A DNA stretch of 64,000 bases from a virus (lineage: Duplodnaviria > Caudoviricetes), in the IMG/VR virus record IMGVR_UViG_2940244548_000002, positions 32,001 through 96,000 of that record. The stretch is one strand, 5' to 3'. The notes beneath the pieces were generated by a model. That model made no database searches and had not been told where the DNA came from. It was given only the letters and a program-made list of their open reading frames with translations. Shown one piece after another: positions 1 to 64,000 of this stretch (the stretch's first letter is position 1; each line of letters begins with the position of its first letter). A program made the position numbers and the translations under genes.

Positions 1-212
1 GTGTCTGCATCTACTATAGCAATACGCTTGTAGTATTTCTCACAGGCAGCATCAAAACCACCACACCATTCTGTTTCTTTTTGGTACTGTTCTTTCACTT
101 TCTCAACAAAGGATGGGATAGCATCTTTATCCATCACAGGGGTAGTCATTCCGATACGGATCTGATCCTCCGTATCATGCTGTAAAACTCTTACTCTAAT
201 TAAATCGCTCAT
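1..212 (-). CDS. Hypothetical protein, partial (MSDLIRVRVLQHDTEDQ...), runs off the left edge
   Basis: Open frame read by hand downstream of 244..555; not in the ORF track. Confidence 0.6.
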   Translation of the reverse strand, partial: MSDLIRVRVLQHDTEDQIRIGMTTPVMDKDAIPSFVEKVKEQYQKETEWCGGFDAACEKYYKRIAIVDAD

Positions 213-243
213 AATCATAAATCTTTAGTGTTGCATTACTATT

Positions 244-555
244 TTAGTTGTTGGTATCGTCATTCATTTTATACTCTGGAAATCCCATTTCTCTATGAGC
301 AATACCTGTTATATCCACATACAAGCAATACTCATCTGCTTCAACGATAAACCAGCCGTTGTTAAATCGGATGTAGCCATCTTCGTAGATGGTTTGTATC
401 AATGTTCTATTATCGTCAAGGATAGCGGATGCAAGGTTATAAGGGTTCCTAATTGTTCCCTGATCACAATCATCAATCAAAGCCATTGCTTTTAGTGCAG
501 CGTTTGCTAATTTTCTATTAGTGTATCCCTCTACTATCTTATGCGTTGCTTCCAT
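244..555 (-). CDS. Phage hypothetical protein, first gene of leftward operon; homolog of 60887..61225
   Basis: Shared motifs ATHK..G.TNR..AN.ALKAM, GTIRNP, RTLIQTIYEDGY, DEYC.Y.D.TG. Confidence 0.8.
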   Translation of the reverse strand: MEATHKIVEGYTNRKLANAALKAMALIDDCDQGTIRNPYNLASAILDDNRTLIQTIYEDGYIRFNNGWFIVEADEYCLYVDITGIAHREMGFPEYKMNDDTNN

Positions 556-594
556 TTTCTATATATTTTGCTCGTTATAAAACTAATTACGATG

Positions 595-755
595 CAAATA
601 TAGGATATATATCCAAACAAACAAAGGAAAATGGATATAATTTGGATATATTTATAAAAATTCGGTGATTTTACGGCTTTTTTATATCCAGATTCAGGTA
701 AATAGACTGGATATATTTTACTGCAAATTATGATATATCTATTTTCTTGGATATA
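595..755. promoter_or_regulatory. Leftward TAnnTTTG promoter (595-602, minus) with an array of GGATATA repeats
   Basis: GGATATA or its complement at 603, 608, 633, 644, 683, 709, 749. Confidence 0.55.
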
Positions 756-835
756 ATTTGTTATACTTCATACAACAAATAAAACACACTCTTTTTGTAC
801 ACTTGGTAAATCTAAGCATCTGATCCTCTGTATTA

Positions 836-883
836 AAAAGTGTGTTTGTCAGACACATATATCAGAATTTATGCTTATTTTTG
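836..883 (+). promoter_or_regulatory. Late promoter of head operon: AAAAGTGTGTTTGTCAGACACAT box plus -7 element TATTTTTG
   Basis: 23-nt box is repeated exactly at 19423-19445; Bacteroidota -7 consensus at 876-883. Confidence 0.7.
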
Positions 884-909
884 TGCGAACTAATTTTTTA
901 TATAAAATC

Positions 910-1512
910 ATGAATAAGAAACTCTTTGTAAAAGTTAAAGACTTGTGTAAAGACACAGGTTTATCAGAGAAGTATCTCATAGCGATAACCGAAAAAATGG
1001 GTGGCAGCATTGAGGATGATTCGACTGATGAGGCAGCTATAGAGGAAGTGGCAAATCAGATAGTGGACATTGCGAAAGAATCGCAGGGAGAGGCTACCAG
1101 ATGGGCTAATAGCAAAAAGAAAGATGAAAAAGGATCCAAAGGCTCTAAGTCCGAAAAAGAAAAAGAAGAGGATGAGGAGGGTAAAGGAACCAAAGCATCT
1201 AAAGAGGATGCTGAAAATGAACGCTTAAAAGCTCTTGAAGAGGAGTTAGCTCTACTAAAGGGTGATAAAGCTAAGGAACAGCGTACAGCAGCTGTTAAAT
1301 CAGCTCAGGAAAAGCACAAAATTCCCGAATGGAGAATGAAAGGGCTTGTAGTTCCAGAGGATCAGGATCCCGATGAGTACCTGGCTGCTATTAAGCAGGA
1401 TCTCATCACTCAGAATCTTATGCCAGCTGATACGGAGGGCACAAAGGCAGCAAGTGAGCAGGCTCTGGATGAGGTGTCTGATAATTTGCTGGAATCAATC
1501 ACAGTTAAATAA
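910..1512 (+). CDS. Capsid scaffolding protein
   Basis: Acidic and charged, precedes head decoration and capsid genes; QGEATRWA shared with 61459..62070. Confidence 0.7.
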   Translation: MNKKLFVKVKDLCKDTGLSEKYLIAITEKMGGSIEDDSTDEAAIEEVANQIVDIAKESQGEATRWANSKKKDEKGSKGSKSEKEKEEDEEGKGTKASKEDAENERLKALEEELALLKGDKAKEQRTAAVKSAQEKHKIPEWRMKGLVVPEDQDPDEYLAAIKQDLITQNLMPADTEGTKAASEQALDEVSDNLLESITVK

Positions 1513-1520
1513 TTTAAGGA

Positions 1521-2159
1521 ATGAAAGCAAAAAGGTATTCATTTGGTGGGGAAAAGCCGATTTTCACAGGCTCTCCCTCTATTGTGCCTGGTGGTTTTAA
1601 TCTGGATGTAGAGGCTCAGAACTTTATTATAGGATCCGAGATTTCACCTGGTACACTTGCAATCTTTAATGAGCAAACCCGAAAGGTGAAAGTCATTAAG
1701 ACGGCAAAAGTGAAAAAGATAGAGAGTGATAGCAAAGTTATCTCTCTGGTTGCAAACGATACAGTAGAACCGTGTTTTGCTGTAGGTGATAGCATTCTGA
1801 AAGATGGTGCTATTTCTGGCTCTTTCGGGGATGCTCCAACGATTACTAAAGTGGAGAGAAAAAGTAACGGTGAGTACATCATTACTCTTTCTGCTGCTGT
1901 TTCGGGGCTGGCTGTTGATGATGCTATCGTTCAGGTAGTGGACAAAGAGGGAAATGCTGCTCTTATCGGTGATGCAAACTGTATCACATTTGACCGTACA
2001 GAGGTTAAAGAGGATGAGACAGGTATTGATGTGTGTGCTGATACAATGCAATATGCAATGTATGAAAGGAGGGTTAATCCTATCCCTGCCTCTCAGAAAG
2101 ATACCACTGGTAGCTATCTGAAAGCGAACCCACATATCAAACTTTCACAATCATTTTAA
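1521..2159 (+). CDS. Head decoration / capsid cement protein
   Basis: Between scaffold and MCP; homolog of 62079..62708 (FGG..P.FT..P..V.GGF.LD). Confidence 0.6.
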   Translation: MKAKRYSFGGEKPIFTGSPSIVPGGFNLDVEAQNFIIGSEISPGTLAIFNEQTRKVKVIKTAKVKKIESDSKVISLVANDTVEPCFAVGDSILKDGAISGSFGDAPTITKVERKSNGEYIITLSAAVSGLAVDDAIVQVVDKEGNAALIGDANCITFDRTEVKEDETGIDVCADTMQYAMYERRVNPIPASQKDTTGSYLKANPHIKLSQSF

Positions 2160-2176
2160 AAAAGGAGGTTTGACTT

Positions 2177-3421
2177 ATGAGATCAATTTATTCAACATTT
2201 ACAGGCTTGCACAACGTACAGGGTAAGCCTCTGGATTTTCTGGCAGCGTGGAAAAAAACATTCGACAAAGCCAGTGAGAGAGAAGTGATTTTGTTCCAAA
2301 AAATGTATTCGGATGAGTATCTGGATTACGAGGCTCCACAGCTTTCTTTGACAGCTGAGGGGTTGATGGGCAAATATCGTTTCAGAGTGATGGCTACAGT
2401 TTTGGCAAATGAATCTCCAACTCCTTTGCGTAGAACTGATGGCTTTGATATTTGGACTAAGGAGATACCACGTGTAGGACACAAGTTCTTTATGAAAGTT
2501 TCGACTTATCGTAAATTGCTGGAAACTTACAAATCTCCTTATTTGAAAGAGCCACAAAAGGTTAAGCAAATTGAGAAAACATTGAAAAACGATGTTCAAA
2601 ATGCTTACCTGGGATGTAAGGATTATGTGGATTACGTGATGCTGAACGCTCTCTCTAACTGGGGATTGTGTAGATTCAAACCCGACTTGAACAACCCTGG
2701 TGGACGTGAGTATGAGGTGGATTATCAGATGGATGATGCCAACAAACTTGTTTCTGCTCTCCTTTGGAACGCAGCTAACTCAAACGCTGGCAAACTGAAC
2801 ATCACTTTGCTTTTAACTCAGATCGTAACGCTTTTCAAAGCTAAAGGAGTTGAGTTCAAAGAGATGATGATGGCTCCTGAGTTAATCTCTTTCATTCGTA
2901 TGGATGAGGGAATCAGGACTGCAATCTATGGCAAAGATAAATCTGCCAAAATCGCTAAGCTCACAGATCTTAACGAATATCTTTCTGAGAACGGAATACC
3001 TCCTATCAAAGAGGTAAAACGCTTAGTAGCTATTGAGAAAGATGGTGAAGCAAGCCCTCAGGATCCGTGGAATCACAACATGATCGTATTTATTCCTCAA
3101 ACTGATAACGGCAAACTTGGTATTGTTCAGCCGTCTATCGAGGATAACGAACTCATGGAGGAGGAAAACGTGGACTACATGGATGCTGGAAACGGTATCC
3201 GTATCGCTAAATGGCGTACTGGAGATTCTACTGGACAACAAACAGGAGAATACACCCAGGGATCTGCTCGTTTATTGCCGATCATTACAGAGATCAATGC
3301 TGTAGTGATTCTGCAAGTTCGTGGGTTCGAGGAAAAAATCGAAATCACAGAGAAAGCCGATGAGGTTATGTTTAACACTCTCTCTGATTACACCGCTGCT
3401 ACTGGTGTTTTGGAGGGCTAA
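2177..3421 (+). CDS. Major capsid protein (phage capsid E-like)
   Basis: EIPR.GHKF, DY.M, PWN...IVF motifs; synteny; homolog of 62726..63868. Confidence 0.85.
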   Translation: MRSIYSTFTGLHNVQGKPLDFLAAWKKTFDKASEREVILFQKMYSDEYLDYEAPQLSLTAEGLMGKYRFRVMATVLANESPTPLRRTDGFDIWTKEIPRVGHKFFMKVSTYRKLLETYKSPYLKEPQKVKQIEKTLKNDVQNAYLGCKDYVDYVMLNALSNWGLCRFKPDLNNPGGREYEVDYQMDDANKLVSALLWNAANSNAGKLNITLLLTQIVTLFKAKGVEFKEMMMAPELISFIRMDEGIRTAIYGKDKSAKIAKLTDLNEYLSENGIPPIKEVKRLVAIEKDGEASPQDPWNHNMIVFIPQTDNGKLGIVQPSIEDNELMEEENVDYMDAGNGIRIAKWRTGDSTGQQTGEYTQGSARLLPIITEINAVVILQVRGFEEKIEITEKADEVMFNTLSDYTAATGVLEG

Positions 3422-3433
3422 AAATATCTGATT

Positions 3434-3775
3434 ATGGAATTAAAAGTATTGAAGCCCTTTAGAGACAAAGAGGATGCAAAGAAAATCTATAAGGTTGGTG
3501 AAACAATCGAAATGGATAACCTGGAGAGGATCAATGATCTTGTAGTTCGGGGTATCTGCATCATCACAGCTGTGGAAACAAAGGAAAATTCTGGATCCTC
3601 TGATAAAATCGTATTCCTGGAAAAGGAGTTTGAGGTAAAAGAGGTAAAAGAGGCTTTGGTAGCTATCGGTATAACCGTGGCAGCTAACGCTGGTGCAAAC
3701 TCTATCAATAAGAAAATTTCTGAATTGACTGAGGAGCAAACAAAAGCGATTACCGAAATCCTTTGTAAAGAGTAA
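3434..3775 (+). CDS. Small virion/packaging accessory protein
   Basis: KVLKPFRDK...YKVGE N-terminus typical of post-capsid genes. Confidence 0.5.
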   Translation: MELKVLKPFRDKEDAKKIYKVGETIEMDNLERINDLVVRGICIITAVETKENSGSSDKIVFLEKEFEVKEVKEALVAIGITVAANAGANSINKKISELTEEQTKAITEILCKE

Positions 3776-3780
3776 GGCTC

Positions 3781-4116
3781 ATGGGTAACTTAACGAAATA
3801 TGAGGCATTGCTGGGGGAATTGGAACCATATACCCCCAGTGCCCTTACCCTGAAAAAAGCCCTGGCAGATACTGGTATTTCAGATCTTAACGATGAGTAT
3901 GTAGCTAACAGTGATAAAAGATCTATTGCTTTAGCTGCTATAAGTGTACTCAAAAAAATGATCGTCCTTACCAGTGATAGCCTTGGTAAATCATCTCAGG
4001 GTTATAGTGTAGCTCAACTGGAGAAACGTATTAAGGATCTCTGTGCTGAGAACGGCTTGGATGCTTCGGAGTTTGTTGAAGTACCCTCTATTACGGACGG
4101 TTCAAACTTATGGTAA
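3781..4116 (+). CDS. Head-tail adaptor
   Basis: Size, synteny, C-terminal P.ITDGSNLW. Confidence 0.6.
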   Translation: MGNLTKYEALLGELEPYTPSALTLKKALADTGISDLNDEYVANSDKRSIALAAISVLKKMIVLTSDSLGKSSQGYSVAQLEKRIKDLCAENGLDASEFVEVPSITDGSNLW

Positions 4117-4117
4117 A

Positions 4118-4456
4118 ATGGGCAGGAATAACGGCACTTTCAGGTATAAGATAGTTCGGGAAGCTCAGAGAGATCAGGCTACAGGGTTTTACTCTCAGCC
4201 TGATAACTCTGGATCCGATGAGTGGCTACCTGGCTGTGAGTGCCAGATCGAAAAGTACATACCAGCAAAACAACGTATTGGTGTTGATGGACAGGTACAG
4301 ACTTACAATTACACGGTATTTATCCCTAAATACTTTAATGGTACGCTGGATCTGACTGCAATAATACAAATCATTGGTGAAGATGGGAGTATTGACGAAT
4401 TTCCTATTCAAGGTGTAGATAATTTCAACAGAAAGTATATCGAAGTATGGGGATAG
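4118..4456 (+). CDS. Head closure / stopper protein
   Basis: Synteny; ATG at 4118 directly after the previous stop. Confidence 0.55.
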   Translation: MGRNNGTFRYKIVREAQRDQATGFYSQPDNSGSDEWLPGCECQIEKYIPAKQRIGVDGQVQTYNYTVFIPKYFNGTLDLTAIIQIIGEDGSIDEFPIQGVDNFNRKYIEVWG

Positions 4457-4917
4457 AATACACATCTGGTAAAGGTAAAATCAGTTCAGCTGTTATGGCA
4501 TTCCAGAAACGGCTTGAAACGGCTACTGTTTATTTGCTTAAATACTTAGGTGAAAGCCTGGTAAAGTACGCAAAAGAGCAGCACAATTATACCGACCAGT
4601 CAGGTAATCTAACTAACTCTATGGGCTATGTGATAGTGCAAAATTCAACACCTATACACTTTGGTGGATTAAACCAGCCTGGAGAGGGGGCTGATGCAGG
4701 GTTAAAGGTTGCTATGAAATTAGCAGCTGAAACTCCAAGCTCATTCTCACTCATCATTGTGGCAGGGATGAATTATGCTGCTTATGTAGAAGCAAAGGGG
4801 TACAATGTTATACTGCCAGCTGAATTAAAAGCAAAGGCTGAATTTCCAGCAGCTATGAGTAAACTGGCTACAAAAGCTAAGGCAAAAGCAAATGAATTAT
4901 TTGGTGATATTATATGA
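4447..4917 (+). CDS. HK97 gp10-like tail completion protein
   Basis: YTDQSGNL..S.GY and AGMNYAAYVE.KG motifs. Confidence 0.75.
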   Translation: MGIEYTSGKGKISSAVMAFQKRLETATVYLLKYLGESLVKYAKEQHNYTDQSGNLTNSMGYVIVQNSTPIHFGGLNQPGEGADAGLKVAMKLAAETPSSFSLIIVAGMNYAAYVEAKGYNVILPAELKAKAEFPAAMSKLATKAKAKANELFGDII

Positions 4918-5333
4918 TAACAACTGAGGAAATATCTGTTAGAGTTTACCAGCTACTCCAGGGGAGTGAGGTTAAGAGTATGATTTCTGGCTCTATCGAC
5001 TATGAGAGATCCGATTATTCAAAAGAGGATGTTATTATAGTTCCCCACGCTATTACTGGAGAGGATTCAGTTCGTTTCGGAGAGATCAAAATAAATATTC
5101 ATGTGCCTGATCTTATGAAAAAAGCCAAGCCGAACCCTGTATATAAAATCAACTTTCCACGGCTTATAGAGATACGTGCAAAGGTTATTGAGGTTCTAAA
5201 AAGCCATTATGAGCTGGGTAAAGGATATAACTGGACTATCGGTCTGTTACATCCACCCATAAAAGAACCTGATCACAATGAGCACTTTGTTTCTTTTGCT
5301 CTGGAGATAACAGTAAGAAGTAAAAAAGTTTAA
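4914..5333 (+). CDS. Tail terminator protein
   Basis: Synteny before major tail; INIHVPD motif. Confidence 0.6.
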   Translation: MITTEEISVRVYQLLQGSEVKSMISGSIDYERSDYSKEDVIIVPHAITGEDSVRFGEIKINIHVPDLMKKAKPNPVYKINFPRLIEIRAKVIEVLKSHYELGKGYNWTIGLLHPPIKEPDHNEHFVSFALEITVRSKKV

Positions 5334-5350
5334 TCAATAAAATTTAAGTT

Positions 5351-5860
5351 ATGCCTGTATTATCAACAATGGGATTAAAAAAGATCTGGATCACTCCATC
5401 TACTGGCAGTGAAACAATGCCTGCGAATGGTGCAGCATGGACAGATCTCGGAGACGTGTACAAGGATACTTGTACGCTGAAAGATTCTGATGGTACTGAA
5501 ACCAAACACGAATCGGAAACCTCCAGCAAGAAAATAGTAATGTATGAACCTGGTGAAACCTCTGTAGAGCTTACATTGATGGATCCAGATCTGGAATTGC
5601 TTGTAAAGTATTTTGGTGGAGAGATCCAGGGAACTGGGAAAAAAAGAACCTGGAAACGTCCAAGGGTACTCCCTTACAGCGAGTGGGCTGTTTGGCAGCA
5701 ACCTGAGGAGGGATTCCTGGTAGGATGTCCGAACGCTCGGATCATTCCTAAGTTTGAGATCACGTATTCTGCAAAAGGTATCTGTTTGGTTCCTATGACC
5801 ATCAAATACCAAGCTGAGACACATTTCAACGAGGAAAACAAAGCTCCTACAACTGCTTAA
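5351..5860 (+). CDS. Major tail tube protein
   Basis: Synteny, beta-rich, followed by terminator and chaperone. Confidence 0.75.
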   Translation: MPVLSTMGLKKIWITPSTGSETMPANGAAWTDLGDVYKDTCTLKDSDGTETKHESETSSKKIVMYEPGETSVELTLMDPDLELLVKYFGGEIQGTGKKRTWKRPRVLPYSEWAVWQQPEEGFLVGCPNARIIPKFEITYSAKGICLVPMTIKYQAETHFNEENKAPTTA

Positions 5861-5879
5861 AATTCCCAGGAGTAACATG

Positions 5880-5915
5880 GGAAGCCTCCTGCCTTCCGCT
5901 GGGGGCTTTCTTTTT
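5880..5915 (+). terminator. Rho-independent terminator after tail tube gene
   Basis: GGAAGCCTCC / GGGGGCTTTC stem followed by T run. Confidence 0.7.
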
Positions 5916-5928
5916 AATATTACGAAAT

Positions 5929-6579
5929 ATGATAGATGAGGAAAAGAAAGAATTAACAAAAGAGGAACGCCTGGAGATTGAGGAACAGGCTATTCAGGCT
6001 CTTTTGCAAATGGGAGCTAAGTTCTCGGTACCATTAAAAATAGAACCACGCAAAGCTCCTAAAAGAGTGCTTATGTGGAATAAGTTATTCCCTGGTAAAG
6101 CAATAAACTGGAGGGATAAACGAATACCTAAAAAATGGGATGTGGAGACTATTTCTATACCTGATGTAGATTTTGGTGCTATCAAAGAGACTATAGTACG
6201 GAATTTCCACATCAAACCTCTTTACTTAGGTACCATAGATACGCTCAGAAAGCTGTATCTGGAAATTGAATACAATGAGGAGGCTATACAAGAGCAGCCA
6301 TTAGCCGAAAGCAAGGAGCTGTTTAAATATATTCCTGTGATGGCTGAGATAGCAGCTATAGCTATAATCAATAATGGGGAGATTGCTAATCCTCTGAGTA
6401 AAGAGACAAAGGAACTGAAAGAGTTTTTCATTAAGCACTTGACTGTTGGCAGACTGCAGAAACTGGCTGGTGTGATAAATCAAATGATGAACCCAGGGGG
6501 TTTTACGACCTCTATTCGATTGATAAGGGAAGTGGGAGCGACCAAACCCAGAGCAGATCGGATAGAGTTACAGGACTAA
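5929..6579 (+). CDS. Tail assembly chaperone (gpG-like)
   Basis: Between tail tube and tape measure; contains slippery site. Confidence 0.75.
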   Translation: MIDEEKKELTKEERLEIEEQAIQALLQMGAKFSVPLKIEPRKAPKRVLMWNKLFPGKAINWRDKRIPKKWDVETISIPDVDFGAIKETIVRNFHIKPLYLGTIDTLRKLYLEIEYNEEAIQEQPLAESKELFKYIPVMAEIAAIAIINNGEIANPLSKETKELKEFFIKHLTVGRLQKLAGVINQMMNPGGFTTSIRLIREVGATKPRADRIELQD

Positions 6580-6815
6580 ATAGTCCGTGGGGTAGTCGTG
6601 GAGCTATACTCAAAGAGTATGGGTGGACTTATGACTATTTGCTCTGGGGAATTTCCTGGCTCAACGTGCAAATAATGATACAAGATGCTGCCAGGATAAA
6701 AGATGATCCGAAAGAGGGAGATGAGGATGATGGAGGAGCTGGATCTGGTGAAGTAATACACCAGGAATTAAAAACAAAAGAAGATATTAAAAATCACCTT
6801 AAAGGACTGATGTAA
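6498..6815 (+). CDS. -1 frameshift extension of tail chaperone (gpGT-like)
   Basis: G GGT TTT at 6498-6504; the -1 frame is open (YDLYSIDKG...GLNSPWG...YGWTYDYLLWGISW) to TAA 6813-6815, overlapping the TMP ATG. Confidence 0.8.
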   Translation, partial: GFYDLYSIDKGSGSDQTQSRSDRVTGLNSPWGSRGAILKEYGWTYDYLLWGISWLNVQIMIQDAARIKDDPKEGDEDDGGAGSGEVIHQELKTKEDIKNHLKGLM

Positions 6816-9800
6816 TGAGTGAATTTATAGATGGTGCTTTAGCATTTCGTGCAACTTTAGATATAGATGATTTCGATGTTTCAGCGGAATCAATGGAGAG
6901 GCATATCCAAAGGGTTTCTACTACAGCCGTACAAGAAGCCGAAAAGATGGATAACGCTTTCTCCAAAGCTGCTGCTGCCTTTATCGGGATTGTTGGAGTG
7001 AATCAGGCAGCTGGGTTTGTGAAAAACATGATCCAGGTTCGCTCTGAGATGCAGAACGTAGAAGCATCATTCAAAGTGTTTTTAGGATCAGCTGAAAAAG
7101 CTGAGGCTTTCTTTGATAGGCTGAATAGATATGCTTATAACAATGTGTTTGAGTTTGCCGATCTTTCAAAATCTGCTGCTCAGTTGCTTGCATTTAGAAC
7201 GGATGTAGAGGATGTTATACCAACCATTAACAAGCTATCAGAGATAGCAGCAGGTACCAATGTTCCGCTGAGTGAAATGGTTAGTCTGTTCAACAAAGCC
7301 AAAGCAAACGATAAGCTGTTATCTGTTGATATTCAGATGTGGGAAAGCCGTGGTGTTCCTTTGGTTTATGAGATGGCTAATGCCATGAATAAAGGAGAGG
7401 ATGAGATCCGTGCTATGGTATCGGCTGGTAAGATCGGTTTTAAAGAACTCAACGATGTTATAGATAAGGTAACTACCAATGGAGGTATGTTTGCTGGCAT
7501 GATGGTTGAAAAAATGAAAACTTTGGGAGATAGTATCGGATTGCTCCAGGATAATATCACCAATATGTTTAATTCACTCGGTGAAGCTAACCACGGAATC
7601 CTAAAAGCAGGTATAGATTCAGCATCATACTTAGTTGAACACTATGAGGAAGTAGGGCGTATTCTCGGATCACTTGTTACTGCCTATGGTACATACAAAG
7701 CTGCTGTTATTGCTACATCTTTGGCGACAAAGGGCAATACAGGAGTATCAATAATAGATAATACCGTTAAATCGGTTAAGCTGACACTCCTAAAAATGGA
7801 GGAAACAGCGACTGGTAAAACAGCTGCTCAGATAGCAGCCATGACAAAAGCAGAGGTAGCTCACACAGCAGCTCTGGAGGCTAAACTTACAGCTGAGGAA
7901 AAGAGCAACCTGGTAAAGTCTATCAGGATAGCAACGATACAGGGTTTGCTTACTGCACAACAGCAGGAATATCTCTCTAATTTAGGGATCACCACCAGCT
8001 CGCAGAATTATGAGGCTGTAGCTATGAGCGTTCTTTCTGTTGAGCAAAGAATGGCTCTCTCAAAGATAGATCTCTCCTCCAAAAGCTCTATTTATCGTGC
8101 TGCTCTCGAAAGTGAGGTAGCAGCTAAAACAAGAGGCACAGCTGCCACTCTGGAGGCAATGAGAACTGATGTTAGGGCTGCTGCTGTTCGGGTTGAATCC
8201 GCTAAACAGACAGCCATAGCAACGATGCAAGCTACAGAGGCAGCTCGTTATGAGGTTTACTGGGCTAAACAATCGGGTGATGCTACCAGGATTGCAACAG
8301 CTGAAAAGAAGTTTGAGGCAGCTGTAGAAAATCAATCCTTAGCCAGGAAAGCTGCTCTCTCCTCTCAGACTGATTTTTACACCAAAAAGAAACAGCTGGA
8401 GGCAGCAGCCACAAAACAGGCTACAGTGGCAGGTATAGCCGATACCACAAGTAAAGGAGCACAAAGTGCAGCAACATCTTTACTCACCACTATCACAACC
8501 AAATGTACAGCAGCTCTCAAAACGCTATGGGCTTCAATGATGACAAACCCGATAGGTTGGATTATCGGTATTGTGGGAGCTTTGGTAAGCGTATTCACCC
8601 TGTTTAAAAACAAGCAGGATGAAACTAATGATGCAATGGGAGAGTTCCAGGAAACAACCAAAAAGGAGATTGATAACCTCAATTTGCTTATGGCTGTACT
8701 TCGTAATACAGAGAAAGGAACAAATGCACACAAACAAGCCTTAGATAAAGTAAATGCAATATTAAAGGAGTACAATAAAGAGCTTATCACCGAATCCACC
8801 ACTGTAGAGGGATTGAAAGATAAATATGATGAGCTTACCGAATCCATTAATGCCAGTGCTGCTGCCAGAGTAAAAGCCAAATACATTGAAAAGATCCAGC
8901 AAGAGCAAACCGAAACTCAGGAGGATGCAAAAAAGGATCTCAGAAAAAGTGGCAATAAACTGAAAACCTATGTAGATAATCCTTATGGAGAATACGGATA
9001 CTGGGAAAGTGTACAATCTATCAGGAAAATGAATGAGGCGGTTTATGATCAGATTGAGATCATGGCTATAGAATCTGCCAATAAGCTCAAAAACCTTACA
9101 GGTGATGCTTATACTCAGGGGTTCAATAAGTCGCTACAAAATATCTCCAATTCTGTTAAAGCTGCATCTGGAGCCAGTGATAAGGATATGCAAGTATTCT
9201 CTACACATTTGCGAAAATACCTATCGGCTATTGTCGAATCAGAGAAAGATGTTGAGAGCAAAACAAATGATCTCATTGCATCTATGGAGGCTTTTGCAAA
9301 CGCTGGAGGATCTGAGCCAGAGATAACAAAAACGGTTGATTATGCTGTTATGTCGTTCTCTGAACTTGATAAACTTGTAAAGGAGACACAGACAGAGATA
9401 GACGAGATCAACGCTAAAGAGATAAAAATTGATACCGACAATACTCGTTTAACTGAGTTGCTTGGAATATTATCCCAGGTGAAACAGACCATTGACGGCA
9501 AAGAGGATAATCTGAATACTGAGGCTGGTATATCAGCTCGTATCAAACAACTCAAAGAGGAGCGTGAAAATGTTGAGATCAATGGGAAAAAGTACAACGA
9601 ACTTACCCAAAAGATCAATTCTCTACAAAGCAGGATCCCCGATAACTCTAAAAATGCTGGTGAGAATGCCATAAAGAAACAGGAACAGCTCGCAGATAAA
9701 CAGCTCCAGGCTGATTTTAGGCTGGAACAGGCTCGTATTGAGATAATGGAGGAGGGATATGCTAAGAGAAAAGCCCAGCTGGATCTACAGCATAGAATGA

Positions 9801-12133
9801 ACCTCGCTAACATTGAAAAAGAGCAGAAAGATCTGGAGAAAGCAAGGAAAGAGGCAGGAGCTGGAGGGCTTAGCGATGATGATAAAAAAGATATTGCCGA
9901 ACGCAAAGAGTTAGAGAATAAAAGCTATGCCAAAGCTGAGAACTCTCTATTTGATGGAGAAATTGAGTACAAAAAGAAACAGTATGAGCTTTATTTCCGA
10001 TGGGTTAAGAATTTAGGCAAAGATGTGGCAGATAAGCAATTTTCTGAGCTGTTAAAAGACGGTAATTCATACAAGGAGTATATTGATAAGAAAATTCAGG
10101 AGCTTAGCCAAAAGAAAGCAGCTGGCACGATCACAGAGGGAGAGGGAAATCATTTGATTGCTCTTAATATGCAATACGATGAGATTACTGGAGCTAAGAC
10201 TGCAATGGATTCATTCAAAGAGAGTGTAACTCGTGCGATCTCACAAGCATCCACTCTGGCTGAAAAGATAGAGGCTATTGCAAATGCTAAGGAAAAGCTG
10301 GCAGCTGGAGGAAATGGTTTAGTTGGTGAAGATGAGCACGCTGAGGCTTCGCTTTTTGTCTCGAATGCTGAGGATGATGTAAATAAAGAGCTGGAGGATA
10401 AGATACTTAATGACTTCCAAACATTTGAGGAGGCAAAGCTGGCTATCCAGGATGAATATGCCCTATTGAGGAGAGTTGCCATGGAGCAAAATAACGCTGA
10501 ACTCCTGGCTCAGATCAATAAAGGAGAGGCTGAGGCTCTTTCTGCTCTCAATGCTCAGATGTTGATGCAAACAGATAGCTGGAATAACTTATTCACTGAT
10601 TTGGATGCTCTAACCATTGAGCAGATAGATAAGCTGGTTACTGAGATACAGGAGAAAATGAACACAGCAGATCTCGATCTAAACCCTGCTGATCTAAAAG
10701 CCGTGTTGGATCGCTTGGATGAGGCAAAGCAAAGGATCCTTGATGTAAATCCGTTTAAGGCTCTCGGAAAAGCTATCGGTGATGTTTTCAAAAAGACTGG
10801 ACAGGGATCCAAAAAAGAAACTGGTGAGATCAAAAGAGACTGGAGTAACCTGGCTAAAGCTACACAGGGTACATTTGACTTTGTAAATGATGCCATTGAT
10901 AGTTGTGATGTTCTTGGAGATCTTATCGGTGATACAGGCAAAGAGACTATAGCTATGGTTCAAGGTATCGCTATGGCTGGTATTGCTATGGCTACTGCTA
11001 TTTCAACAGCAGAAAAAGGATCTGTTATCCTAACAGCTATCTCTATTGCCCTACAAGCTATCCAGTGGATTGCAAGCCTATTCAACAATGATAATAAACT
11101 GGAGGAGAGGATCCAGAATATACAGAAAAACATTGATGCTCTGGAAAATTCATTTGATCGGCTCCAGCACGCTGTTGATCAAACCTATTGGATCTATAGT
11201 GAGGAGGAGAAAACAGCCCATGATAATAGGATTCAGGCTATCAATGAGGAGATAGCAGCTTTGGAAAAACAGGCTATTGTAGCTGTTCAGAGCTGGAACT
11301 TTGTGAAATATGCCGAACTTACTAAGCAGATTAAAGAGCTGAAATATGCCCTGGAGAAAGAGGAAAACAAGGGAGATATGTTCCAGCTGTATGATTTGCA
11401 ACGAAAGAACTTAGAGGAACAGCAACGGCTCATAGAGCAACAGATCCAGGCTGAGAAAGAAAAGAAAAAAACAGACTGGGATAAGATCGCTGGATGGGAG
11501 GAGGCTATCAAAGATATAGATACCCAGCTGGAGGATCTGGAGCGTGAAATGCTGATAACCTTAGCAGGTACCGATATAAAGAGTGCCATTGATGAGTTTG
11601 CCGATGCCCTGGTAGATGCTTATGTAAAGGGAGAGGATGCAGCAAAGGCTTTGGGAGAGGTTACTAAGGATGTGATGAAAAAGGCTGTTGTTGAAGCGAT
11701 AAAAAAGCAATTCCTGGCTAAGGCTATCAATGATGCTGTTCTTTATCTTGGTGAATCTATGAAAGATGGAAAGCTGGATGATTCAGAGAGGGCGAAATTT
11801 GAGAGCATGGTAAATGCTGCTGGTGAGGCTACCTCAAAAGCATTAGAGGCAGTCGGTGATTGGATTAAGGATCTGGAGGATGATGTTACAGAGGATCCTC
11901 TTACAGGTGCTGTGAGATCTCTAAGTGAGGAGACAGGTGGAGTGATAGCTGGTAGGCTGAATGCGTTTGTGATCAATCAATCGGATCAGACTGCAATAAT
12001 GAGGCAGAGCTTACTCTATCAGCAAGAAATAGCAATGAACACCAGGTATAACAAACACCTGGAGGGAATACTGGAAGCTCTAAAGAGAATGGAAACTAAG
12101 GACAACTCATTATTATCACAAGGAATATCATAA
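6815..12133 (+). CDS. Tape measure protein
   Basis: 1772 aa, Ala-rich and helical, N-terminal tape-measure domain. Confidence 0.92.
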   Translation: MSEFIDGALAFRATLDIDDFDVSAESMERHIQRVSTTAVQEAEKMDNAFSKAAAAFIGIVGVNQAAGFVKNMIQVRSEMQNVEASFKVFLGSAEKAEAFFDRLNRYAYNNVFEFADLSKSAAQLLAFRTDVEDVIPTINKLSEIAAGTNVPLSEMVSLFNKAKANDKLLSVDIQMWESRGVPLVYEMANAMNKGEDEIRAMVSAGKIGFKELNDVIDKVTTNGGMFAGMMVEKMKTLGDSIGLLQDNITNMFNSLGEANHGILKAGIDSASYLVEHYEEVGRILGSLVTAYGTYKAAVIATSLATKGNTGVSIIDNTVKSVKLTLLKMEETATGKTAAQIAAMTKAEVAHTAALEAKLTAEEKSNLVKSIRIATIQGLLTAQQQEYLSNLGITTSSQNYEAVAMSVLSVEQRMALSKIDLSSKSSIYRAALESEVAAKTRGTAATLEAMRTDVRAAAVRVESAKQTAIATMQATEAARYEVYWAKQSGDATRIATAEKKFEAAVENQSLARKAALSSQTDFYTKKKQLEAAATKQATVAGIADTTSKGAQSAATSLLTTITTKCTAALKTLWASMMTNPIGWIIGIVGALVSVFTLFKNKQDETNDAMGEFQETTKKEIDNLNLLMAVLRNTEKGTNAHKQALDKVNAILKEYNKELITESTTVEGLKDKYDELTESINASAAARVKAKYIEKIQQEQTETQEDAKKDLRKSGNKLKTYVDNPYGEYGYWESVQSIRKMNEAVYDQIEIMAIESANKLKNLTGDAYTQGFNKSLQNISNSVKAASGASDKDMQVFSTHLRKYLSAIVESEKDVESKTNDLIASMEAFANAGGSEPEITKTVDYAVMSFSELDKLVKETQTEIDEINAKEIKIDTDNTRLTELLGILSQVKQTIDGKEDNLNTEAGISARIKQLKEERENVEINGKKYNELTQKINSLQSRIPDNSKNAGENAIKKQEQLADKQLQADFRLEQARIEIMEEGYAKRKAQLDLQHRMNLANIEKEQKDLEKARKEAGAGGLSDDDKKDIAERKELENKSYAKAENSLFDGEIEYKKKQYELYFRWVKNLGKDVADKQFSELLKDGNSYKEYIDKKIQELSQKKAAGTITEGEGNHLIALNMQYDEITGAKTAMDSFKESVTRAISQASTLAEKIEAIANAKEKLAAGGNGLVGEDEHAEASLFVSNAEDDVNKELEDKILNDFQTFEEAKLAIQDEYALLRRVAMEQNNAELLAQINKGEAEALSALNAQMLMQTDSWNNLFTDLDALTIEQIDKLVTEIQEKMNTADLDLNPADLKAVLDRLDEAKQRILDVNPFKALGKAIGDVFKKTGQGSKKETGEIKRDWSNLAKATQGTFDFVNDAIDSCDVLGDLIGDTGKETIAMVQGIAMAGIAMATAISTAEKGSVILTAISIALQAIQWIASLFNNDNKLEERIQNIQKNIDALENSFDRLQHAVDQTYWIYSEEEKTAHDNRIQAINEEIAALEKQAIVAVQSWNFVKYAELTKQIKELKYALEKEENKGDMFQLYDLQRKNLEEQQRLIEQQIQAEKEKKKTDWDKIAGWEEAIKDIDTQLEDLEREMLITLAGTDIKSAIDEFADALVDAYVKGEDAAKALGEVTKDVMKKAVVEAIKKQFLAKAINDAVLYLGESMKDGKLDDSERAKFESMVNAAGEATSKALEAVGDWIKDLEDDVTEDPLTGAVRSLSEETGGVIAGRLNAFVINQSDQTAIMRQSLLYQQEIAMNTRYNKHLEGILEALKRMETKDNSLLSQGIS

Positions 12134-12642
12134 TGGAACTGGCAGACAAATTAAAACAAGATGGTGAAGTGAAAGGACTTTGTAGGCTCTGGAGAGGTAG
12201 GCTTAAACCAGGTATGAGCATAGAGAGCATGGTAAAGCTCTTTATTCGTGGGATAGACTTCTGTATATCGGAGGATTTTCCCACTCTGGAGTTTATACGA
12301 GTTAATTTCAAGGGTAAATGTGAGCAATATGGAGCATTTGTCGATGATGAGGTGAACGGTCGTAAAAACGCACCTGATACGGTTCTTAACGGTAATTGTA
12401 AGGCTATGATGGAATATGATGGCTTTACCGTTTCCAGGATCTTTATCAGGCATAATAGCCAGGCAGCTGTGATCGCTTCTGATAATGCCATGGTTACTAT
12501 TGATGCTTTTGATAACTCCAATTTAGCTGTGGCAACGGCTGGAAATAGCTCTCAGATATTTGTAAATCTGTATGGAAATGCTCAGGTTGAATGTATCGGT
12601 GAGAACATCCAGGTTAAGAAAATGAATAAAGAAACATATTAA
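12133..12642 (+). CDS. Hypothetical tail-region protein
   Basis: Translationally coupled to TMP; beta-repeat-like C-terminus. Confidence 0.6.
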   Translation: MELADKLKQDGEVKGLCRLWRGRLKPGMSIESMVKLFIRGIDFCISEDFPTLEFIRVNFKGKCEQYGAFVDDEVNGRKNAPDTVLNGNCKAMMEYDGFTVSRIFIRHNSQAAVIASDNAMVTIDAFDNSNLAVATAGNSSQIFVNLYGNAQVECIGENIQVKKMNKETY

Positions 12643-12653
12643 AAATAAACAGT

Positions 12654-13844
12654 ATGACAGTTGTTGATAAGAACTTAATTTTATACCTGCCTTTTGATGA
12701 TCCAGATGGCAGTATAGCGTATGACTACTCAATGAGTAGAGCTGATGGTACTCTTTCAGGTGGAGCTTTCTTTTCAAAACAAGCTAAGATCGCCAAATCT
12801 TTAGACCTAAATGGGAAAGGTGAATGTGTAACATCAAAGGTAATACCATTCAGTTCCGATTTTACCCTTTCTTTTTATTTGAAATCTACAACTAAAAAGG
12901 TAGGATGGCTTTTGAATTTTCCTGGTATAGATAATTTCCTGGAGCAATGGCTGGATGTGGTACCTGAGCGTTTTTACTTTTTTGCTTTTGTCAAAAGCGG
13001 AAACCTGTTTACTGTGTATCAGAATGGCAATGAGGTTTACAGAGGAACACTGGCAGCAACTCCTGTGGGGTTCTCTATCAATGACTGCAATCTCTCTGGT
13101 AGTTATGCCTGTATTGATGAGCTACAGCTATTCAATGTGGCTAAAACTCCTGTGGAGATCCTTAAAATGCAAAGTGATACTGATGTAGAGTATTACATAG
13201 ATGGGAAAAACTTTAAGGAGTTCGGAGTTTATGTATCGGCTTCAAACGGATTAGTTGGTAGGCTTGGCAGGAAAGAATCTCTTACTGTTGATTGGGATAA
13301 TTACCATGGTATTGTGAGAGACAAAAAACGTCCTCGATACAAAGAGAGAAATATTACTCTGGATTGTTTTATTGAGGCTTCCAGTAGATCCGCTTATGTT
13401 GAGTGGGTGAATCTATTTATGGCTCAATTCGACAAAGAGGGAACTCAACGCCTCACTATTGAATACGATGGAAAAACAAAACCTTTAGTATATGAGGTTA
13501 TTTCTATGGATGATGTGGATCCAGCGAAAAAGTGGGGAACTTACAACGATAACCTAATGGTGGGCACATTTAAACTCAAACTGATAGAGGATGAGCCAGT
13601 AAAGAAAGTGCTTAGGCATATAGGAGGAACTGCTAACACAAAGGTAGAAATCAATGTTACAAGCTCTAAGTTGTTAAATATTTACTGGGGTGATGGCTCC
13701 CATACATTTGATGTGTCGGGTACAAAAGCCATAGAGCACACCTACTCGGAGCCTGGGATCTATGATATAATCATTACTGGGGTGATTGAGGATATTGAAA
13801 ATTTCTCTACTAATGCGATCATTGTATGGAACAAATTACTCTAA
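12654..13844 (+). CDS. Distal tail protein with N-terminal LamG-like and C-terminal PKD-like domains
   Basis: LYLPFD...DFT...IDELQLF; YYIDGK.F..FGV.V; IYWGDG...HTYSEPG. Confidence 0.65.
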   Translation: MTVVDKNLILYLPFDDPDGSIAYDYSMSRADGTLSGGAFFSKQAKIAKSLDLNGKGECVTSKVIPFSSDFTLSFYLKSTTKKVGWLLNFPGIDNFLEQWLDVVPERFYFFAFVKSGNLFTVYQNGNEVYRGTLAATPVGFSINDCNLSGSYACIDELQLFNVAKTPVEILKMQSDTDVEYYIDGKNFKEFGVYVSASNGLVGRLGRKESLTVDWDNYHGIVRDKKRPRYKERNITLDCFIEASSRSAYVEWVNLFMAQFDKEGTQRLTIEYDGKTKPLVYEVISMDDVDPAKKWGTYNDNLMVGTFKLKLIEDEPVKKVLRHIGGTANTKVEINVTSSKLLNIYWGDGSHTFDVSGTKAIEHTYSEPGIYDIIITGVIEDIENFSTNAIIVWNKLL

Positions 13845-16800
13845 TAAAGCGAAATGGAACAAATGTAAATCTCTTTAGCAAACAGCCATTCTGTACCGTG
13901 TCCAGTGCGGTGCAGAATATTACTTTGATGGGTGATGATAACGTAAAGCTATCTATCAAGTCCACTCAGTTTTTGAGCTTTGCAAAAGGAGATAAGATCC
14001 TTGTTGATGGGCAGGAGTATTCTATTCGCACAAAAGTAAATAGAGAGATCCTGGCTGATAACATATATTCGTATGAGGCTGTTTTTTACGGTGTAATGTA
14101 TGAGCTGATGAAAAGCCAGTACAGAAATACTGATGCAAACGGCAAATCAACCAAATCAACATTTGACCTAACATATTCATTAAAGGATTTTATCAAAGTA
14201 GTTATCTATAATGTGAATCGTGATTATCCTGGTATATGGAGATTCGATGAGGAAAACTGCCCTGATACTGAGCCTAAAACATTGCAATTTTCAAGAAAAA
14301 ACTGCTTGCAAGTCTTACAAACTGCTTGTAAAGAGTGGAAATATGAGTTCAGGATAGTTCAAGAGGATGGCATTCGTACCATTCAGATTGGAAAGTTCGG
14401 CACAAAAATTACACCTCCAGGAGGAAAAGATTTTTTTGAATGGGGTAAAGGGAATGGGTTATTCAAGCTGAAAGAGCAAAAGGTAGATGATAAAAGCATT
14501 ATCACCAGGCTTTGGGTTGAGGGTGGTACACAGAACCTCAGGAGCGACTATAGAGATTACTCGGATAGGCTACAGCTCCCATATCCTAAACGATTGAACC
14601 AAAGAGAACACACGCTATCAGATGGTACTGTTATCCCTCCACTAAGTGAATATATCGGAATTGACAATGATAACGACCGATACATGGAGGATCCCGACCT
14701 GAGAGATACCATAGGTAGCGATGAGGATACTGAGTATTATGATGCAATCTATCCTAAAAGAACAGGTGAGGTTACAGCTCTTGGATCTGATATTTATTCG
14801 TTTGTGGATAACACAATGGACTTTGATCTAAATGAAAAGGATTCGGAGGGCACTAAGTATCTGATAAATGGCGTTACTGCAAAACTAACTTTCATAACAG
14901 GAAAGCTGGCAGGGCAGCAATTTGAGTTAAAGGAAAAGGGAGGTTACAACCATTCTACAAAAACATTCTCTATTATAAAATATACCGATGAGAGGGGTTT
15001 GAGCATCCCTACAGAGGATAGTGAGGCTTTCCGTATAATGGTTGGAGATAAGTATAAGATAACGGATATTAATCTCCCCAAAAGCTATGAGGATAATGCT
15101 GAGGAGGATCTATGGTATGCTGGGTATGATGATTTCAAGGATCGGAAACAGATGCGTGCTCTGTATGTGCTTACCTTTGATCGCTCCTATTTTATAAATA
15201 CTCTACCCTCTGATTCCAGAACCAAAGTATTTGATTGTGGGGATTATGTTCCTGTGAAAGATGAGAGGTTTAATCTGGAGAAAAATATTCGTATTCAGAA
15301 AATGAGCCGTAATCTATTGATAGATCACGACTATACATTAACTCTCTCTGATACCACTACTATATCAATTCAGACACAAACTGTACTGGATGTGATAGAG
15401 CATAACATCATCATTGACAATCATAGGCTGAGGGATCTGAACAAAGCCAGAAGGGGCTGGAGAACCACTGAGGAGCTTAGGAATATGGTGTATGATACTG
15501 ATGGGTACTTTGACGTGGATAATATCAAGCCAAACAGTATAGATACCAATATGCTCACCGTTGGATCAAAATCTCAGCAGTTTGTTCTCATTGATACAAT
15601 TTTACAGGCTAATGTGAATGGCTATCCTAACCGATTTGAGGCTACAGCAGGGATCTTGGCACATCTATCCATAAATGATACGATCATACGACAATGGAAT
15701 ATGTCTGCTGCCAGCGTTACCCTTTCGGAGGCTGGTGGGTATTATGTGTTTGCGAAATGTAGTAAGGATGGCAGCTCTGGAGTATATTATATCACTCAGG
15801 AACAGATCAAGGTTGAGCCAGTTAGCGATCCTAACAACTACTATTTTCAAGTTGGTATTATCGGATCATTGCATCCTGATGATGGCTTTAGAGACTTCAC
15901 AACCACATACGGATTTACCAGGATAAACGGAAATACTATCACTACTGGAAAAATTGTAACTTCTGATGGTGAGTGCTACCTGGATCTGGATGGGAATAAG
16001 TTTAGGATCGGAGATGCTACCAGTTCTATTGATTGGAATGTAACAGCCAGGAACCAGCTCACACTTAAAAATGTGAAGCTACAAAGCGGTTCTGGAGATC
16101 TCTCTGATATTGGTGTGTATAGAGGTGTGTATAATTCAGCATACATCTACTATAGAGGTGATGAGGTAAGCTATACGGTCAATGGTGAAACTTGTACTTA
16201 TCGCTACACTAACCCTACACCAGGTAAAGGGAATCCTCCCACAAACTCTGTTTACTGGTCGGTTGTGGCAAAAGGGCAATCTGGTAAAGATGGAGAAAAC
16301 GGTGTTCCAGGAAAGGATGGTGTTGATGGAAAAACAACATATTTCCATATTAAATATTCAGCAGTAGGAAACCCTACAAGCTCCAGCCAAATGTCTGAGG
16401 TACCTAACACTTACATAGGTACTTATGTGGACTATACAGAGGCTGATAGCAATGATCCTAAAAAATACACATGGGCACGCTTTCAAGGACTGCAAGGAGA
16501 GGATGGTGAGAATGGTATCCCTGGGGTAAATGGTGAGAATGGAGAGACTTCTTATCTACATATAAAGTATAGTGATGATGGAGGCTTAACATTTACGGAC
16601 AATAATGGGGAAACAGCAGGTAGTTGGATAGGTCAATATACCGATTTCAACATAAAGGATAGCGATCTTACAACAGCTTACACCTGGAGCCGAATTAAAG
16701 GAGAGGACGGAACTCCTGGATCCAGCGGTATAGATGGAGTGGATGGAGATTTCTATGAGTACAGATATGCAAAAAATACATCTGAAACCACTCCTCCTGC

Positions 16801-18736
16801 TTTAGATAAGAATGCAGATGTACCTACTGGGTGGAGCTTGAATATGCCCAGTGTATCCGATGGAGAGTACATTTGGAGTATCATATCTAAAAAGTCCAAA
16901 GTCCTGAATAGCTCTTTAATGTATTTGCCTGTTACCGATGCTGATTCGAGAACAATAGCAGATGCTTCTGGGAATGGGAATAATGCTACTCTTTCAGGAT
17001 CAAATGTCGCTGCGATCAGTGATAGTGCCAGAGGGAAAGTGTTGAAGTTTGACGGTGTTAGTAATTGCATTGCTCCCCTGGAGCTTCCATTTGATTCTGA
17101 TTTCACTTTGTGTATCTGGTTAAAGCCAAAATCATCCAAAATCAGCTGGATGGTGAACTGTACCAATGGTAGAGAGTATGTAGAGAATCATATAGAGGTA
17201 ACAGCTAATAAGTGGGTTCATTTTACATTTAGAAAGAATGACAAAACAATAACCGTATTCAAAGATGGTGTTGAAATTAGCCGAAATTCGACTAATAACG
17301 ATCATGTGGGCTTTTCTGTCTATGATGATAATATGTTTGGCACTTTTGCGGAAATGGATGAGATCCGATTGTTCAAAAGTGCTCTTTCAGCTGATCAGAT
17401 AGAATCGGTTAAGGATGGATCCATTACATCCATGATTGAGAAGTGGAGCACACCTGTTAGAGTTAATGCCTGGGATGGTGATTACTTTGAATACAGGTAT
17501 GCTAAGAATGGATCTACGACTACTCCTCCAGCATTGACTGCAACAGCGGTGAATCCCAGCGGATGGAGTACGACTATGCCCACTACTGGAGCACTGGAGT
17601 ATCTTTGGTGTACCGTTGCTAAAAAATCAGCAGCTGGAGCATTAATGCAAAACTGGAGCACACCTGTTCGGATAAAAGGAGCTGATGGGGCAAAAGGTGA
17701 TAAGGGTGATAAGGGAGAAAATCCTGTATTGGTGTTCAGGGGTATCTATGACAGCTCTAAAACTTATTATGGTACAAATAGCCGATTAGATGCTGTAAAA
17801 TACAATGGTCAATATTATATAGCTCGTATTGATGGAGGAACCATAACAGGATCTGGCAAAGCTCCAACAAATACCACCTACTGGAATACATTTGGTGCTG
17901 AATTTGAAACAATAGCCACTAACTTATTGCTTGCTGAGGGTGCAAATATCGGGGATTGGTTTATGTCTGGCGGAAAGATTGTATCTACTCTCTCTGGTAG
18001 CAATAAAATTACCCTGGATGCTTCTATGGCTCGTATTTTTGTGGAATCAGTATCATCTGGAGGAGATCACTCTTTGATAACAGGATTAGGCTCTAAAATA
18101 ACCATAGATGCTAATGGAGGTGTTGTAAGGGTTCAAGCTGCTACCTCTCCTGGTTATTCTACAGGAACTGCCTATATGTCTCCTACTGGCATATTTGCTA
18201 ACCTGGCTGGTACGGATGCTATGCCAGCAAGTTCTGGTTATACTCACCGTGGAGCTATTGTAGGCTTAGGGTTCGCAAATGTGGCAAAAAACGCCTGGGC
18301 TACAAATGTGGTTGATACCATTGTAGCAGGAGTATATGGCAGGGCTTCAAACAATGGCACAGCTCCTGCTTACGGTGGATTCTTTTATGACTTATACGCA
18401 GGTGGTTTAACGCTTGGTAGAAAGGCTATAACAACAGCGAGTACATCCACTTATCTAAATTCCAGCGATACTCTGGTGATAGGATATACATCTAACAGTA
18501 ATCAGATTGTTTATTTACCTACAAGTCCTAAAGAGGGGCAGATTGTGTTTTTCAAACAATGGTGGACTGGCTCAATGCGTGTATATCCACGTACAGGACA
18601 GGTTTTGTATGATGATAGCTCAGAGAATAGCTACTATGATGTTTCTGAGGGTCAAATGATGATAGCTGTATTCACTATTGGTTATGTGAATAGCGTAAAA
18701 AAAGAGGCTTGGTTAGTAAGTAGATTCAAATATTAG
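13826..18736 (+). CDS. Tail tip / host-specificity protein with collagen-like repeats and an inserted LamG domain
   Basis: 1636 aa; ITRLWVEGG, IYPKRTG hub motifs; G-X-Y repeats; duplicated YLHIKYS and EYRYAKN modules. Confidence 0.8.
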   Translation: MEQITLIKRNGTNVNLFSKQPFCTVSSAVQNITLMGDDNVKLSIKSTQFLSFAKGDKILVDGQEYSIRTKVNREILADNIYSYEAVFYGVMYELMKSQYRNTDANGKSTKSTFDLTYSLKDFIKVVIYNVNRDYPGIWRFDEENCPDTEPKTLQFSRKNCLQVLQTACKEWKYEFRIVQEDGIRTIQIGKFGTKITPPGGKDFFEWGKGNGLFKLKEQKVDDKSIITRLWVEGGTQNLRSDYRDYSDRLQLPYPKRLNQREHTLSDGTVIPPLSEYIGIDNDNDRYMEDPDLRDTIGSDEDTEYYDAIYPKRTGEVTALGSDIYSFVDNTMDFDLNEKDSEGTKYLINGVTAKLTFITGKLAGQQFELKEKGGYNHSTKTFSIIKYTDERGLSIPTEDSEAFRIMVGDKYKITDINLPKSYEDNAEEDLWYAGYDDFKDRKQMRALYVLTFDRSYFINTLPSDSRTKVFDCGDYVPVKDERFNLEKNIRIQKMSRNLLIDHDYTLTLSDTTTISIQTQTVLDVIEHNIIIDNHRLRDLNKARRGWRTTEELRNMVYDTDGYFDVDNIKPNSIDTNMLTVGSKSQQFVLIDTILQANVNGYPNRFEATAGILAHLSINDTIIRQWNMSAASVTLSEAGGYYVFAKCSKDGSSGVYYITQEQIKVEPVSDPNNYYFQVGIIGSLHPDDGFRDFTTTYGFTRINGNTITTGKIVTSDGECYLDLDGNKFRIGDATSSIDWNVTARNQLTLKNVKLQSGSGDLSDIGVYRGVYNSAYIYYRGDEVSYTVNGETCTYRYTNPTPGKGNPPTNSVYWSVVAKGQSGKDGENGVPGKDGVDGKTTYFHIKYSAVGNPTSSSQMSEVPNTYIGTYVDYTEADSNDPKKYTWARFQGLQGEDGENGIPGVNGENGETSYLHIKYSDDGGLTFTDNNGETAGSWIGQYTDFNIKDSDLTTAYTWSRIKGEDGTPGSSGIDGVDGDFYEYRYAKNTSETTPPALDKNADVPTGWSLNMPSVSDGEYIWSIISKKSKVLNSSLMYLPVTDADSRTIADASGNGNNATLSGSNVAAISDSARGKVLKFDGVSNCIAPLELPFDSDFTLCIWLKPKSSKISWMVNCTNGREYVENHIEVTANKWVHFTFRKNDKTITVFKDGVEISRNSTNNDHVGFSVYDDNMFGTFAEMDEIRLFKSALSADQIESVKDGSITSMIEKWSTPVRVNAWDGDYFEYRYAKNGSTTTPPALTATAVNPSGWSTTMPTTGALEYLWCTVAKKSAAGALMQNWSTPVRIKGADGAKGDKGDKGENPVLVFRGIYDSSKTYYGTNSRLDAVKYNGQYYIARIDGGTITGSGKAPTNTTYWNTFGAEFETIATNLLLAEGANIGDWFMSGGKIVSTLSGSNKITLDASMARIFVESVSSGGDHSLITGLGSKITIDANGGVVRVQAATSPGYSTGTAYMSPTGIFANLAGTDAMPASSGYTHRGAIVGLGFANVAKNAWATNVVDTIVAGVYGRASNNGTAPAYGGFFYDLYAGGLTLGRKAITTASTSTYLNSSDTLVIGYTSNSNQIVYLPTSPKEGQIVFFKQWWTGSMRVYPRTGQVLYDDSSENSYYDVSEGQMMIAVFTIGYVNSVKKEAWLVSRFKY

Positions 18737-18740
18737 AGAT

Positions 18741-19190
18741 ATGATCGAATACGGATATATGGAAGATGGTTATCTAAGATCAAGGATCTTGGAGCCAGTT
18801 TCGGAAAGATTCATAGATACGGATGGTGAAAGTAAAACCAGGACAATATCTATAGAGGAACAAATTGCGATGTTGTCCGATTTTTGGAAACCTGTGGAGC
18901 TGATAGATGATGAAAAGCTAAAATGTGAGGATGGTTTTATTATTACTCCTATCCCATACGATGCTGGAGATCATATAAGCTACAAGTATCATAAAAAAGC
19001 GGATATGCAAGAGGTAAGGCGTGAAATCTCCCTACTGAAAGAGCAACTATCAAATGGTGATTATAAGATAGTGAAATGCTATGAGGCTAACCTACTTGGT
19101 GAGCAACTGCCTTATGATATGGCTAAACTTCATGCTGAGAGAGATGAGATAAGAAACCGAATAAATGAATTAGAAAAATTATTGCAATGA
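18741..19190 (+). CDS. Tail fibre chaperone-like protein
   Basis: DYKIVKCYE...LHAER..IR..INELE C-terminus. Confidence 0.55.
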   Translation: MIEYGYMEDGYLRSRILEPVSERFIDTDGESKTRTISIEEQIAMLSDFWKPVELIDDEKLKCEDGFIITPIPYDAGDHISYKYHKKADMQEVRREISLLKEQLSNGDYKIVKCYEANLLGEQLPYDMAKLHAERDEIRNRINELEKLLQ

Positions 19191-19420
19191 AATGGATGAA
19201 AGAAAGTAACCGAATGAAGCATTTTTTATATGCTATTCCCTGTAGTTTGTTATTTACATTTTTCTTTTCGGCTGGGCTTGCTGCTGGAATGGAATTTAAA
19301 GACAAAACCTGGGGAGGTAAATGGGATTGGTTGGATCTGACTGCTACCTTAATGGGAGGCTTGGTAGGTCAAATCATACAGATATTGCTTATCTTAATGA
19401 TTAAGCATCTATGTTTTTAA
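19187..19420 (+). CDS. Small membrane protein; similar to 50763..51023
   Basis: HF...G.E.KD....DWLDL..T..GG. Confidence 0.6.
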   Translation: MKWMKESNRMKHFLYAIPCSLLFTFFFSAGLAAGMEFKDKTWGGKWDWLDLTATLMGGLVGQIIQILLILMIKHLCF

Positions 19421-19422
19421 AT

Positions 19423-19461
19423 AAAAGTGTGTTTGTCAGACACATTAAATAGTTATCTTTG
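19423..19461 (+). promoter_or_regulatory. Late promoter of the DGR target gene
   Basis: Second exact copy of the 23-nt box plus TATCTTTG at 19454-19461. Confidence 0.7.
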
Positions 19462-19516
19462 CAGTATTAACTTAGTGAATATAATATGATTTCGTTAAAT
19501 ATAAACAGTTACAGTT

Positions 19517-20869
19517 ATGGGATTACTTTTAGGAAGTGGCTCAACTAAGCCACAATACCCCTATGATATGTGGTATGGCGTACAAGGGGATTTTACCAGC
19601 AGGGATTATAAACTTACTCGTGTTGGTAATTTGGATTTACATAAGACTTTGCCCATTCAAAAGAAAATCAAGCGGTTTGTAGAAAACCCTGATGGTTCGG
19701 TAAAGTATTATTTGCATCAAAACGATAGCCGTAAAAAGGAGAGTGGAGCTGCTGCTATCCTTGATAGTACGGATGGAAATGTAATGCTTGAAAAGCCTGA
19801 GTATTATTTCCGCTTGGAGATTGATGGAACAAAATGGCTACGTGCGTGGTCTGAGTATCCGCTGCCTGGCTTTACTAAGATGGAAAGAAAATCTATTTCT
19901 CCATGGTATGCAACTATTGATATAACAAACAGCGTTGCTGTTTCTGGTTGCTGGCTTACATGGGCTGGGGATAATATCGCTCGTGATGCAAATGGCATTG
20001 TGATATTGACAGCTAACGCTGCTCAATTCAGAGGTGGATCTGGAGCTGGTGATGCTGCCAAAGATGGCACATATAATTCTCAGCTTGGTATGGCACGAAC
20101 ATCTATCTCTAAGGCTGGAGTTCGTCCGTTGTGCAAAAATGGTACTCATCATGGAGCTTACAGAGCTTACAATGAGTTAGCCTGGTTACAGCGGTGTGAA
20201 TATGCCTCTCTCCATTGCCAGGACACATATAATGAAACTCTCACTTCTGAGGGCTACAAACAGGGTGGTTTAGGATCTGGCAGTGTTGTGGCTGGAGGAG
20301 AATGGAATACATGGGGAGCTTATAAGCCTTTTGTTCCTTGTGGTACAACTGCTACACTCGGAAACAACACAGGTAAGGTAGCCTACACTATCAAAGGATG
20401 GACTGGTGGAGATAAAACCGTTCAGGTAACATCATACAGAGGCTTGGAGGTTCCATTTGAGTATTTGTATATGTTGGCTGATGATGTACTTATTTATCAT
20501 GGAGCGGATAGATCAACGGCTTATGTGTGTGAGGATCCATCCAAATTTACATCACACTCTGATAGTTCTACAGCAGTTCCTGTAGGATATGATCCTATCT
20601 CCGATCTGCCACGAACAAATGGTTATATCCTCCAGCTTACACATTCAGCTAAAACATACTCATTCCCTGAGACTGTTGGAGGTGCTGCTAATGCTGGAGG
20701 ATGTGATTACTATTATCAACCTGTTACTGATGGTGGTTCAGGCTGGTATGGTGCCCTGTTGTCTGCTAATGCGTCTTCTGGGGCGAGTGCTGGGTTCGGT
20801 TTCCTGAACACGCTTAATCGCTCCTCGTACTCGTATGCGTACGTCGGGTTCCGCTTGTGCCGTTTTTAA
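19517..20869 (+). CDS. DGR target protein (probable receptor-binding / tail adhesin, C-terminal CLec-like fold)
   Basis: C-terminal VR matches TR; ends GFRLCRF; YRGLE.PF motif. Confidence 0.88.
   Translation: MGLLLGSGSTKPQYPYDMWYGVQGDFTSRDYKLTRVGNLDLHKTLPIQKKIKRFVENPDGSVKYYLHQNDSRKKESGAAAILDSTDGNVMLEKPEYYFRLEIDGTKWLRAWSEYPLPGFTKMERKSISPWYATIDITNSVAVSGCWLTWAGDNIARDANGIVILTANAAQFRGGSGAGDAAKDGTYNSQLGMARTSISKAGVRPLCKNGTHHGAYRAYNELAWLQRCEYASLHCQDTYNETLTSEGYKQGGLGSGSVVAGGEWNTWGAYKPFVPCGTTATLGNNTGKVAYTIKGWTGGDKTVQVTSYRGLEVPFEYLYMLADDVLIYHGADRSTAYVCEDPSKFTSHSDSSTAVPVGYDPISDLPRTNGYILQLTHSAKTYSFPETVGGAANAGGCDYYYQPVTDGGSGWYGALLSANASSGASAGFGFLNTLNRSSYSYAYVGFRLCRF
20748..20864 (+). repeat. DGR variable repeat (VR) including IMH
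   Basis: Ungapped 117-nt match to 20935-21051; 13 of 15 mismatches are at TR adenines and the 2 others lie at the 3' end. Confidence 0.95.
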
Positions 20870-20934
20870 CGGGGGCACGGACGGCACTGCAAAAACGATA
20901 ATTGAAATAATGAAAATAAAAGGTTGCAACGGTC

Positions 20935-21051
20935 ATGGTGCCCTGTTGTCTGCTAATGCGAATAATGGGGCGAATGCTGGGTTCGGTATCCTGAACACGA
21001 ATAATCGCTCCTCGAACTCGAATGCGAACATTGGGTTCCGCTTTTACCGTT
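20935..21051 (+). repeat. DGR template repeat (TR)
   Basis: AAT/AAC-rich copy of VR with 23 adenines in 13 codons before the IMH* region. Confidence 0.95.
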
Positions 21052-21195
21052 ACAGGTTTTCCTTGAAAAAGAAAAGAAAATCAGACCGTTGTAACCATGC
21101 CTCACAGAGACTACTTGTAGTCGGCAAAATAATATGAATTAGATCGGTGTGAGTAAGGAATTGAAAGCTCTGATATAAACCAACGGCACATTTAT

Positions 21196-22260
21196 ATGGA
21201 TGAGTTGTATTTTAAAGATAGTAAACGATTAAAGAATATTTATCCATTAGTTTATGAAACATCTAATTTGGTAAGATCACAGTATAATGCACAAAAAGGA
21301 AAGGGCGTAAGAAAGGAAATAACCCGATTCAATAGCAATATCTGTGAAAACTTAGCCCACATATATGATATATTGGAAACTGAGAGCTACATACCTGGTG
21401 ATTATCGTGTTAAAATCATCCAGGATCCCAAAGAGAGAACAATAATGATAGCTCCGTTTTTCCCTGATCGGATCATTCACCATTGTATCATAAATGTTTT
21501 AGGCAATGTTTGGACTAAAGTTTTTATCCCTCAAACATACGCTTGTATCAAGGGGCGTGGAACCCATAAGTGTATGGAGGATATTCACAAAGCTCTGATA
21601 AGAGATAAGAAAGGTACTAAATACTGCCTAAAGATTGACATAAAGAAATTTTACGATAATGTAGATCACTCAGTTCTTAAAAAGATCATCCGCTATAGAA
21701 TAGCTGATGAACAAATGCTGAGGCTGTTGGACAAAGTTATAGATAGTAACGGTAGCGATAAGGGATTGCCTATAGGCAATTTTACAAGCCAGTACCTGGC
21801 TAATTTGTATTTAGCATACTTCGATCACTGGATCAAAGAGAATCTAAGGGTAAAGTATTATTTCAGGTACATGGATGATATTGTTATTCTGCACCAAAGC
21901 AAAGAGTTCCTACATGAACTACTTGATAAGATGGGGCTTTACCTTGGTGCTGAGTTAAAACTGGAGATAAAACAAAACTGGCAGATTTTCCCAGTTGATT
22001 CTCGTGGAATTGATTATGTAGGATTCAAACAAAACCATTACGGAATCCTACTAAGAAAAGGGATTTTAACAAGATTCTACAAGAAATACAACCGTGTGAG
22101 GAAACAGTATAACATCTCCGATGAGACAGTAATTAAACACCTCTTTCCGTCTGAATATGGCTGGATAATCAGATGCTCTGAGGAACATAGTAAATTCATA
22201 ATTAAAAATTGTATCGACAATGGAAAAGCAAAATGTATTAACTATCGGGCTGCTGGCTGA
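21196..22260 (+). CDS. DGR reverse transcriptase
   Basis: LKIDIKKFY, GLPIGNFTSQ (DGR SQ signature), RYMDD. Confidence 0.96.
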   Translation: MDELYFKDSKRLKNIYPLVYETSNLVRSQYNAQKGKGVRKEITRFNSNICENLAHIYDILETESYIPGDYRVKIIQDPKERTIMIAPFFPDRIIHHCIINVLGNVWTKVFIPQTYACIKGRGTHKCMEDIHKALIRDKKGTKYCLKIDIKKFYDNVDHSVLKKIIRYRIADEQMLRLLDKVIDSNGSDKGLPIGNFTSQYLANLYLAYFDHWIKENLRVKYYFRYMDDIVILHQSKEFLHELLDKMGLYLGAELKLEIKQNWQIFPVDSRGIDYVGFKQNHYGILLRKGILTRFYKKYNRVRKQYNISDETVIKHLFPSEYGWIIRCSEEHSKFIIKNCIDNGKAKCINYRAAG

Positions 22261-22654
22261 TGAAAAGCCTGAGGTGTTCTTTGACTTATATAATGGGCAG
22301 GGAACTATTCTATATAACCATAACATTAAAGAGGTTCTGGTTATCAAGGATGAGGATGGAGGAACAGTAATAACAACTGACAGCAAGAAATCAAACGGTA
22401 AGATGTTTCAGTATGATAGTGTTCGGGTGGACTATCCGAAAACTGGAGATAACATCTTTAGCACGTTGATCACTGCAAAATATCCACCAGCAACAGAAAG
22501 CAAATTGCTCAATGAGTATCAATCTGCTGTAATGGGATTGCTGGACAAAAGCCGTAAAAAGCCGTATGAAAATTTCCTCAAAGATCGTTTAGCAATTCGT
22601 GAGCAGATTGAGGCTGATTGTGAAACCTCTAACATCCCTATGGAGCATGAATAA
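22220..22654 (+). CDS. Hypothetical protein overlapping RT 3' end
   Basis: Overlapping ORF in operon. Confidence 0.65.
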   Translation: MEKQNVLTIGLLADEKPEVFFDLYNGQGTILYNHNIKEVLVIKDEDGGTVITTDSKKSNGKMFQYDSVRVDYPKTGDNIFSTLITAKYPPATESKLLNEYQSAVMGLLDKSRKKPYENFLKDRLAIREQIEADCETSNIPMEHE

Positions 22655-23042
22655 TATAGTCGATTTTGAAGATGATCCTATTATTGGATCTGCTGATGGA
22701 GATGATTTGTTTGATTGTGAATATTCAAGTGTTGATGCACTGATAAATGAGGTTATTGTTTTTACAGGAGTAAAGACAGATGTTCAAACTGAAAATGGTT
22801 TGCGAACACTTGTAGCCTTTGGAGAGGGATCTGCACGCTCAGCATTTTTCACAGAAAGCAAAAGATTAAAGGATGTTGTTTGTAATCCTGATCGGGTGTT
22901 TCCGTTTCGTGCTATAATTAAAGTGGTTCGATTCGGCAATAACACAGGATTCAAATTCTTTTCTCCCAGCAGTCCTATCACTCAACAGGACAAAGAAAAT
23001 TTCGATTATTATAAACGTAACAAATATAAAAGAAATAGATAA
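22647..23042 (+). CDS. Hypothetical protein
   Basis: ATG 22647 overlaps upstream stop region; acidic N-terminus. Confidence 0.65.
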   Translation: MNNIVDFEDDPIIGSADGDDLFDCEYSSVDALINEVIVFTGVKTDVQTENGLRTLVAFGEGSARSAFFTESKRLKDVVCNPDRVFPFRAIIKVVRFGNNTGFKFFSPSSPITQQDKENFDYYKRNKYKRNR

Positions 23043-23521
23043 TGGGAGAGGTTTTTCAAGGTGCAGAAAATATGCTAATGATCGTTGTGTTAGCCTGTAT
23101 TATTGTTTTTATAGCAATGTGTGTAGATCTTGTTAGTGGTTTGCATAAGGCTAAGCAACGCAAAGAGATCCGTAGCAGTTACGGATTAAAGCGATCTCTA
23201 AGTAAGTTTATCATGTATGAGGGCGGTATGCTAATAGCTTGTGGAGTAGATATATTGATCCACGTTTGCAAGCTGTTAAAGGTATTCCATTTGGATATTA
23301 TCTATGGGATCCCGATTATCACCTGTTTACTTGGTATCTTTTTACTGGTGGTAGAGTTTGTGAGTGTGCGAGAAAAAGCAGACGATAAAACAAAAACAGA
23401 AATTTCCAGGGTGGAGCAATTAGCAGCTAAAATGGTTAATAAGGATGAGCTGGTAGGTGCTCTTACTCAGGCGATAATCAACGCTGGCAAAGGAGGTAAT
23501 AGTGATGAAAGTTCTGATTGA
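23042..23521 (+). CDS. Holin
   Basis: Three hydrophobic segments, DLVSG..KA...RSSYGLKR, E..SV.EK; precedes endolysin. Confidence 0.8.
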   Translation: MGEVFQGAENMLMIVVLACIIVFIAMCVDLVSGLHKAKQRKEIRSSYGLKRSLSKFIMYEGGMLIACGVDILIHVCKLLKVFHLDIIYGIPIITCLLGIFLLVVEFVSVREKADDKTKTEISRVEQLAAKMVNKDELVGALTQAIINAGKGGNSDESSD

Positions 23522-24089
23522 CAACGGACACGGTGTAAATACACCTGGTAAACGCTCTCCAGATGGTTCTCTGAGAGAGTACCTGTATGCAAGAGAAATA
23601 GCTGATAGAGTGGTATCCGAGTTGAAAAACAGTGGTATTGATGCTGAGCGTATTGTTAAGGAGGATGTTGATATATCTATCTCTGAGCGGTGTAAACGTG
23701 CGAATGCCATTTACAAAGCAACAGGAAAGAAAGCTATACTGATCTCTGTTCACTGCAATGCTGCTGGAAATGGATCCAGCTGGATGAATGCACGAGGCTG
23801 GAGTGTTCATGTTTCAACCAACGCCTCCAAAAAGAGTAAGGAGCTGGCTACTTGCTTTGCTAATATCGCTATGAGTATGGGGTTAAAGGTTCGTAAACCA
23901 TTACCGAATCAACCCTACTGGGTGCAAAACCTTGGTATTTGTCGTGATACGAATTGTCCAGCTATTTTAGTTGAGAATTTTTTTATGGATAACAAACAGG
24001 ATTGTGAGTTTCTTCTTTCTCCAGAGGGTAGAGATCAGATCGTGGATCTACACGTAAATGCAATCCTCAAATACATCAAAGGAGTATGA
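23502..24089 (+). CDS. Endolysin, N-acetylmuramoyl-L-alanine amidase (Amidase_3)
   Basis: IDNGHG, E, SVHCNA, ILVENFFMDN. Confidence 0.93.
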   Translation: MMKVLIDNGHGVNTPGKRSPDGSLREYLYAREIADRVVSELKNSGIDAERIVKEDVDISISERCKRANAIYKATGKKAILISVHCNAAGNGSSWMNARGWSVHVSTNASKKSKELATCFANIAMSMGLKVRKPLPNQPYWVQNLGICRDTNCPAILVENFFMDNKQDCEFLLSPEGRDQIVDLHVNAILKYIKGV

Positions 24090-24673
24090 ATAAATATCTA
24101 ATTTCAGCAATAGCTGTATTATTTCTGGCTGTAGGGCTATTGTCCTGGCAGTTGGATAGAACGAAAACAGAGAAAAAGCGACTATCAAGCAATCAGGAGG
24201 CTTTGCTTTCTGATATTGAATTTTATAAAACAGAGGCTGGAGATAATGCTGCATCAGTTCAACGGCTGGAGCTTTCAAAATCGGAGCTGGAAAAGCATTG
24301 TGAGGATCTTACCCAAACAGTAAAGGATCTCAATCTTAAAGTTAAGCGGATCCAGGCAGCATCCACTACTGTTACCAAAACAGAGTATAAGATTCAAACG
24401 GTTGTAAAGGATAGTATAATTTATCGTGATGTTCCTGTGATTGTTCAATCCATAGTGTATAAGGATCCTTGGATAGATATAGATGGGGTTATTGATAGCT
24501 CTATGTTCTCTGGTAACATTAGTACCAGAGATACCTTAGTTCAAGTGATTCACCGAGTGCCTAAAAAGTTTTGGTTTATAAAGTACGGAACAAAAGCAAT
24601 AAAACAGGAGGTGGTGAGTAAGAATCCTCATAGTAATATTGTGTTCACTGAATACATCGAATTGAAAAAATAA
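24086..24673 (+). CDS. Spanin-like lysis protein
   Basis: N-terminal TM, coiled coil, follows endolysin. Confidence 0.6.
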   Translation: MNKYLISAIAVLFLAVGLLSWQLDRTKTEKKRLSSNQEALLSDIEFYKTEAGDNAASVQRLELSKSELEKHCEDLTQTVKDLNLKVKRIQAASTTVTKTEYKIQTVVKDSIIYRDVPVIVQSIVYKDPWIDIDGVIDSSMFSGNISTRDTLVQVIHRVPKKFWFIKYGTKAIKQEVVSKNPHSNIVFTEYIELKK

Positions 24674-24701
24674 TTTTTCTTCATATATTTTTGTAGATCG
24701 G

Positions 24702-24735
24702 AACTGTCTTAGCTGTGAAGCTGGGGCAGTTTTTA
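24702..24735 (+). terminator. Terminator of the late operon
   Basis: AACTGTCTTAGCT-GTGA-AGCTGGGGCAGTT followed by T run. Confidence 0.8.
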
Positions 24736-24844
24736 TATTTGCTATTTTATTTGTAATTTTGCATTACCGATAATCAAAATCGGTGTTGCATTAGAGAGAT
24801 CCCTTTTTGCTTTCGGGTATTGGGGATCTCCTATTTTTAGTAAA

Positions 24845-24863
24845 AGTTCTACAATAGTTCTAC
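24845..24863 (+). repeat. Probable integrase arm-type sites (AGTTCTAC x2)
   Basis: Direct repeat about 40 bp from the att-like core. Confidence 0.45.
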
Positions 24864-24902
24864 GAAAAATAGAAAATCAAATGTAACTTATTGAATATCA
24901 GA

Positions 24903-24925
24903 GATAGAATAGAAGTTTCCTAAAC
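24903..24925 (+). other. att-like core: fragment of a tRNA-Arg(CCT), D-arm to anticodon loop
   Basis: GATAGAATAGAAGTTTCCTAAAC versus GATAGAATAAGAATTTCCTAAAT in the intact tRNA. Confidence 0.75.
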
Positions 24926-25013
24926 ATGCGCAAAACTAAGAGGCTGTAAAAGTAGATAGATTTTTTGGAGAGGTAAAATTTAGCATTAAAATAAGATTTA
25001 AAAAATGGCGTAA

Positions 25014-25085
25014 GCCCCTGTAGTTCAACGGATAGAATAAGAATTTCCTAAATTTTAGATAGCAGTTCGATTCTGCTCGGGGGTA
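25014..25085 (+). tRNA. tRNA-Arg(CCT)
   Basis: Cloverleaf: GCCCCTG/CGGGGGT acceptor, loop TT-CCT-AA, AGCAG-TTCGATT-CTGCT; CCA not encoded. Confidence 0.92.
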
Positions 25086-25090
25086 CACAA

Positions 25091-25121
25091 AGAGAGCTAA
25101 CTTTCAAAAGTTGGCTCTTTT
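25091..25121 (+). terminator. Terminator after tRNA
   Basis: AGAGAGCTAACTT-TCAA-AAGTTGGCTCTTT hairpin. Confidence 0.75.
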
Positions 25122-25161
25122 CGTTTCAGCACTTTTGTTGCTATAAACGTATTTTTGCTGG

Positions 25162-25194
25162 CAATTGTGGTTCAATTGTGGTTCGTGGTTCAAT
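25162..25194 (+). repeat. Probable integrase arm-type sites (GTGGTTC x3)
   Basis: CAATTGTGGTT x2 plus GTGGTTC just upstream of the integrase. Confidence 0.5.
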
Positions 25195-25217
25195 CCGAGC
25201 CAAATAAAAGTAAAGGT

Positions 25218-26570
25218 ATGGCAACAACATTTAAGGCGGTGGTATTCCAACACCATAAAAAACAAGATGGTACATATAACGTTAAAATCCGTGTTACCCA
25301 TAATCGGCAAAGGCGGTTACTGGCAACAAACATTTTTGTTACTAAGGAGGATTTAACCAGAGGCTTAAAAATAAAATCCCAGAATATACTTGATAATACC
25401 AAAGCCATTATTGATGGCTATATGCGTATTACAGCTACCATTAGCATACAGGTAGCTAAAGATATGAACGTAGATGATGTATTAAAATACATAGATACCT
25501 ACCAAGCTAATAATAAGGTATTCAAGTTGGATTTTATCAGCTATGCCGAAAAAATAACTAAGGAGCTGGAGGATACAGGGCGCAAAGGGAATAGCTTAAT
25601 GTATAAAACTGTAGCCAATAGCTTAAAATGCTTTTTGGGCTATGATACAATTGATATTTCAGAGATAAATGTACAATTCTTAAATGACTACTGCCAGTGG
25701 TTAAAAACCAAGCCAGCACGCAAAAACAGACCAGATAAGGATACTGGCAGGCGTATGCCCTCCCTTTATTTATCCACAATCAGAGCTATACATAATAGGG
25801 CAAAATCAGAGTTTAACGATGAAGATGCTGGGATAATTAACATACCATTATCACCTTTCAAAAAGTTCAAAATACCAGCAGTACCAGTAAGTAGAAAAAG
25901 AGCATTAACTAAGGAGCAATTTACAAAGCTAATCAGCCACCCATACGAGTTGGTAATGTATAGAGGCTTTAATAGGATGAATTTGGCAAAAGATGTTTTT
26001 TTGTTATCATTCGGGCTAATGGGTATGAATGCAGTTGATTTATTTGAGTGTACAAATTATGAGGGTGGTTATTTAAACTATAACCGAACAAAAACCAAAA
26101 ACAGGCGTGCGGATGCTGCACGTATGGTAGTAAAAGTGCATCCAGAGTTAATGCCATTATTTGAGAAATACAGAGATAAAAAAGGGAAAAGGGTATTCTG
26201 TTTTTACCAATATTATTCGGATGCAAATACATTTTCAGCTGCAATAAATAAAGGGCTAAAAAAGATTGGCGAAAAAATAGGGATAGCTGATTTTGAATTT
26301 TATGCAGCACGACATACATGGGCAACTCTGGCAACTAATAAAGTCGGTATTGCAAAAGATTTGGTGCATGAGGCATTAAACCATGTAGATGATAAAATGC
26401 GCATAACCGACATTTATATAGAAAAAGACTGGAGGCGTATTGATGATGCCAATAAACAAATGCTGGAATATGTTGGGTTTAGCAAGGTAAATATTAAGGA
26501 GGAGATATACCAACGGAAGTTTAATAAACACCTCCCAAAAAGAGAGCACCCTATTTTTTCAGAGGAGTAA
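25218..26570 (+). CDS. int: Tyrosine integrase
   Basis: Arm-binding N-terminus, SAM-like domain, R.KT, YAARHTWAT, LNH, IY. Confidence 0.93.
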   Translation: MATTFKAVVFQHHKKQDGTYNVKIRVTHNRQRRLLATNIFVTKEDLTRGLKIKSQNILDNTKAIIDGYMRITATISIQVAKDMNVDDVLKYIDTYQANNKVFKLDFISYAEKITKELEDTGRKGNSLMYKTVANSLKCFLGYDTIDISEINVQFLNDYCQWLKTKPARKNRPDKDTGRRMPSLYLSTIRAIHNRAKSEFNDEDAGIINIPLSPFKKFKIPAVPVSRKRALTKEQFTKLISHPYELVMYRGFNRMNLAKDVFLLSFGLMGMNAVDLFECTNYEGGYLNYNRTKTKNRRADAARMVVKVHPELMPLFEKYRDKKGKRVFCFYQYYSDANTFSAAINKGLKKIGEKIGIADFEFYAARHTWATLATNKVGIAKDLVHEALNHVDDKMRITDIYIEKDWRRIDDANKQMLEYVGFSKVNIKEEIYQRKFNKHLPKREHPIFSEE

Positions 26571-26826
26571 TATCCTTATTAAACATATTCCCTTTGCCAG
26601 TAAGTAGCCAAAGTGCATTTATATTAAATTCTTTAACCAGAGGTACAAGCCAATAAAGTTGCAAGAGGTTTGCATCTAAATCTTTTTCTTGTTTGTAGAA
26701 ATTCCTTTTATCAATATTAGCCAGAGTACAGTATGTTTGCCGACCTCTAATAACTCTGGATTCCATCAGCATTTTTATTGCTTCATAAAAACGCTTGGTT
26801 ATCTCTACATTAATTGGATTTTGCAT
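26551..26826 (-). CDS. HTH-like protein in the immunity operon
   Basis: NINALWLLTGKGNM motif. Confidence 0.65.
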   Translation of the reverse strand: MQNPINVEITKRFYEAIKMLMESRVIRGRQTYCTLANIDKRNFYKQEKDLDANLLQLYWLVPLVKEFNINALWLLTGKGNMFNKDITPLKK

Positions 26827-27028
26827 AAGCTAAACGTTTAATTTGCATCAAATCTGATTTAAGTAACTCCAGTGCGCTGTATTCCTCATTATCCACTATT
26901 GCCTTATCAATGTGTTTTTCAATAGCCAGTATGGCACTGTTAAGCTCATCGGCTGACATAGAGCCAGTACTTACCCACTCCTCAATAGCCTTTTTAAGAG
27001 CATCTATAACTATTCTATTGCAGTCCAT
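26810..27028 (-). CDS. Hypothetical protein
   Basis: Coupled between repressor and 26551 ORF. Confidence 0.55.
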   Translation of the reverse strand: MDCNRIVIDALKKAIEEWVSTGSMSADELNSAILAIEKHIDKAIVDNEEYSALELLKSDLMQIKRLAYAKSN

Positions 27029-27029
27029 A

Positions 27030-27473
27030 TTATTTTTCTTGCCCCTCCAGCTGGGCTATTTTTTGTTTAAGAGTACCAATCTCCCTATTTAACTCCTCTA
27101 TCATCATATCTTTACGTTGTAGCTCTGCATCTTTCTCTTTCACAATGCTTGCAGGGTATAATTCCCCTTTGCTTATCATAGTCATTAATTGCTGGTAAAA
27201 AACATCAGCCCCCTCATTTACGACTTTTTTTGCCGTATCCATTTCTATCTGCTCATCTTTGAGCATCATATTTCCAATGCCAGTCATTAACCATGCAGGG
27301 TTAAGCCCAAAGCACTCCGACCACTTAGCAGCCGTTTTTTTACCAAACGATCTATGGTTAAGTAGTTTCTGTACAGTCTGTTGAGTAGAGCCAGTAAGTT
27401 CTGCAATTTGAACCTGTGTGATTTTCCGCTCTTTGAAAAAATCTTTTAATTTTTTTCTTTCTGTATCATCCAT
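27030..27473 (-). CDS. CI-like XRE repressor (coiled-coil C-terminus, no S24 peptidase seen)
   Basis: ITQVQIAELTGSTQQTVQK HTH; LNPAWLMTG; divergent from cro. Confidence 0.85.
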   Translation of the reverse strand: MDDTERKKLKDFFKERKITQVQIAELTGSTQQTVQKLLNHRSFGKKTAAKWSECFGLNPAWLMTGIGNMMLKDEQIEMDTAKKVVNEGADVFYQQLMTMISKGELYPASIVKEKDAELQRKDMMIEELNREIGTLKQKIAQLEGQEK

Positions 27474-27504
27474 TGTTTCAGCACGTTATAAATTAGTCAT
27501 TAAA

Positions 27505-27595
27505 ATAAGCCAAAAAAAGGCGTATAAATATTTGGATATAAGACTAAAATAGGCTTATATTTGCATCGTTATAACGTTATAACATGACAAAGATA
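27505..27595. promoter_or_regulatory. Lysis-lysogeny switch: two 21-bp operators and face-to-face promoters
   Basis: ATAAGCC-N7-GGCGTAT (27505) and ATAAGAC-N7-GGCTTAT (27538); TTTG 27531 plus TATATTTG 27556 (+); TATCTTTG 27588-27595 (-). Confidence 0.7.
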
Positions 27596-27634
27596 GTTAT
27601 AAAAAGGAGTATTAACACCTAAAAATGTAGCAAA

Positions 27635-27901
27635 ATGGAAAATATGACCGTAAAGGACTATACACAGGAAGAAAAAGAGCCCAAGAGCTTTAGTGAGGTG
27701 TATAACGGACTACCCGAGCGGACTAAGGCACCCAAACAGGCATTTGTTGAGCGCATTGCTGAATTGTGCATGTGCTCACAGCAAACAGTAAGAATGTGGA
27801 TTCAAGGTAAGCAACGCCCAGATGCACTAAAGCAAAAACTTATAAGTGAAGAATTGGGCATACCACAAGACGAGTTATTTCCAACACCAGTAACAGAGTA
27901 G
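27635..27901 (+). CDS. Cro-like HTH regulator
   Basis: IAELC.CSQQTVRMWIQGKQRPD...LGIP..ELF. Confidence 0.82.
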   Translation: MENMTVKDYTQEEKEPKSFSEVYNGLPERTKAPKQAFVERIAELCMCSQQTVRMWIQGKQRPDALKQKLISEELGIPQDELFPTPVTE

Positions 27902-27905
27902 TAAG

Positions 27906-28460
27906 ATGAAACCCACAGAGTTTTACAATACACCAGAGGGGCAAGTAACATTGCGAGCTATGGGAGAGCCAGAAAGGCAACTCACAGAGAACGACAGGGA
28001 GTTTATAGAGCAGTTTCTATATGTATTGCGTGAATATTACCCAGAGGCATTTGATGCTCTTATGGAGGTTTACAGCGTAAATATAAATAATAAGAGGTAT
28101 CGTGATTTTCTGGCTGTACGCAGATTTATTAAATGCAACTTCGGCTTGTATGATAACCAAATAGATGTTGATGAGAACTGGAATTTTAAGTTTGAGTTCT
28201 TATGCTGCCCACTACACGGAGAATGTAAATACGATGGGGTTATATGTAAACCTAAATTTTGCTCAAAATTGAGTGATAGGCAGCTGGAGGTAATGCGTAT
28301 GTGTTACGAGGGTAAAAAGGATAATGAGATAGCCGATGCTCTTTTTATAAGCCTTAATACTGTAGCAAACCACCGTAAAGCCAGTTTCAAAAAAGTAGGA
28401 GTACATGATATGGCTGAATTTATGCGATACGCATACAATAATAATTTATTCAAGTTTTGA
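27906..28460 (+). CDS. LuxR C-terminal HTH regulator with Cys cluster
   Basis: CP..GEC....VIC; LSDRQLEV...EIA..LFIS.NTV.NHR. Confidence 0.85.
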   Translation: MKPTEFYNTPEGQVTLRAMGEPERQLTENDREFIEQFLYVLREYYPEAFDALMEVYSVNINNKRYRDFLAVRRFIKCNFGLYDNQIDVDENWNFKFEFLCCPLHGECKYDGVICKPKFCSKLSDRQLEVMRMCYEGKKDNEIADALFISLNTVANHRKASFKKVGVHDMAEFMRYAYNNNLFKF

Positions 28461-28720
28461 TTATGGGAACACGTGCAACAATAGCAAAAAACAATGCAGC
28501 AGCATTAATGGCACTGGATTATGAAACCCATCATTGCCATGCACAAAACCAGATGATTTTTGATTTTGGGAAAGGAAACAAAATCGTAGTAGACAGAAAA
28601 ACACAAAAGGCTTATAAAATCTGGAGAAACGAGCCTAAAGACAGCTTTAGTATTAAAGATATGCCTATACAAGAGTTTGAGAGTATAATTATAGCATTTG
28701 GCAACCAAATACCAGTGTAA
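28457..28720 (+). CDS. Hypothetical protein
   Basis: ORF in early operon. Confidence 0.55.
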   Translation: MIMGTRATIAKNNAAALMALDYETHHCHAQNQMIFDFGKGNKIVVDRKTQKAYKIWRNEPKDSFSIKDMPIQEFESIIIAFGNQIPV

Positions 28721-28722
28721 CT

Positions 28723-28866
28723 ATGTGGGCTATAATTATATCATTCTCATTTTTAACACTCGCTTTACTCCTTGTTATAATCATTCTACTGTGCTACATA
28801 AAAGACGTACACAAAACAGTAGATGGATTGTATAACGAATTACAAAATGTAAAGTATGGAAAATGA
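28723..28866 (+). CDS. Small membrane peptide, 47 aa (MWAIIISFSFLTLALLLVIIILLCY...)
   Basis: Read by hand; fills operon gap; below the ORF-track cutoff. Confidence 0.5.
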   Translation: MWAIIISFSFLTLALLLVIIILLCYIKDVHKTVDGLYNELQNVKYGK

Positions 28867-29188
28867 ATTGTACAAAATCCGCTCGTTTTTAATCGGGGTT
28901 GCAGAGAGCGGTGCAGCACGTGTGTTGAAAGATTACAACCCAAAGGGTGACAGATTAACCCAGAGGCAAGCATTTGAGTTTTTTAAGCAGAGAGACACAC
29001 AATTTGGAGGCGAATTTACGCACGGAGAGGCGTGGGTAAGGCGAATGGTTGAAGAGGGGCATTTACACCCTGTAAGGCTCGGAAAGGCTAAGAATAGCCC
29101 ACTATACTACAGCAAAGCAGAATTATTGGCAGTGAGAGCTGCATGCGATGCATACGAGATGGGAATATTTAACGGTACTAAACTGTAA
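28856..29188 (+). CDS. Excisionase-like winged-HTH protein
   Basis: LTQRQA...GE.WV......G.L.P.R.G...NSP.YYS..EL. Confidence 0.55.
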   Translation: MENELYKIRSFLIGVAESGAARVLKDYNPKGDRLTQRQAFEFFKQRDTQFGGEFTHGEAWVRRMVEEGHLHPVRLGKAKNSPLYYSKAELLAVRAACDAYEMGIFNGTKL

Positions 29189-29192
29189 AACA

Positions 29193-29492
29193 ATGAGTAA
29201 ACAACAAAATTCGGTAGAAATGAGCGAAAAGGATTTAGAAAACATAGGATTCATTTTCTGCGAGCACAAAGGAAGAGAGGCATACCACTATTTTGGTAAA
29301 AATAGGGTATTCATGGCATACATAGAAAGGAATAATGCAAAGCCTTATTATGCTGCTGTTTACAAAGTTTGTGATGTAATGCAATTTGATAATCCAAACG
29401 ACCCTAGAAATGGCAAATATGCTCAATCATGGCTTACGGATGAACAAAATATTGAAAAATTAAAAAGATGCCTTGCAATAAACGATAAATAA
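29193..29492 (+). CDS. Hypothetical protein
   Basis: ORF in early operon. Confidence 0.55.
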   Translation: MSKQQNSVEMSEKDLENIGFIFCEHKGREAYHYFGKNRVFMAYIERNNAKPYYAAVYKVCDVMQFDNPNDPRNGKYAQSWLTDEQNIEKLKRCLAINDK

Positions 29493-29499
29493 TAAAACT

Positions 29500-31479
29500 A
29501 TGGTTATTCGATTTTTAAGATTAAAGATGCTCAATTTTAAGGGCGTGCTGGGAGAAAGGGAGATAATATTTAATCCTCAATTAACCCAGATATTAGGTGC
29601 AAATCGCACAGGTAAAACAACTATCCCAGATGCAGCCTTATGGTGTTTATTTGGTAGAAACAGCGAGGATAAAGCGGATTTTGGTATTAAAACACGTGAT
29701 AAAAATGGTGCATTCATTCCAGAGTTATCGCATGAGGTTGAGCTATTTATAGAAGTGGACGGCAAAGAGGTAAGCCTAAAACGTTGCTGGGTTGAAAAAT
29801 GGAGTAAGCCAAAACAGCAAGAGGATAAAGTATTAACTGGGCATACAACCAATTATTTTGTAGATGGTAATAAATATACCGAAACAGAATATAAAGAATA
29901 TATTGAGAGCCTTTGCCCAGAGAGCCTGTTTAGAGTAATTACAAACCCTGCATTTTTCCCAAGTTTGGAGGCTGGCAAACAACGTGCTTTGCTTACTAAA
30001 ATGGTTGGAGAGGTAAGCAATGAAATGATTGCAGAGGGTAAGCCAGAATTTATGGCTATGCTGGAAGAGCTGGATGGGCGTACATTGGAGGCTTTTTTGC
30101 AACACCTATCCTATAAGAAAAAAGGGGTAAAGGATGAGTTGGATAGAATACCTATACGCATTAAGGAGCAAAAAGACGAGATAGTAAAAATTACTCCAGA
30201 GGATACCAGCTGGGAAAAGCTGGAGGGTGATATAACGGCTGCTGAAAATGCCATTGAGCGCATTGATGAAGAGGTTGCAGACCGTAGCAAAACTTTGGAT
30301 ACAGACTATGAGGCAAAAGCTACCGAGCGGAATGCAATTAACAAATTGCGAGAAAAAGTACAAAGCATTGAGTTTGAAGCACGCCAAACATACAACAATG
30401 CCAGCCGTAACAGAACCAATGCTATCCGAGAAGCCGAAAACTCTCTACAGGACACAGAAAGAGAGATTAATACCCAGAAAGGCAGAAAAGAGAGTGCAGA
30501 ACGTGCGCTAAATAGCCTAGAGCAAGAAAAGGCTGATTTTCGTAACCGTTGGCAACTAGTGAACGATGAGGAGTTTATTATTAATGATAATGAGCTTATT
30601 TGCCCTACCTGCAAACGTAGGCTGGAGGAAACAGATGTGCAAGAGAAATCTAGCACTATGGAGGAGAATTTTAACCGTACCAAATCGGGTAAAATAGAGG
30701 CTCTGGAGATTGAAGCTGAACAGCTTAAAAAACGTGGCAATGGCTATAACGATACTATAGCCGAATGCAACAAAAAAATCCAAGAACTAGAGAACCTGCT
30801 ACCTGCCAAAAAACAAGCTGTAGCTGATGCAAAAGCCATTGAGTTGCAAAGCGAGGAAAGTATATTGCAAGGTAACACAGAACTGGTAGAACTAAAAAAA
30901 GAGATTGAAACACGCACAACTGCACTGGATACCCCAAATGCTGCCAGTGAGGAGGTGCAAACTGGCATTAACGCTCTAAAGGGAGATAAAAAACAGCTTC
31001 AAGATAAGGTTGATAGCCTTAAAAAGCAACTTTATGTACGTGAAACTATTGCAAACAAAAACGCACGTATCAAAGAGCTGGAGGGGCAAGAAAAAACTCT
31101 TAACCAGCAACTATCCGAGCTTGAAAAGAAAGAATACACTGCACAGGAGTTTACCAAAGCTCACATTGTAGAGCTGGAGGGTAAAGTTAATGCTCTTTTC
31201 CTAAATGTACGTTTTACCATGTTCGACCACAAGTTAAATGGAGCTCTAAAGCCTATTTGTGAGTGTACGGTGGGCGGTGTACCCTACAGTGATCTAAATA
31301 ATGCAGACCGCATTAATGCTGGTATAGATATAATCAATGCGATTTGCCGATTTAACAACGTATATGCTCCATGCTTCATAGATAATGCAGAGAGTATTAA
31401 CGATGTAATGCCTATGGATAGCCAAGCTATTCACCTTATTGTGAGCAGAGATAAAGAGCTAGTAATAATCAACAATTAA
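29500..31479 (+). CDS. Rad50/SbcC-like ATPase
   Basis: NFKG, GANRTGKTT, coiled coil with CPTC hook, FIDNAES. Confidence 0.88.
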   Translation: MVIRFLRLKMLNFKGVLGEREIIFNPQLTQILGANRTGKTTIPDAALWCLFGRNSEDKADFGIKTRDKNGAFIPELSHEVELFIEVDGKEVSLKRCWVEKWSKPKQQEDKVLTGHTTNYFVDGNKYTETEYKEYIESLCPESLFRVITNPAFFPSLEAGKQRALLTKMVGEVSNEMIAEGKPEFMAMLEELDGRTLEAFLQHLSYKKKGVKDELDRIPIRIKEQKDEIVKITPEDTSWEKLEGDITAAENAIERIDEEVADRSKTLDTDYEAKATERNAINKLREKVQSIEFEARQTYNNASRNRTNAIREAENSLQDTEREINTQKGRKESAERALNSLEQEKADFRNRWQLVNDEEFIINDNELICPTCKRRLEETDVQEKSSTMEENFNRTKSGKIEALEIEAEQLKKRGNGYNDTIAECNKKIQELENLLPAKKQAVADAKAIELQSEESILQGNTELVELKKEIETRTTALDTPNAASEEVQTGINALKGDKKQLQDKVDSLKKQLYVRETIANKNARIKELEGQEKTLNQQLSELEKKEYTAQEFTKAHIVELEGKVNALFLNVRFTMFDHKLNGALKPICECTVGGVPYSDLNNADRINAGIDIINAICRFNNVYAPCFIDNAESINDVMPMDSQAIHLIVSRDKELVIINN

Positions 31480-31490
31480 TTAGTAATAAC

Positions 31491-32444
31491 ATGGGAAATG
31501 ATGCCAACAATGCTGGTGGTGCAAATACGCAGGCACAGCAACAAACGCTTACTCAAAACGCAGTAGCATTAAAAAAATTTCAAGAGGAAACAACCGAGCA
31601 GGTACTAGCTAAGATTACCCTCATGCAAGAGGCTGGAGCTATCAAATTACCTGCTAATTATTCGGCTGGCAATGCTGTTAAACTGGGATGGCTTTACCTT
31701 ATGGATGTAAAGGACAGGAATAATAAGCCAGCTGTAGAGGTTTGTACACGTGAAAGTATCTGTAATACCTTTTTTAAGATGGTTATTAAAGGGCTATCTG
31801 TAGCGAAAAAACAATGCTATTTCATTGTTTATGGCAACCAGCTAACTCTACAGGAGGATTACAGAGGTAATCTAATGATAGCAAAGCGGGATACTCCTAT
31901 AGCCGATGTAAACCCACAAGTAATTTACGAGGGCGACAATTTTGTATATACGGTTGATGAAAATGGTTTGTACCAGCTGGTGAAGCATGAGACCAAACTA
32001 GAGAACATTAACATAGACAAAATTACTGGAGCTTATGCAGTAGTTATAAATAAAGATGGCTCGAAAAGGCTGGAAATTATGACTATAGCACAAATCCGTA
32101 ACTCATGGACGCAAGGTGCTGCTGGTGGCAAAAGTGGTGCGCATGTAAAGTTTACAGACCAAATGTGCAAGAAAACAGTTATCAACCGAGCATGTAAAAT
32201 TGAGATTGGCAGCAGCGATGATAGCGCAATTATGGGAGATGATGATGATGTGGATGCAGTACTAGATATACCAGTAGAAGAAAGAAAGAGCGCACTGGAG
32301 CAAGGTACTACAATAGTGGATGCAACGGATATTACCTATGAGGAAGTAAAAGAAACTCCAGAAGCTACACCTACAGCGGAAGCCCCCCAGCCAGAGCAAA
32401 CAGCAAAAGGTACAAAAGGCACACAAAAAGATTGCCCAATTTAA
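31491..32444 (+). CDS. recT: RecT-family recombinase
   Basis: GL...KKQCYFIVYG, YRG, FTDQM.KKTVI.RA.K. Confidence 0.9.
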   Translation: MGNDANNAGGANTQAQQQTLTQNAVALKKFQEETTEQVLAKITLMQEAGAIKLPANYSAGNAVKLGWLYLMDVKDRNNKPAVEVCTRESICNTFFKMVIKGLSVAKKQCYFIVYGNQLTLQEDYRGNLMIAKRDTPIADVNPQVIYEGDNFVYTVDENGLYQLVKHETKLENINIDKITGAYAVVINKDGSKRLEIMTIAQIRNSWTQGAAGGKSGAHVKFTDQMCKKTVINRACKIEIGSSDDSAIMGDDDDVDAVLDIPVEERKSALEQGTTIVDATDITYEEVKETPEATPTAEAPQPEQTAKGTKGTQKDCPI

Positions 32445-32457
32445 TAAGTAGCAGATA

Positions 32458-33189
32458 ATGGAACTAAAGATACTAGGCAGCTCCTCACATGGGAACGGAT
32501 ATATACTGGAGGCAGATAATGAGGCTCTGATTATAGAGGCTGGTGTTAAGCTGCTGGAGGCAAAGAAAGCCATAAATTTCAACCTTTCCAAAGTAGTGGG
32601 CTGCTTAGTATCTCACCAACACAACGACCATGCTGGCAATGCTCTGGAGTATGCCAGTGCAGGTGTAATCGTGCTAGCCTTGCCAGAGGTAATAATAGCT
32701 AAAAATATAGAGCGGAATTATAAAACGATTGAGTTTGGGAAAGGGTACAAGATGGGTAATTTCAAGATACTACCTTTTGAGCTTATGCACGATGTACCAT
32801 GTGCAGGTTTTTTAATTGAGCATCCCCAGAGCGGAAAAGTGCTGTTTATTACCGACACATACGCATGCAAGTATAGGTTTACAGGCTTATCCCACATACT
32901 TATCGAAGCCAATTACGCAGATGATATTTTAACAGATAATATACTGGAGGGTAGATTACCACAAGTAATGCGCAAAAGACTATTAACAAGCCACATGGAG
33001 ATAGAGAGTACAAAAGAGTTTTTGCGCTCCAGCGACTTAAAACAGGTACGCAATATTGTATTACTCCATTTAAGCGATGGAAATAGTAACGAAAAGCGGT
33101 TTGTTGATGAGTGCAAGGCTGTTACTGGGAAAAAGGTAGTAGCTGCTAATGCAGGGATGGTTATACAATTTGGAGCTTTACCATTATGA
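32458..33189 (+). CDS. Metallo-beta-lactamase-fold nuclease
   Basis: GSSSHGN, SHQHNDH, HD, TDT, EANY, SHM, HLS. Confidence 0.9.
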   Translation: MELKILGSSSHGNGYILEADNEALIIEAGVKLLEAKKAINFNLSKVVGCLVSHQHNDHAGNALEYASAGVIVLALPEVIIAKNIERNYKTIEFGKGYKMGNFKILPFELMHDVPCAGFLIEHPQSGKVLFITDTYACKYRFTGLSHILIEANYADDILTDNILEGRLPQVMRKRLLTSHMEIESTKEFLRSSDLKQVRNIVLLHLSDGNSNEKRFVDECKAVTGKKVVAANAGMVIQFGALPL

Positions 33190-33371
33190 GATATTTAACA
33201 GAGGCAAATGCTAAGACTGTGATTGAAGCTCTGGAGGAAAAGATAACCGAGCTACAGCAGCTACCTAAAAAGGGCTTACGATTACAAAATAAGATAAGAT
33301 TGATGCAGATTGCATTAAGTGATTTACAAAAAAATAAAATTAAGAAAAATGGAAGTATTAAAAGCAAATAA
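33186..33371 (+). CDS. Hypothetical protein
   Basis: Coupled short ORF. Confidence 0.5.
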   Translation: MRYLTEANAKTVIEALEEKITELQQLPKKGLRLQNKIRLMQIALSDLQKNKIKKNGSIKSK

Positions 33372-33951
33372 GCAGGAGGTATTAAACTGCTTTAACAAGG
33401 CTGCACAAGGAAGTGATGCCAGAACAATACTAAAGCAACTCTTTGGAGATGCAGTATTTGAGTTTGATTACAGAAGTATAAAAACGGTTGAAGATGCCTA
33501 TAAAGCTATGGGTATAGACCAAGTAAACCCATTTTTCTCTAATACCCCAAAATTCGGGTTGCCATTGCTTGATATGGCTCTGGCTTCCTCTGGAGCTCTA
33601 TTTGATTTGTGGGTGGTATGTGCTGCCATAAATAACGGCAAATGGGTAGACCAAGACGGATGGGGATATTACCCTTACTGGGTGCTATACTCCAAAGAGG
33701 AGATTGCGGAAATGGGCGAGGCTGAACGTAAAAAGCAGAATATTTGCCTCCTTGCTGGTGTCACTGCGCATCATGCGGAGTTTGCGGGTGTGCGTGGAGC
33801 GTATGCGGGTCGTCGTGGCTCGTATTCGGCTACGTATGGAGGTTTTCCCTTGTGCCTGAACGACAGCGAAAGGGCTATTTACTGTGGAAATCAATTCAGA
33901 GAGCTCTGGTTTAAGTATTACGGATTTATTTTAAAGGAGGGGCAAAAATGA
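33349..33951 (+). CDS. Phage early protein carrying a DGR VR-like segment
   Basis: IKTVEDA N-terminal motif; A-poor segment 33745-33855 in register with the TR peptide. Confidence 0.7.
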   Translation: MEVLKANKQEVLNCFNKAAQGSDARTILKQLFGDAVFEFDYRSIKTVEDAYKAMGIDQVNPFFSNTPKFGLPLLDMALASSGALFDLWVVCAAINNGKWVDQDGWGYYPYWVLYSKEEIAEMGEAERKKQNICLLAGVTAHHAEFAGVRGAYAGRRGSYSATYGGFPLCLNDSERAIYCGNQFRELWFKYYGFILKEGQK

Positions 33952-34409
33952 TGTGGTTTCAATGTAAAGTTAGTTACGAGAAGATTGCCGAAAATGGCAT
34001 GAATGTAAAAGTAACCGAGCCCTATTTAGTTGATGCTCTTAGCTATACGGAGGCAGAGGCACGGATTATAGAGGAAATGCAGCCCTACATAAGCGGTGAG
34101 TTTACGATAGCCGATATTAAAAGAGCAAACTATGCAGAGATTTTTAATAGAGATGATGAGCAAGCAGACCGCTGGTGGGAATGTAAGGTAGAGTATATAA
34201 CTCTGGATGAAAAAAGCGGTTCGGAAAAACGTACAGGGGTAAGGATGCTGGTAAAAGCCACTGATTTAAAAAATGCCTATGATGAATTAATCATAGGTAT
34301 GAAAGATACAATGGCTGATTACTGGGTTAAAAACATAAAGGAAACACCCATTATGGATATTTTCCCATACAGTGCGACAACCGAGCAGACAGAGGAGACT
34401 GGTAACTAA
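33948..34409 (+). CDS. DUF4494-family protein
   Basis: WF.CKV.YEK..ENG..KV.E.YLVDALS.TEAEARI. Confidence 0.85.
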   Translation: MMWFQCKVSYEKIAENGMNVKVTEPYLVDALSYTEAEARIIEEMQPYISGEFTIADIKRANYAEIFNRDDEQADRWWECKVEYITLDEKSGSEKRTGVRMLVKATDLKNAYDELIIGMKDTMADYWVKNIKETPIMDIFPYSATTEQTEETGN

Positions 34410-34474
34410 TCAATAAAATGTACCACTGTGCTAGAGAAAATAGTACAGTGGGCATAAAAAGGAGTGATTTTTTA

Positions 34475-35251
34475 ATGAAAGGTTGGATTTGCTTACATAG
34501 ACAATTTCTTAAATGGGAATGGGCGGGTGACCCTAACATGGTAGCTCTGTTTGTTTACCTACTCTTAATGGCAAACTCGGAAGAGGGCTATAAGTGGAAA
34601 GGAATTACATTAAATAGAGGCGAATTATTAACCAGCCTACCTAGAATAAGCAAGGATACTGGCTTAACAATACAGACCGTGCGCACATGCTTAAATCGGT
34701 TAAAATCAACAGGCGAAATAACAGACAAAACAACAAACAAATTTAGGGTAATAACTATCTGTAAATATGGAGATTATCAAGACTTCAACAAAAAGGATAA
34801 CAGCCAAACTAACAGGCAAACTAACAGCCAGCCAACAGGCAAGCAACATCCAACTAACATCATTCAACAAAATAACAATATAACAAGTGATAACAATAAT
34901 AATGATAGTATGAATGATTTAGAATTGATGTTTGAGGATTTTAGGAAAGCCTATAAGGGTACAAAAAGAGGCTTTAAGCTGGAGTTTGAGAACCTAAAAA
35001 AGAAACGCCCGAAAGATTGGCGGGAAGTTGTGCCAAAGTTAATGCCTGCATTGGAGCGATTGATAGAGTGGAGAGAGCAGGCGCAGAGTGCTGGAAAATT
35101 TGTGCCAGAGTGGGCAATGCTGCAAACGTGGATTAACCAGAGTAGATGGGAAAGTGAATTAGAAACAATTAACGAAAATGGAAGCAATAAAACTGGATAC
35201 AATAATAAGGAGAATGGAGCGGGAGCACCAAACTATGACGAAGAGTTTTGA
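34475..35251 (+). CDS. Replication initiator (replisome organiser)
   Basis: GWI.LHR...W.W, winged HTH, low-complexity iteron linker, WINQ.RWE. Confidence 0.8.
   Translation: MKGWICLHRQFLKWEWAGDPNMVALFVYLLLMANSEEGYKWKGITLNRGELLTSLPRISKDTGLTIQTVRTCLNRLKSTGEITDKTTNKFRVITICKYGDYQDFNKKDNSQTNRQTNSQPTGKQHPTNIIQQNNNITSDNNNNDSMNDLELMFEDFRKAYKGTKRGFKLEFENLKKKRPKDWREVVPKLMPALERLIEWREQAQSAGKFVPEWAMLQTWINQSRWESELETINENGSNKTGYNNKENGAGAPNYDEEF
34705..34905 (+). repeat. Probable replication origin: YAACAGVCAA iterons at about 12-bp period plus AT-rich tract
   Basis: Repeats at 34707, 34719, 34731, 34798, 34810, 34822, 34833 inside the initiator gene, as in lambdoid origins. Confidence 0.7.
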
Positions 35252-35900
35252 GGATTTGAGTAATGAGGATGTATATTCTCAACATGCAAACCTTACAATT
35301 CACATAGCAAACCAGCTGCTATTACCACAACGGAGGACATTTGTAGTGGATGATAGGAACAAACAAATAATGCGCTTTTTACTCTATTACTTTAATGATT
35401 GCCCTCTGGCAGAGGAGGTTTTCCCCGATAAGCATTACAAGTTGCACAAAAACTTGCTCATTTGTGGGGATGTGGGTACTGGTAAAACGCTCCTGATGCA
35501 AATATTTTCCGAATATTTGAAATACACCGATAACCCGAACCACTTTCACAACCTATCAGTAACGCAAATGGTGAACTATTATACCATACACAATAACCTT
35601 GATAGGTACACCTACAATGAGGAGAGTAGCGTAGGGTTTCAGATAAAACCAGTAAACATTTGCTTGAATGATATAGGAATTGAAAGCAAGGTACATTTTG
35701 GGATGGATACGAAAGTATTAACCAATGAGTTCCTGCATGCTCGTAATGAGGTTTGGGTACATTACCGCAAACATGGGCACTTAACCACCAATTTATCTGT
35801 AGCCCAGTTGAAAGAAGAATTTGCCGATAGCTTTGGTAGGCTGGTAGATAGGTTCAAAACGTATAACGTAATCGCCATGACTGGCGAAAGTAGGAGGTAA
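35178..35900 (+). CDS. DnaC/IstB-like ATPase (helicase loader)
   Basis: GDVGTGKT, LNDIG, TTNL, RL.DR, G.SRR. Confidence 0.85.
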   Translation: MEAIKLDTIIRRMEREHQTMTKSFEDLSNEDVYSQHANLTIHIANQLLLPQRRTFVVDDRNKQIMRFLLYYFNDCPLAEEVFPDKHYKLHKNLLICGDVGTGKTLLMQIFSEYLKYTDNPNHFHNLSVTQMVNYYTIHNNLDRYTYNEESSVGFQIKPVNICLNDIGIESKVHFGMDTKVLTNEFLHARNEVWVHYRKHGHLTTNLSVAQLKEEFADSFGRLVDRFKTYNVIAMTGESRR

Positions 35901-35931
35901 AAAAATAAAATAATAAAATAATAACAGCTTT

Positions 35932-36651
35932 ATGGAAAACAAGAAAGAAGCAATTAAAAGGAAAATCAAGGCTCTATTGGTAAGAACTACAGAAAATGGA
36001 GCTACAGAGGCAGAAGCTCTGGCAGCAATGGCTAAAGCAAAAGAGTTAATGATGGAGTATTACATCTCCGAGCATGAGCTAACCGACCCCTACGCATTTG
36101 AAAAGTGTGTTTTTAAAGAGGTAGATTTAATTAAATCTGGGTATGAACTTGGAGGATTTTATAACTCCTTAACCAGATTGTTTGATTGTGAATATTTCTA
36201 CAACTACAAACGTATCTCATTCTTTGGATTTGAGGAAGATACCGAGCTATGCGCTTACTTCTACACTTTCATCATTCGGGCATGTATGGCTGAAAAAGAC
36301 AAGTATATGAACTCCAAAGAGTGTAAGGCTCTCAAAAACATTTATCATGGTAGAACTCTGGCAGCTTCTTTTGTTAAAGGTTTTATCTGGGGTATTAGCC
36401 AGAAAATGGAGGATATGTACCAAAGCAGGAAAAAAGATTTGCCCGAAGAGGTTGGGTTGATGGTAATTGATAAAAGGAACAAAGTTAATACCCAGTTTGA
36501 AGAGCAAAATTTGAAAATAAAAACCCATAGGAGCAACCTAGAGATAAAGCAATATAGTGCTTTTCTTGATGGGGAACATAAGGGGTTAAGTACAGAGTTA
36601 AATTATGCTCTAAACGGAGGTCAAAAAGAAGTATTATCATTACCAGAATAG
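35932..36651 (+). CDS. DUF2786-domain protein
   Basis: KIKALL......GATEAEA.AA..KA.ELM. Confidence 0.75.
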   Translation: MENKKEAIKRKIKALLVRTTENGATEAEALAAMAKAKELMMEYYISEHELTDPYAFEKCVFKEVDLIKSGYELGGFYNSLTRLFDCEYFYNYKRISFFGFEEDTELCAYFYTFIIRACMAEKDKYMNSKECKALKNIYHGRTLAASFVKGFIWGISQKMEDMYQSRKKDLPEEVGLMVIDKRNKVNTQFEEQNLKIKTHRSNLEIKQYSAFLDGEHKGLSTELNYALNGGQKEVLSLPE

Positions 36652-36724
36652 AGAAACGCATAATTTTTACATAGTAACACATTGTAAAAGCGTGTATATA
36701 CGCCACGTAAATAAAGAAAATGAT

Positions 36725-37201
36725 ATGAAAAATAGAATAGAAAGATTAAAGCTGGCAGTGCTCCTATTAACTGTAAATTTTTTAGCTGGGCACTCAAAAG
36801 CAGGAAAACCTACAGGATTTGCTGATGCATATAAAAGCAAAATAAAACTGCATACGATGCGGGAAAACTACGAGTACTGGGCTGCCAAAGTAGAGAAAAT
36901 AAATGCTGGCAAAATGGAGCTTAGTATTAGGCAATGGGCTGGTAAACCATATAATAGTAACCAGAGCGAACTAGACCGTTTGCAGCATGTGCATTTGCAA
37001 CGCTTTGAAATGTACTGGTATAAAAGCCAGAGAGAAAAAGGAGAATTACCCACTGTTTGCATTGATGGGAAGCTCTACACGGATGTAAAAACTCTTGCTG
37101 CAAATGATGGGCTAGAGCTGGAGGATTGGTTAGAGTGGTTTTTCAAGAAAAAAGAGACGGTTAGCGGGTGTATAATACATTTTACTGATTTCAAATACTA
37201 A
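36725..37201 (+). CDS. ASCH/PUA-like phage protein
   Basis: K.HT.R, QW.GKPY, LA.NDGL..EDW..WF. Confidence 0.5.
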   Translation: MKNRIERLKLAVLLLTVNFLAGHSKAGKPTGFADAYKSKIKLHTMRENYEYWAAKVEKINAGKMELSIRQWAGKPYNSNQSELDRLQHVHLQRFEMYWYKSQREKGELPTVCIDGKLYTDVKTLAANDGLELEDWLEWFFKKKETVSGCIIHFTDFKY

Positions 37202-37206
37202 TTATT

Positions 37207-37623
37207 GTGGGAGCTATGGACGAACAATGGAGACCCGTAATGGGGTATGGAGGCTACGAGGTAAGTAATTTAGGTAATGTTCGCAAGCAGGGGCAAACAA
37301 AGCATCTGAAAAGGTGTACAGGGTATGGTATGAGGCGTGTTGTTTTGCGTTCTGGAAACGATTTTCACCTAATATCAGTGGCAAAATTAGTATTGGAGGC
37401 TTTTACTGGAAAAATGCCCAAAGGCATGAAGCCAAGTTGTATGGATGGTAATTATGAGCACTTAGAGCTAACAAATTTATGCTGGGTGGTACGGAGGCAA
37501 AAAAAATACAAGAAAACAAAAAGACAGCCGACAAAGCCCAGCACCACTATGGAGGATTTAATAAACAGGCATAGTAAATACATAAAAAAACAAAATGGAG
37601 ATGGGAGCAACAGCACGCAGTAA
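37207..37623 (+). CDS. NUMOD4 protein with degenerate HNH
   Basis: WRPV.GY..YEVSNLGNVR; HNH residues altered (SCMDGNYEH). Confidence 0.7.
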   Translation: MGAMDEQWRPVMGYGGYEVSNLGNVRKQGQTKHLKRCTGYGMRRVVLRSGNDFHLISVAKLVLEAFTGKMPKGMKPSCMDGNYEHLELTNLCWVVRRQKKYKKTKRQPTKPSTTMEDLINRHSKYIKKQNGDGSNSTQ

Positions 37624-37819
37624 TTTTTTTGCAGATAAGGCTAACATGGAGAGCCAAGTATTATCTCTGGTAGAAGATTTTGCTAAAAAACATGGGGTAT
37701 CTGTAGTATTTACAGCAGATATAGCTGTAGAACAGGAGTGTATTTGTGAAGTAGGCAAACCAGATAGGGTGATTGCCAATATTGTAACAAAAAAGAGTTA
37801 TAAAGTTAATATCGAATAG
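37595..37819 (+). CDS. Hypothetical protein
   Basis: Operon ORF. Confidence 0.5.
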   Translation: MEMGATARSNFFADKANMESQVLSLVEDFAKKHGVSVVFTADIAVEQECICEVGKPDRVIANIVTKKSYKVNIE

Positions 37820-37820
37820 T

Positions 37821-38498
37821 ATGGGATTAAATAATTCAAAAGGCAATATGTATGATTTTGTAACTCATACATGGAACGCAATAAAAGGAGCATGTTTGCA
37901 TGATTGCTCATATTGTTATATGAAGCGGTGGGGCAAATTAAATCCAGTACGGTTGGATGAGAGCGAGTTTAAGACAGATTTGGGAGCTGGCAACTTCATT
38001 TTTGTTGGTAGCAGCTGTGATATGTTTGCAGAGGATATACCAGAGGAATGGATACTAAAAGTATTAAACTTTTGCTATCAGCATGACAACAGGTACTTAA
38101 TCCAATCAAAGAACCCTGCAAGGATTTTAGAGTTTATCAATCATCCCATTTTTTCAAAGAAAGCAGTTGTATGTACTACTCTGGAGAGTAATGTTTTTTA
38201 TCCAGAGGTAATGAAAAACTCTCCTGCACCATTAGATAGAAGTGCAGCAATGAGCCAGATAAGCCATTGCGGTGTACCTACCTATGTTACCATTGAGCCA
38301 ATAATGGAGTTTAGCAGCCTAGTGCTATTTTCTGAAATGATTAAACAATGCAATCCAGTACAGGTAAATATTGGAGCTGACAGCGGGAATAATCACCTAC
38401 CAGAGCCCTCTATTGAAAAAATAGAGGAGCTAATAAATGCAATAAAAGAGTTTACAACAATTAACCGTAAAAGTAACTTAAAGAGAATTTTAAAATAA
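37821..38498 (+). CDS. Radical SAM protein, DUF5131 (Gp37/Gp68)-like
   Basis: TWN...G.C.H.CSYCY, IFV.S..D.F, SKNP, IEP. Confidence 0.8.
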   Translation: MGLNNSKGNMYDFVTHTWNAIKGACLHDCSYCYMKRWGKLNPVRLDESEFKTDLGAGNFIFVGSSCDMFAEDIPEEWILKVLNFCYQHDNRYLIQSKNPARILEFINHPIFSKKAVVCTTLESNVFYPEVMKNSPAPLDRSAAMSQISHCGVPTYVTIEPIMEFSSLVLFSEMIKQCNPVQVNIGADSGNNHLPEPSIEKIEELINAIKEFTTINRKSNLKRILK

Positions 38499-38503
38499 AA
38501 ATT

Positions 38504-39019
38504 ATGAGAATAGAGGAACAAATATGCTCTATTGAGCAAGCCAAAAAACTAAAAGAGTTGGGGTTAGTACAATCAAGCAGCTTTTATTATGTAAATAACT
38601 GGAGAAATCCACGCTGCCAGCCTATTAATGATGGTGAGCATATTGTACAAGGATGTGAAAAGCATATAACCAAACTGAAAGGTCGGGAAAGAGGTACAGA
38701 GGTTGAGTTTGTTTCAGCTTATACAGCAACCGAGTTGGGAGTATTGTTGCCCAATATATTACCATACAGAACTGTGGGTTATGGTATAGTACTTAGACAG
38801 GCTTTTCCAGATGGGAAAGAGCAAGATTATTATATGGCTGAGTATGTAGAAGTTTATTCTGACCTTGATTATGGTGCTACGGTATATGAGGGTACTGGGG
38901 AAACAGAAGCTCAATCACGTGCATGTCTCCTTATTGAGATGATAAAAGCTGGACATATTGAGGTAAAAGCTATAAATGAAGCGTGTTGCCCAGAGAAAGA
39001 AGAAACTCCTTTTTTTTAA
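38504..39019 (+). CDS. Phage hypothetical protein
   Basis: CS.EQAKKLKELG, AYT..ELG..LP. Confidence 0.6.
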   Translation: MRIEEQICSIEQAKKLKELGLVQSSSFYYVNNWRNPRCQPINDGEHIVQGCEKHITKLKGRERGTEVEFVSAYTATELGVLLPNILPYRTVGYGIVLRQAFPDGKEQDYYMAEYVEVYSDLDYGATVYEGTGETEAQSRACLLIEMIKAGHIEVKAINEACCPEKEETPFF

Positions 39020-39023
39020 TATT

Positions 39024-39629
39024 ATGAACAAAATTAGAAATGCAATCTGTGTAGCACTGCTACAGCTGGTGGTAAAGATTAGTAACTACCAGACTAAAAG
39101 CTGGGAGGTTAAAACGGATGGCTGTTTTAGAACCTATAAACAAATAAAGTTTAGCATACTGCACCCAGAGCCAGATATGATACATATTGAGGATATAGCA
39201 AAAGGGCTGGCATACAAACCTCATTTCTCTGGTTTTTCCCCTCAATTCTTTTCTATTGCAGAACATAGCCTTTTAGTAGAGCGGATAGTAGCAGCAAGTA
39301 ACCCAGAAAACTATTATGAACGTTTAGAGGCTCTTTTGCATGATGGCTCGGAGGCTTATACTGGAGATATGATTAAGCCATTAAAAAACCTCCTGCCAAA
39401 CTTTGTGGTTATTGAAAAGCGCATACAGGCGGTTATTTACAAACGTTTTGGCATATTCCCTAAAGGAGTAAAGCAAGCTGATAACGTAGCACAGGATATT
39501 GAGGCTGCTGTGTTTTACGGTAAAGCAAAGTACGATGAGATAAGATACCTTACTCCAGATAGTGCATACACAGACTTTTTGAATAAGTATAATTACCTAA
39601 TGTATAAAATAAACGAGAAAAACCAATGA
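39024..39629 (+). CDS. HD-domain phosphohydrolase (YfbR-like deoxynucleotidase)
   Basis: IEDIA..L, SIAEHS, ALLHDGSEAYTGD, VK.AD. Confidence 0.85.
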   Translation: MNKIRNAICVALLQLVVKISNYQTKSWEVKTDGCFRTYKQIKFSILHPEPDMIHIEDIAKGLAYKPHFSGFSPQFFSIAEHSLLVERIVAASNPENYYERLEALLHDGSEAYTGDMIKPLKNLLPNFVVIEKRIQAVIYKRFGIFPKGVKQADNVAQDIEAAVFYGKAKYDEIRYLTPDSAYTDFLNKYNYLMYKINEKNQ

Positions 39630-40090
39630 AAACAGCTTTAGAAGAGATGGCAGATAACATCCGCAATGCCCAAATAGCAGAGCAAGAACAATTATCAAAT
39701 GCGGATAAATTGAGAGTACAAAGTGAGGCGAATTATATTCTTGAAGAGTTTGAAACGGCTTTTGCTCCAGAGCTTGAAATATTAAAAGAATCTGGGGTTA
39801 CATGGAGTGCCCAGCATCAAGATAAAAGGTACTCTTCGCAAGGCTTCTATATCCAGTTTGAGAGAGAGGGTAAAATATTAAAGATGGATTTCTCAAACCG
39901 ACATTCATACAGGTATGAGCATGTGCCATATAGCAGCAACCGAACTGGCTCTATGACCTATGGTAGCTGGAGTAAAGAACAGTTTATACTTTTTATCCAT
40001 GATGGGTTATTTGGAAATAGAGATTATGCTACAGCTCCAGAGGAGGAAGTAGGAACAAACAAAAATAAAGAAGACAATGGAAAAATTTAA
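39626..40090 (+). CDS. Hypothetical protein
   Basis: Coupled ORF. Confidence 0.55.
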   Translation: MKTALEEMADNIRNAQIAEQEQLSNADKLRVQSEANYILEEFETAFAPELEILKESGVTWSAQHQDKRYSSQGFYIQFEREGKILKMDFSNRHSYRYEHVPYSSNRTGSMTYGSWSKEQFILFIHDGLFGNRDYATAPEEEVGTNKNKEDNGKI

Positions 40091-40412
40091 TGGCACAAGA
40101 GGTAAATGGCAGCTTACAACATCTGCTTTAGAATGCGATCACAATACAGAGATAGCAACAATTTGGGGTGATAGTGAGTATGGAGAGGGAGCAACCTTAA
40201 TCGCTCACATAGACAAAGGTGCTGGTGATGAGAAAGCACTAGCTAATGCGAACCTGATTGCAGCAGCTCCAGAACTGCTAAAGACACTGCAAGGTATGCA
40301 GCTCTCAATGATGGCACACCCAGACTATGTTAGCGGTGAAAATCAAGAGTTTATAGACTATGTAGATATAGCACAGGAGGTAATTAACAAAGCATTGGGT
40401 ATTGAGCAATGA
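40077..40412 (+). CDS. Phage hypothetical protein (ANA.LIAAAPELL family)
   Basis: T.G.W ... ANANLIAAAPELL. Confidence 0.7.
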   Translation: MEKFNGTRGKWQLTTSALECDHNTEIATIWGDSEYGEGATLIAHIDKGAGDEKALANANLIAAAPELLKTLQGMQLSMMAHPDYVSGENQEFIDYVDIAQEVINKALGIEQ

Positions 40413-40636
40413 AAACAATTAAAGATTTTATCTGGTGGCTCTCTGTAGGTGGTGTTTTCAAACGCTACTGGGATAATATAGAGTATTTCTGTAATGATAA
40501 GAATGTTTTGGTAAGCGATTTTATACAAAACATGGATGCCAATAAGCCCGATACTTTGTTTTGGGTTGCAGAAAATGAACTCTTGTTTTTTAAGGAGGCT
40601 AAAGAGAAATATATTAACTGGTTAAAAGATAATTGA
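40409..40636 (+). CDS. Hypothetical protein
   Basis: Coupled ORF. Confidence 0.5.
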   Translation: MKTIKDFIWWLSVGGVFKRYWDNIEYFCNDKNVLVSDFIQNMDANKPDTLFWVAENELLFFKEAKEKYINWLKDN

Positions 40637-41208
40637 TTATGAGCAACAAAAATATACCAGCAGAAATAGTTAAGCACTATGTAGAACTTAACTGGAAACT
40701 CCGAGAAGCAAGCGAGTTACCATACGGAGAGGAGAGTGATAAATATGAGTATTTGGAAACACATTACACATATTACACCTTGCCAAAAGGTTTGAGCGAT
40801 GATGATAAACTAATTTGCATGCTCTTACTATTACATCAAACAGAAAGAGGGTTAGTTAAAAAGGAGCTCAAAGAAGCATTTGGCTGGAGCAAATACAAAT
40901 CTGGTAAGATAGCACGGCAAAACCCTTATTGTAATACAGTAACCCTGCTTTGTGAAAATGGTGGCTATGGAGGCATAGGGTATGCTTTAGATTGGGATAT
41001 GCACCGTGCCATGTTAGCATACTGTGCAGAGCATTACCCATGCACAAAGTGTACTAAACTAAGTAAATGGGAAAGCCAAAGGTTTCCTAGAAAAGATGCT
41101 ATAGGTTATTGTTCGCTTGATACCCAGTGCCAAAGGTACTGTAATAGTGGGTGCGTTAATGGGCGTTATGAATTAATGGAAGAGCATGAGGTTTGCGCTA
41201 CGGAATAA
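40633..41208 (+). CDS. Hypothetical protein with Cys-rich C-terminus
   Basis: CTKC...C....C...C...C. Confidence 0.55.
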   Translation: MIMSNKNIPAEIVKHYVELNWKLREASELPYGEESDKYEYLETHYTYYTLPKGLSDDDKLICMLLLLHQTERGLVKKELKEAFGWSKYKSGKIARQNPYCNTVTLLCENGGYGGIGYALDWDMHRAMLAYCAEHYPCTKCTKLSKWESQRFPRKDAIGYCSLDTQCQRYCNSGCVNGRYELMEEHEVCATE

Positions 41209-41434
41209 ATCAAAGCTGATTAAAGCCTTTGGAGAGCCTTTCTATCTCCAGCTTATAAAATGCCTATCAAATCATTTTGAGAGCAATGTGCAAATTGATA
41301 GGCTGGAAATAGAGGGCTTAAACTACCAAGTTATTGAAGTGCCAAAGAGCTCCAGCGAGATTTACCAGTTCGCAGTAACCAGAGAGATGTACGATGTATT
41401 AACTCTGGCATATTATAAAACAGTAGAACGATAG
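41186..41434 (+). CDS. Hypothetical protein
   Basis: Operon ORF. Confidence 0.55.
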   Translation: MRFALRNKSKLIKAFGEPFYLQLIKCLSNHFESNVQIDRLEIEGLNYQVIEVPKSSSEIYQFAVTREMYDVLTLAYYKTVER

Positions 41435-41439
41435 AGAGT

Positions 41440-41688
41440 ATGTACAATAAAAGAACATGGATAAACAAAGATAATTCTCCGTCCACAGGCAATGTAGTGG
41501 CTTTTGATGGAGAAGTAGACTGGGGGGATGGGAAAACACGGAGTATATTTCTCTCTGTTTCAGATTGTAATGTATCGGCAAGGTTGCATAAATCACATGA
41601 TGATACAGTAGAAGACTTTATTGATAAAATGAAGTTATTACGAGATGAGATAAATTTATTTATTAATCACCTAGAGGCAAACAAATAA
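41440..41688 (+). CDS. Phage hypothetical protein
   Basis: Operon ORF. Confidence 0.6.
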   Translation: MYNKRTWINKDNSPSTGNVVAFDGEVDWGDGKTRSIFLSVSDCNVSARLHKSHDDTVEDFIDKMKLLRDEINLFINHLEANK

Positions 41689-41901
41689 ATGGCAACACAT
41701 ACATTAAAAACAAACCTAAAAGGGCTAAAGCGATGGGCTTGGCGCAAAAATCTAAGCGGTTTTTTTATTGTAAATGGCAAAGAGCTTACTGATGCACAGG
41801 TAAGAACAATGGTAGAATGGGCTATCAACAAAGGCTATGAATACGATGCCGACATACCAGAGAAAGAGGTGATAGAATTATTAAACCTACAAAACCAATA
41901 A
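41689..41901 (+). CDS. Phage hypothetical protein
   Basis: Operon ORF. Confidence 0.55.
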   Translation: MATHTLKTNLKGLKRWAWRKNLSGFFIVNGKELTDAQVRTMVEWAINKGYEYDADIPEKEVIELLNLQNQ

Positions 41902-41902
41902 T

Positions 41903-42232
41903 ATGGCAGCATTTGAGTATATAAAAACGACCTACAAAGTGCCTGCTGAAATCGGCAGGGAAATTCTCTATAAGGGAGATAAAAAAGGTGAGCGAAAGGG
42001 CATTATAGTTGAAGATAGGGGCAACTATATCGGGGTAAACTTTTACGATACGAAACCAGAGGATATAGTACCATTGCACCCTACATGGGAAATAGAATAT
42101 CTGGGTATTGGGGAGATAAGGAAAGTTTCAAAATCAAGGATGAGAGCTAAACAACGGTATGAGGAATACCGTAGCGCAGATTGGTACTCTGGTACATTTG
42201 CCGAATGGCTGGGAATTAAACCTAAAAAGTAA
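41903..42232 (+). CDS. Phage hypothetical protein
   Basis: Y.VPA.IGR...G.I..D.G.YIGV...HPTW. Confidence 0.6.
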   Translation: MAAFEYIKTTYKVPAEIGREILYKGDKKGERKGIIVEDRGNYIGVNFYDTKPEDIVPLHPTWEIEYLGIGEIRKVSKSRMRAKQRYEEYRSADWYSGTFAEWLGIKPKK

Positions 42233-42237
42233 GCACT

Positions 42238-42609
42238 ATGAAAAGAGTACAAACAGCAAAAGAGCTTGATGCTTTTATTAAGAACAAAGGGCATAAGAAT
42301 ATAGGGTACATGCACCAACGTATGAAATACGATTGTGAACAATCACGCAGAGAGAAAGCACTTGCAAGGGCATGGAGGAAAGATAATTTATGCAATTCAT
42401 GGAAAAATAGCGGGTTTGGTGTATTGCAAGATTTATTTATAAACACCGAGCACAGAGATAGAACCTATCATTTCCCAATAAGTATAATTTCAAAACGAGA
42501 TAGAGTAATTGCAGCAACGGTTATCCAATGGCTGGGCTCTAATTGTGGTTTCTCATGGCTGTGTGATGTAATGAAAAGATGCGGATATAAAATAACAAAG
42601 ATAAACTAA
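42238..42609 (+). CDS. Phage hypothetical protein
   Basis: AATVIQWLGSNCG. Confidence 0.6.
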   Translation: MKRVQTAKELDAFIKNKGHKNIGYMHQRMKYDCEQSRREKALARAWRKDNLCNSWKNSGFGVLQDLFINTEHRDRTYHFPISIISKRDRVIAATVIQWLGSNCGFSWLCDVMKRCGYKITKIN

Positions 42610-43247
42610 TGGCAAAAATAAGATTATCAAACTTTGGTGCTCCAGAGAGCGAGTACGAAACAAAATATGATTGGGGCTTTTTCTGCCAATCAGGTGCAAA
42701 TGGTGTAGTGTTCTCACAAAAAGGTAATTATCAGACAGCATTTTTTGAGGCATTCCCACGCAATCCAAAATGCTTTATACGTGGAGAGGGTGCAACAGTG
42801 GAGGAAGCCGAACAGGATGCATGGGAGCAATGGCAAAAAATACAGGTGTGTAATCACGAAATGGAGCGTAGGAATAGGAAAGATGGCTATGGGTACTGTA
42901 AATATTGCACCTATTCTGATATGGTATTTGAACCACTTACCAAGTGTTGTAAGTGTGGAGAGCCTACCAGATACACAACTGATAATAAAGAGCATTGGTA
43001 CTGTAAAAAGCACTCCAGAAACATACCTAAAAGGTTAAAGCAAGAGTGGATGCTTGATAGGCACAAGCGTTTACCACGTGTAACCAAAAAGGTAATGAAA
43101 AAAGGTGCAGCCATAAAACTGACTGGCAGCAAATACGGCAAAGTTAAGTTTGAGTACAAGGTAACTATTGCTTTTAGAGCTAATGGTTACAGGCTGGATA
43201 TATTTAACCGCAAACAGCGGAGGTTGTTAATTCAAATGGGTAAATGA
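42609..43247 (+). CDS. Zn-finger-containing hypothetical protein
   Basis: AFFEAFP...FIRGEG; C.H..C..C..C..C..C..H. Confidence 0.6.
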   Translation: MAKIRLSNFGAPESEYETKYDWGFFCQSGANGVVFSQKGNYQTAFFEAFPRNPKCFIRGEGATVEEAEQDAWEQWQKIQVCNHEMERRNRKDGYGYCKYCTYSDMVFEPLTKCCKCGEPTRYTTDNKEHWYCKKHSRNIPKRLKQEWMLDRHKRLPRVTKKVMKKGAAIKLTGSKYGKVKFEYKVTIAFRANGYRLDIFNRKQRRLLIQMGK

Positions 43248-43248
43248 T

Positions 43249-43722
43249 ATGCACTATAAACAGGAATATAATTACGGATGTGGACTATATACCATTGCAA
43301 ATGTATTGCAAGATGGTGAAATTATTACTCCCAGAAACATTGAAGCATCTAAAAATGGGAATAATCTGGGGCAACTGAATAAATGGCTATGGGAAAGAGA
43401 TTATGATATTTGGATTGGTATGTTACGGTATAACAATCAAGAGCCAATTGAAATATTTGATTTAAAACCAGATTTTGAAGCAGATGAGCGGGTGTTATGG
43501 TATCCCTTTATGATTGTGGTTATATCTACATCAAATAGAAATCACATGATAGGTTGCCGTTATATGAGGGATAGGAGCATAATTGTACATGATTCATTAC
43601 AAGATACCGAAATGGTATTTAAGAGCTTTGATTTATTTGAGGAGCATTACAAAGGTAGAGTATTATCTTTTGAGTGTTTCTATACGTTAAAAAATGAAAC
43701 AGTTGCAATAGTAAAAACATAA
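43249..43722 (+). CDS. Papain-fold cysteine peptidase-like protein
   Basis: Q....GCG...IAN.LQ, H, HDS. Confidence 0.5.
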   Translation: MHYKQEYNYGCGLYTIANVLQDGEIITPRNIEASKNGNNLGQLNKWLWERDYDIWIGMLRYNNQEPIEIFDLKPDFEADERVLWYPFMIVVISTSNRNHMIGCRYMRDRSIIVHDSLQDTEMVFKSFDLFEEHYKGRVLSFECFYTLKNETVAIVKT

Positions 43723-43726
43723 AAGC

Positions 43727-44152
43727 ATGAGTAGCATAAAGCCTAAAGTGCTAAGGAAGCACATAAAAAGAGACAAACGAATGCTCCGACTTTTATATAG
43801 AAAAGGATTGCTAGATGCATGGATGGATTCACATATTCATTGGGCAGCATACAGGAGCTTCAATAATAGGTTTAACAAAAACCATCTGTATCATATAGAA
43901 CCGTATTACTGGATTGAAGATTATTGGGGAGAGGGAGATGAAAGAGAGCTAATATCTGATGTTATAGATAACCATATATGGGAAACATTAAACCCAAAAG
44001 ATGAGCACTTTAACGTAGAAAGAGAGTTTTACAAGTGGCACAAAGAGCATAGTTCTTTCAAAAAAATGATGAACTACCTGCATTCATTGCCTACAAAGAG
44101 GCGTGATAGTGGAATTAATAAATATCTGAAAATCAACTTAACAGATTTATAA
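43727..44152 (+). CDS. Hypothetical protein
   Basis: Operon ORF. Confidence 0.55.
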   Translation: MSSIKPKVLRKHIKRDKRMLRLLYRKGLLDAWMDSHIHWAAYRSFNNRFNKNHLYHIEPYYWIEDYWGEGDERELISDVIDNHIWETLNPKDEHFNVEREFYKWHKEHSSFKKMMNYLHSLPTKRRDSGINKYLKINLTDL

Positions 44153-44157
44153 AGTAT

Positions 44158-44388
44158 ATGGAATGTGTATATGAAATAAAAATTACTCGCGAAATAGTAA
44201 TGGAGGCTGCAAAAAAGGCAGCAGAAAATTTTTGTAAAGAGTTAAATGGTGGTATATATACAGACAGGACAGGAGACTTACGAAACACATTCGGCTATGT
44301 TATTAAAAATGATACGATTGTTATTTTGAAAGGAATGATTGTTATTGGAACGGTAAATATACCAATGCCTGCCGACCCTACTAAGTAG
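44158..44388 (+). CDS. Short protein with gp10-like motif
   Basis: YTDRTGDLRNTFGYVI. Confidence 0.45.
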   Translation: MECVYEIKITREIVMEAAKKAAENFCKELNGGIYTDRTGDLRNTFGYVIKNDTIVILKGMIVIGTVNIPMPADPTK

Positions 44389-44465
44389 TTATTATAGTAG
44401 TGTGTGTTTAGTAATATAGTAATAAATATAAATAATTAGAATTACAAAGAAAAAAGGGTAAAAAA

Positions 44466-44918
44466 ATGGGAAGTTTAAACAGAGTACAATTAATAGGCAA
44501 TTTGGGTAAAAATCCAGATGTGCGGACTATGGATAATGGCAATAAAGTTGCCTCTTTCTCAATAGCAACTACAGAGCCAGCTTATTCTTTAGCCAATGGC
44601 ATAAACGTACCAGAGCGCACAGAGTGGCATAACGTAATAGCATGGGGTGCTTTGGCTGGAGTAGCAGAGAGGTTTTTACAAAAAGGACAACAGGTTTTTT
44701 TAGAGGGTAAACTAAGAACCCGAAGCTATGAGAAAAACCAAGCTAAGCACTATGTAACGGAAATAATGTGCGAGAGAATAACGCTTTTGGGTGGTAATTC
44801 GGGGCAAAATTCGCAATATCAGCCCCAAAGTGGCACAAATGTACCAGTGCAGGAAAATAATACAATGTCGAGCACGACATCAAACAATGGAGGCTATACA
44901 GATGATTTACCATTCTAA
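44466..44918 (+). CDS. ssb: Single-stranded DNA-binding protein
   Basis: NRVQLIGNLG..P, TEWH, EGKLRTRSY, DDLPF. Confidence 0.95.
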   Translation: MGSLNRVQLIGNLGKNPDVRTMDNGNKVASFSIATTEPAYSLANGINVPERTEWHNVIAWGALAGVAERFLQKGQQVFLEGKLRTRSYEKNQAKHYVTEIMCERITLLGGNSGQNSQYQPQSGTNVPVQENNTMSSTTSNNGGYTDDLPF

Positions 44919-45414
44919 AAAATACGATAACATTGTGGCTATTGACCCTGATGTAGATAAGTCTGGAGTGGCATACCTAAAAAGAGCTACACGGCAATTG
45001 GAGGTTTCAAACCTTACTTTTCCCCAGCTGCTTGATTACTTACAGCATGTTAAACAAGTGCGAGACAATGAGGGTGAGAGTGTTATTATTGTTGTGGAAG
45101 CTGGCTGGCTTATAAGTAGTAATTGGCATCTAAAATCAAAAGACAATAAAAAAATTGCAAGCGCAAAAGGTAATTCCACTGGGAGAAATCACGAGGTGGG
45201 AAGAAAAATTGTAGAGATGTGCAAGCATTACGGATTAGATGTACATGAGCAATACCCTCTTAAAAAGAGTTGGAAAGGTAACGAGGGGAAAATAACCCAT
45301 GAAGAGTTATCAAGTATTACAGGTTTAATGGGTAGAACAAACCAAGAGGCAAGAGATGCAGCTTTAATAGCATGGCATTATGCAGGTTTACCCATAAGGC
45401 TAAAAGCTATGTAA
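44902..45414 (+). CDS. RuvC-like Holliday junction resolvase
   Basis: IAIDPD..KSG.A, VE, E.RDA.L. Confidence 0.7.
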   Translation: MIYHSKKYDNIVAIDPDVDKSGVAYLKRATRQLEVSNLTFPQLLDYLQHVKQVRDNEGESVIIVVEAGWLISSNWHLKSKDNKKIASAKGNSTGRNHEVGRKIVEMCKHYGLDVHEQYPLKKSWKGNEGKITHEELSSITGLMGRTNQEARDAALIAWHYAGLPIRLKAM

Positions 45415-45440
45415 ACTTTCTACTTTCATCTTTTGACTAC

Positions 45441-45480
45441 AAGGCGTGTATATATATCACGCCTTTTTTATTTCCTTTGC
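45441..45480 (+). promoter_or_regulatory. Late promoter box AAGGCGTG-N9-CACGCCTT upstream of the MTase-SpeD-terminase operon
   Basis: Palindrome; one of six YGTG-N9-CACG boxes in prophage 2. Confidence 0.65.
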
Positions 45481-45514
45481 AATCAAACGCAAATAAATCA
45501 AACGGTTATTAAAT

Positions 45515-46936
45515 ATGAAAGCAGAGAAAGTGTCTTTGGGTAAGATTGTCTTAAACGACAGCAACCCACGAACAATAACGGACGAGAAGTTTATAAAGCT
45601 GGTAGAGAGCATCCTAGTATTTCCTAAAATGCTGGAGTTACGCCCAGTGGTGCTGGATGAGAACTACATAGCACTGGGTGGTAACATGCGTACACGTGGG
45701 CTGCAATGGATAGTAACAGCTACACAAACGCAGATTGAGGAGCATTTACAACGGCAAAGCAAATACAGGCTCTTAACCGAGTATGAGCAACAGCAGCTTA
45801 TAAACTTCTGGCTGGAGTGGAAGAGAAACCCAATGGTTTACTGTGTGTTTGCTGATGATTTAACAGAGGATGAGCGTAACGAATTTATCGTAAAAGATAA
45901 TGTTGGCTTTGGTAGCTGGGATATGGATATACTGGCTAATGAGTTTGATGAGCAGTTGCTACTTGATTGGGGTATGGATGTTTGGCAAATGGATGGTGGG
46001 GATGATAACGGAGCTGGAGGCAAAGAGAAGCATGGCAGCCTACTGGATAAGTTTGTTGTTCCTCCATTTACGATACTGGATACTAGGCAGGGCTACTGGA
46101 GAGAACGTAAAGAGGTTTGGCGGGCACTCATAGATGATAATGGAGAAAGCAGGGAGGGTACACTTGCAAACGGTGAAACAAACTGTATGGCATCCATAAA
46201 CAATGGGGTTTCGCTCCTTGACCCAGTAATGGCAGAGATTGTTTGTAGGTGGTTTGGCATTGAGGGTGGCAAAGCCTTTGATTGTTTTGCGGGTGATACA
46301 GTATTTGGATATGTAGCAGCTACTCTGGGGCACTCCTTTACTGGCATAGAGTTAAGAGAGGAGCAAGCAGCATTAAACAATGAGCGGGTTGCTGGTATGA
46401 GTGCAGAGTACATTTGCGATGATGGGCAAAACGTATTAAAGCACATAGGCAAAGGTACACAGGATTTGCTGTTTAGTTGTCCTCCCTACTTTGATTTGGA
46501 GGTGTACAGCGATAAACCGAACGATGCCAGCAACCAGAGCACCTATAAGGGCTTTTTGGAGATACTGGATAAAGCATTTACCGATGCTCTGGTGTGCCTT
46601 AAAGATGATAGGTTTGCTGCCATTGTAGTTGGAGACATCCGAGATAAGCAAACTGGCTTTTATCATGATTTTGTTAGCGACATCAAAGATATATTTAAGC
46701 GCAATGGTGCTCCTCTCTATAATGAGATGATAATTATTGAGCCCATAGGCACATTACCCCAGCGTGTGCAGCGATATATGAAAAACCGAAAGGTCGGCAA
46801 ATGCCATCAGAATGTACTGGTATTCTACAAAGGCGACCCAGATAAAATTAAGGATAACTATAAACTTATTGAGTATGCAAGCGAAGATTTGGAATCATTC
46901 GGCATGGATAACGGAGACAGCACCAGCGAAGATTAA
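45515..46936 (+). CDS. ParB-like N-domain fused to N6A/N4C-type methyltransferase fold
   Basis: NPR.I, LGGNMR, IVKDN; motif I DCFAGDT; GIELR; motif IV SCPPY. Confidence 0.85.
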   Translation: MKAEKVSLGKIVLNDSNPRTITDEKFIKLVESILVFPKMLELRPVVLDENYIALGGNMRTRGLQWIVTATQTQIEEHLQRQSKYRLLTEYEQQQLINFWLEWKRNPMVYCVFADDLTEDERNEFIVKDNVGFGSWDMDILANEFDEQLLLDWGMDVWQMDGGDDNGAGGKEKHGSLLDKFVVPPFTILDTRQGYWRERKEVWRALIDDNGESREGTLANGETNCMASINNGVSLLDPVMAEIVCRWFGIEGGKAFDCFAGDTVFGYVAATLGHSFTGIELREEQAALNNERVAGMSAEYICDDGQNVLKHIGKGTQDLLFSCPPYFDLEVYSDKPNDASNQSTYKGFLEILDKAFTDALVCLKDDRFAAIVVGDIRDKQTGFYHDFVSDIKDIFKRNGAPLYNEMIIIEPIGTLPQRVQRYMKNRKVGKCHQNVLVFYKGDPDKIKDNYKLIEYASEDLESFGMDNGDSTSED

Positions 46937-47153
46937 GGCAGAGTTTAATGCCATACTAAAGCAAAGCGGATTTAAGGTACTGGAGCTAACAGAGCACCAT
47001 TTTAACCCACAGGGCTATACAGCACTATGGCTACTGGCAGAAAGCCATTTTGCTGTACATACTTTCCCAGAGTACGGTAAAACCTACATTGAGCTATCAA
47101 GCTGCAATATGGAGTATTACGCAAAATTCATTGAGCTAACAAAGGATTTGTAA
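46875..47153 (+). CDS. speD: S-adenosylmethionine decarboxylase proenzyme (minimal class 1b)
   Basis: HF.PQG.T...LLAESH...HTFPE......SSC. Confidence 0.88.
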   Translation: MQAKIWNHSAWITETAPAKIKAEFNAILKQSGFKVLELTEHHFNPQGYTALWLLAESHFAVHTFPEYGKTYIELSSCNMEYYAKFIELTKDL

Positions 47154-47154
47154 C

Positions 47155-47820
47155 ATGGATACCCAAGAGTTAAACAATAGACAACAGCGGAAAGGCAGGC
47201 AGATAAAGCAGGCTAGACTGGAGATAGTGGCTGAACTCTACAAGAGGGGTAAGAGCATCAGGCAGATTGCAAAAGAGGTAAAGGTACGGCTGAACTTAGA
47301 TAAAATGCCCAGCACGCAAACCATATTTGCCGATACACAGCTATTACTTAAAGAGTGGAGAGAGTACCGAATAACCAACACAGATGAGCTGGTACAGCTG
47401 GAGCTGGAGCGCATAGATGATGCCATTGTTGAGCTCTGGGATGCATGGAATAAAAGCAAGCAGGATTACCAAGCATCCAACCGCAAACAAAAAGCCCAGA
47501 TTGAGAAAGCAGGTAAGGAGAAAGGGGAAGATGGAGAGCCCAAAGGTAAAGACGGCAAGGTTACTCCATACTATCTGGAAGAGGGCAAAAAGGAGGTACG
47601 CAAATATGGTGATGTTAGCTACATATCCGAGATAAGGCAACAGCTCCAAGAGAGGCGCAAACTACTGGGCTTGTACGCTCCAGATAAGAGAGAATTAACA
47701 GGGGCAAATGGCAAGCCGTTAAACCCACCACAAAGCCAAATTAACTTAGATGAGCTAACAGAGGAAGAGCAAAATGTATTGTTCCAGATAGCATTAAAAC
47801 GTGAGCGGAAGCAACAGTAA
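47155..47820 (+). CDS. Terminase small subunit
   Basis: N-terminal HTH, ERRKLLGL.AP...ELTG.NG.PL; precedes TerL. Confidence 0.75.
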   Translation: MDTQELNNRQQRKGRQIKQARLEIVAELYKRGKSIRQIAKEVKVRLNLDKMPSTQTIFADTQLLLKEWREYRITNTDELVQLELERIDDAIVELWDAWNKSKQDYQASNRKQKAQIEKAGKEKGEDGEPKGKDGKVTPYYLEEGKKEVRKYGDVSYISEIRQQLQERRKLLGLYAPDKRELTGANGKPLNPPQSQINLDELTEEEQNVLFQIALKRERKQQ

Positions 47821-49291
47821 CATAGTAATTGATGATGCACTACTAGATAATATACAAGCTAAAATGTGCAAAAAACGCTTTTACCATTTCGTAGAAGCGT
47901 TTTGGAGCATTATTATACCAGAAGAGCCTGTATTTAATTGGCACATTGAGTATCTGTGTGATGAGCTGCAAGAATTGGCATACTATATAATAAACAGATT
48001 GCCAAAGCCTTACGATTTAATAATAAACATTCCCCCCGGTACAACAAAGAGTACCATTGTTACCATAATGTTCCCTGCATGGCTCTGGACTGTGGATGCC
48101 AGATTGCGGGTTATTAGTAGCTCTTATTCCTCCGATGTGAGCCTAGACCATGCACAGAAGAGTAAGGATATTATCACAAGTGATAAGTACCAGAGGCTAT
48201 TTCCAGAGGTACAAATACGTAGGGATAAATCAGGTAAGGGGTTCTATGGTAACATCTCTGGAGGTGAGCGTTATGTAACATCTACTGGCTCTGCTGTTAC
48301 AGGTAAGCACGCCCATGTAATTATCAATGACGACCCCCAGAACCCAAAACAGGCAGAGAGTGATGTAATGAGGCTACAAGCCACCGAGTTTACAAAAACG
48401 CTATCCACACGTAAAGTAAACAAGAAAAACACTCCTACCATAACCATTATGCAGCGATTGCATGAGGATGATGTTACAGGGTATTTGCTCAAAAAGAAAG
48501 GCGAAAAGATAAAGCACATTTGTTTGCCAGCAGAGCTAAGCGAGCATGTAAAACCAGTGGAGCTAAGAGAAAAGTATGTCGATGGGCTGCTAGACCCTGT
48601 ACGGCTAGATAAGGAGGTTATAGAGGAAGCACGCACTGATTTGGGTACAAGGGGATTTGCGGGGCAATATGAGCAAACACCAGCCAGTGATAAGGGTAAC
48701 ATTATTAAAAAAGAATGGTTTGGGCACATATCTCTTGCCCAGTTCCTTGCTGTGCGTGGTGGTGCTCCCATGCACTTTTTCATTGATACAGCATACGATG
48801 AGAAAAAGAAGAAAACAGACAACGACCCCAGTGGTATTCTGGCAGCATGTAAAATCGGAAACCAGCTATTCATTTACCATGCCCAAAAGGTATGGAAAGA
48901 GTTTCCCGACCTCATACGCTTTTTGCCAGAGTATTGCGATGCGTGGGGATACGATGGGCGTAGCACGTTACGCATTGAGCCCAAAGCCAATGGTAAGAGC
49001 GTGGTGCAACAATTAAGAGATAGTACAGACTTGAATGTAACAGAAACACCAACCCCAATAGACAGCAAGGCTACAAGGCTAAAAACCGCTAGCCCTAAAG
49101 TTGAGTGTGGGCGTGTGATTTTGGTAGATGGTGATTGGAATGAGGATTTTGTAGAGGAAATATGCAAGTTCCCAAGTATGACACATGATGAGTATGTGGA
49201 TATACTTTACTATGCTATTGAGTACTTCCTATTGAATGACTTAACATTACCAGAGGGCATATCTAAATCATCGTTTGGGGGGCTTTTATAA
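47801..49291 (+). CDS. Terminase large subunit
   Basis: IPPGTTKS, TG, INDDP, MQRLH.DD, QY.Q.P, FP...HDE.VD. Confidence 0.95.
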   Translation: MSGSNSNIVIDDALLDNIQAKMCKKRFYHFVEAFWSIIIPEEPVFNWHIEYLCDELQELAYYIINRLPKPYDLIINIPPGTTKSTIVTIMFPAWLWTVDARLRVISSSYSSDVSLDHAQKSKDIITSDKYQRLFPEVQIRRDKSGKGFYGNISGGERYVTSTGSAVTGKHAHVIINDDPQNPKQAESDVMRLQATEFTKTLSTRKVNKKNTPTITIMQRLHEDDVTGYLLKKKGEKIKHICLPAELSEHVKPVELREKYVDGLLDPVRLDKEVIEEARTDLGTRGFAGQYEQTPASDKGNIIKKEWFGHISLAQFLAVRGGAPMHFFIDTAYDEKKKKTDNDPSGILAACKIGNQLFIYHAQKVWKEFPDLIRFLPEYCDAWGYDGRSTLRIEPKANGKSVVQQLRDSTDLNVTETPTPIDSKATRLKTASPKVECGRVILVDGDWNEDFVEEICKFPSMTHDEYVDILYYAIEYFLLNDLTLPEGISKSSFGGLL

Positions 49292-49321
49292 TATGAATAT
49301 TAACATTAAAAAATTTAAACG

Positions 49322-50755
49322 ATGGGATTTTTAGACCTATTTTTTAGCAGAATGAGGGCAGCTGTAGGCTATAAGCAATCCTTTGAGGAAAAGATACAGG
49401 CGGGCGACATTAGTGGTGCGCTGGGGCTTATGTGCCTAGAGGATAGGAAAGTTACAAAAGCATTAAACGAGTATGATATAGAGAAGCACGAAATCATGCA
49501 AAGGCAGGATAAAGCCACGTTTGATGCTAAAGGTAATTTTAAAGGGTGGGTAAAACGATGGCGGTTGCCATTAAGTTACCCAGTGTACATTAATGAGATT
49601 GCTTTGGTGTTCATTTATGGGCGACCTGTGCAATGGCTGGAGAGAACAAAGGATACCAAAAATGCCTTTGCAGCTTTCAACCATTTTATTGAGGACACGC
49701 ATTTTAATAGCAAGATAAGGCAGGCTAAACGGCTGGCAGGCTCGGAGACACAGAGTGCTTTACTCTTCCATACCTACCAAAACAAAGATGGCAAGGCTCA
49801 ATGCTTGATAAAGGTGTTAGCCAAATCTCTGGGAGATGATCTATACTACATAAAAGACCAGTACGATAGGTTGCTATATTTTGCACGTGGCTACTATTTA
49901 TCAGAGGGTGGTGGTAAAACTACCTACCATGTGGATATTTTCACCGATGATATTATTTACAGGTGCAAGCGTGGGGGGCTAGGCTGGGATATTGAGAAAG
50001 AGCCTAACTACATTGGAAAAAAACCTATAATACTCTTTGAGCAAGAAACAGAGTGGAGCGGTGCAAATCCTCTAATCAAAAGACAGGAATACATGAAGAG
50101 CCGTACAGCTGATGTAAACGACTACATGGCAGACCCAGCACTAGTAGCAACAGCAGATGTAGTAAAAGGGTTGCCAGAGAAAGATACCGAAAATAAGCTG
50201 TATGTGTTGAGCGAGAAAGGACAATTAAACTACTTAGTGCCAGAGACGGCAGATGAGCTCAAAAAACAGGAGCGAGAGGATAACGAAAGGCATATTTTCC
50301 GTGAAACCTTTACCCCTAATATTGACTTTGATACAATGTCTAAGCTCACAAATATATCGGCAAAGGCATTAAAGCAGATGATGATACTTGCTGATATTAA
50401 AGCTCAAATGCGCAAAGAGACCCACGATGAGTACCTAAAACGTATTGCAAACCTCATAATAACCATTATTGGCAAAGTAACCCATGTAGATGATGTGGCT
50501 GTGAGAACGGAATGCGAAAGGATGAAAGTTGGGCATGAGTACCAAGAACCATTTGGTGAGGATATAACCGAAGCAATAACCAATGCTATTAAAGAGGTTA
50601 ATGCTGGTGGTATGTCTAAGGAAACCCTCATTGAGCTAAACCCACTGGTAAAAGATAAGGCACAAGAGAAACAACGTATTGCAAGTGAGGAAGCCATAAG
50701 GAAACAGGAAGAGCTAGAGCAATACAAAAGAAGCATTTTCGAACCAACAGAATAA
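49322..50755 (+). CDS. Portal protein (SPP1-like)
   Basis: Follows TerL; TP, SAKALK, MSKET. Confidence 0.88.
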   Translation: MGFLDLFFSRMRAAVGYKQSFEEKIQAGDISGALGLMCLEDRKVTKALNEYDIEKHEIMQRQDKATFDAKGNFKGWVKRWRLPLSYPVYINEIALVFIYGRPVQWLERTKDTKNAFAAFNHFIEDTHFNSKIRQAKRLAGSETQSALLFHTYQNKDGKAQCLIKVLAKSLGDDLYYIKDQYDRLLYFARGYYLSEGGGKTTYHVDIFTDDIIYRCKRGGLGWDIEKEPNYIGKKPIILFEQETEWSGANPLIKRQEYMKSRTADVNDYMADPALVATADVVKGLPEKDTENKLYVLSEKGQLNYLVPETADELKKQEREDNERHIFRETFTPNIDFDTMSKLTNISAKALKQMMILADIKAQMRKETHDEYLKRIANLIITIIGKVTHVDDVAVRTECERMKVGHEYQEPFGEDITEAITNAIKEVNAGGMSKETLIELNPLVKDKAQEKQRIASEEAIRKQEELEQYKRSIFEPTE

Positions 50756-50762
50756 GTAAGTT

Positions 50763-51023
50763 ATGTATAACAAAATATTAAACGTGCTTACAAAGCACAC
50801 AGATAAAGTATTGCATTTTGCAGCAGGCATGATGGTGTGCCTGATAGTATTTATACCTCTGGGCAATTACTTTGCTCTGCTAGCAGCTGTAATAGCAGGG
50901 CTGGGCAAAGAGATAAGGGATAAAATAAGTTATGGGCGTTTTGACTGGCTGGACTTATTGGTAACTGTGGCTGGAGGGGCTTTTGTGTTTGCTTGCCTCC
51001 AGCTTAGACTGCTTTTTTTGTAA
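50763..51023 (+). CDS. Small membrane protein; similar to 19187..19420
   Basis: DK.LHF.AG...GKE.RD....DWLDL. Confidence 0.65.
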   Translation: MYNKILNVLTKHTDKVLHFAAGMMVCLIVFIPLGNYFALLAAVIAGLGKEIRDKISYGRFDWLDLLVTVAGGAFVFACLQLRLLFL

Positions 51024-51075
51024 AAAATCAACATTTTCCCAAACTCCAAGCTATTTATTAATAAATGATTGATAA

Positions 51076-54000
51076 ATGAATACAAAAAAGCTATATGGCA
51101 AATTAAACAAACGTACAGAGTTTTATGCAGCACAGGTGCGTAAAATCTACAATGAAAAGATTTCGGAGATAATCGCACTCTGTGATGGCATTGAGGTAAG
51201 CGATGATACACCGTTTAAGTTTGCCGACTATGAGGATATTGCACCAGAGGTACAGAAAACCCTGCGCAATATGTACAGCCAGCTCTACCAGAGCGTTAGA
51301 GGCAATGTTACTAAAGAGTGGAACTACTCCAACGTTGCCAATGATAAGCTGGTGCAGGGGATATTTGGGAAAAAGAGCATTGAGGATAACCACTTTGCAA
51401 AATACTTCCAGCGAAACAAGGAAGCCATGAACTCCTTTTTTGCCCGCAAAGAGGATGGTTTAGATTTAAGCCAGAGGGTATGGAAGTTTGTCGGGGAGGC
51501 AAAGGAGGAGTTAGAGCTTGCACTTGATTTAGGACTGGGTGAGGGGCTTAGTGCTGATGCTCTTAGTCGTGTTGTGCGCAACTACCTGCATGATACAGAT
51601 AAGCTGTTTAGGCGTGTGCGCAATAAGCATGGTGATTTAGTATTGAGCAAAGCAGCGAAAGCCTATCATCCTGGCAGGGGTGTTTACCGTTCATCCTATA
51701 AGAATGCCCAGAGGCTTACCAGAACCGAGACCAATATGGCATACAGGACAGCGGATATTACCCGCTGGCAGCAAATGGATTTCATTATTGGGTATGAGGT
51801 TAAGTTAAGCAATAACCACCCAGAGTATGATATTTGTGATGAACTGGCTGGCAAGTACAAAAAGGACTTTGTTTTCAAGGGGTGGCATCCAAATTGTCGC
51901 TGCTACATTGTGCCTATACTATGCACGGAGGATGAGCTAGAGCAATTAACAGAAATGATATTGCGGGGTGAAGAAAGCAGCTTTGTGCCAGCAGATATAG
52001 TGGAAGATGTACCAGAGGGCTTTAATGAGTGGATTGTAAGCCATACGGAGCAAATAGAGAAAGCCAAAATTAACAATACATTGCCATACTTCATTAAGGA
52101 TAACTATAAAAACGGTGATATAAGCAAGGGGTTTGCATGGGCTGAAAATGACAAAAATATATCTGGGTTGCAAAACTTCAATAAGCTGCTATCTAAGCAT
52201 GAGATTGATGTGGATAAGTTTACCAATATGCAGAGTTTTACAAACGAGCTCTGGAGGGAAAGCAGCAACAATGTGTATAACGATAAAGAGTTTACCCTAT
52301 CTAATGCAGTACCTAAAAACAAGGTGCAGTTTGAGCAAGCAGCCAAGCTAAGCGATAAAAAGATATTGCAGGAGCTACTAGATGATGCTTTGTATGGAGA
52401 TGATAATAGTTGGATGTTCCTTAATGATGATATACTGGAGGAGCTGCAAAAGGTTGCCACACAGAAAAGGTTTTTAAGTTCCAATGATGCTAAGTTTGTA
52501 TTTGGGTTGGATAAGGAGGCTTTGGAAAATGCAATTAAGGGCGACACAGCCATTTTCTCTGGTAGTCGTTATATTGGCACGAATTATAGTACGATAAGCC
52601 GACAGGCAATAAAAAACGGTGTGATTTCGGGAGATAATGGTGCAATCTGTGCAGTAAACATTCCTAAAGGTAGCCGATACCTCCAAACAATGGATGGAGA
52701 GGAGCAACTAGCAATGCTATTGCCAAACTCCAGATTTAAGGTAGTGAGCACTGAAACTAAAACCATTATACAGGGAGGCAAAAGCACAAAGGTGCTACAG
52801 TACAATATGGAGCTGGTAGATGATGGCTCGGAGTACGTAAAAGGGCTTACTACTGTTAAGGCAGAGGTAAAAGCAAACATAGCTGCATATAACCAAGCCG
52901 TAAAAGTTGCAAACAATGTACTAAAGGTTGCGGATGAGTGGGATGGCGTTTATGGTGTGGATATGGATAAGCTGGCAGCTCTGGTTAAAACTGGAGGTGC
53001 AAAAGAAATAAAAGCAGAAGCAACGGCTCTGGCTAAAAGTGTGAGCAAAGCCAAGCAGCAAGCAATAAACCTCTATAAAGAGCAACCTATAGAATGGGGA
53101 TTAACCAAAGAGTTTGGAGCGGATACAGCAAAGGCATTTCTGGAGAATTGGCACAAGCATGTAGATAAAGCAGCCTATATGTCTGATAGTGAGTTTTTGG
53201 AAAAGGTGATTAAGAAAGAGCTGTATTACGCAAAGCTCAATCCAACCAAGTACCCTACAACTCCAAAGTTTATCTATTACTTTGAGAAACTGGAGGTGCA
53301 ATATGAGACCAAGCTAGTAAAGACACAGCTACTAGATGAAGTGCAACATTCTTTTAACTATGCACAAAAAACAAAGAGTGCCAAAGTAAAAAGTATGGTT
53401 GCAGAGCTGCAAGATATGTTTGCTGGTACTACAAATGCTGATACTCTTAAAATTAAGATTGATGCCTTAAACAAAGAGGTTGCCCGACTGGAGAAAGAAA
53501 AAGCCAAATTAGCAGCCAAGAATGGGAAACTAATACAGGAAAATGCTTTTGAGACTACAGCTTACACAAAGGCTCGTAAAGATGCTGCTATGTGGGCTAA
53601 GACAGCAGAGGAGGCAGACGAGAAACTACGTGATAAATGTGGTGAACTCTGGAGGACAGCGACACAAGCAGAAAGAGATGCAGCGTATTACTATACAAGT
53701 GGCAGCTCCTATGTAAACGAGCCATTAAGAGGCTTAACATACTATGGCAGCAAAGGGCGTAATTCGGGTGTGGATATAACCAACTTAACCAACCTCATAG
53801 ATAAATCTACATACAACTTTGATATGTGGTTGCAACGTGGGGAGGGCGTAAATGGATTTAGTGGTAAGTTTGGTGTTGATTTAAGAGGTTTAACCGAGAA
53901 AGAGGCACAATCTCTGGTTGGTAAGATTGGAGAGGAAAAAGCCTTTATGTCATGTGGGGATGCAAAAGGTAAGGGTTTTACTGGAGATATTATTTATAAC

Positions 54001-54216
54001 ATATATTGCCCGAAAGGCACAAAGGGGCTATACTGTGAGCCATTTTCTGCTTTTGGGCATGGTAACGGACACTCTTGGGATGGGCTAGCGAAACAATCCA
54101 GTGTTGGATATGAAGCGGAGGTATTATTACAACGTAGTACTAAGTTCAAGATAACCAAGATTGAACAAAAGGGAGGTAGATGGTATGTTGATATGGATGT
54201 AGTAGGGCAACTTTAA
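51076..54216 (+). CDS. MuF (gp7-like) minor head protein fused to ADP-ribosyltransferase domains
   Basis: LS.RVW, RL.RTE...AY, ICD, HPNCRC; C-terminal YT...VN..LR, QRG, FMSC, EAEVLL.R..KF. Confidence 0.88.
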   Translation: MNTKKLYGKLNKRTEFYAAQVRKIYNEKISEIIALCDGIEVSDDTPFKFADYEDIAPEVQKTLRNMYSQLYQSVRGNVTKEWNYSNVANDKLVQGIFGKKSIEDNHFAKYFQRNKEAMNSFFARKEDGLDLSQRVWKFVGEAKEELELALDLGLGEGLSADALSRVVRNYLHDTDKLFRRVRNKHGDLVLSKAAKAYHPGRGVYRSSYKNAQRLTRTETNMAYRTADITRWQQMDFIIGYEVKLSNNHPEYDICDELAGKYKKDFVFKGWHPNCRCYIVPILCTEDELEQLTEMILRGEESSFVPADIVEDVPEGFNEWIVSHTEQIEKAKINNTLPYFIKDNYKNGDISKGFAWAENDKNISGLQNFNKLLSKHEIDVDKFTNMQSFTNELWRESSNNVYNDKEFTLSNAVPKNKVQFEQAAKLSDKKILQELLDDALYGDDNSWMFLNDDILEELQKVATQKRFLSSNDAKFVFGLDKEALENAIKGDTAIFSGSRYIGTNYSTISRQAIKNGVISGDNGAICAVNIPKGSRYLQTMDGEEQLAMLLPNSRFKVVSTETKTIIQGGKSTKVLQYNMELVDDGSEYVKGLTTVKAEVKANIAAYNQAVKVANNVLKVADEWDGVYGVDMDKLAALVKTGGAKEIKAEATALAKSVSKAKQQAINLYKEQPIEWGLTKEFGADTAKAFLENWHKHVDKAAYMSDSEFLEKVIKKELYYAKLNPTKYPTTPKFIYYFEKLEVQYETKLVKTQLLDEVQHSFNYAQKTKSAKVKSMVAELQDMFAGTTNADTLKIKIDALNKEVARLEKEKAKLAAKNGKLIQENAFETTAYTKARKDAAMWAKTAEEADEKLRDKCGELWRTATQAERDAAYYYTSGSSYVNEPLRGLTYYGSKGRNSGVDITNLTNLIDKSTYNFDMWLQRGEGVNGFSGKFGVDLRGLTEKEAQSLVGKIGEEKAFMSCGDAKGKGFTGDIIYNIYCPKGTKGLYCEPFSAFGHGNGHSWDGLAKQSSVGYEAEVLLQRSTKFKITKIEQKGGRWYVDMDVVGQL

Positions 54217-54533
54217 AGGTTGCCCTTATATGTGGTTAAATACCATTTCTTAAACTCTGGAGGGTTTGAGTAATCCCCATTTAGATGAGTGTACCTATTA
54301 AACAACAATGCTTTGAGTGTTTGAGGAGTGCCGTCTTTTCGTTCAAAATCATAGAGCCAAGCTGCATTATACTCATCAATGTAGGAGGAAAACAGATCGC
54401 TACTATTAAGGCTCATTTCAACCCATTTACTTTCGTAAAACCAAAACATATTTTTATTTTGATTCTCGGTAAAAGGGTTTTCCTTTTCTCCTTTATAGTA
54501 CCTACATTTTTGTATAAGTTGCTGCTTATCCAT
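54213..54533 (-). CDS. Hypothetical protein convergent with MuF-ART (CRYYKGE..NP family)
   Basis: Shares TTAA stop with MuF-ART; own TACCTTTG promoter at 54556-54563. Confidence 0.7.
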   Translation of the reverse strand: MDKQQLIQKCRYYKGEKENPFTENQNKNMFWFYESKWVEMSLNSSDLFSSYIDEYNAAWLYDFERKDGTPQTLKALLFNRYTHLNGDYSNPPEFKKWYLTTYKGNL

Positions 54534-54639
54534 ATCATTTACTAATTAACAACCGCAAAGGTAGACAAATTTGCTGGCATGCCAGATTTAATAAAGCCTA
54601 ACTTTTGGAAGATTAATTTAGAGCTATAATTGTTATTAG

Positions 54640-54813
54640 TATTACAACAGATATTAATATTATTAAGTTATTAGTAATATAATTGTTGAATGATATTAGT
54701 TTGCCTGTTAGAATATTGGGTTAATGTATTGTTCCCATTTTACACATGCTGAAAATAAGCCACTTAATAACTCATTTGCCTGTTAGTAGGATGTTGATTT
54801 GTCTGTTAGTAGG
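54640..54813 (-). repeat. Inverted copy of origin iterons plus AT-rich tract
   Basis: CTAACAGGCAAA x2 and CTAACAGACAAA; ATCATTCAACAA shared with 34859-34870. Confidence 0.7.
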
Positions 54814-54816
54814 TTA

Positions 54817-55407
54817 CTAATCTTTTACATTAGTAATACTGGTTAGCTCGCTGTCAATCATAAATGTAGCTTCATTCAGTACTTTTGCTCCCATTGCATT
54901 CTTCGCTCGGTACTTGTGTTCTATTGAAAAACCATCCATAATGGGAGGGGCTTTTTTTATATTCTCTTTCTCCATTTCAAAATGTTTTAATATTTGCCGT
55001 ATTGAATCTGCTGTTTTATAGTACTCGCTTTTATCCTCTTGGTTTAGAGTACTAATGCGTTCTTTTTCTTGAATCCCAATATTACTTGTTAAACTCTTAT
55101 AGGTTTCCATGTCGTTTGCCTCCAGAGCCATTAAGGCATTGCTAATAAGTAGTGTGTCTTGGTATTTTTCAATTAGGGTTTTCCCTCCATACTCTAAAGC
55201 CTCTATTTTATTTTCTTGATAATCCCAAATTGTATCTATTTTAGAAAAAACAACAGACTCATAACTTTGAGGGTCATGCAGATTTTCTTTTAAATAGTTT
55301 TTTACTAATTCTTCTGCTTTTTGTTGAGGAGACTTTGAACACCCGATAAAAGCCAATGTTGCCAATAAGAAAAAGGCTGAAATTTTTACTCTACTAAACC
55401 ATTTCAT
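54817..55407 (-). CDS. Lipoprotein (moron)
   Basis: Signal peptide with FIGC lipobox; L.DP.SYE; H.YRAKN.MG. Confidence 0.75.
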   Translation of the reverse strand: MKWFSRVKISAFFLLATLAFIGCSKSPQQKAEELVKNYLKENLHDPQSYESVVFSKIDTIWDYQENKIEALEYGGKTLIEKYQDTLLISNALMALEANDMETYKSLTSNIGIQEKERISTLNQEDKSEYYKTADSIRQILKHFEMEKENIKKAPPIMDGFSIEHKYRAKNAMGAKVLNEATFMIDSELTSITNVKD

Positions 55408-55471
55408 AATACTATTGTTTATATGTTACTAAAACCCTAAACAATAGCAATAGTGCATACCATAAAACAAG

Positions 55472-55664
55472 GCGTAGAACCATTGCCATACGCCGTCAAG
55501 GTTCACCACAAACCTACCTACTTAATGGAATGATTCTACGCTAATAGGTACAATACTCCCATAAGTAGGTAATCTGATAGCCTTATTCTGTTATCCGAGG
55601 TGGTGATTCTGACGACGATTAGGCTATAAGCGATAGAGAATATACCCAAGTAGCGTATATTCTC
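55472..55664 (-). ncRNA. Putative structured 5' leader RNA of the lipoprotein gene
   Basis: Five complementary pairs downstream of TATCTTTG promoter (55683-55690). Confidence 0.5.
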
Positions 55665-55725
55665 TTCCTTTTTTTCTATATGGCAAAGATATTACTTTTT
55701 TTATTTACAACCCGAAAAAATGCTA

Positions 55726-56517
55726 TTAATGAGGTAAATGTAGCCTGTATTTGGAGTAGAAGCTATCAAAAACAGCTTTTAAATCAGATGGTACAGTACT
55801 TAATGCAGCACTCATTACCTCCATTGGTATTCCGCAATCAGGTGTAGCTTCCGCTATGCTCCCTGTAATACATGCAATAGTATCACTATCACCTCCAAGA
55901 GATACAGCCAGCCGTATAGCATCCTCAAAGCTATTACTCTCCAGATAGCATATTATTGCCTCTGGTACAGTCTGCATACAGTTTTCATAAAACTGATAAG
56001 TCGGGCGTATTTGAGCTAATTTCCTGCTTAAATTGTAATCAAAGTTTTTTTCTATGTAATGCTTTAGGTACTCTTTGGATTCTCCATTACGTGTAAGGAA
56101 AATAGCAGATGCTACAGCCATAGCACCCTTTATGCCCTCTGGATGGTTGTGTGTACACTGGGCACTACGTTGCGCCTCCCTTTGTACTTCCTCCAGAGTA
56201 TCAAATGCCCAACCAATTGGGCTAACCCTCATAGCAGAACCGTTACCCCAGCTGTTATATGGTTGCGGGTTATCGCTCCTTAACCATGAGCCAAAAGAGC
56301 CACCATAAGAACCCATTGGGTTTGGGTACTTATTACCCCAGTAATGCAAACGCTCTGCGTATGGCTTACCCTGTAGTATAGCATCAGCGATAGCTAGAGT
56401 TAAAATACTATCATCTGTTATTTCGCTCTCTGGTGTTATTAAATCAAAACTGTAATTATTTGTATTGTCGAATTCGTAAGCACTGCCTACATAATCCCCT
56501 ATTATTGCTCCTAACAT
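55726..56517 (-). CDS. ADP-ribosylglycohydrolase (DraG/ARH1 family)
   Basis: GAIIGD, TDD, GNGSAMR, THNHP, GGDSDT. Confidence 0.95.
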   Translation of the reverse strand: MLGAIIGDYVGSAYEFDNTNNYSFDLITPESEITDDSILTLAIADAILQGKPYAERLHYWGNKYPNPMGSYGGSFGSWLRSDNPQPYNSWGNGSAMRVSPIGWAFDTLEEVQREAQRSAQCTHNHPEGIKGAMAVASAIFLTRNGESKEYLKHYIEKNFDYNLSRKLAQIRPTYQFYENCMQTVPEAIICYLESNSFEDAIRLAVSLGGDSDTIACITGSIAEATPDCGIPMEVMSAALSTVPSDLKAVFDSFYSKYRLHLPH

Positions 56518-56519
56518 AT

Positions 56520-56768
56520 TTACTCCTTTCTTTTACCTCTATTTGTTTTTGCTCTTAGCAGCGTATGCTGCGATATAACCGCTCCAGTTCTGGTAGTATA
56601 TGCCTCACTCTGGAGATTTATTTTACTCTGTAATGTATTGAGAGTTACCCCAACTACTTCCATAGGCAAATAATGGTATATGGCAGCTTTGCCACCAAAC
56701 ACCCACCGAGTAGCACCCTCATACGGTTGCCTTAACTCTACAATTATTATTTTACTACCTATTGCCAT
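56520..56768 (-). CDS. Hypothetical protein
   Basis: Operon ORF. Confidence 0.55.
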   Translation of the reverse strand: MAIGSKIIIVELRQPYEGATRWVFGGKAAIYHYLPMEVVGVTLNTLQSKINLQSEAYTTRTGAVISQHTLLRAKTNRGKRKE

Positions 56769-57072
56769 TTATTACCTCCAGTAATTCGGTTGTTACTTCA
56801 TACTTAATGCCCTCTGGCAAACTTTCTATAATGCTCCTTACAATCTTGCCTTGCCTTTTGGCTCTCCATCTCCAATATACTCTTAGCAAATTGCCAGATG
56901 ATATTTTGCGAGCTTTGTAAAGTTGAAAATTAGCGTACTCCTTTGCCAGTAATACCCTCAAAAACATTATAATAGTATTCTCAAAATTTGAGGAGGTTTC
57001 TAATAAGCGAGCCATTGAGCTGTTTAGCTCGTTAAAAGCTTCCGTTAGTTTATTTATACTATCTTTACTCAT
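56755..57072 (-). CDS. Hypothetical protein
   Basis: Start chosen at MSKDSIN, overlapping the upstream stop. Confidence 0.5.
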   Translation of the reverse strand: MSKDSINKLTEAFNELNSSMARLLETSSNFENTIIMFLRVLLAKEYANFQLYKARKISSGNLLRVYWRWRAKRQGKIVRSIIESLPEGIKYEVTTELLEVINGNR

Positions 57073-57347
57073 GGCTGCTTTTTTATAGGTACATTTACTA
57101 ATGTTTTCTGGTCGCATTGTCCTATCAGGTAATCTACAGCCAGCCATGCGATAAATCGCCCTTGTGTGCTCTTTACCCTAGTGGGTATATCATCTATAGT
57201 GGTTATCTTTTCACACAATATGTGCAAAGCCTCCTTATACCCCTCCTTAATAGCTGCATTAACATGCCTGTTTATTAGTTTTTCCTGTAACCGAGCATTA
57301 ACCATACCAATGGTTTCCTGTATCTCTTCGTCTGTTCTAACAATCAT
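57069..57347 (-). CDS. Hypothetical protein
   Basis: Follows TAATTTTG promoter (57366-57373). Confidence 0.55.
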   Translation of the reverse strand: MIVRTDEEIQETIGMVNARLQEKLINRHVNAAIKEGYKEALHILCEKITTIDDIPTRVKSTQGRFIAWLAVDYLIGQCDQKTLVNVPIKKQP

Positions 57348-57441
57348 AATTATATTTCCTTTCTGCAAAATTAGGTATTATTTATTAATTAAATAAAGAT
57401 TTTATTGAAAAATGCGTGATACATGTACACGTTTTTTTTTA

Positions 57442-58425
57442 TTAAGCAGCTCCACAATTTTCACCATACGCTCCAGCTGGCAATAGCCATACATCATCAT
57501 CGGGTATAATTATTGGCACATCGTATATGCTTTGGGTTGCCAAAGTAGCCATAAAACCATTTATTGCCTCGTATGCAGTACCAGAATCTATTAAGGTTTG
57601 CAAATCCATATTGCGCTTAATAGTACACTTAAACAACTTTTCTAGCTCAATGATATACTGTATTTGTTCTGGGCTTATTTTAGCAGCACTGGCAAACTGG
57701 TTTTTATTACCGAAAATACAGAACTTGCATGAGCATCGCCCCCAACCCATGTAATAACAAGGATGTACACGCACACGATACTTTTCTATTATTTCCCATA
57801 CTTGCTGCTCTTTCCAGTCTCGTATTGGGCGAAACCTATCTACATGCCTTGTAAATGCCTTACCGTTTCGTAAGTCTGCACGATCTGGTTCAAGTATTTT
57901 GTATTTGGCTCTTTGCGGGCTCTCTTCGCCTCTTTCTCCAGAGAGTATTAGGGTTCTCTTATTTCTAAAACGCTCCTGATTTATTAAAGAGGTTGAGCAC
58001 ACATCAATTTTCAAATAAGCACTGCACCAACGTACTTTAAGGTCTGCGGATGCTTGTGGAAATCTCAACCTAGTAGATAGTTTACCTTTTTCTCCTCCAG
58101 CTTTGTTTATACAACCATTAGGGAGCTCGAAATATATTGGTGCAGTTAAACTGTTTTCTCTGAACATTTCCCGCTTAAAACCGCCCTCTTTCCATTGGAA
58201 ATAGATTGGCACACCAAAAGCTACTGCAAACTTTCTACAATAGTCTGGGGTAATCTCCCAGTCAAAGAAAGTTTGTTCCCTGCCATCTATTTCTTGATGC
58301 CAGAGCTCAATCTTTTCTTTTGGTACTCCTTGCTCCAGCAGGTAAAGAAAGCACGCTGTGCTATCCTTACCTCCAGAGAAAGAAACTATATAATGGTCGT
58401 AACTATGTAAATCAAAAGCATCCAT
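57442..58425 (-). CDS. PAPS-reductase-family PP-loop protein
   Basis: SFSGGKDS, RWCS..LK, GER.EES..R, PI.DW, HP.Y..G..R.SC..CI. Confidence 0.88.
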   Translation of the reverse strand: MDAFDLHSYDHYIVSFSGGKDSTACFLYLLEQGVPKEKIELWHQEIDGREQTFFDWEITPDYCRKFAVAFGVPIYFQWKEGGFKREMFRENSLTAPIYFELPNGCINKAGGEKGKLSTRLRFPQASADLKVRWCSAYLKIDVCSTSLINQERFRNKRTLILSGERGEESPQRAKYKILEPDRADLRNGKAFTRHVDRFRPIRDWKEQQVWEIIEKYRVRVHPCYYMGWGRCSCKFCIFGNKNQFASAAKISPEQIQYIIELEKLFKCTIKRNMDLQTLIDSGTAYEAINGFMATLATQSIYDVPIIIPDDDVWLLPAGAYGENCGAA

Positions 58426-58433
58426 ATAAAAGT

Positions 58434-59549
58434 TTATTTTGCCTGCGTTAATTGTTCGTATGTAACTGGTATTACTTTGGCAGCAGCAAAATAGGCATTA
58501 GTAGTTAATTGCCTTTGCCATGCCATAAAGCGTGGAGACCAACGGAAGCCATAGCTTTTAAGGTTAGATATAACATCTGGAGCTGGCTTACTGTCGAAAA
58601 GAATTTGTAACCTATCCTCACTGTAATTCTTAACTACAGTACCACCCTCAAAAGCTATTTCTGTATTTTCCCTATTTGCTTTATCAATCTGTTTTTCTTT
58701 AGCTGTTTCGGCAACATCTAACAGCTTAAAAAATTTATGTCGCTCTGTGATAACGATGCTCATTGTTTCGTTAAATTGCCGTATGCAATCAATAGCCTTT
58801 TGCACCATTTTTGTGTCACCTCTTTTGGCGTATGTTTCTACTTTCCCATAAATAGAGGATACAAATAGGGCTTTATGGTAGCCTCTTTCTACTCCAGTAT
58901 TAATCCCATGTATAATAGCTGCGGAATGTAAAATATCTTTTTCAAGTCGTGCCCACTCTTCATTTTGCTTTTGCTCTTCTGGTTTGTTGTTTTCTATACA
59001 TTTTGCAATGGCTTTTAGGGCTTTCTCTCTCCACTGTATAAACTCTCCCATTCTAGCATGTTCCCTATTGTTTGCTTTTTCAGCTTTTCTAACATTGAAC
59101 CCAGAGCCACCAGTAATGGCAGAGCTGGCACAATTAGAGTGTGCAGAGAGCCATGCAGAAAAGTATTTTTTGTAGTTGGAAATGTAACGCTCTTGCTCTT
59201 CCAGAGGTATGTTTTTCAAATCATCATTAAGCTCCTTTTCATAGCTTATTATTGTGCGCTCTCCTGCTCGGTCGGGGTTAAATGAAGTCCAGTAAAATGC
59301 CCTATACGCCAAATCCCAATACTCATCCAGTGTTACATCATATTTCCATGAAACTACTTCCCAATCGCTCATATTCTCCGTGTGCAAAACTTTACTATTA
59401 GCACCCATGCCCACCACATGAGCATACCGCCCCTGCATTAATTCTTGTGCCTTATAGTGGAATGCCCATGTACCCCACTCTGGATTTTTAATATTCTGTA
59501 CGACACTAGCTCTATGGCAATTTCTCTTTGATAAAATAACTTTTTCCAT
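58434..59549 (-). CDS. DUF3560-like / polyvalent-type protein
   Basis: S..ITG.S.F..RK..KAN; RLQI.FD.KP....LK..GFRWSP...AWQRQLT. Confidence 0.6.
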   Translation of the reverse strand: MEKVILSKRNCHRASVVQNIKNPEWGTWAFHYKAQELMQGRYAHVVGMGANSKVLHTENMSDWEVVSWKYDVTLDEYWDLAYRAFYWTSFNPDRAGERTIISYEKELNDDLKNIPLEEQERYISNYKKYFSAWLSAHSNCASSAITGGSGFNVRKAEKANNREHARMGEFIQWREKALKAIAKCIENNKPEEQKQNEEWARLEKDILHSAAIIHGINTGVERGYHKALFVSSIYGKVETYAKRGDTKMVQKAIDCIRQFNETMSIVITERHKFFKLLDVAETAKEKQIDKANRENTEIAFEGGTVVKNYSEDRLQILFDSKPAPDVISNLKSYGFRWSPRFMAWQRQLTTNAYFAAAKVIPVTYEQLTQAK

Positions 59550-59604
59550 TGTTTTTCTTTTATATTGTGTGATGTATATACACGCTTTATGTTCAAAAAA
59601 ATAA

Positions 59605-59898
59605 TTAATAATCTCCTCTGGTTAAATACTCCAGAGCTTCTGTGTGCAGCTCCTCTAGGTTTAAGCCCTCCCTGCTGGGCTCAAATCCAGCTTGATAAGC
59701 ACCCTCTATAGTTGCATTTATTTTGTTTACCTCTGTATTGGCACTGTGTACCCCACGTGTGTAATTGCGCTCTACTTTGCGGGTATCATTATACTTTGCC
59801 TGTGCTGTGCTCTCCAGTACTCGTTTGCTTGTACCTAGTAGCTTTGCTCCGTTTCCTTGCTCATCAAGGGTTTGCTGTATTACTGCTAAAATTCCCAT
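59605..59898 (-). CDS. Hypothetical protein
   Basis: Operon ORF. Confidence 0.55.
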   Translation of the reverse strand: MGILAVIQQTLDEQGNGAKLLGTSKRVLESTAQAKYNDTRKVERNYTRGVHSANTEVNKINATIEGAYQAGFEPSREGLNLEELHTEALEYLTRGDY

Positions 59899-59918
59899 TG
59901 TTTCAAAATTTATAGTTA

Positions 59919-60641
59919 TTAATCAATTACATTAGCTATTTGATAGCAATAGCCATCTTCTTTATTTATTTCTGTGTTAATTATTTGCAAATTGTATTCA
60001 ATCGCTTTGCACTTTACACGCTTAGCCTTACCAGCCATAACAGGTAATTCATAAGGAAATCCATTGTAGAAATATTCCTTTGTTTGCCTAAATCGGAGCT
60101 CAATATTATGCCCATCAGTAATATTAACAAAGGCTTTACCCTCACATGGGTTACTTAAAATAGTCAATATGTGCTTCCCACTTTTTAGAGGAGATATGCG
60201 AGCCAATTTGTTATTTATTTCCATTTGTATTTGAGCTTGATATTCTTTGTATTCTTTTGTAGAACATATTGCCTCTTTTTGAGCTGGTTCTATATACATA
60301 TTATCCAAAGCCCATATTAAATACTGCAAATCAACAGAAGCAATATCTTCTACTGTCCTACCTGTATATTTACCAAATGTTAGATAATTGGGTGGCATAT
60401 TTATCTTTACCGTCTTACCCCATTCTCTTGTAGTTATTCCCCTTAGCCCATCATCGATAGTTACACTGGGATAAAGCTCTTTAACTTTAACAATATCGGA
60501 GCTAATGTTTTTCATATAGCTATATTGATAGTGATTGCCTGTATGCCAATGTTCCCCATAAGCATCAGTTGTATATTGGGGTGTAATTACAACATTCCAT
60601 AAAGTATAATACTTGCTTGCAAATCCTATAACCAAAGCCAT
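59919..60641 (-). CDS. Hypothetical protein with FGKY.G (DUF3820-like) motif
   Basis: LTFGKYTG.T..DI...D..YL.W. Confidence 0.6.
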   Translation of the reverse strand: MALVIGFASKYYTLWNVVITPQYTTDAYGEHWHTGNHYQYSYMKNISSDIVKVKELYPSVTIDDGLRGITTREWGKTVKINMPPNYLTFGKYTGRTVEDIASVDLQYLIWALDNMYIEPAQKEAICSTKEYKEYQAQIQMEINNKLARISPLKSGKHILTILSNPCEGKAFVNITDGHNIELRFRQTKEYFYNGFPYELPVMAGKAKRVKCKAIEYNLQIINTEINKEDGYCYQIANVID

Positions 60642-60654
60642 TATATACCTCCTT

Positions 60655-60867
60655 TTATTTACTAATTTCCAATGTATCCCAGTAGTCTCTTAAATCAGAA
60701 AACATTTCTTTAATATCCTCCATGTTGCTCTCAATAGCAACAATGGGAGTTAGTTTCCTTTCTGCACTCTGGAGTTGAGCGAAATTATCTCCAGTTGGTT
60801 GCTCCATGTGTTTTTTGAGGCAAACCAAATAACTCTCTACTGCATCTAATAAATTCCTGTTTCTCAT
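60655..60867 (-). CDS. Hypothetical protein
   Basis: Operon ORF. Confidence 0.5.
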   Translation of the reverse strand: MRNRNLLDAVESYLVCLKKHMEQPTGDNFAQLQSAERKLTPIVAIESNMEDIKEMFSDLRDYWDTLEISK

Positions 60868-60886
60868 TGCTCTTTCATTTTAATTA

Positions 60887-61225
60887 TTAGCATTCTTCTT
60901 CGTAAGGTTCTAAACCTTTATCGTAATCCATACTATACTCTACATCTGTCATATCTATTTCATGTAGGTATCTACCTGTAACATCAATATACATACAATA
61001 CTCATCTACTTCTACCACATAATAGCCATCGTTATAATCAACATATCCATCTTCGTATATGGTTTGTATAAGCGTTCTGCCATCTTTCAAAACAGAACTT
61101 GCTAATTCATGAGGGTTGCGTATTGTTCCATTGTCATATTCTTGAATATTTGACATTGCTTTCAAAGCCATGTTGGCAATTTGGCGATTCGTTTTACCTC
61201 CTGTATACTTATGTGTTGCTCTCAT
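60887..61225 (-). CDS. Phage hypothetical protein; homolog of 244..555
   Basis: Direct sequence similarity and identical position. Confidence 0.8.
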   Translation of the reverse strand: MRATHKYTGGKTNRQIANMALKAMSNIQEYDNGTIRNPHELASSVLKDGRTLIQTIYEDGYVDYNDGYYVVEVDEYCMYIDVTGRYLHEIDMTDVEYSMDYDKGLEPYEEEC

Positions 61226-61394
61226 TGGATTTATTTTTTTGTTCGTTATACGTGTCTATTTATCACGCTTATTGTATTGCGAAAGTAGTATGATTTATTC
61301 AATAAACAATACTTTTGGCGGAAAAATATTGACTTTTAACAAAGATTAATAAGATTCATTGGAAACTTAAAATGAATTACTTACAAAAGTTATC

Positions 61395-61436
61395 CGTGAT
61401 ATATATACACGCTTTAGTGTGGTTAGACTATTTTTG
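61395..61436 (+). promoter_or_regulatory. Late promoter of head operon: CGTG-N9-CACG box plus TATTTTTG
   Basis: Same geometry as 841-883 in prophage 1. Confidence 0.7.
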
Positions 61437-61458
61437 GCACAAATAACATTAAAGTCTT

Positions 61459-62070
61459 ATGGTTAAACAGAAATTATTACAAGTATTGGTAGGCAAATGC
61501 AAAGACATGGGCTTATCGGAAAAATCTATTGAAGAAATTGCTGGCATTGCAAGCAATGGCTTGAAAGATGGTTCAACAGATGAGGAGATTGAAGCACAGG
61601 CAAACCTTTTTATGCCTGCATTAAAAACAATGCAAGGCGAAGCTACAAGGTGGGCACAACAAGCAAAAGGTACTCCTCCAACCCCTCCAAATCCTCCAGC
61701 ACCTCCAGCTCCGAAACCGAATGAGGACGGAGATTGGAAACAAGCTATTGCTGATTTGGAAACAAAGTACGGTGCTATCATCAAAACACAGGGAGAAACC
61801 ATTACTGGTTTACAATCTAAACTTGATGGTGCAGAGCGTGCAAACACAATTTCTGCCGAGATGAAAAAACTAGGTTTAACTGATGCCGACATGGAATTTA
61901 TCTCTGTGCCCTCGGATGCTAATATTCCAGAGTTTTTGGGAAAGGTTAAGCAGAGTTTTATTAATCGTGGGCTTAAACCAGCAGACACTAGTGTTACTGC
62001 GGAAGCAAAGGAAAAAGCTAATGATGAGTTAGCTAAAACTATGCTTGCCGAGTTTGAAGTTAAACAATAA
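61459..62070 (+). CDS. Capsid scaffolding protein
   Basis: Homolog of 910..1512; Pro-rich linker. Confidence 0.7.
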   Translation: MVKQKLLQVLVGKCKDMGLSEKSIEEIAGIASNGLKDGSTDEEIEAQANLFMPALKTMQGEATRWAQQAKGTPPTPPNPPAPPAPKPNEDGDWKQAIADLETKYGAIIKTQGETITGLQSKLDGAERANTISAEMKKLGLTDADMEFISVPSDANIPEFLGKVKQSFINRGLKPADTSVTAEAKEKANDELAKTMLAEFEVKQ

Positions 62071-62078
62071 TTATCAAA

Positions 62079-62708
62079 GTGATGAAACGACAATTTAGAG
62101 AATTTGGGGGCGACCGCCCTCTGTTTACACTAACCCCAGTACAGGTGGTTGGTGGTTTCACGCTTGACCCTGCACAAACCAACCTTACCAAAGGTGCAGT
62201 TATCCCAGCTGGTACTTTATCCCATGTGGATGAAAATACAAGGCTGGCACAGCTGATTAAGAGTGCAAGGGTTGTAGCGATTGCTGCTGGTGATGCAAAG
62301 GTTGTTACTTTGGAGTCGGACGAATTTAGCAAGCCAATATTTACAATAAACGATTTAATCGGTAAAGACTTGACAGCTACTTTGGCTAACACTCCCAAAA
62401 TAACTGCCATTGCAGAAACCGCTGATGGCATGCAAATCACCCTAAGTAAAGCAATAACTGGCTTAGCCGTTGGAGATGCTTTGTTTGAGGTGGTTGCAGA
62501 TGGTACTAACGTGAAGCTTTTGGCTGAACCAAACTCTATTACCATAACAGACATTGAGGTAAAAGAGGCTGGAGATACAGGTATTGATGTAACACGCAAT
62601 ACAGGTAACGGAGAGGCTTATGCAAGGAGATTACCACCTGTGCCTGCATCATTGCTGGAGGGCAATGTGCTGAAAGGTACAAAGGTGGCTTATACGTATT
62701 CACTCTAA
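62079..62708 (+). CDS. Head decoration protein
   Basis: Homolog of 1521..2159. Confidence 0.6.
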   Translation: MMKRQFREFGGDRPLFTLTPVQVVGGFTLDPAQTNLTKGAVIPAGTLSHVDENTRLAQLIKSARVVAIAAGDAKVVTLESDEFSKPIFTINDLIGKDLTATLANTPKITAIAETADGMQITLSKAITGLAVGDALFEVVADGTNVKLLAEPNSITITDIEVKEAGDTGIDVTRNTGNGEAYARRLPPVPASLLEGNVLKGTKVAYTYSL

Positions 62709-62725
62709 AATAAGGAGGTAATAAC

Positions 62726-63868
62726 ATGGATTCTATTTTTAGTAAAATTAATTTTCCGACTATCCCAGTGGATTTGCTGGCTACGTTACGCATCTTTTTT
62801 GAGATGGGCACAAGAGAAAACAAAGTTCTCTTTGAGCAAACGTACATTGACCGCTGGTTTACATACAATTTGCCACAAATGGATTTGACCTGTGAGGCAA
62901 TTATGGCAAGCTATAAGGTGCGCTTTATGGCTAGCGTGATTGGCAATGAGGCTGCAACCCCATTGCGCCCCTCTGATGGCTTCAAAACATTTACGGAAGA
63001 GATACCACGTATGGGGCACAAGTTCCCTATGTCGGCAAAGAAACTCCGTAAAATGCTAACCATTTTGGAGGCAAGTTCAAAACGGTACACAGACCAGCAA
63101 AAGTTTAATGAGGTTTATAAAATGCTCATGGGTGATACAAAAGAGGCTTATCTAGGTTGCAAGGATACAGCCGACCATATTGTATTACAAGCTCTCTCAA
63201 ACGGTGGTGTAGCTCAATTTACGCCTACTCTTAATAACCCAGACGGTAAAATATTCAAAGTAGATTACCTGATGCCCGAACAAAACAAGAAAAAAGCACC
63301 TAAAAACTGGATTGATGATAACAAAAACAACATCAACCCATTTGAGGAGCTGCAAGCTATTAAGCTGGAGTTTGAGCAAGCGGGTATTACGTTTGGTGAG
63401 ATGTGTGTTAGCCCTGCTCTATATGCGTGGATTATCAGTGCTCCAGCCGTTAAAAAGGCTATTCTGGGTACAGATAAGAGTGGTGGTGTGGTAACGGATG
63501 CCCAGTTAAGGGAAACCCTTTCTCAATATGATTTACCAGCATTTACCAAGATTGTAAAACGTAATGCTATCCAAAAAGATGGTAAGCGTGTAGCAAACTT
63601 GATTAATCCGTGGAATGATAACAACATTGTTTTCAAGCCAGCTGGTACTATCGGTGAAGTACAACCTGCTTTTGAGGATAACGAAATTATCCCAGAGCCA
63701 AATGTGGAGTACATAGATGCTGGCAATGGTATGCGTGTAGCCAAATGGCAGGTTGGAGAAAGCACAGGACAGCAAGCAGGCGAATACACACAAGCATCTT
63801 GGCGTGCATTGCCTATCATCACAGATATTGCTGGAGTGGTAAACTATCAGGTACGTGGTATTCAGTAA
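62726..63868 (+). CDS. Major capsid protein
   Basis: Homolog of 2177..3421. Confidence 0.85.
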   Translation: MDSIFSKINFPTIPVDLLATLRIFFEMGTRENKVLFEQTYIDRWFTYNLPQMDLTCEAIMASYKVRFMASVIGNEAATPLRPSDGFKTFTEEIPRMGHKFPMSAKKLRKMLTILEASSKRYTDQQKFNEVYKMLMGDTKEAYLGCKDTADHIVLQALSNGGVAQFTPTLNNPDGKIFKVDYLMPEQNKKKAPKNWIDDNKNNINPFEELQAIKLEFEQAGITFGEMCVSPALYAWIISAPAVKKAILGTDKSGGVVTDAQLRETLSQYDLPAFTKIVKRNAIQKDGKRVANLINPWNDNNIVFKPAGTIGEVQPAFEDNEIIPEPNVEYIDAGNGMRVAKWQVGESTGQQAGEYTQASWRALPIITDIAGVVNYQVRGIQ

Positions 63869-63880
63869 TAAGGTTGGAGT

Positions 63881-64000
63881 ATGACAAATTTGGAGGCAAT
63901 ACGAGTAGAAGTTAAGCCTTATGAGGCTGATGCTTTGGATTGTGAAAAAGCTCTTAGTGGAGCGTGCAAACGTACTGGTGTAAAAATCGGTATTGCAGAT
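63881..64000 (+). CDS. Head-tail adaptor, partial (MTNLEAIRVEVKPY...)
   Basis: Similar to N-terminus of 3781..4116 (T..EA...E..PY). Confidence 0.55.
   Translation, partial: MTNLEAIRVEVKPYEADALDCEKALSGACKRTGVKIGIAD

Follow-up and report, generated by a model that had tools for sequence, protein, structure and literature searches.

A short adenine-poor stretch inside an early gene of a Caudoviricetes prophage raises the question of whether a DGR has diversified a protein encoded among recombination and replication genes and, if so, from which template. We analysed a stretch of 64,000 nt (hereafter the window; C3:78915-142914 of the assembly), to which all coordinates without a prefix refer. 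We found that positions 33745-33855 (111 nt) consist of 10 A, 26 C, 40 G and 35 T, in agreement with the adenine count of the first-pass annotation, and that the gene holding them is 29% A overall. Upon scanning the whole 64-kb window, we observed a mean of 36.8 adenines per 111-nt window (standard deviation 6.8) and only two regions with 12 or fewer, namely 20741-20880 and 33740-33862, the first of which is the variable region (VR) of a DGR lying within the window, which we denote DGR1.

The second region falls in a 200-aa open reading frame on the plus strand (33349..33951), whose stop overlaps the start of a DUF4494 gene (ATGA). After position 33855 there are 31 codons before the stop, so that the segment is internal, as had been described. 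Using Pfam and PHROGs, we find upstream of this gene an SbcC-like ATPase (29500-31479), RecT (31491-32444) and an MBL-fold hydrolase (32458-33189), together with a 61-aa ORF, and downstream DUF4494 (33948-34409), a DnaD-like replication initiator/loader (34418-35251) and a DnaC-like helicase loader (35178-35900), all on the plus strand, which bears out the placement of the segment between recombination and replication genes. The 200-aa protein matches phrog_11581, a family of unknown function, over residues 1-197 (PHROGs; E=5.3e-29), matches no Pfam family at E<=0.01 and lacks an N-terminal signal peptide. It has one hydrophobic helix (residues 76-94, Kyte-Doolittle 1.79), a stretch in which the family consensus contains K/R. 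Gene order, translational coupling and the missing signal peptide suggest a soluble, early, non-virion protein.

Next, we considered whether DGR1 could be the source of the segment. DGR1 belongs to prophage 1 and extends over 20748..22260 on the plus strand, with VR1 at 20748-20864, its template repeat TR1 at 20935-21051 and the RT at 21196-22260; the RT matches Pfam RVT_1 (E=1.9e-21), and the 450-aa tail-module target of DGR1 has no Pfam match at E<=0.01. The peptide of the early-gene segment and the TR1 peptide (20937-21047) align without a single gap, and NNT codons occupy 10/10 of the TR1 Asn positions (ACT, CAT, CAT, TTT, TAT, GGT, CGT, TAT, GCT, TAT), so that both observations made from the window were reproduced in full. 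The first-pass annotation had also concluded that the in-window TR is not the template, and we find 36 mismatches at non-A positions, which rules TR1 out.

We therefore scanned all contigs of the assembly on both strands with 111-mers, tolerating mismatches where the genome base was A. The candidate itself aside, the top site was C3:158532, whose 15 mismatches are all at A sites (0 non-A), and a third copy was detected at C3:158317; the best chance match had 21 non-A mismatches. Extending the alignment places the template, TR2, at C3:158529-158645, which equals window coordinates 79615-79731 and is outside the window, 45.9 kb downstream of the early-gene segment and 15.6 kb past the window end. 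The segment itself extends to 117 nt (33742..33858, plus strand; residues 132-170 of the protein), in frame and collinear with TR2. Over a 115-nt core, 16/26 TR2 adenines are changed and 0/89 non-A positions (hypergeometric P = 3.5e-13), and all core substitutions fall on codon position 1 or 2. The genome search for a copy differing only at adenines, which had been proposed as a check, therefore yielded one in which 16/16 core differences lie at TR adenines.

Around TR2 we observe a 467-aa tail-module protein, TR2 and a 335-aa RT, in this order. The 467-aa target of this second element, DGR2, shares 48% identity with the DGR1 target and carries the proximal variable region, VR2 (C3:158314-158430), at its C-terminus. 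The RT (L001:15850-16857) starts 119 nt downstream of TR2 and is 52% identical to RT1 (E=2e-129), itself Pfam-confirmed (RVT_1); the IGxxxSQ and YMDD motifs can be read from their alignment. Both VR2 and the early-gene segment depart from TR2 at overlapping yet different adenines, and their mutual differences are confined to A-templated sites. We conclude that 33742-33858 is very likely a true target of the prophage 2 DGR, a remote variable region additional to VR2. The suggestion of a further DGR, placed in the tail region of prophage 2 beyond the window and acting on this gene at long range, was thus correct, an off-window DGR having been predicted from composition alone. The label "orphan" is apt within the 64-kb window, which holds no cognate TR, and does not apply to the genome, which has TR2.

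The likeness between the remote VR and VR2 could in principle stem from recombination or gene conversion between paralogous lectin-like genes and not from retrohoming, and the common 117-nt block with abrupt ends on both sides is what such an event would leave. Gene conversion, however, would copy VR2 and would not give differences from both TR2 and VR2 at TR adenines only; the flanks are unrelated; and in five further phages (Versailles, three IMG/VR phages and BI-TP1) the differences are likewise confined to adenines, each genome having a TR with 0 non-A mismatches. Judged by this mismatch pattern, gene conversion appears effectively refuted, and we assign it a negligible probability. Retrohoming from TR2 is the reading that we carry forward.

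The two DGRs belong to two prophages that lie side by side. The left end of prophage 2 (25014..26570, plus strand) consists of a tRNA-Arg(CCT) at 25014-25086 (ARAGORN) and an integrase at 25155-26570 (phrog_1). ARAGORN identifies tRNA-Arg(CCT) copies at C3:46757-46829, C3:103928 (window 25014) and C3:162486-162555, of which the first two are each followed by an integrase-led phage genome, and the three copies delimit two related prophages in tandem, each about 57-59 kb long. Prophage 2 spans C3:103.9-162.5 kb (58.6 kb) and holds both the target gene and DGR2; in the circular phage form, the remote VR is ~12.7 kb from DGR2 the other way round. At its left end, prophage 1 has 27 nt that repeat the 5' part of the tRNA. 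In prophage 1 we likewise find a remote VR (C3:55991-56107), 43.9 kb upstream of TR1 and with 16 adenine-site changes relative to it, in a gene (C3:55627-56196, ~22.7 kb before the window start) encoding a 188-aa paralogue of the 200-aa protein (30% identity). Because this VR matches TR1, both tandem prophages carry a two-target DGR.

In the BPP-1 DGR, reverse transcription of the TR RNA introduces errors at adenines, and the resulting cDNA replaces the VR. By the same route, TR2 RNA would be reverse-transcribed with adenine-specific misincorporation, and its cDNA would replace any VR bearing the matching 3' homing sequence. Since this intermediate would act in trans, a VR anywhere on the replicon would be writable and distance would be immaterial, so that one TR2 would feed two otherwise unrelated proteins. 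The 3' boundary of the remote VR, IMH-like GGAGGTTTTCCCTTGTGCCT (33838..33857, plus strand), matches the proximal VR2 end exactly. Both DGR2 VRs end CCCTTGTGCCT, whereas TR2 has ...CCCTTGAACCA at the same place; analogously, both DGR1 VRs end TTGTGCC and TR1 reads TTTTACC. These end bases are fixed in every VR, which implies that they escape randomisation. By analogy with BPP-1, the difference between VR and TR ends would be the expected contrast of IMH and IMH*, with a putative role as homing signal.

Downstream of the VRs, our search for a hairpin returned only inverted repeats of 4-5 bp, which are not convincing: CCCTT...AAGGG after the remote VR (33847-33885) and GTGCC...GGCAC after both DGR1 VRs (C3:99770-99800; C3:56100-56135). 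They might correspond to the BPP-1 homing hairpin, but at 4-5 bp they are too short to trust. No ORF lies between target and RT in the region of DGR1 (window 20870-23042) or in that of DGR2 (L001:15526-17670), and no Avd-like gene was recognised. Two small conserved ORFs follow each RT, and the one that was scanned has no Pfam match.

Whether the remote VR is still being written was considered across its family. A word-based search retrieved 102 homologues, whose alignment is nearly invariant save for the AAY-templated codons, the only places of high entropy; close homologues are therefore hypervariable at the same codons, as the proposed comparison of codon positions 1-2 would have it. A profile search of 1.84 billion representatives extended the family to 2,526 clusters (50%-identity clusters; E<=1e-3). 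Using tblastn, six LoVEphage-type records and Versailles cover 94-100% of the 200-aa query. IMG/VR contains 202 relatives, of which we fetched 78, and an adenine-poor 90-nt window (<=14 A) is present in 63/78, nearly all at the same C-terminal place. A cognate TR was present in 3/3 IMG/VR contigs where an RT was found.

An alternative is that the segment is a fossil VR, once written by the DGR and no longer diversified, either because the prophage is inactive or because the segment is a poor homing target. A single assembly gives one allele only, there is no clear hairpin downstream of the VR, and frozen copies do occur: a complete related phage in IMG/VR (58,321 bp, CheckV 100% complete) has a family member with an adenine-poor VR-like segment (L019:2486-2962) and neither a cognate TR nor an RT anywhere in its genome. 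That segment is truly orphan, or a fossil, or served in trans by another element. For prophage 2, however, the RT, the TR and the IMH-like end are intact, and the 0 non-A differences from TR2 over 115 nt imply that the site was written recently when set against the background rate of mutation. Furthermore, in a sister lineage, a 59,019-bp phage recovered from three independent samples, the site differs among the samples while the flanks are nearly identical: there are 13-20 differences per 6.6 kb, of which 11-16 fall within 71 nt of the VR and for the most part affect codon positions 1 and 2. We therefore regard a fossil as unlikely, and this copy of the VR is presumably still active.

The family also includes members that adjoin an RT. 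Six short members (135-138 aa; L080-L083, L067 and L072) lie directly upstream of a DGR RT, their poorest 90-nt window holding 2-3 A in L080-L083 and 6 and 9 A in L067 and L072, respectively; in these six the family is the RT-adjacent target. Separately, in a 1,184-nt metagenome contig (P0094), we observed a homologue whose VR has unmutated Asn codons and diverges after GFPL. The assembly has probably crossed from VR into TR at this point; DGR repeats are known to break or chimerise contigs.

We next asked what kind of protein receives the diversity. One reading is that the product is a virion component, such as an additional receptor-binding or decoration module, whose gene merely lies away from the structural block. 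The VR is shared with the tail-module target, the Versailles homologue is labelled "tail protein" by HHpred against PHROGs, and two-target phage DGRs have been described in which both targets act as receptor binders (PMC10743442). Upon comparing the protein with the tail-module targets by BLASTP and by profile-profile alignment (hhalign), we find that the 39-aa VR alone aligns and that the flanks are unrelated, with no homology of the scaffolds detected. A likeness limited to the VR would also explain the HHpred label in Versailles. Against a virion role there is, in addition, the translational coupling of the gene inside a recombination/replication operon, and elsewhere the family lies beside SSAP/exonuclease, integrase or methyltransferase genes and never in the tail blocks sampled. 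Overall, we consider a virion component improbable and favour an early, non-virion protein.

The genomic contexts of the family are varied, and the recombination module is a common one. Versailles shares the upstream gene order, as does a metagenomic phage of 59 kb. Among the 78 IMG/VR loci, ~11 have the RecT/MBL/SbcC context, ~20 have phrog_3657 and a YqaJ-type exonuclease, and 4 are integrase-adjacent; ~31/78 adjoin RecT/MBL or YqaJ-type exonuclease genes. DUF4494 was ruled out as an obligate partner, being adjacent in 8/78 loci. Relatives of the MBL-fold hydrolase (L005:7099-7830) have a weak precomputed Pfam match to Anti-Pycsar_Apyc1, and the hydrolase of the window matches Lactamase_B families only (Pfam, E<=0.01).

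Structural searches describe a scaffold of mostly helical character. Two AF2 models (pLDDT 73 and 81) give a mostly helical scaffold in which VR residues 136-162 are below pLDDT 50. Foldseek returned no match in the PDB at E<=0.001; a wide VIA-align search with both models had its best hits at Z 4.2-4.9, all to unrelated helical chains, with no CLec chain; and BFVD and the ESM Atlas gave matches to uncharacterised phage proteins only. Searching PDB sequences by HMMER with the family and tail-target profiles yielded nothing significant, and Pfam on ten longer family members, taken as candidate fusions, gave nothing above the cut-off. Likewise, the Pfam domains of CLec-type DGR targets (FGE-sulfatase, DUF1566) match neither the 200-aa protein nor the 450-aa DGR1 target.

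For the function of the 200-aa protein, we tentatively propose, at somewhat less than even probability, a variable binder that takes part, within the cell, in conflict between phage and host or between phages, and that may be tied to the recombination module. Another reading is that phrog_11581 is a non-CLec DGR scaffold, a soluble and mostly helical early protein that shows the tail protein's 39-aa cassette, and that hypermutation could serve to readjust a protein that inhibits host nucleases or defence proteins inside the cell; this we consider rather doubtful. The slot next to SSAP/exonuclease genes, in which the family recurs, is the position of Gam in lambda. If this inhibitor reading were true, the early target would serve counter-defence and not adsorption. 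Bacteroides lysogens of this type would be tractable for testing what a phage gains from hypermutating an intracellular early protein.

Among known systems, BPP-1 has a single RT-adjacent structural target (Mtd) with a solved CLec fold and the accessory protein Avd. The prophage 2 system shares with it the adenine-specific flow from TR to VR, the C-terminal VR and a VR 3' end that differs from the TR copy, but its second target is remote and apparently non-structural, no Avd was recognised and the models match no CLec chain. A further known system is that of the Roseburia phage Shimadzu, whose DGR has VR1 in a tail gene and VR2 in a gene of unknown function, with reads showing that both are diversified and that selection on VR2 is weaker (Cornuault et al., bioRxiv 10.1101/575076). 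Shimadzu is likewise a temperate gut phage with one DGR and two VRs, although its host is a Firmicute.

The genome layout is shared by Bacteroides phage Versailles (ON453897.1, 58 kb), which has tRNA-Arg, integrase, SbcC-like, RecT and MBL hydrolase genes, a family member and replication genes, with the tail target, TR and RT at the far end and a leftward gene block mid-genome, as here. The VR of its early homologue has 0 non-A mismatches to its own TR. The proteins are ~30% identical, and the Versailles VR is of the DGR1 type (GFRLC ending) and not of the DGR2 type (GFPLC); in the Versailles record the gene is labelled "tail protein", and no VR or TR is annotated.

In the Bacteroides phage Quimbyvirus ("Quimbyviridae"), a DGR has a second VR in a small, distal, non-structural protein (Benler et al. 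2021, PMC8008677). In both cases one DGR has a VR in the RT-adjacent tail-module gene and a VR in a far, small, non-structural protein. A homologue of the 200-aa protein is encoded by gp84 of the LoVEphage-type phage BI-TP1 (PQ571265.1; 33.9% identity over 94% of the query, E=7e-14), and the gp84 VR has 0 non-A mismatches over 80 nt to a TR near a frameshifted RT. The BI-TP1 RT gives two separate RVT_1 matches that lie in different frames (PQ571265.1:5332-5917; L091, L092), in agreement with the frameshifted RT reported for Quimbyvirus. The surroundings of gp84 include several methyltransferases, a tRNA ligase and an upstream uncharacterised TIGR02757-family gene, for which neither a nuclease nor a glycosylase was called; next to gp84 no nuclease is annotated. 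Both this neighbourhood and the split RT match the description of ORF 80/84 (PMC8008677), and we infer that BI-TP1 gp84 is Quimbyvirus ORF 84 and thus of the same family; we found no paper that links the names Quimbyvirus and LoVEphage. Unlike its Quimbyvirus counterpart, the prophage 2 gene belongs to an operon of RecT/MBL-hydrolase and replication-loader genes in a Versailles-like siphophage of 58 kb and is not part of a methyltransferase island; the prophage 2 RT is a single ORF.

Additionally, four species of gut prophage have been reported in which a second VR lies at a distance (Nature 2025, PMC12629997). They resemble the present case in being Bacteroidota prophages with a remote VR in a non-tail gene, found by a TR search of the genome, and differ in that their second VR lies near counter-defence genes, e.g. 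a DNA methyltransferase. Distal non-structural DGR targets are accordingly a kind already published (Benler 2021; Nature 2025). To these the present analysis adds a family of thousands of 50%-identity clusters, often placed in recombination modules, in which the VR cassette is the sole overlap with the tail target and in which RT-adjacent and truly orphan members both occur. Overall, prophage 2 is a new, well-documented member of the two-target class in a different genomic context, one of two tandem prophages that each have their own TR serving a tail gene and an early gene.

Follow-up and report, generated by a model that had tools for sequence, protein, structure and literature searches.

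A DNA-methylase-like phage gene paired with a SAM decarboxylase gene suggests a possible DNA modification made from decarboxylated SAM

Results

An amino-methyltransferase-fold gene overlaps a minimal speD upstream of the terminase genes

The window analyzed here is a 64,000-nucleotide stretch of a Caudoviricetes genome (IMG/VR record IMGVR_UViG_2940244548_000002, positions 32,001 to 96,000), and it carries part of a temperate Bacteroidales phage. Within it, a gene for a 473-aa protein with a ParB-like N-terminal domain and an amino-methyltransferase fold overlaps, by 62 nt, a gene for a minimal S-adenosylmethionine (SAM) decarboxylase, SpeD. The pair lies directly upstream of the small and large terminase genes (Table 1). 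The open reading frame of SpeD opens at 46812, but the start that is conserved among homologs (MQAKIWN) is a downstream ATG that gives a 92-aa product. The observation made in an earlier note on this sequence, that these two genes overlap ahead of terS/terL, that the SpeD self-cleavage motif is intact and that no spermidine synthase is recognizable in the window, is confirmed, with one exception. The note placed the genes behind a late box, but the 20-mer just upstream of the transferase gene is not a repeated element of the window, where we found one exact copy and one match with three mismatches, and a sigma-70-type promoter scan is uninformative for a Bacteroidales host. What can be seen upstream is a hairpin followed by a T run, which a consensus scan did not list because its loop is 9 nt. 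This hairpin looks like a terminator, so the module probably starts a new transcription unit that continues into terS/terL.

Table 1. Positions of features at the locus, numbered from the first nucleotide of the window
Feature	Position	Strand	Description	Support
Hairpin	45443..45469	+	GC stem (GGCGTG...CACGCC) followed by T6, between a RuvC-like gene and the module	Read directly from the sequence
ParB-transferase gene	45515..46936	+	473 aa; ParB-like N-domain fused to an unpermuted amino-methyltransferase-fold transferase, 'GD' clade	N6_N4_Mtase; phrog_498 at 3.7e-114
ParB/Srx-like domain	45515..45979	+	Residues 1-155	phrog_620 at 1.1e-11; phrog_940 at 1.6e-10; PF02195 in precomputed annotation of close homologs
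Motif I	46277..46309	+	FDCFAGDTVFG, residues 255-265; its DCFAGDT segment, residues 256-262, is at 46280-46300	Alignment of clades
D261	46295-46297	+	Clade-defining; G261 in SpeD-less relatives	Alignment of clades
F264	46304-46306	+	Clade-defining; R264 in SpeD-less relatives	Alignment of clades
Motif IV	46472..46489	+	FSCPPY, residues 320-325	Alignment of clades
SpeD gene	46875..47153	+	92 aa; minimal class-1b SAM decarboxylase	AdoMet_dc; phrog_27309 at 1.7e-46
SpeD E56-S57-H58	47040-47048	+	Pyruvoyl-forming site E56-S57 at 47040-47045	Alignment to 1tlu
SpeD H62	47058-47060	+	Processing His	Alignment to 1tlu
SpeD C77	47103-47105	+	Catalytic Cys	Alignment to 1tlu
terS-like gene	47155..47820	+	Small-terminase-like, HTH N-terminus, immediately after SpeD	Same family follows SpeD in 12 of 33 dereplicated loci
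terL	47801..49291	+	Large terminase	phrog_38 at 5e-88; Terminase_6C and Terminase_6N

The transferase matches the Pfam N6_N4_Mtase family (PF01555) at 31.7 bits against a cut-off of 26.7, over residues 317-457 and model positions 2-123 only. An AlphaFold2 model has a mean pLDDT of 85.9, with values above 90 over residues 1-120. Foldseek top hits of the full model are Trm11, TrmN, TrmM and TTHA0409, that is, generic amino-methyltransferases with low TM scores owing to the two-domain model, and they give no information on pocket geometry. Motif I precedes motif IV, unlike in the beta-class enzyme TTHA0409. In motif IV, Cys occupies the position that is usually D, N or S, and aligns to the Ser of SPPY in TTHA0409 and phiCTP1. 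We considered whether this Cys marks the SpeD-linked enzymes, but it is a family-wide variant that is invariant in both SpeD-linked and SpeD-less clades. Motif I departs from the FxGxG loop that accommodates the amino-acid moiety of SAM: it reads FAGDT, and relative to SpeD-less relatives the last Gly is absent, an Asp is inserted in the loop and R264 is lost. The protein has no match to the spermidine/spermine synthase family (PF01564). By motif register, and not by structural superposition, D261 occupies the position between the second and third Gly of GxGxG, as in the GGGDG of spermidine synthases.

SpeD matches Pfam AdoMet_dc (PF02675) at 58.9 bits against a cut-off of 25, but scores only 49.1 against the 75.65 cut-off of the NCBIfam equivalog TIGR03330, and so is not an equivalog by that model. 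It aligns to residues 26-86 of Thermotoga maritima AdoMetDC (1tlu), including the ESH, His and Cys residues, all of which are invariant in 29 linked homologs. Its AlphaFold2 model (pLDDT 95.8) has 1vr7, 1tlu and 2iii as Foldseek top hits with TM scores of 0.65-0.72, and the C-terminal roughly 35 residues of the canonical enzyme are missing. The closest characterized SpeD, gp67 of Croceibacter phage P2559S, is 59% identical, belongs to the same gene pair and is a proven AdoMetDC that complements an E. coli speD deletion (PMC9992855), although at 106 aa it is 14 aa longer than the form in the window.

The host has no known use for decarboxylated SAM (dcSAM). In its 100%-complete genome we found no PF01564 protein, and the only PF02675 protein is the prophage copy. 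NspC scores 507 bits, so spermidine comes from the dcSAM-independent route.

The cofactor pocket covaries with an adjacent speD

The pairing of the two genes is close to obligatory and far beyond chance. All SpeD-seeded loci that had upstream sequence carry this transferase immediately upstream, and loci seeded only on the motif-I DNA pattern have an adjacent SpeD in 71 of 74 usable cases, with a 72nd having it behind a broken ORF. The pair travels as a unit: dereplicated loci show at least 15 upstream neighbor families and three unrelated terS families, and hosts include Bacteroidota, Alpha- and Gammaproteobacteria and Gracilibacteria.

The earlier note had proposed covariation of motif I with speD, and the substrate of the SpeD homolog, as points on which its reading could fail, and on both the evidence came out in its favor, the second by way of the P2559S ortholog, which decarboxylates SAM rather than Arg or Orn. 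The absence of any host aminopropyltransferase also fits that reading. Among 204 clusters of the transferase family (90% identity), 72 of the 76 with Asp at position 261 have an adjacent SpeD, and 71 of those 72 also have Phe264, the remaining cluster reading D/I. None of the 128 clusters without Asp261 has an adjacent SpeD; of these, 119 read G261/R264, 6 read E/K and 3 are of other types. Only seven positions separate the SpeD-linked (GD) and SpeD-less clades. D261 versus G is 100% against 100% and F264 versus R is 95% against 99%, while motif IV and 50 other core residues are invariant in both.

This covariation is not repeated convergence. The Asp261 forms are one deep, monophyletic clade (SH-aLRT 96), and the association is best described as a single origin followed by long retention, with three nested losses. 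We also built a SpeD phylogeny to look for independent recruitments, but the proteins are too short and the tree is unresolved; the linked SpeDs fall on one side of a branch relative to Bacteroidota host SpeDs, so a single origin is not excluded. Three lineages keep D261/F264 without a SpeD (our locus labels L191/L221, L327/L350 and L004, the last of which reads D/K), and for L191 and L221 no SpeD was found in the host MAGs either. An acidic residue at 261 is also not diagnostic on its own, as a SpeD-less 'GE' clade has Glu261 with Lys264. The sharper signature is loss of the basic residue at 264 (R/K to F). Pfam and PHROG searches with the conserved partner of the GE clade and with a 383-aa neighbor in L004 found nothing.

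Two additions to the module would fit a cofactor-supply pathway. One lineage has the order MetK-transferase-SpeD-terS, adding a SAM synthetase upstream, and another has a transferase fused to a GNAT domain followed by SpeD.

Discussion

We tentatively interpret this locus as a two-gene DNA-modification module in which SpeD would supply dcSAM to a cofactor-switched DNA transferase. The gene pair and its covariation are direct observations, and self-processing of SpeD at Glu56-Ser57 with decarboxylation of SAM to dcSAM comes closest to being shown, though only by proxy of an ortholog from the same gene pair that does this in vivo. The remainder is inferred from comparison alone, without biochemical or DNA-chemistry data: that the overlapping transferase has switched from SAM to dcSAM, that DNA is its acceptor, and which group, aminopropyl or methyl, it transfers. 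In this view, the enzyme lost the basic residue that would pair with the SAM carboxylate (R264 to F) and gained an Asp (G261 to D) at the Gly-loop position where spermidine synthases hold the dcSAM amine and repel SAM, while its base-binding motif IV and the rest of the catalytic core are unchanged. Tethered by its ParB domain, it would modify exocyclic amino groups of phage DNA late in infection, around packaging. The most likely product would be an N-(3-aminopropyl) base with MTA as by-product, because a plain methyl mark would not need a second gene, with methyl transfer from dcSAM as the main alternative. We consider use of dcSAM somewhat more likely than not, and aminopropyl transfer to DNA possible but less likely than not. 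The reading of the earlier note, that this enzyme may use dcSAM to place an aminopropyl (or methyl) group on adenine or cytosine of phage DNA at packaging, giving a cationic anti-restriction base, is thus supported only in part.

Precedents exist for the elements of this scheme. In the evolution of putrescine N-methyltransferase from spermidine synthase, changing the Gly-loop Asp plus one or two neighbors swaps aminopropyl transfer from dcSAM for methyl transfer from SAM onto the same acceptor (PMC3725402). This led us to abandon an initial argument that aminopropyl transfer would need a different acceptor site. The ParB-TerL locus is also a recognized site for DNA-modification genes. Literature searches for dcSAM-dependent DNA modification or aminopropylated DNA found nothing, and no assay was found for any member of this transferase family, among the open-access papers and bioRxiv preprints searched.

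Other explanations are each less likely in our view. The transferase may still methylate N6-A or N4-C but take the methyl group from dcSAM as a private donor, so that SpeD lowers SAM for host SAM-dependent systems (Type I/III R-M, BREX, host methylases) while also feeding the phage enzyme. This unlikely but viable reading shares the covariation and pocket evidence and agrees with the unchanged motif IV. Unrestrained SpeD activity lowers SAM and weakens a Type I-like restriction barrier in Klebsiella (PMC12456054), and dcSAM competes with SAM at ordinary DNA methyltransferases (PMC6429523). Yet over a hundred related phage lineages presumably methylate with the ordinary SAM-type enzyme and no extra gene, so the benefit is unclear, and a GNAT fusion has no role in this scheme. 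More doubtful still is that SpeD is only an anti-defense SAM sink, functionally analogous to T3 SAMase, with the methylase simply adapted to work when SAM is scarce and dcSAM abundant; the earlier note had offered a SAM drain against Type I R-M or BREX as its alternative. Phage SAM-degrading enzymes are an established anti-restriction strategy (PMC7877911), and the Klebsiella speD/speE genetics also fit. However, an enzyme that must pick SAM out of excess dcSAM should strengthen carboxylate recognition, whereas this clade lost R264, and decarboxylation would be a slow, stoichiometric way to remove SAM. Both depletion readings are weakened by the late packaging-operon position, as a drain aimed at incoming-DNA restriction should act early, and by the lineage that adds a SAM synthetase, which works against depletion.

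It is also possible, though unlikely, that the two genes are functionally unrelated neighbors: SpeD a polyamine auxiliary metabolic gene, as currently annotated, and the transferase an ordinary SAM-dependent orphan DNA methylase, with motif-I differences due to lineage drift and adjacency due to inherited synteny. SpeD is described as the most common phage polyamine gene, and P2559S SpeD restored spermidine synthesis in an E. coli strain co-expressing E. coli speE (PMC9992855), so a polyamine role is possible in hosts that have SpeE. About a fifth of sampled Bacteroidota genomes carry their own SpeD, the association traces to one clade, and four D261 clusters lack SpeD. Against this, dcSAM cannot feed spermidine in the host of this prophage, which has no aminopropyltransferase and uses the NspC route, and the genes stay adjacent, often overlapping, while both flanks turn over. 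Drift also does not explain why the two fully discriminating residues lie in the methionine-moiety loop and involve loss of a cation and gain of an anion. Finally, the acceptor may not be DNA, the pair instead acting as a non-canonical aminopropyltransferase system on a polyamine, a protein or RNA. The closest solved folds are tRNA amino-methyltransferases (Trm11, TrmN and TrmM), a substitute spermidine or norspermidine synthase is conceivable in a host that lacks SpeE, and a GNAT fusion could acetylate a polyamine. We regard this as improbable, as the ParB DNA-binding-type domain is fused in nearly all family members, the gene always sits in the ParB-TerL locus next to terminase, the base-flipping-type [ST]CPPY motif is invariant and the host already makes spermidine via NspC.

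If aminopropyl transfer to DNA does occur, which we hold as a speculative possibility, the GD-clade enzyme would be the first nucleic-acid aminopropyltransferase, installing N6-(3-aminopropyl)adenine or N4-(3-aminopropyl)cytosine at packaging from dcSAM made by its own mini-SpeD. This would be a new cationic natural DNA base, and in some lineages the pathway would extend into a hypermodification route, with MetK boosting supply and a fused GNAT acetylating the new amine. dcSAM is known only as the aminopropyl donor for polyamine synthesis, and a DNA-modifying enzyme that uses it would add a new cofactor to nucleic-acid modification and probably a new, positively charged base. It would also change how the most common 'polyamine' gene of phages is read, as at least this short SpeD lineage would be a cofactor supplier for DNA modification rather than a metabolic booster. 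The family is abundant in gut, marine and soil viromes, with 5,921 homologs of the transferase at E<=1e-10, and such a mark would therefore affect restriction evasion, nanopore/SMRT base-calling of viromes and phage engineering. The D261/F264 versus G261/R264 pair is a compact, testable specificity switch, made straightforward to test by two cultured phages, P2559S and Stutzerimonas phage ZRG1.

The closest known systems help to place this module. P2559S gp66-gp67, and likewise the ParB-domain protein and AdoMetDC of ZRG1, are the same overlapping gene pair. P2559S gp66 is 47% identical to the transferase, with identical motif I and FSCPPY, but is annotated only as hypothetical. The published work treats gp67 as a polyamine enzyme and does not mention its neighbor, the word 'methyltransferase' occurring 0 times (PMC9992855). 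SpeD-less ParB-methyltransferases of the ParB-TerL locus (Listeria phage B054 gp77, Enterococcus phiFL3A gp36, Fusobacterium Funu2 and halovirus HCTV-2 gp11) share the architecture, the position before terminase, about 35-43% identity, motif IV and core residues, but their motif I reads DPFAGGSVRG. The CmoA-CmoX pair of Synechococcus phage S-B43 resembles this module in logic only: CmoA makes Cx-SAM for the methyltransferase homolog CmoX, a DNA C5-carboxymethyltransferase whose pocket carries a charge-complementary residue and whose selectivity rests on one Arg (PMC12783734), just as here an adjacent gene is predicted to tailor SAM and the transferase pocket covaries with it. No homology between the proteins is expected, the cofactor is Cx-SAM rather than dcSAM, the chemistry is C5-cytosine rather than exocyclic-amine, and that system is experimentally proven whereas this one is not. 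In the spermidine synthase/putrescine N-methyltransferase pair, one to three substitutions in the Gly-rich loop swap the transferred group (PMC3725402), but the acceptor site here is a (D/N/S/C)PPY base-binding motif and the direction of change would be from methyltransferase to aminopropyltransferase. T3 SAMase and Svi3-3 SAM lyases are likewise phage enzymes that act on SAM in the context of restriction evasion, but they destroy SAM early in infection and have no partner that uses the product, and Svi3-3 does not bind dcSAM.

Organization of the transferase-SpeD module

The window lies in contig C3 of a 4.58-Mb, 100%-complete bacterial genome, and close homologs of the transferase are named from Muribaculum intestinale. 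The surrounding genes are those of a phage, and include RecT, an SbcC-like ATPase, SSB, a RuvC-like resolvase and terminase. The transferase is a 473-aa protein in which a ParB-like domain (phrog_620 and phrog_940) is joined by a disordered linker to a C-terminal domain with a predicted class-I methyltransferase fold (Pfam N6_N4_Mtase, 31.7 bits; phrog_498, 3.7e-114). The SpeD gene starts 62 nt inside the transferase gene, and terS begins two bases after its end and is followed by terL. The overlapping gene pair reported in the earlier note is confirmed, and the coordinates and motifs it gave are correct, but the ‘late box’ that it placed ahead of the module could not be substantiated. The best PHROG match of the small-terminase-like protein, phrog_645, is labelled ‘RNase E’, a label that looks wrong for a protein with an HTH N-terminus sitting between SpeD and terL.

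Coordinates of features in the window and in the collected comparison loci (designated L)
Sequence	Position	Strand	Feature
Window	29500-33189 and 37821-38498		Recombination module (SbcC-like AAA_23 ATPase, RecT and a metallo-beta-lactamase-fold protein); also a DUF5131 (Gp37/Gp68-type, radical-SAM-like) gene in the early region of the same prophage
Window	45443-45469		Hairpin with a T-run, preceding the module
Window	45515-46936	+	Transferase, 473 aa
Transferase protein	residues 1-155		ParB-like domain
Transferase protein	residues 158-174		Disordered linker
Window	46875-47153		SpeD, 92 aa, starting at the ATG at 46875
Window	47155-47820		Small-terminase-like gene
L004	1-1512		D261-type transferase with C-terminal GNAT acetyltransferase fusion
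L279	181-1953		D261-type transferase with C-terminal GNAT acetyltransferase fusion
L006 (also L007-L012, L014)	1494-2519		SAM synthetase (MetK) homolog, 341 aa
L082 (Erythrobacter phage ZS04)	2228-4666		Long G/R-type transferase
L088 (Pseudanabaena phage Pam4)	1574-4063		Long G/R-type transferase
L087 (Clostridium phage phiCTP1)	3351-3866		Downstream partner of E261/K264 transferase, gp52
L127	4343-4834		Downstream partner of E261/K264 transferase
L144	4310-4792		Downstream partner of E261/K264 transferase
L181	3966-4499		Downstream partner of E261/K264 transferase
L219	3099-3932		Downstream partner of E261/K264 transferase
L227 (Candidatus Gracilibacteria GN02-873)	3001-4762		D261-type transferase and SpeD, both with fragmented ORFs

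The phage SpeD resembles a characterized AdoMetDC

The window's SpeD matches Pfam AdoMet_dc well above threshold. It aligns to T. maritima AdoMetDC across the catalytic core, with the Glu-Ser cleavage site, the processing His and the catalytic Cys conserved, and these residues are invariant in 29 homologs that sit next to the transferase. The AF2 model is very confident (pLDDT 95.8), and its best structural matches are the three solved bacterial AdoMetDCs. The key external fact comes from Croceibacter phage P2559S, which has the same overlapping pair and whose SpeD is 59% identical to that of the window. Li et al. showed that the P2559S SpeD restores spermidine in an E. coli speD deletion strain co-expressing E. 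coli speE, making it a genuine AdoMetDC, unlike several other phage homologs that have become Arg or Orn decarboxylases (PMC9992855). That paper does not discuss the neighboring gene.

SpeD is paired with one form of the transferase

We collected loci in three ways, one of them blind to SpeD and another seeded only on the motif I pattern. Covariation of motif I with an adjacent SpeD had been proposed in advance as a test of the coupling, and it holds.

Association of SpeD with the transferase by method of locus collection
How loci were found	Result
75 IMG/VR loci seeded with the window SpeD (36-71% identity)	All but one (L073, SpeD at the contig edge) carry the transferase, or its C-terminal end, immediately upstream on the same strand; spacing -68 to +89 nt
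Viral and genome collections seeded with a transferase alignment, blind to SpeD	97 loci with motif I ...FAGGSVRG, 5 with ...GGEQTKG, 9 with ...FAGD..F.; 7 of those 9 had SpeD; none of the others did
Seeded only on a degenerate DNA pattern for FD.FAGDTVFG	71 of 74 usable loci have an adjacent SpeD; a 72nd has it behind a broken ORF

Presence of SpeD by residues 261/264 of the transferase, after clustering all 318 loci at 90% identity (204 clusters)
Residues 261/264	Clusters with SpeD	Clusters without SpeD
D/F (one cluster D/I)	72	3
D/K	0	1
G/R	0	119
E/K	0	6
Other	0	3

The pair is mobile as a unit. Thirty-five dereplicated loci show at least 15 upstream neighbor families and three unrelated small-terminase families downstream, and hosts range from Bacteroidota to Alpha- and Gammaproteobacteria and a Gracilibacteria genome. 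In the latter (L227), the fragmentation of the transferase and SpeD ORFs under table 11 is as expected if the host reads TGA as a sense codon.

An IQ-TREE phylogeny of 139 unique transferase domains puts all D261 sequences in one clade (SH-aLRT 96), which is sister to a small E261/K264 clade and separate from the G261/R264 group. The SpeD-less D261 loci in that tree (L191/L221 and L004) are nested within the clade and so represent losses, while a further such pair, L327/L350, surfaced later and was not placed in the tree. The covariation is therefore one ancestral event followed by retention through deep divergence, with domain identity down to about 35-45%. It is not repeated convergence, and no independent-events statistic can be claimed. 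The SpeD tree is too weak to show separate recruitments.

Residues that distinguish the SpeD-linked transferases

Comparing 38 D-clade with 95 G-clade domains, we find only seven positions that discriminate between them. Two do so almost perfectly, D261 against G (100% against 100%) and F264 against R (95% against 99%), and both lie in motif I. The others lie upstream of motif I (206, 210, 235) or between motif I and motif IV (275, 299), and thus flank the cofactor-binding motifs, judged by sequence position alone. Motif IV (C322-P-P-Y325) and about 50 other core positions are invariant in both clades. So the loop that lies along the methionine end of the cofactor loses a cation and gains an anion exactly where the partner gene would remove the cofactor's carboxylate. 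The E/K clade and L004 (D/K), both without SpeD, show that an acidic residue at 261 can coexist with inferred SAM use when a basic residue is kept at 264, and loss of that base is the sharper signature.

Members of the family without SpeD show variations of their own. The E261/K264 transferases (motif I DPFGGEQTKG, motif IV TSPPY) have a conserved downstream partner in five loci, often overlapping the transferase stop. In four of the five it is about 160-177 aa, while the L219 frame is open for 277 aa, and the partners share a CFSCGNA...G.DVL.I motif. Searches of Pfam and PHROGs returned no match for this partner, which may be another clade-specific accessory enzyme. Two G/R-type transferases, from Erythrobacter phage ZS04 and Pseudanabaena phage Pam4, are 812-829 aa long, with about 320-340 residues between motif I and motif IV compared with about 65 normally. 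They are matched by tblastn in two or three pieces, and may contain an intein or an inserted domain. The Pam4 gene is annotated as a PLP-dependent enzyme.

Host polyamine pathways and accessory genes

A role for SpeD in polyamine synthesis is weakly supported in this host. The genome has no Spermine_synth family member, its only AdoMet_dc is the prophage gene, and it encodes a full-scoring carboxy(nor)spermidine decarboxylase, NspC. This is the dcSAM-independent route, which is typical of gut Bacteroidales. dcSAM made in this cell therefore has no known consumer other than, by inference, the product of the overlapping gene. None of the eight other sampled genomes of the window's order has a SpeD, and in three alphaproteobacterial genomes that carry the pair the only SpeD is again the prophage one. 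Elsewhere in the Bacteroidota, canonical full-length host SpeD matches in six genomes (L249, L250, L251, L252, L259 and L274) lie inside open frames of 430-446 aa, which suggests that SpeD is fused to another domain in some members of this phylum.

In one phage lineage only (L006-L014), a SAM synthetase homolog lies directly upstream and overlaps the start of the D261-type transferase, giving the order MetK-transferase-SpeD-terS-terL. All three S-AdoMet_synt domains are detected. Adding SAM synthesis fits a module that consumes much cofactor, and argues against a pure SAM drain. In two other loci, a GNAT acetyltransferase is fused to the transferase C-terminus. L279 keeps D/F and is followed by a SpeD ORF, while L004 has D/K, no SpeD, and a 383-aa neighbor with a PP-loop-like SGKDG motif and no family hit. 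An acetyltransferase would have a natural substrate if the product carries a primary amine, but this is only suggestive.

Interpretation of the pairing

The gene pair, its covariation with motif I and the absence of a host aminopropyltransferase are direct results of this analysis. That the window's SpeD decarboxylates SAM is inferred by proxy from its experimentally tested, 59%-identical P2559S ortholog; that the transferase uses the resulting dcSAM, that DNA is the acceptor and which group is transferred are all inferred from comparative evidence alone. The earlier note's interpretation, in which the transferase uses dcSAM to place an aminopropyl or methyl group on phage DNA at packaging, is partly supported. 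Functional coupling of the two genes through dcSAM is the best-supported reading, and we consider it more likely than not. Our literature searches, of open-access papers and bioRxiv, found no publication describing it.

There are precedents for such a switch. Plant putrescine N-methyltransferase evolved from spermidine synthase, and changing the Gly-loop Asp (GGGDG to GGGIG) plus one or two neighbors converts dcSAM/aminopropyl transfer into SAM/methyl transfer onto the same bound amine, by rotating the sulfonium substituents (PMC3725402). The reverse switch in an amino-methyltransferase, with the acceptor site unchanged, is therefore chemically reasonable. A proven case of the same logic is found in phage S-B43, which encodes CmoA to make carboxy-SAM for an MTase homolog, CmoX, in which a single Arg recognizes the extra carboxylate (PMC12783734). 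The ParB-terminase locus has also been described as a hotspot for DNA-modification genes thought to act at packaging.

Among the possible outcomes of such coupling we favor aminopropyl transfer to DNA, though only tentatively, as the full reading is somewhat less likely than not. A methyl mark would not justify a second, and sometimes a third, gene when more than a hundred sister lineages manage with SAM; the genes are late; a MetK and a GNAT are recruited in some lineages; and the spermidine synthase/putrescine N-methyltransferase precedent shows that the switch needs only pocket changes. Methyl transfer from dcSAM and unrelated functions for the two genes are each unlikely but remain possible, and a SAM sink or an acceptor other than DNA are less likely still. 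Rivals in which SpeD drains SAM, or provides a private methyl donor, are kept alive by findings that unrestrained SpeD activity can lower SAM enough to weaken a Type I-like barrier, and that dcSAM competes with SAM at DNMTs.
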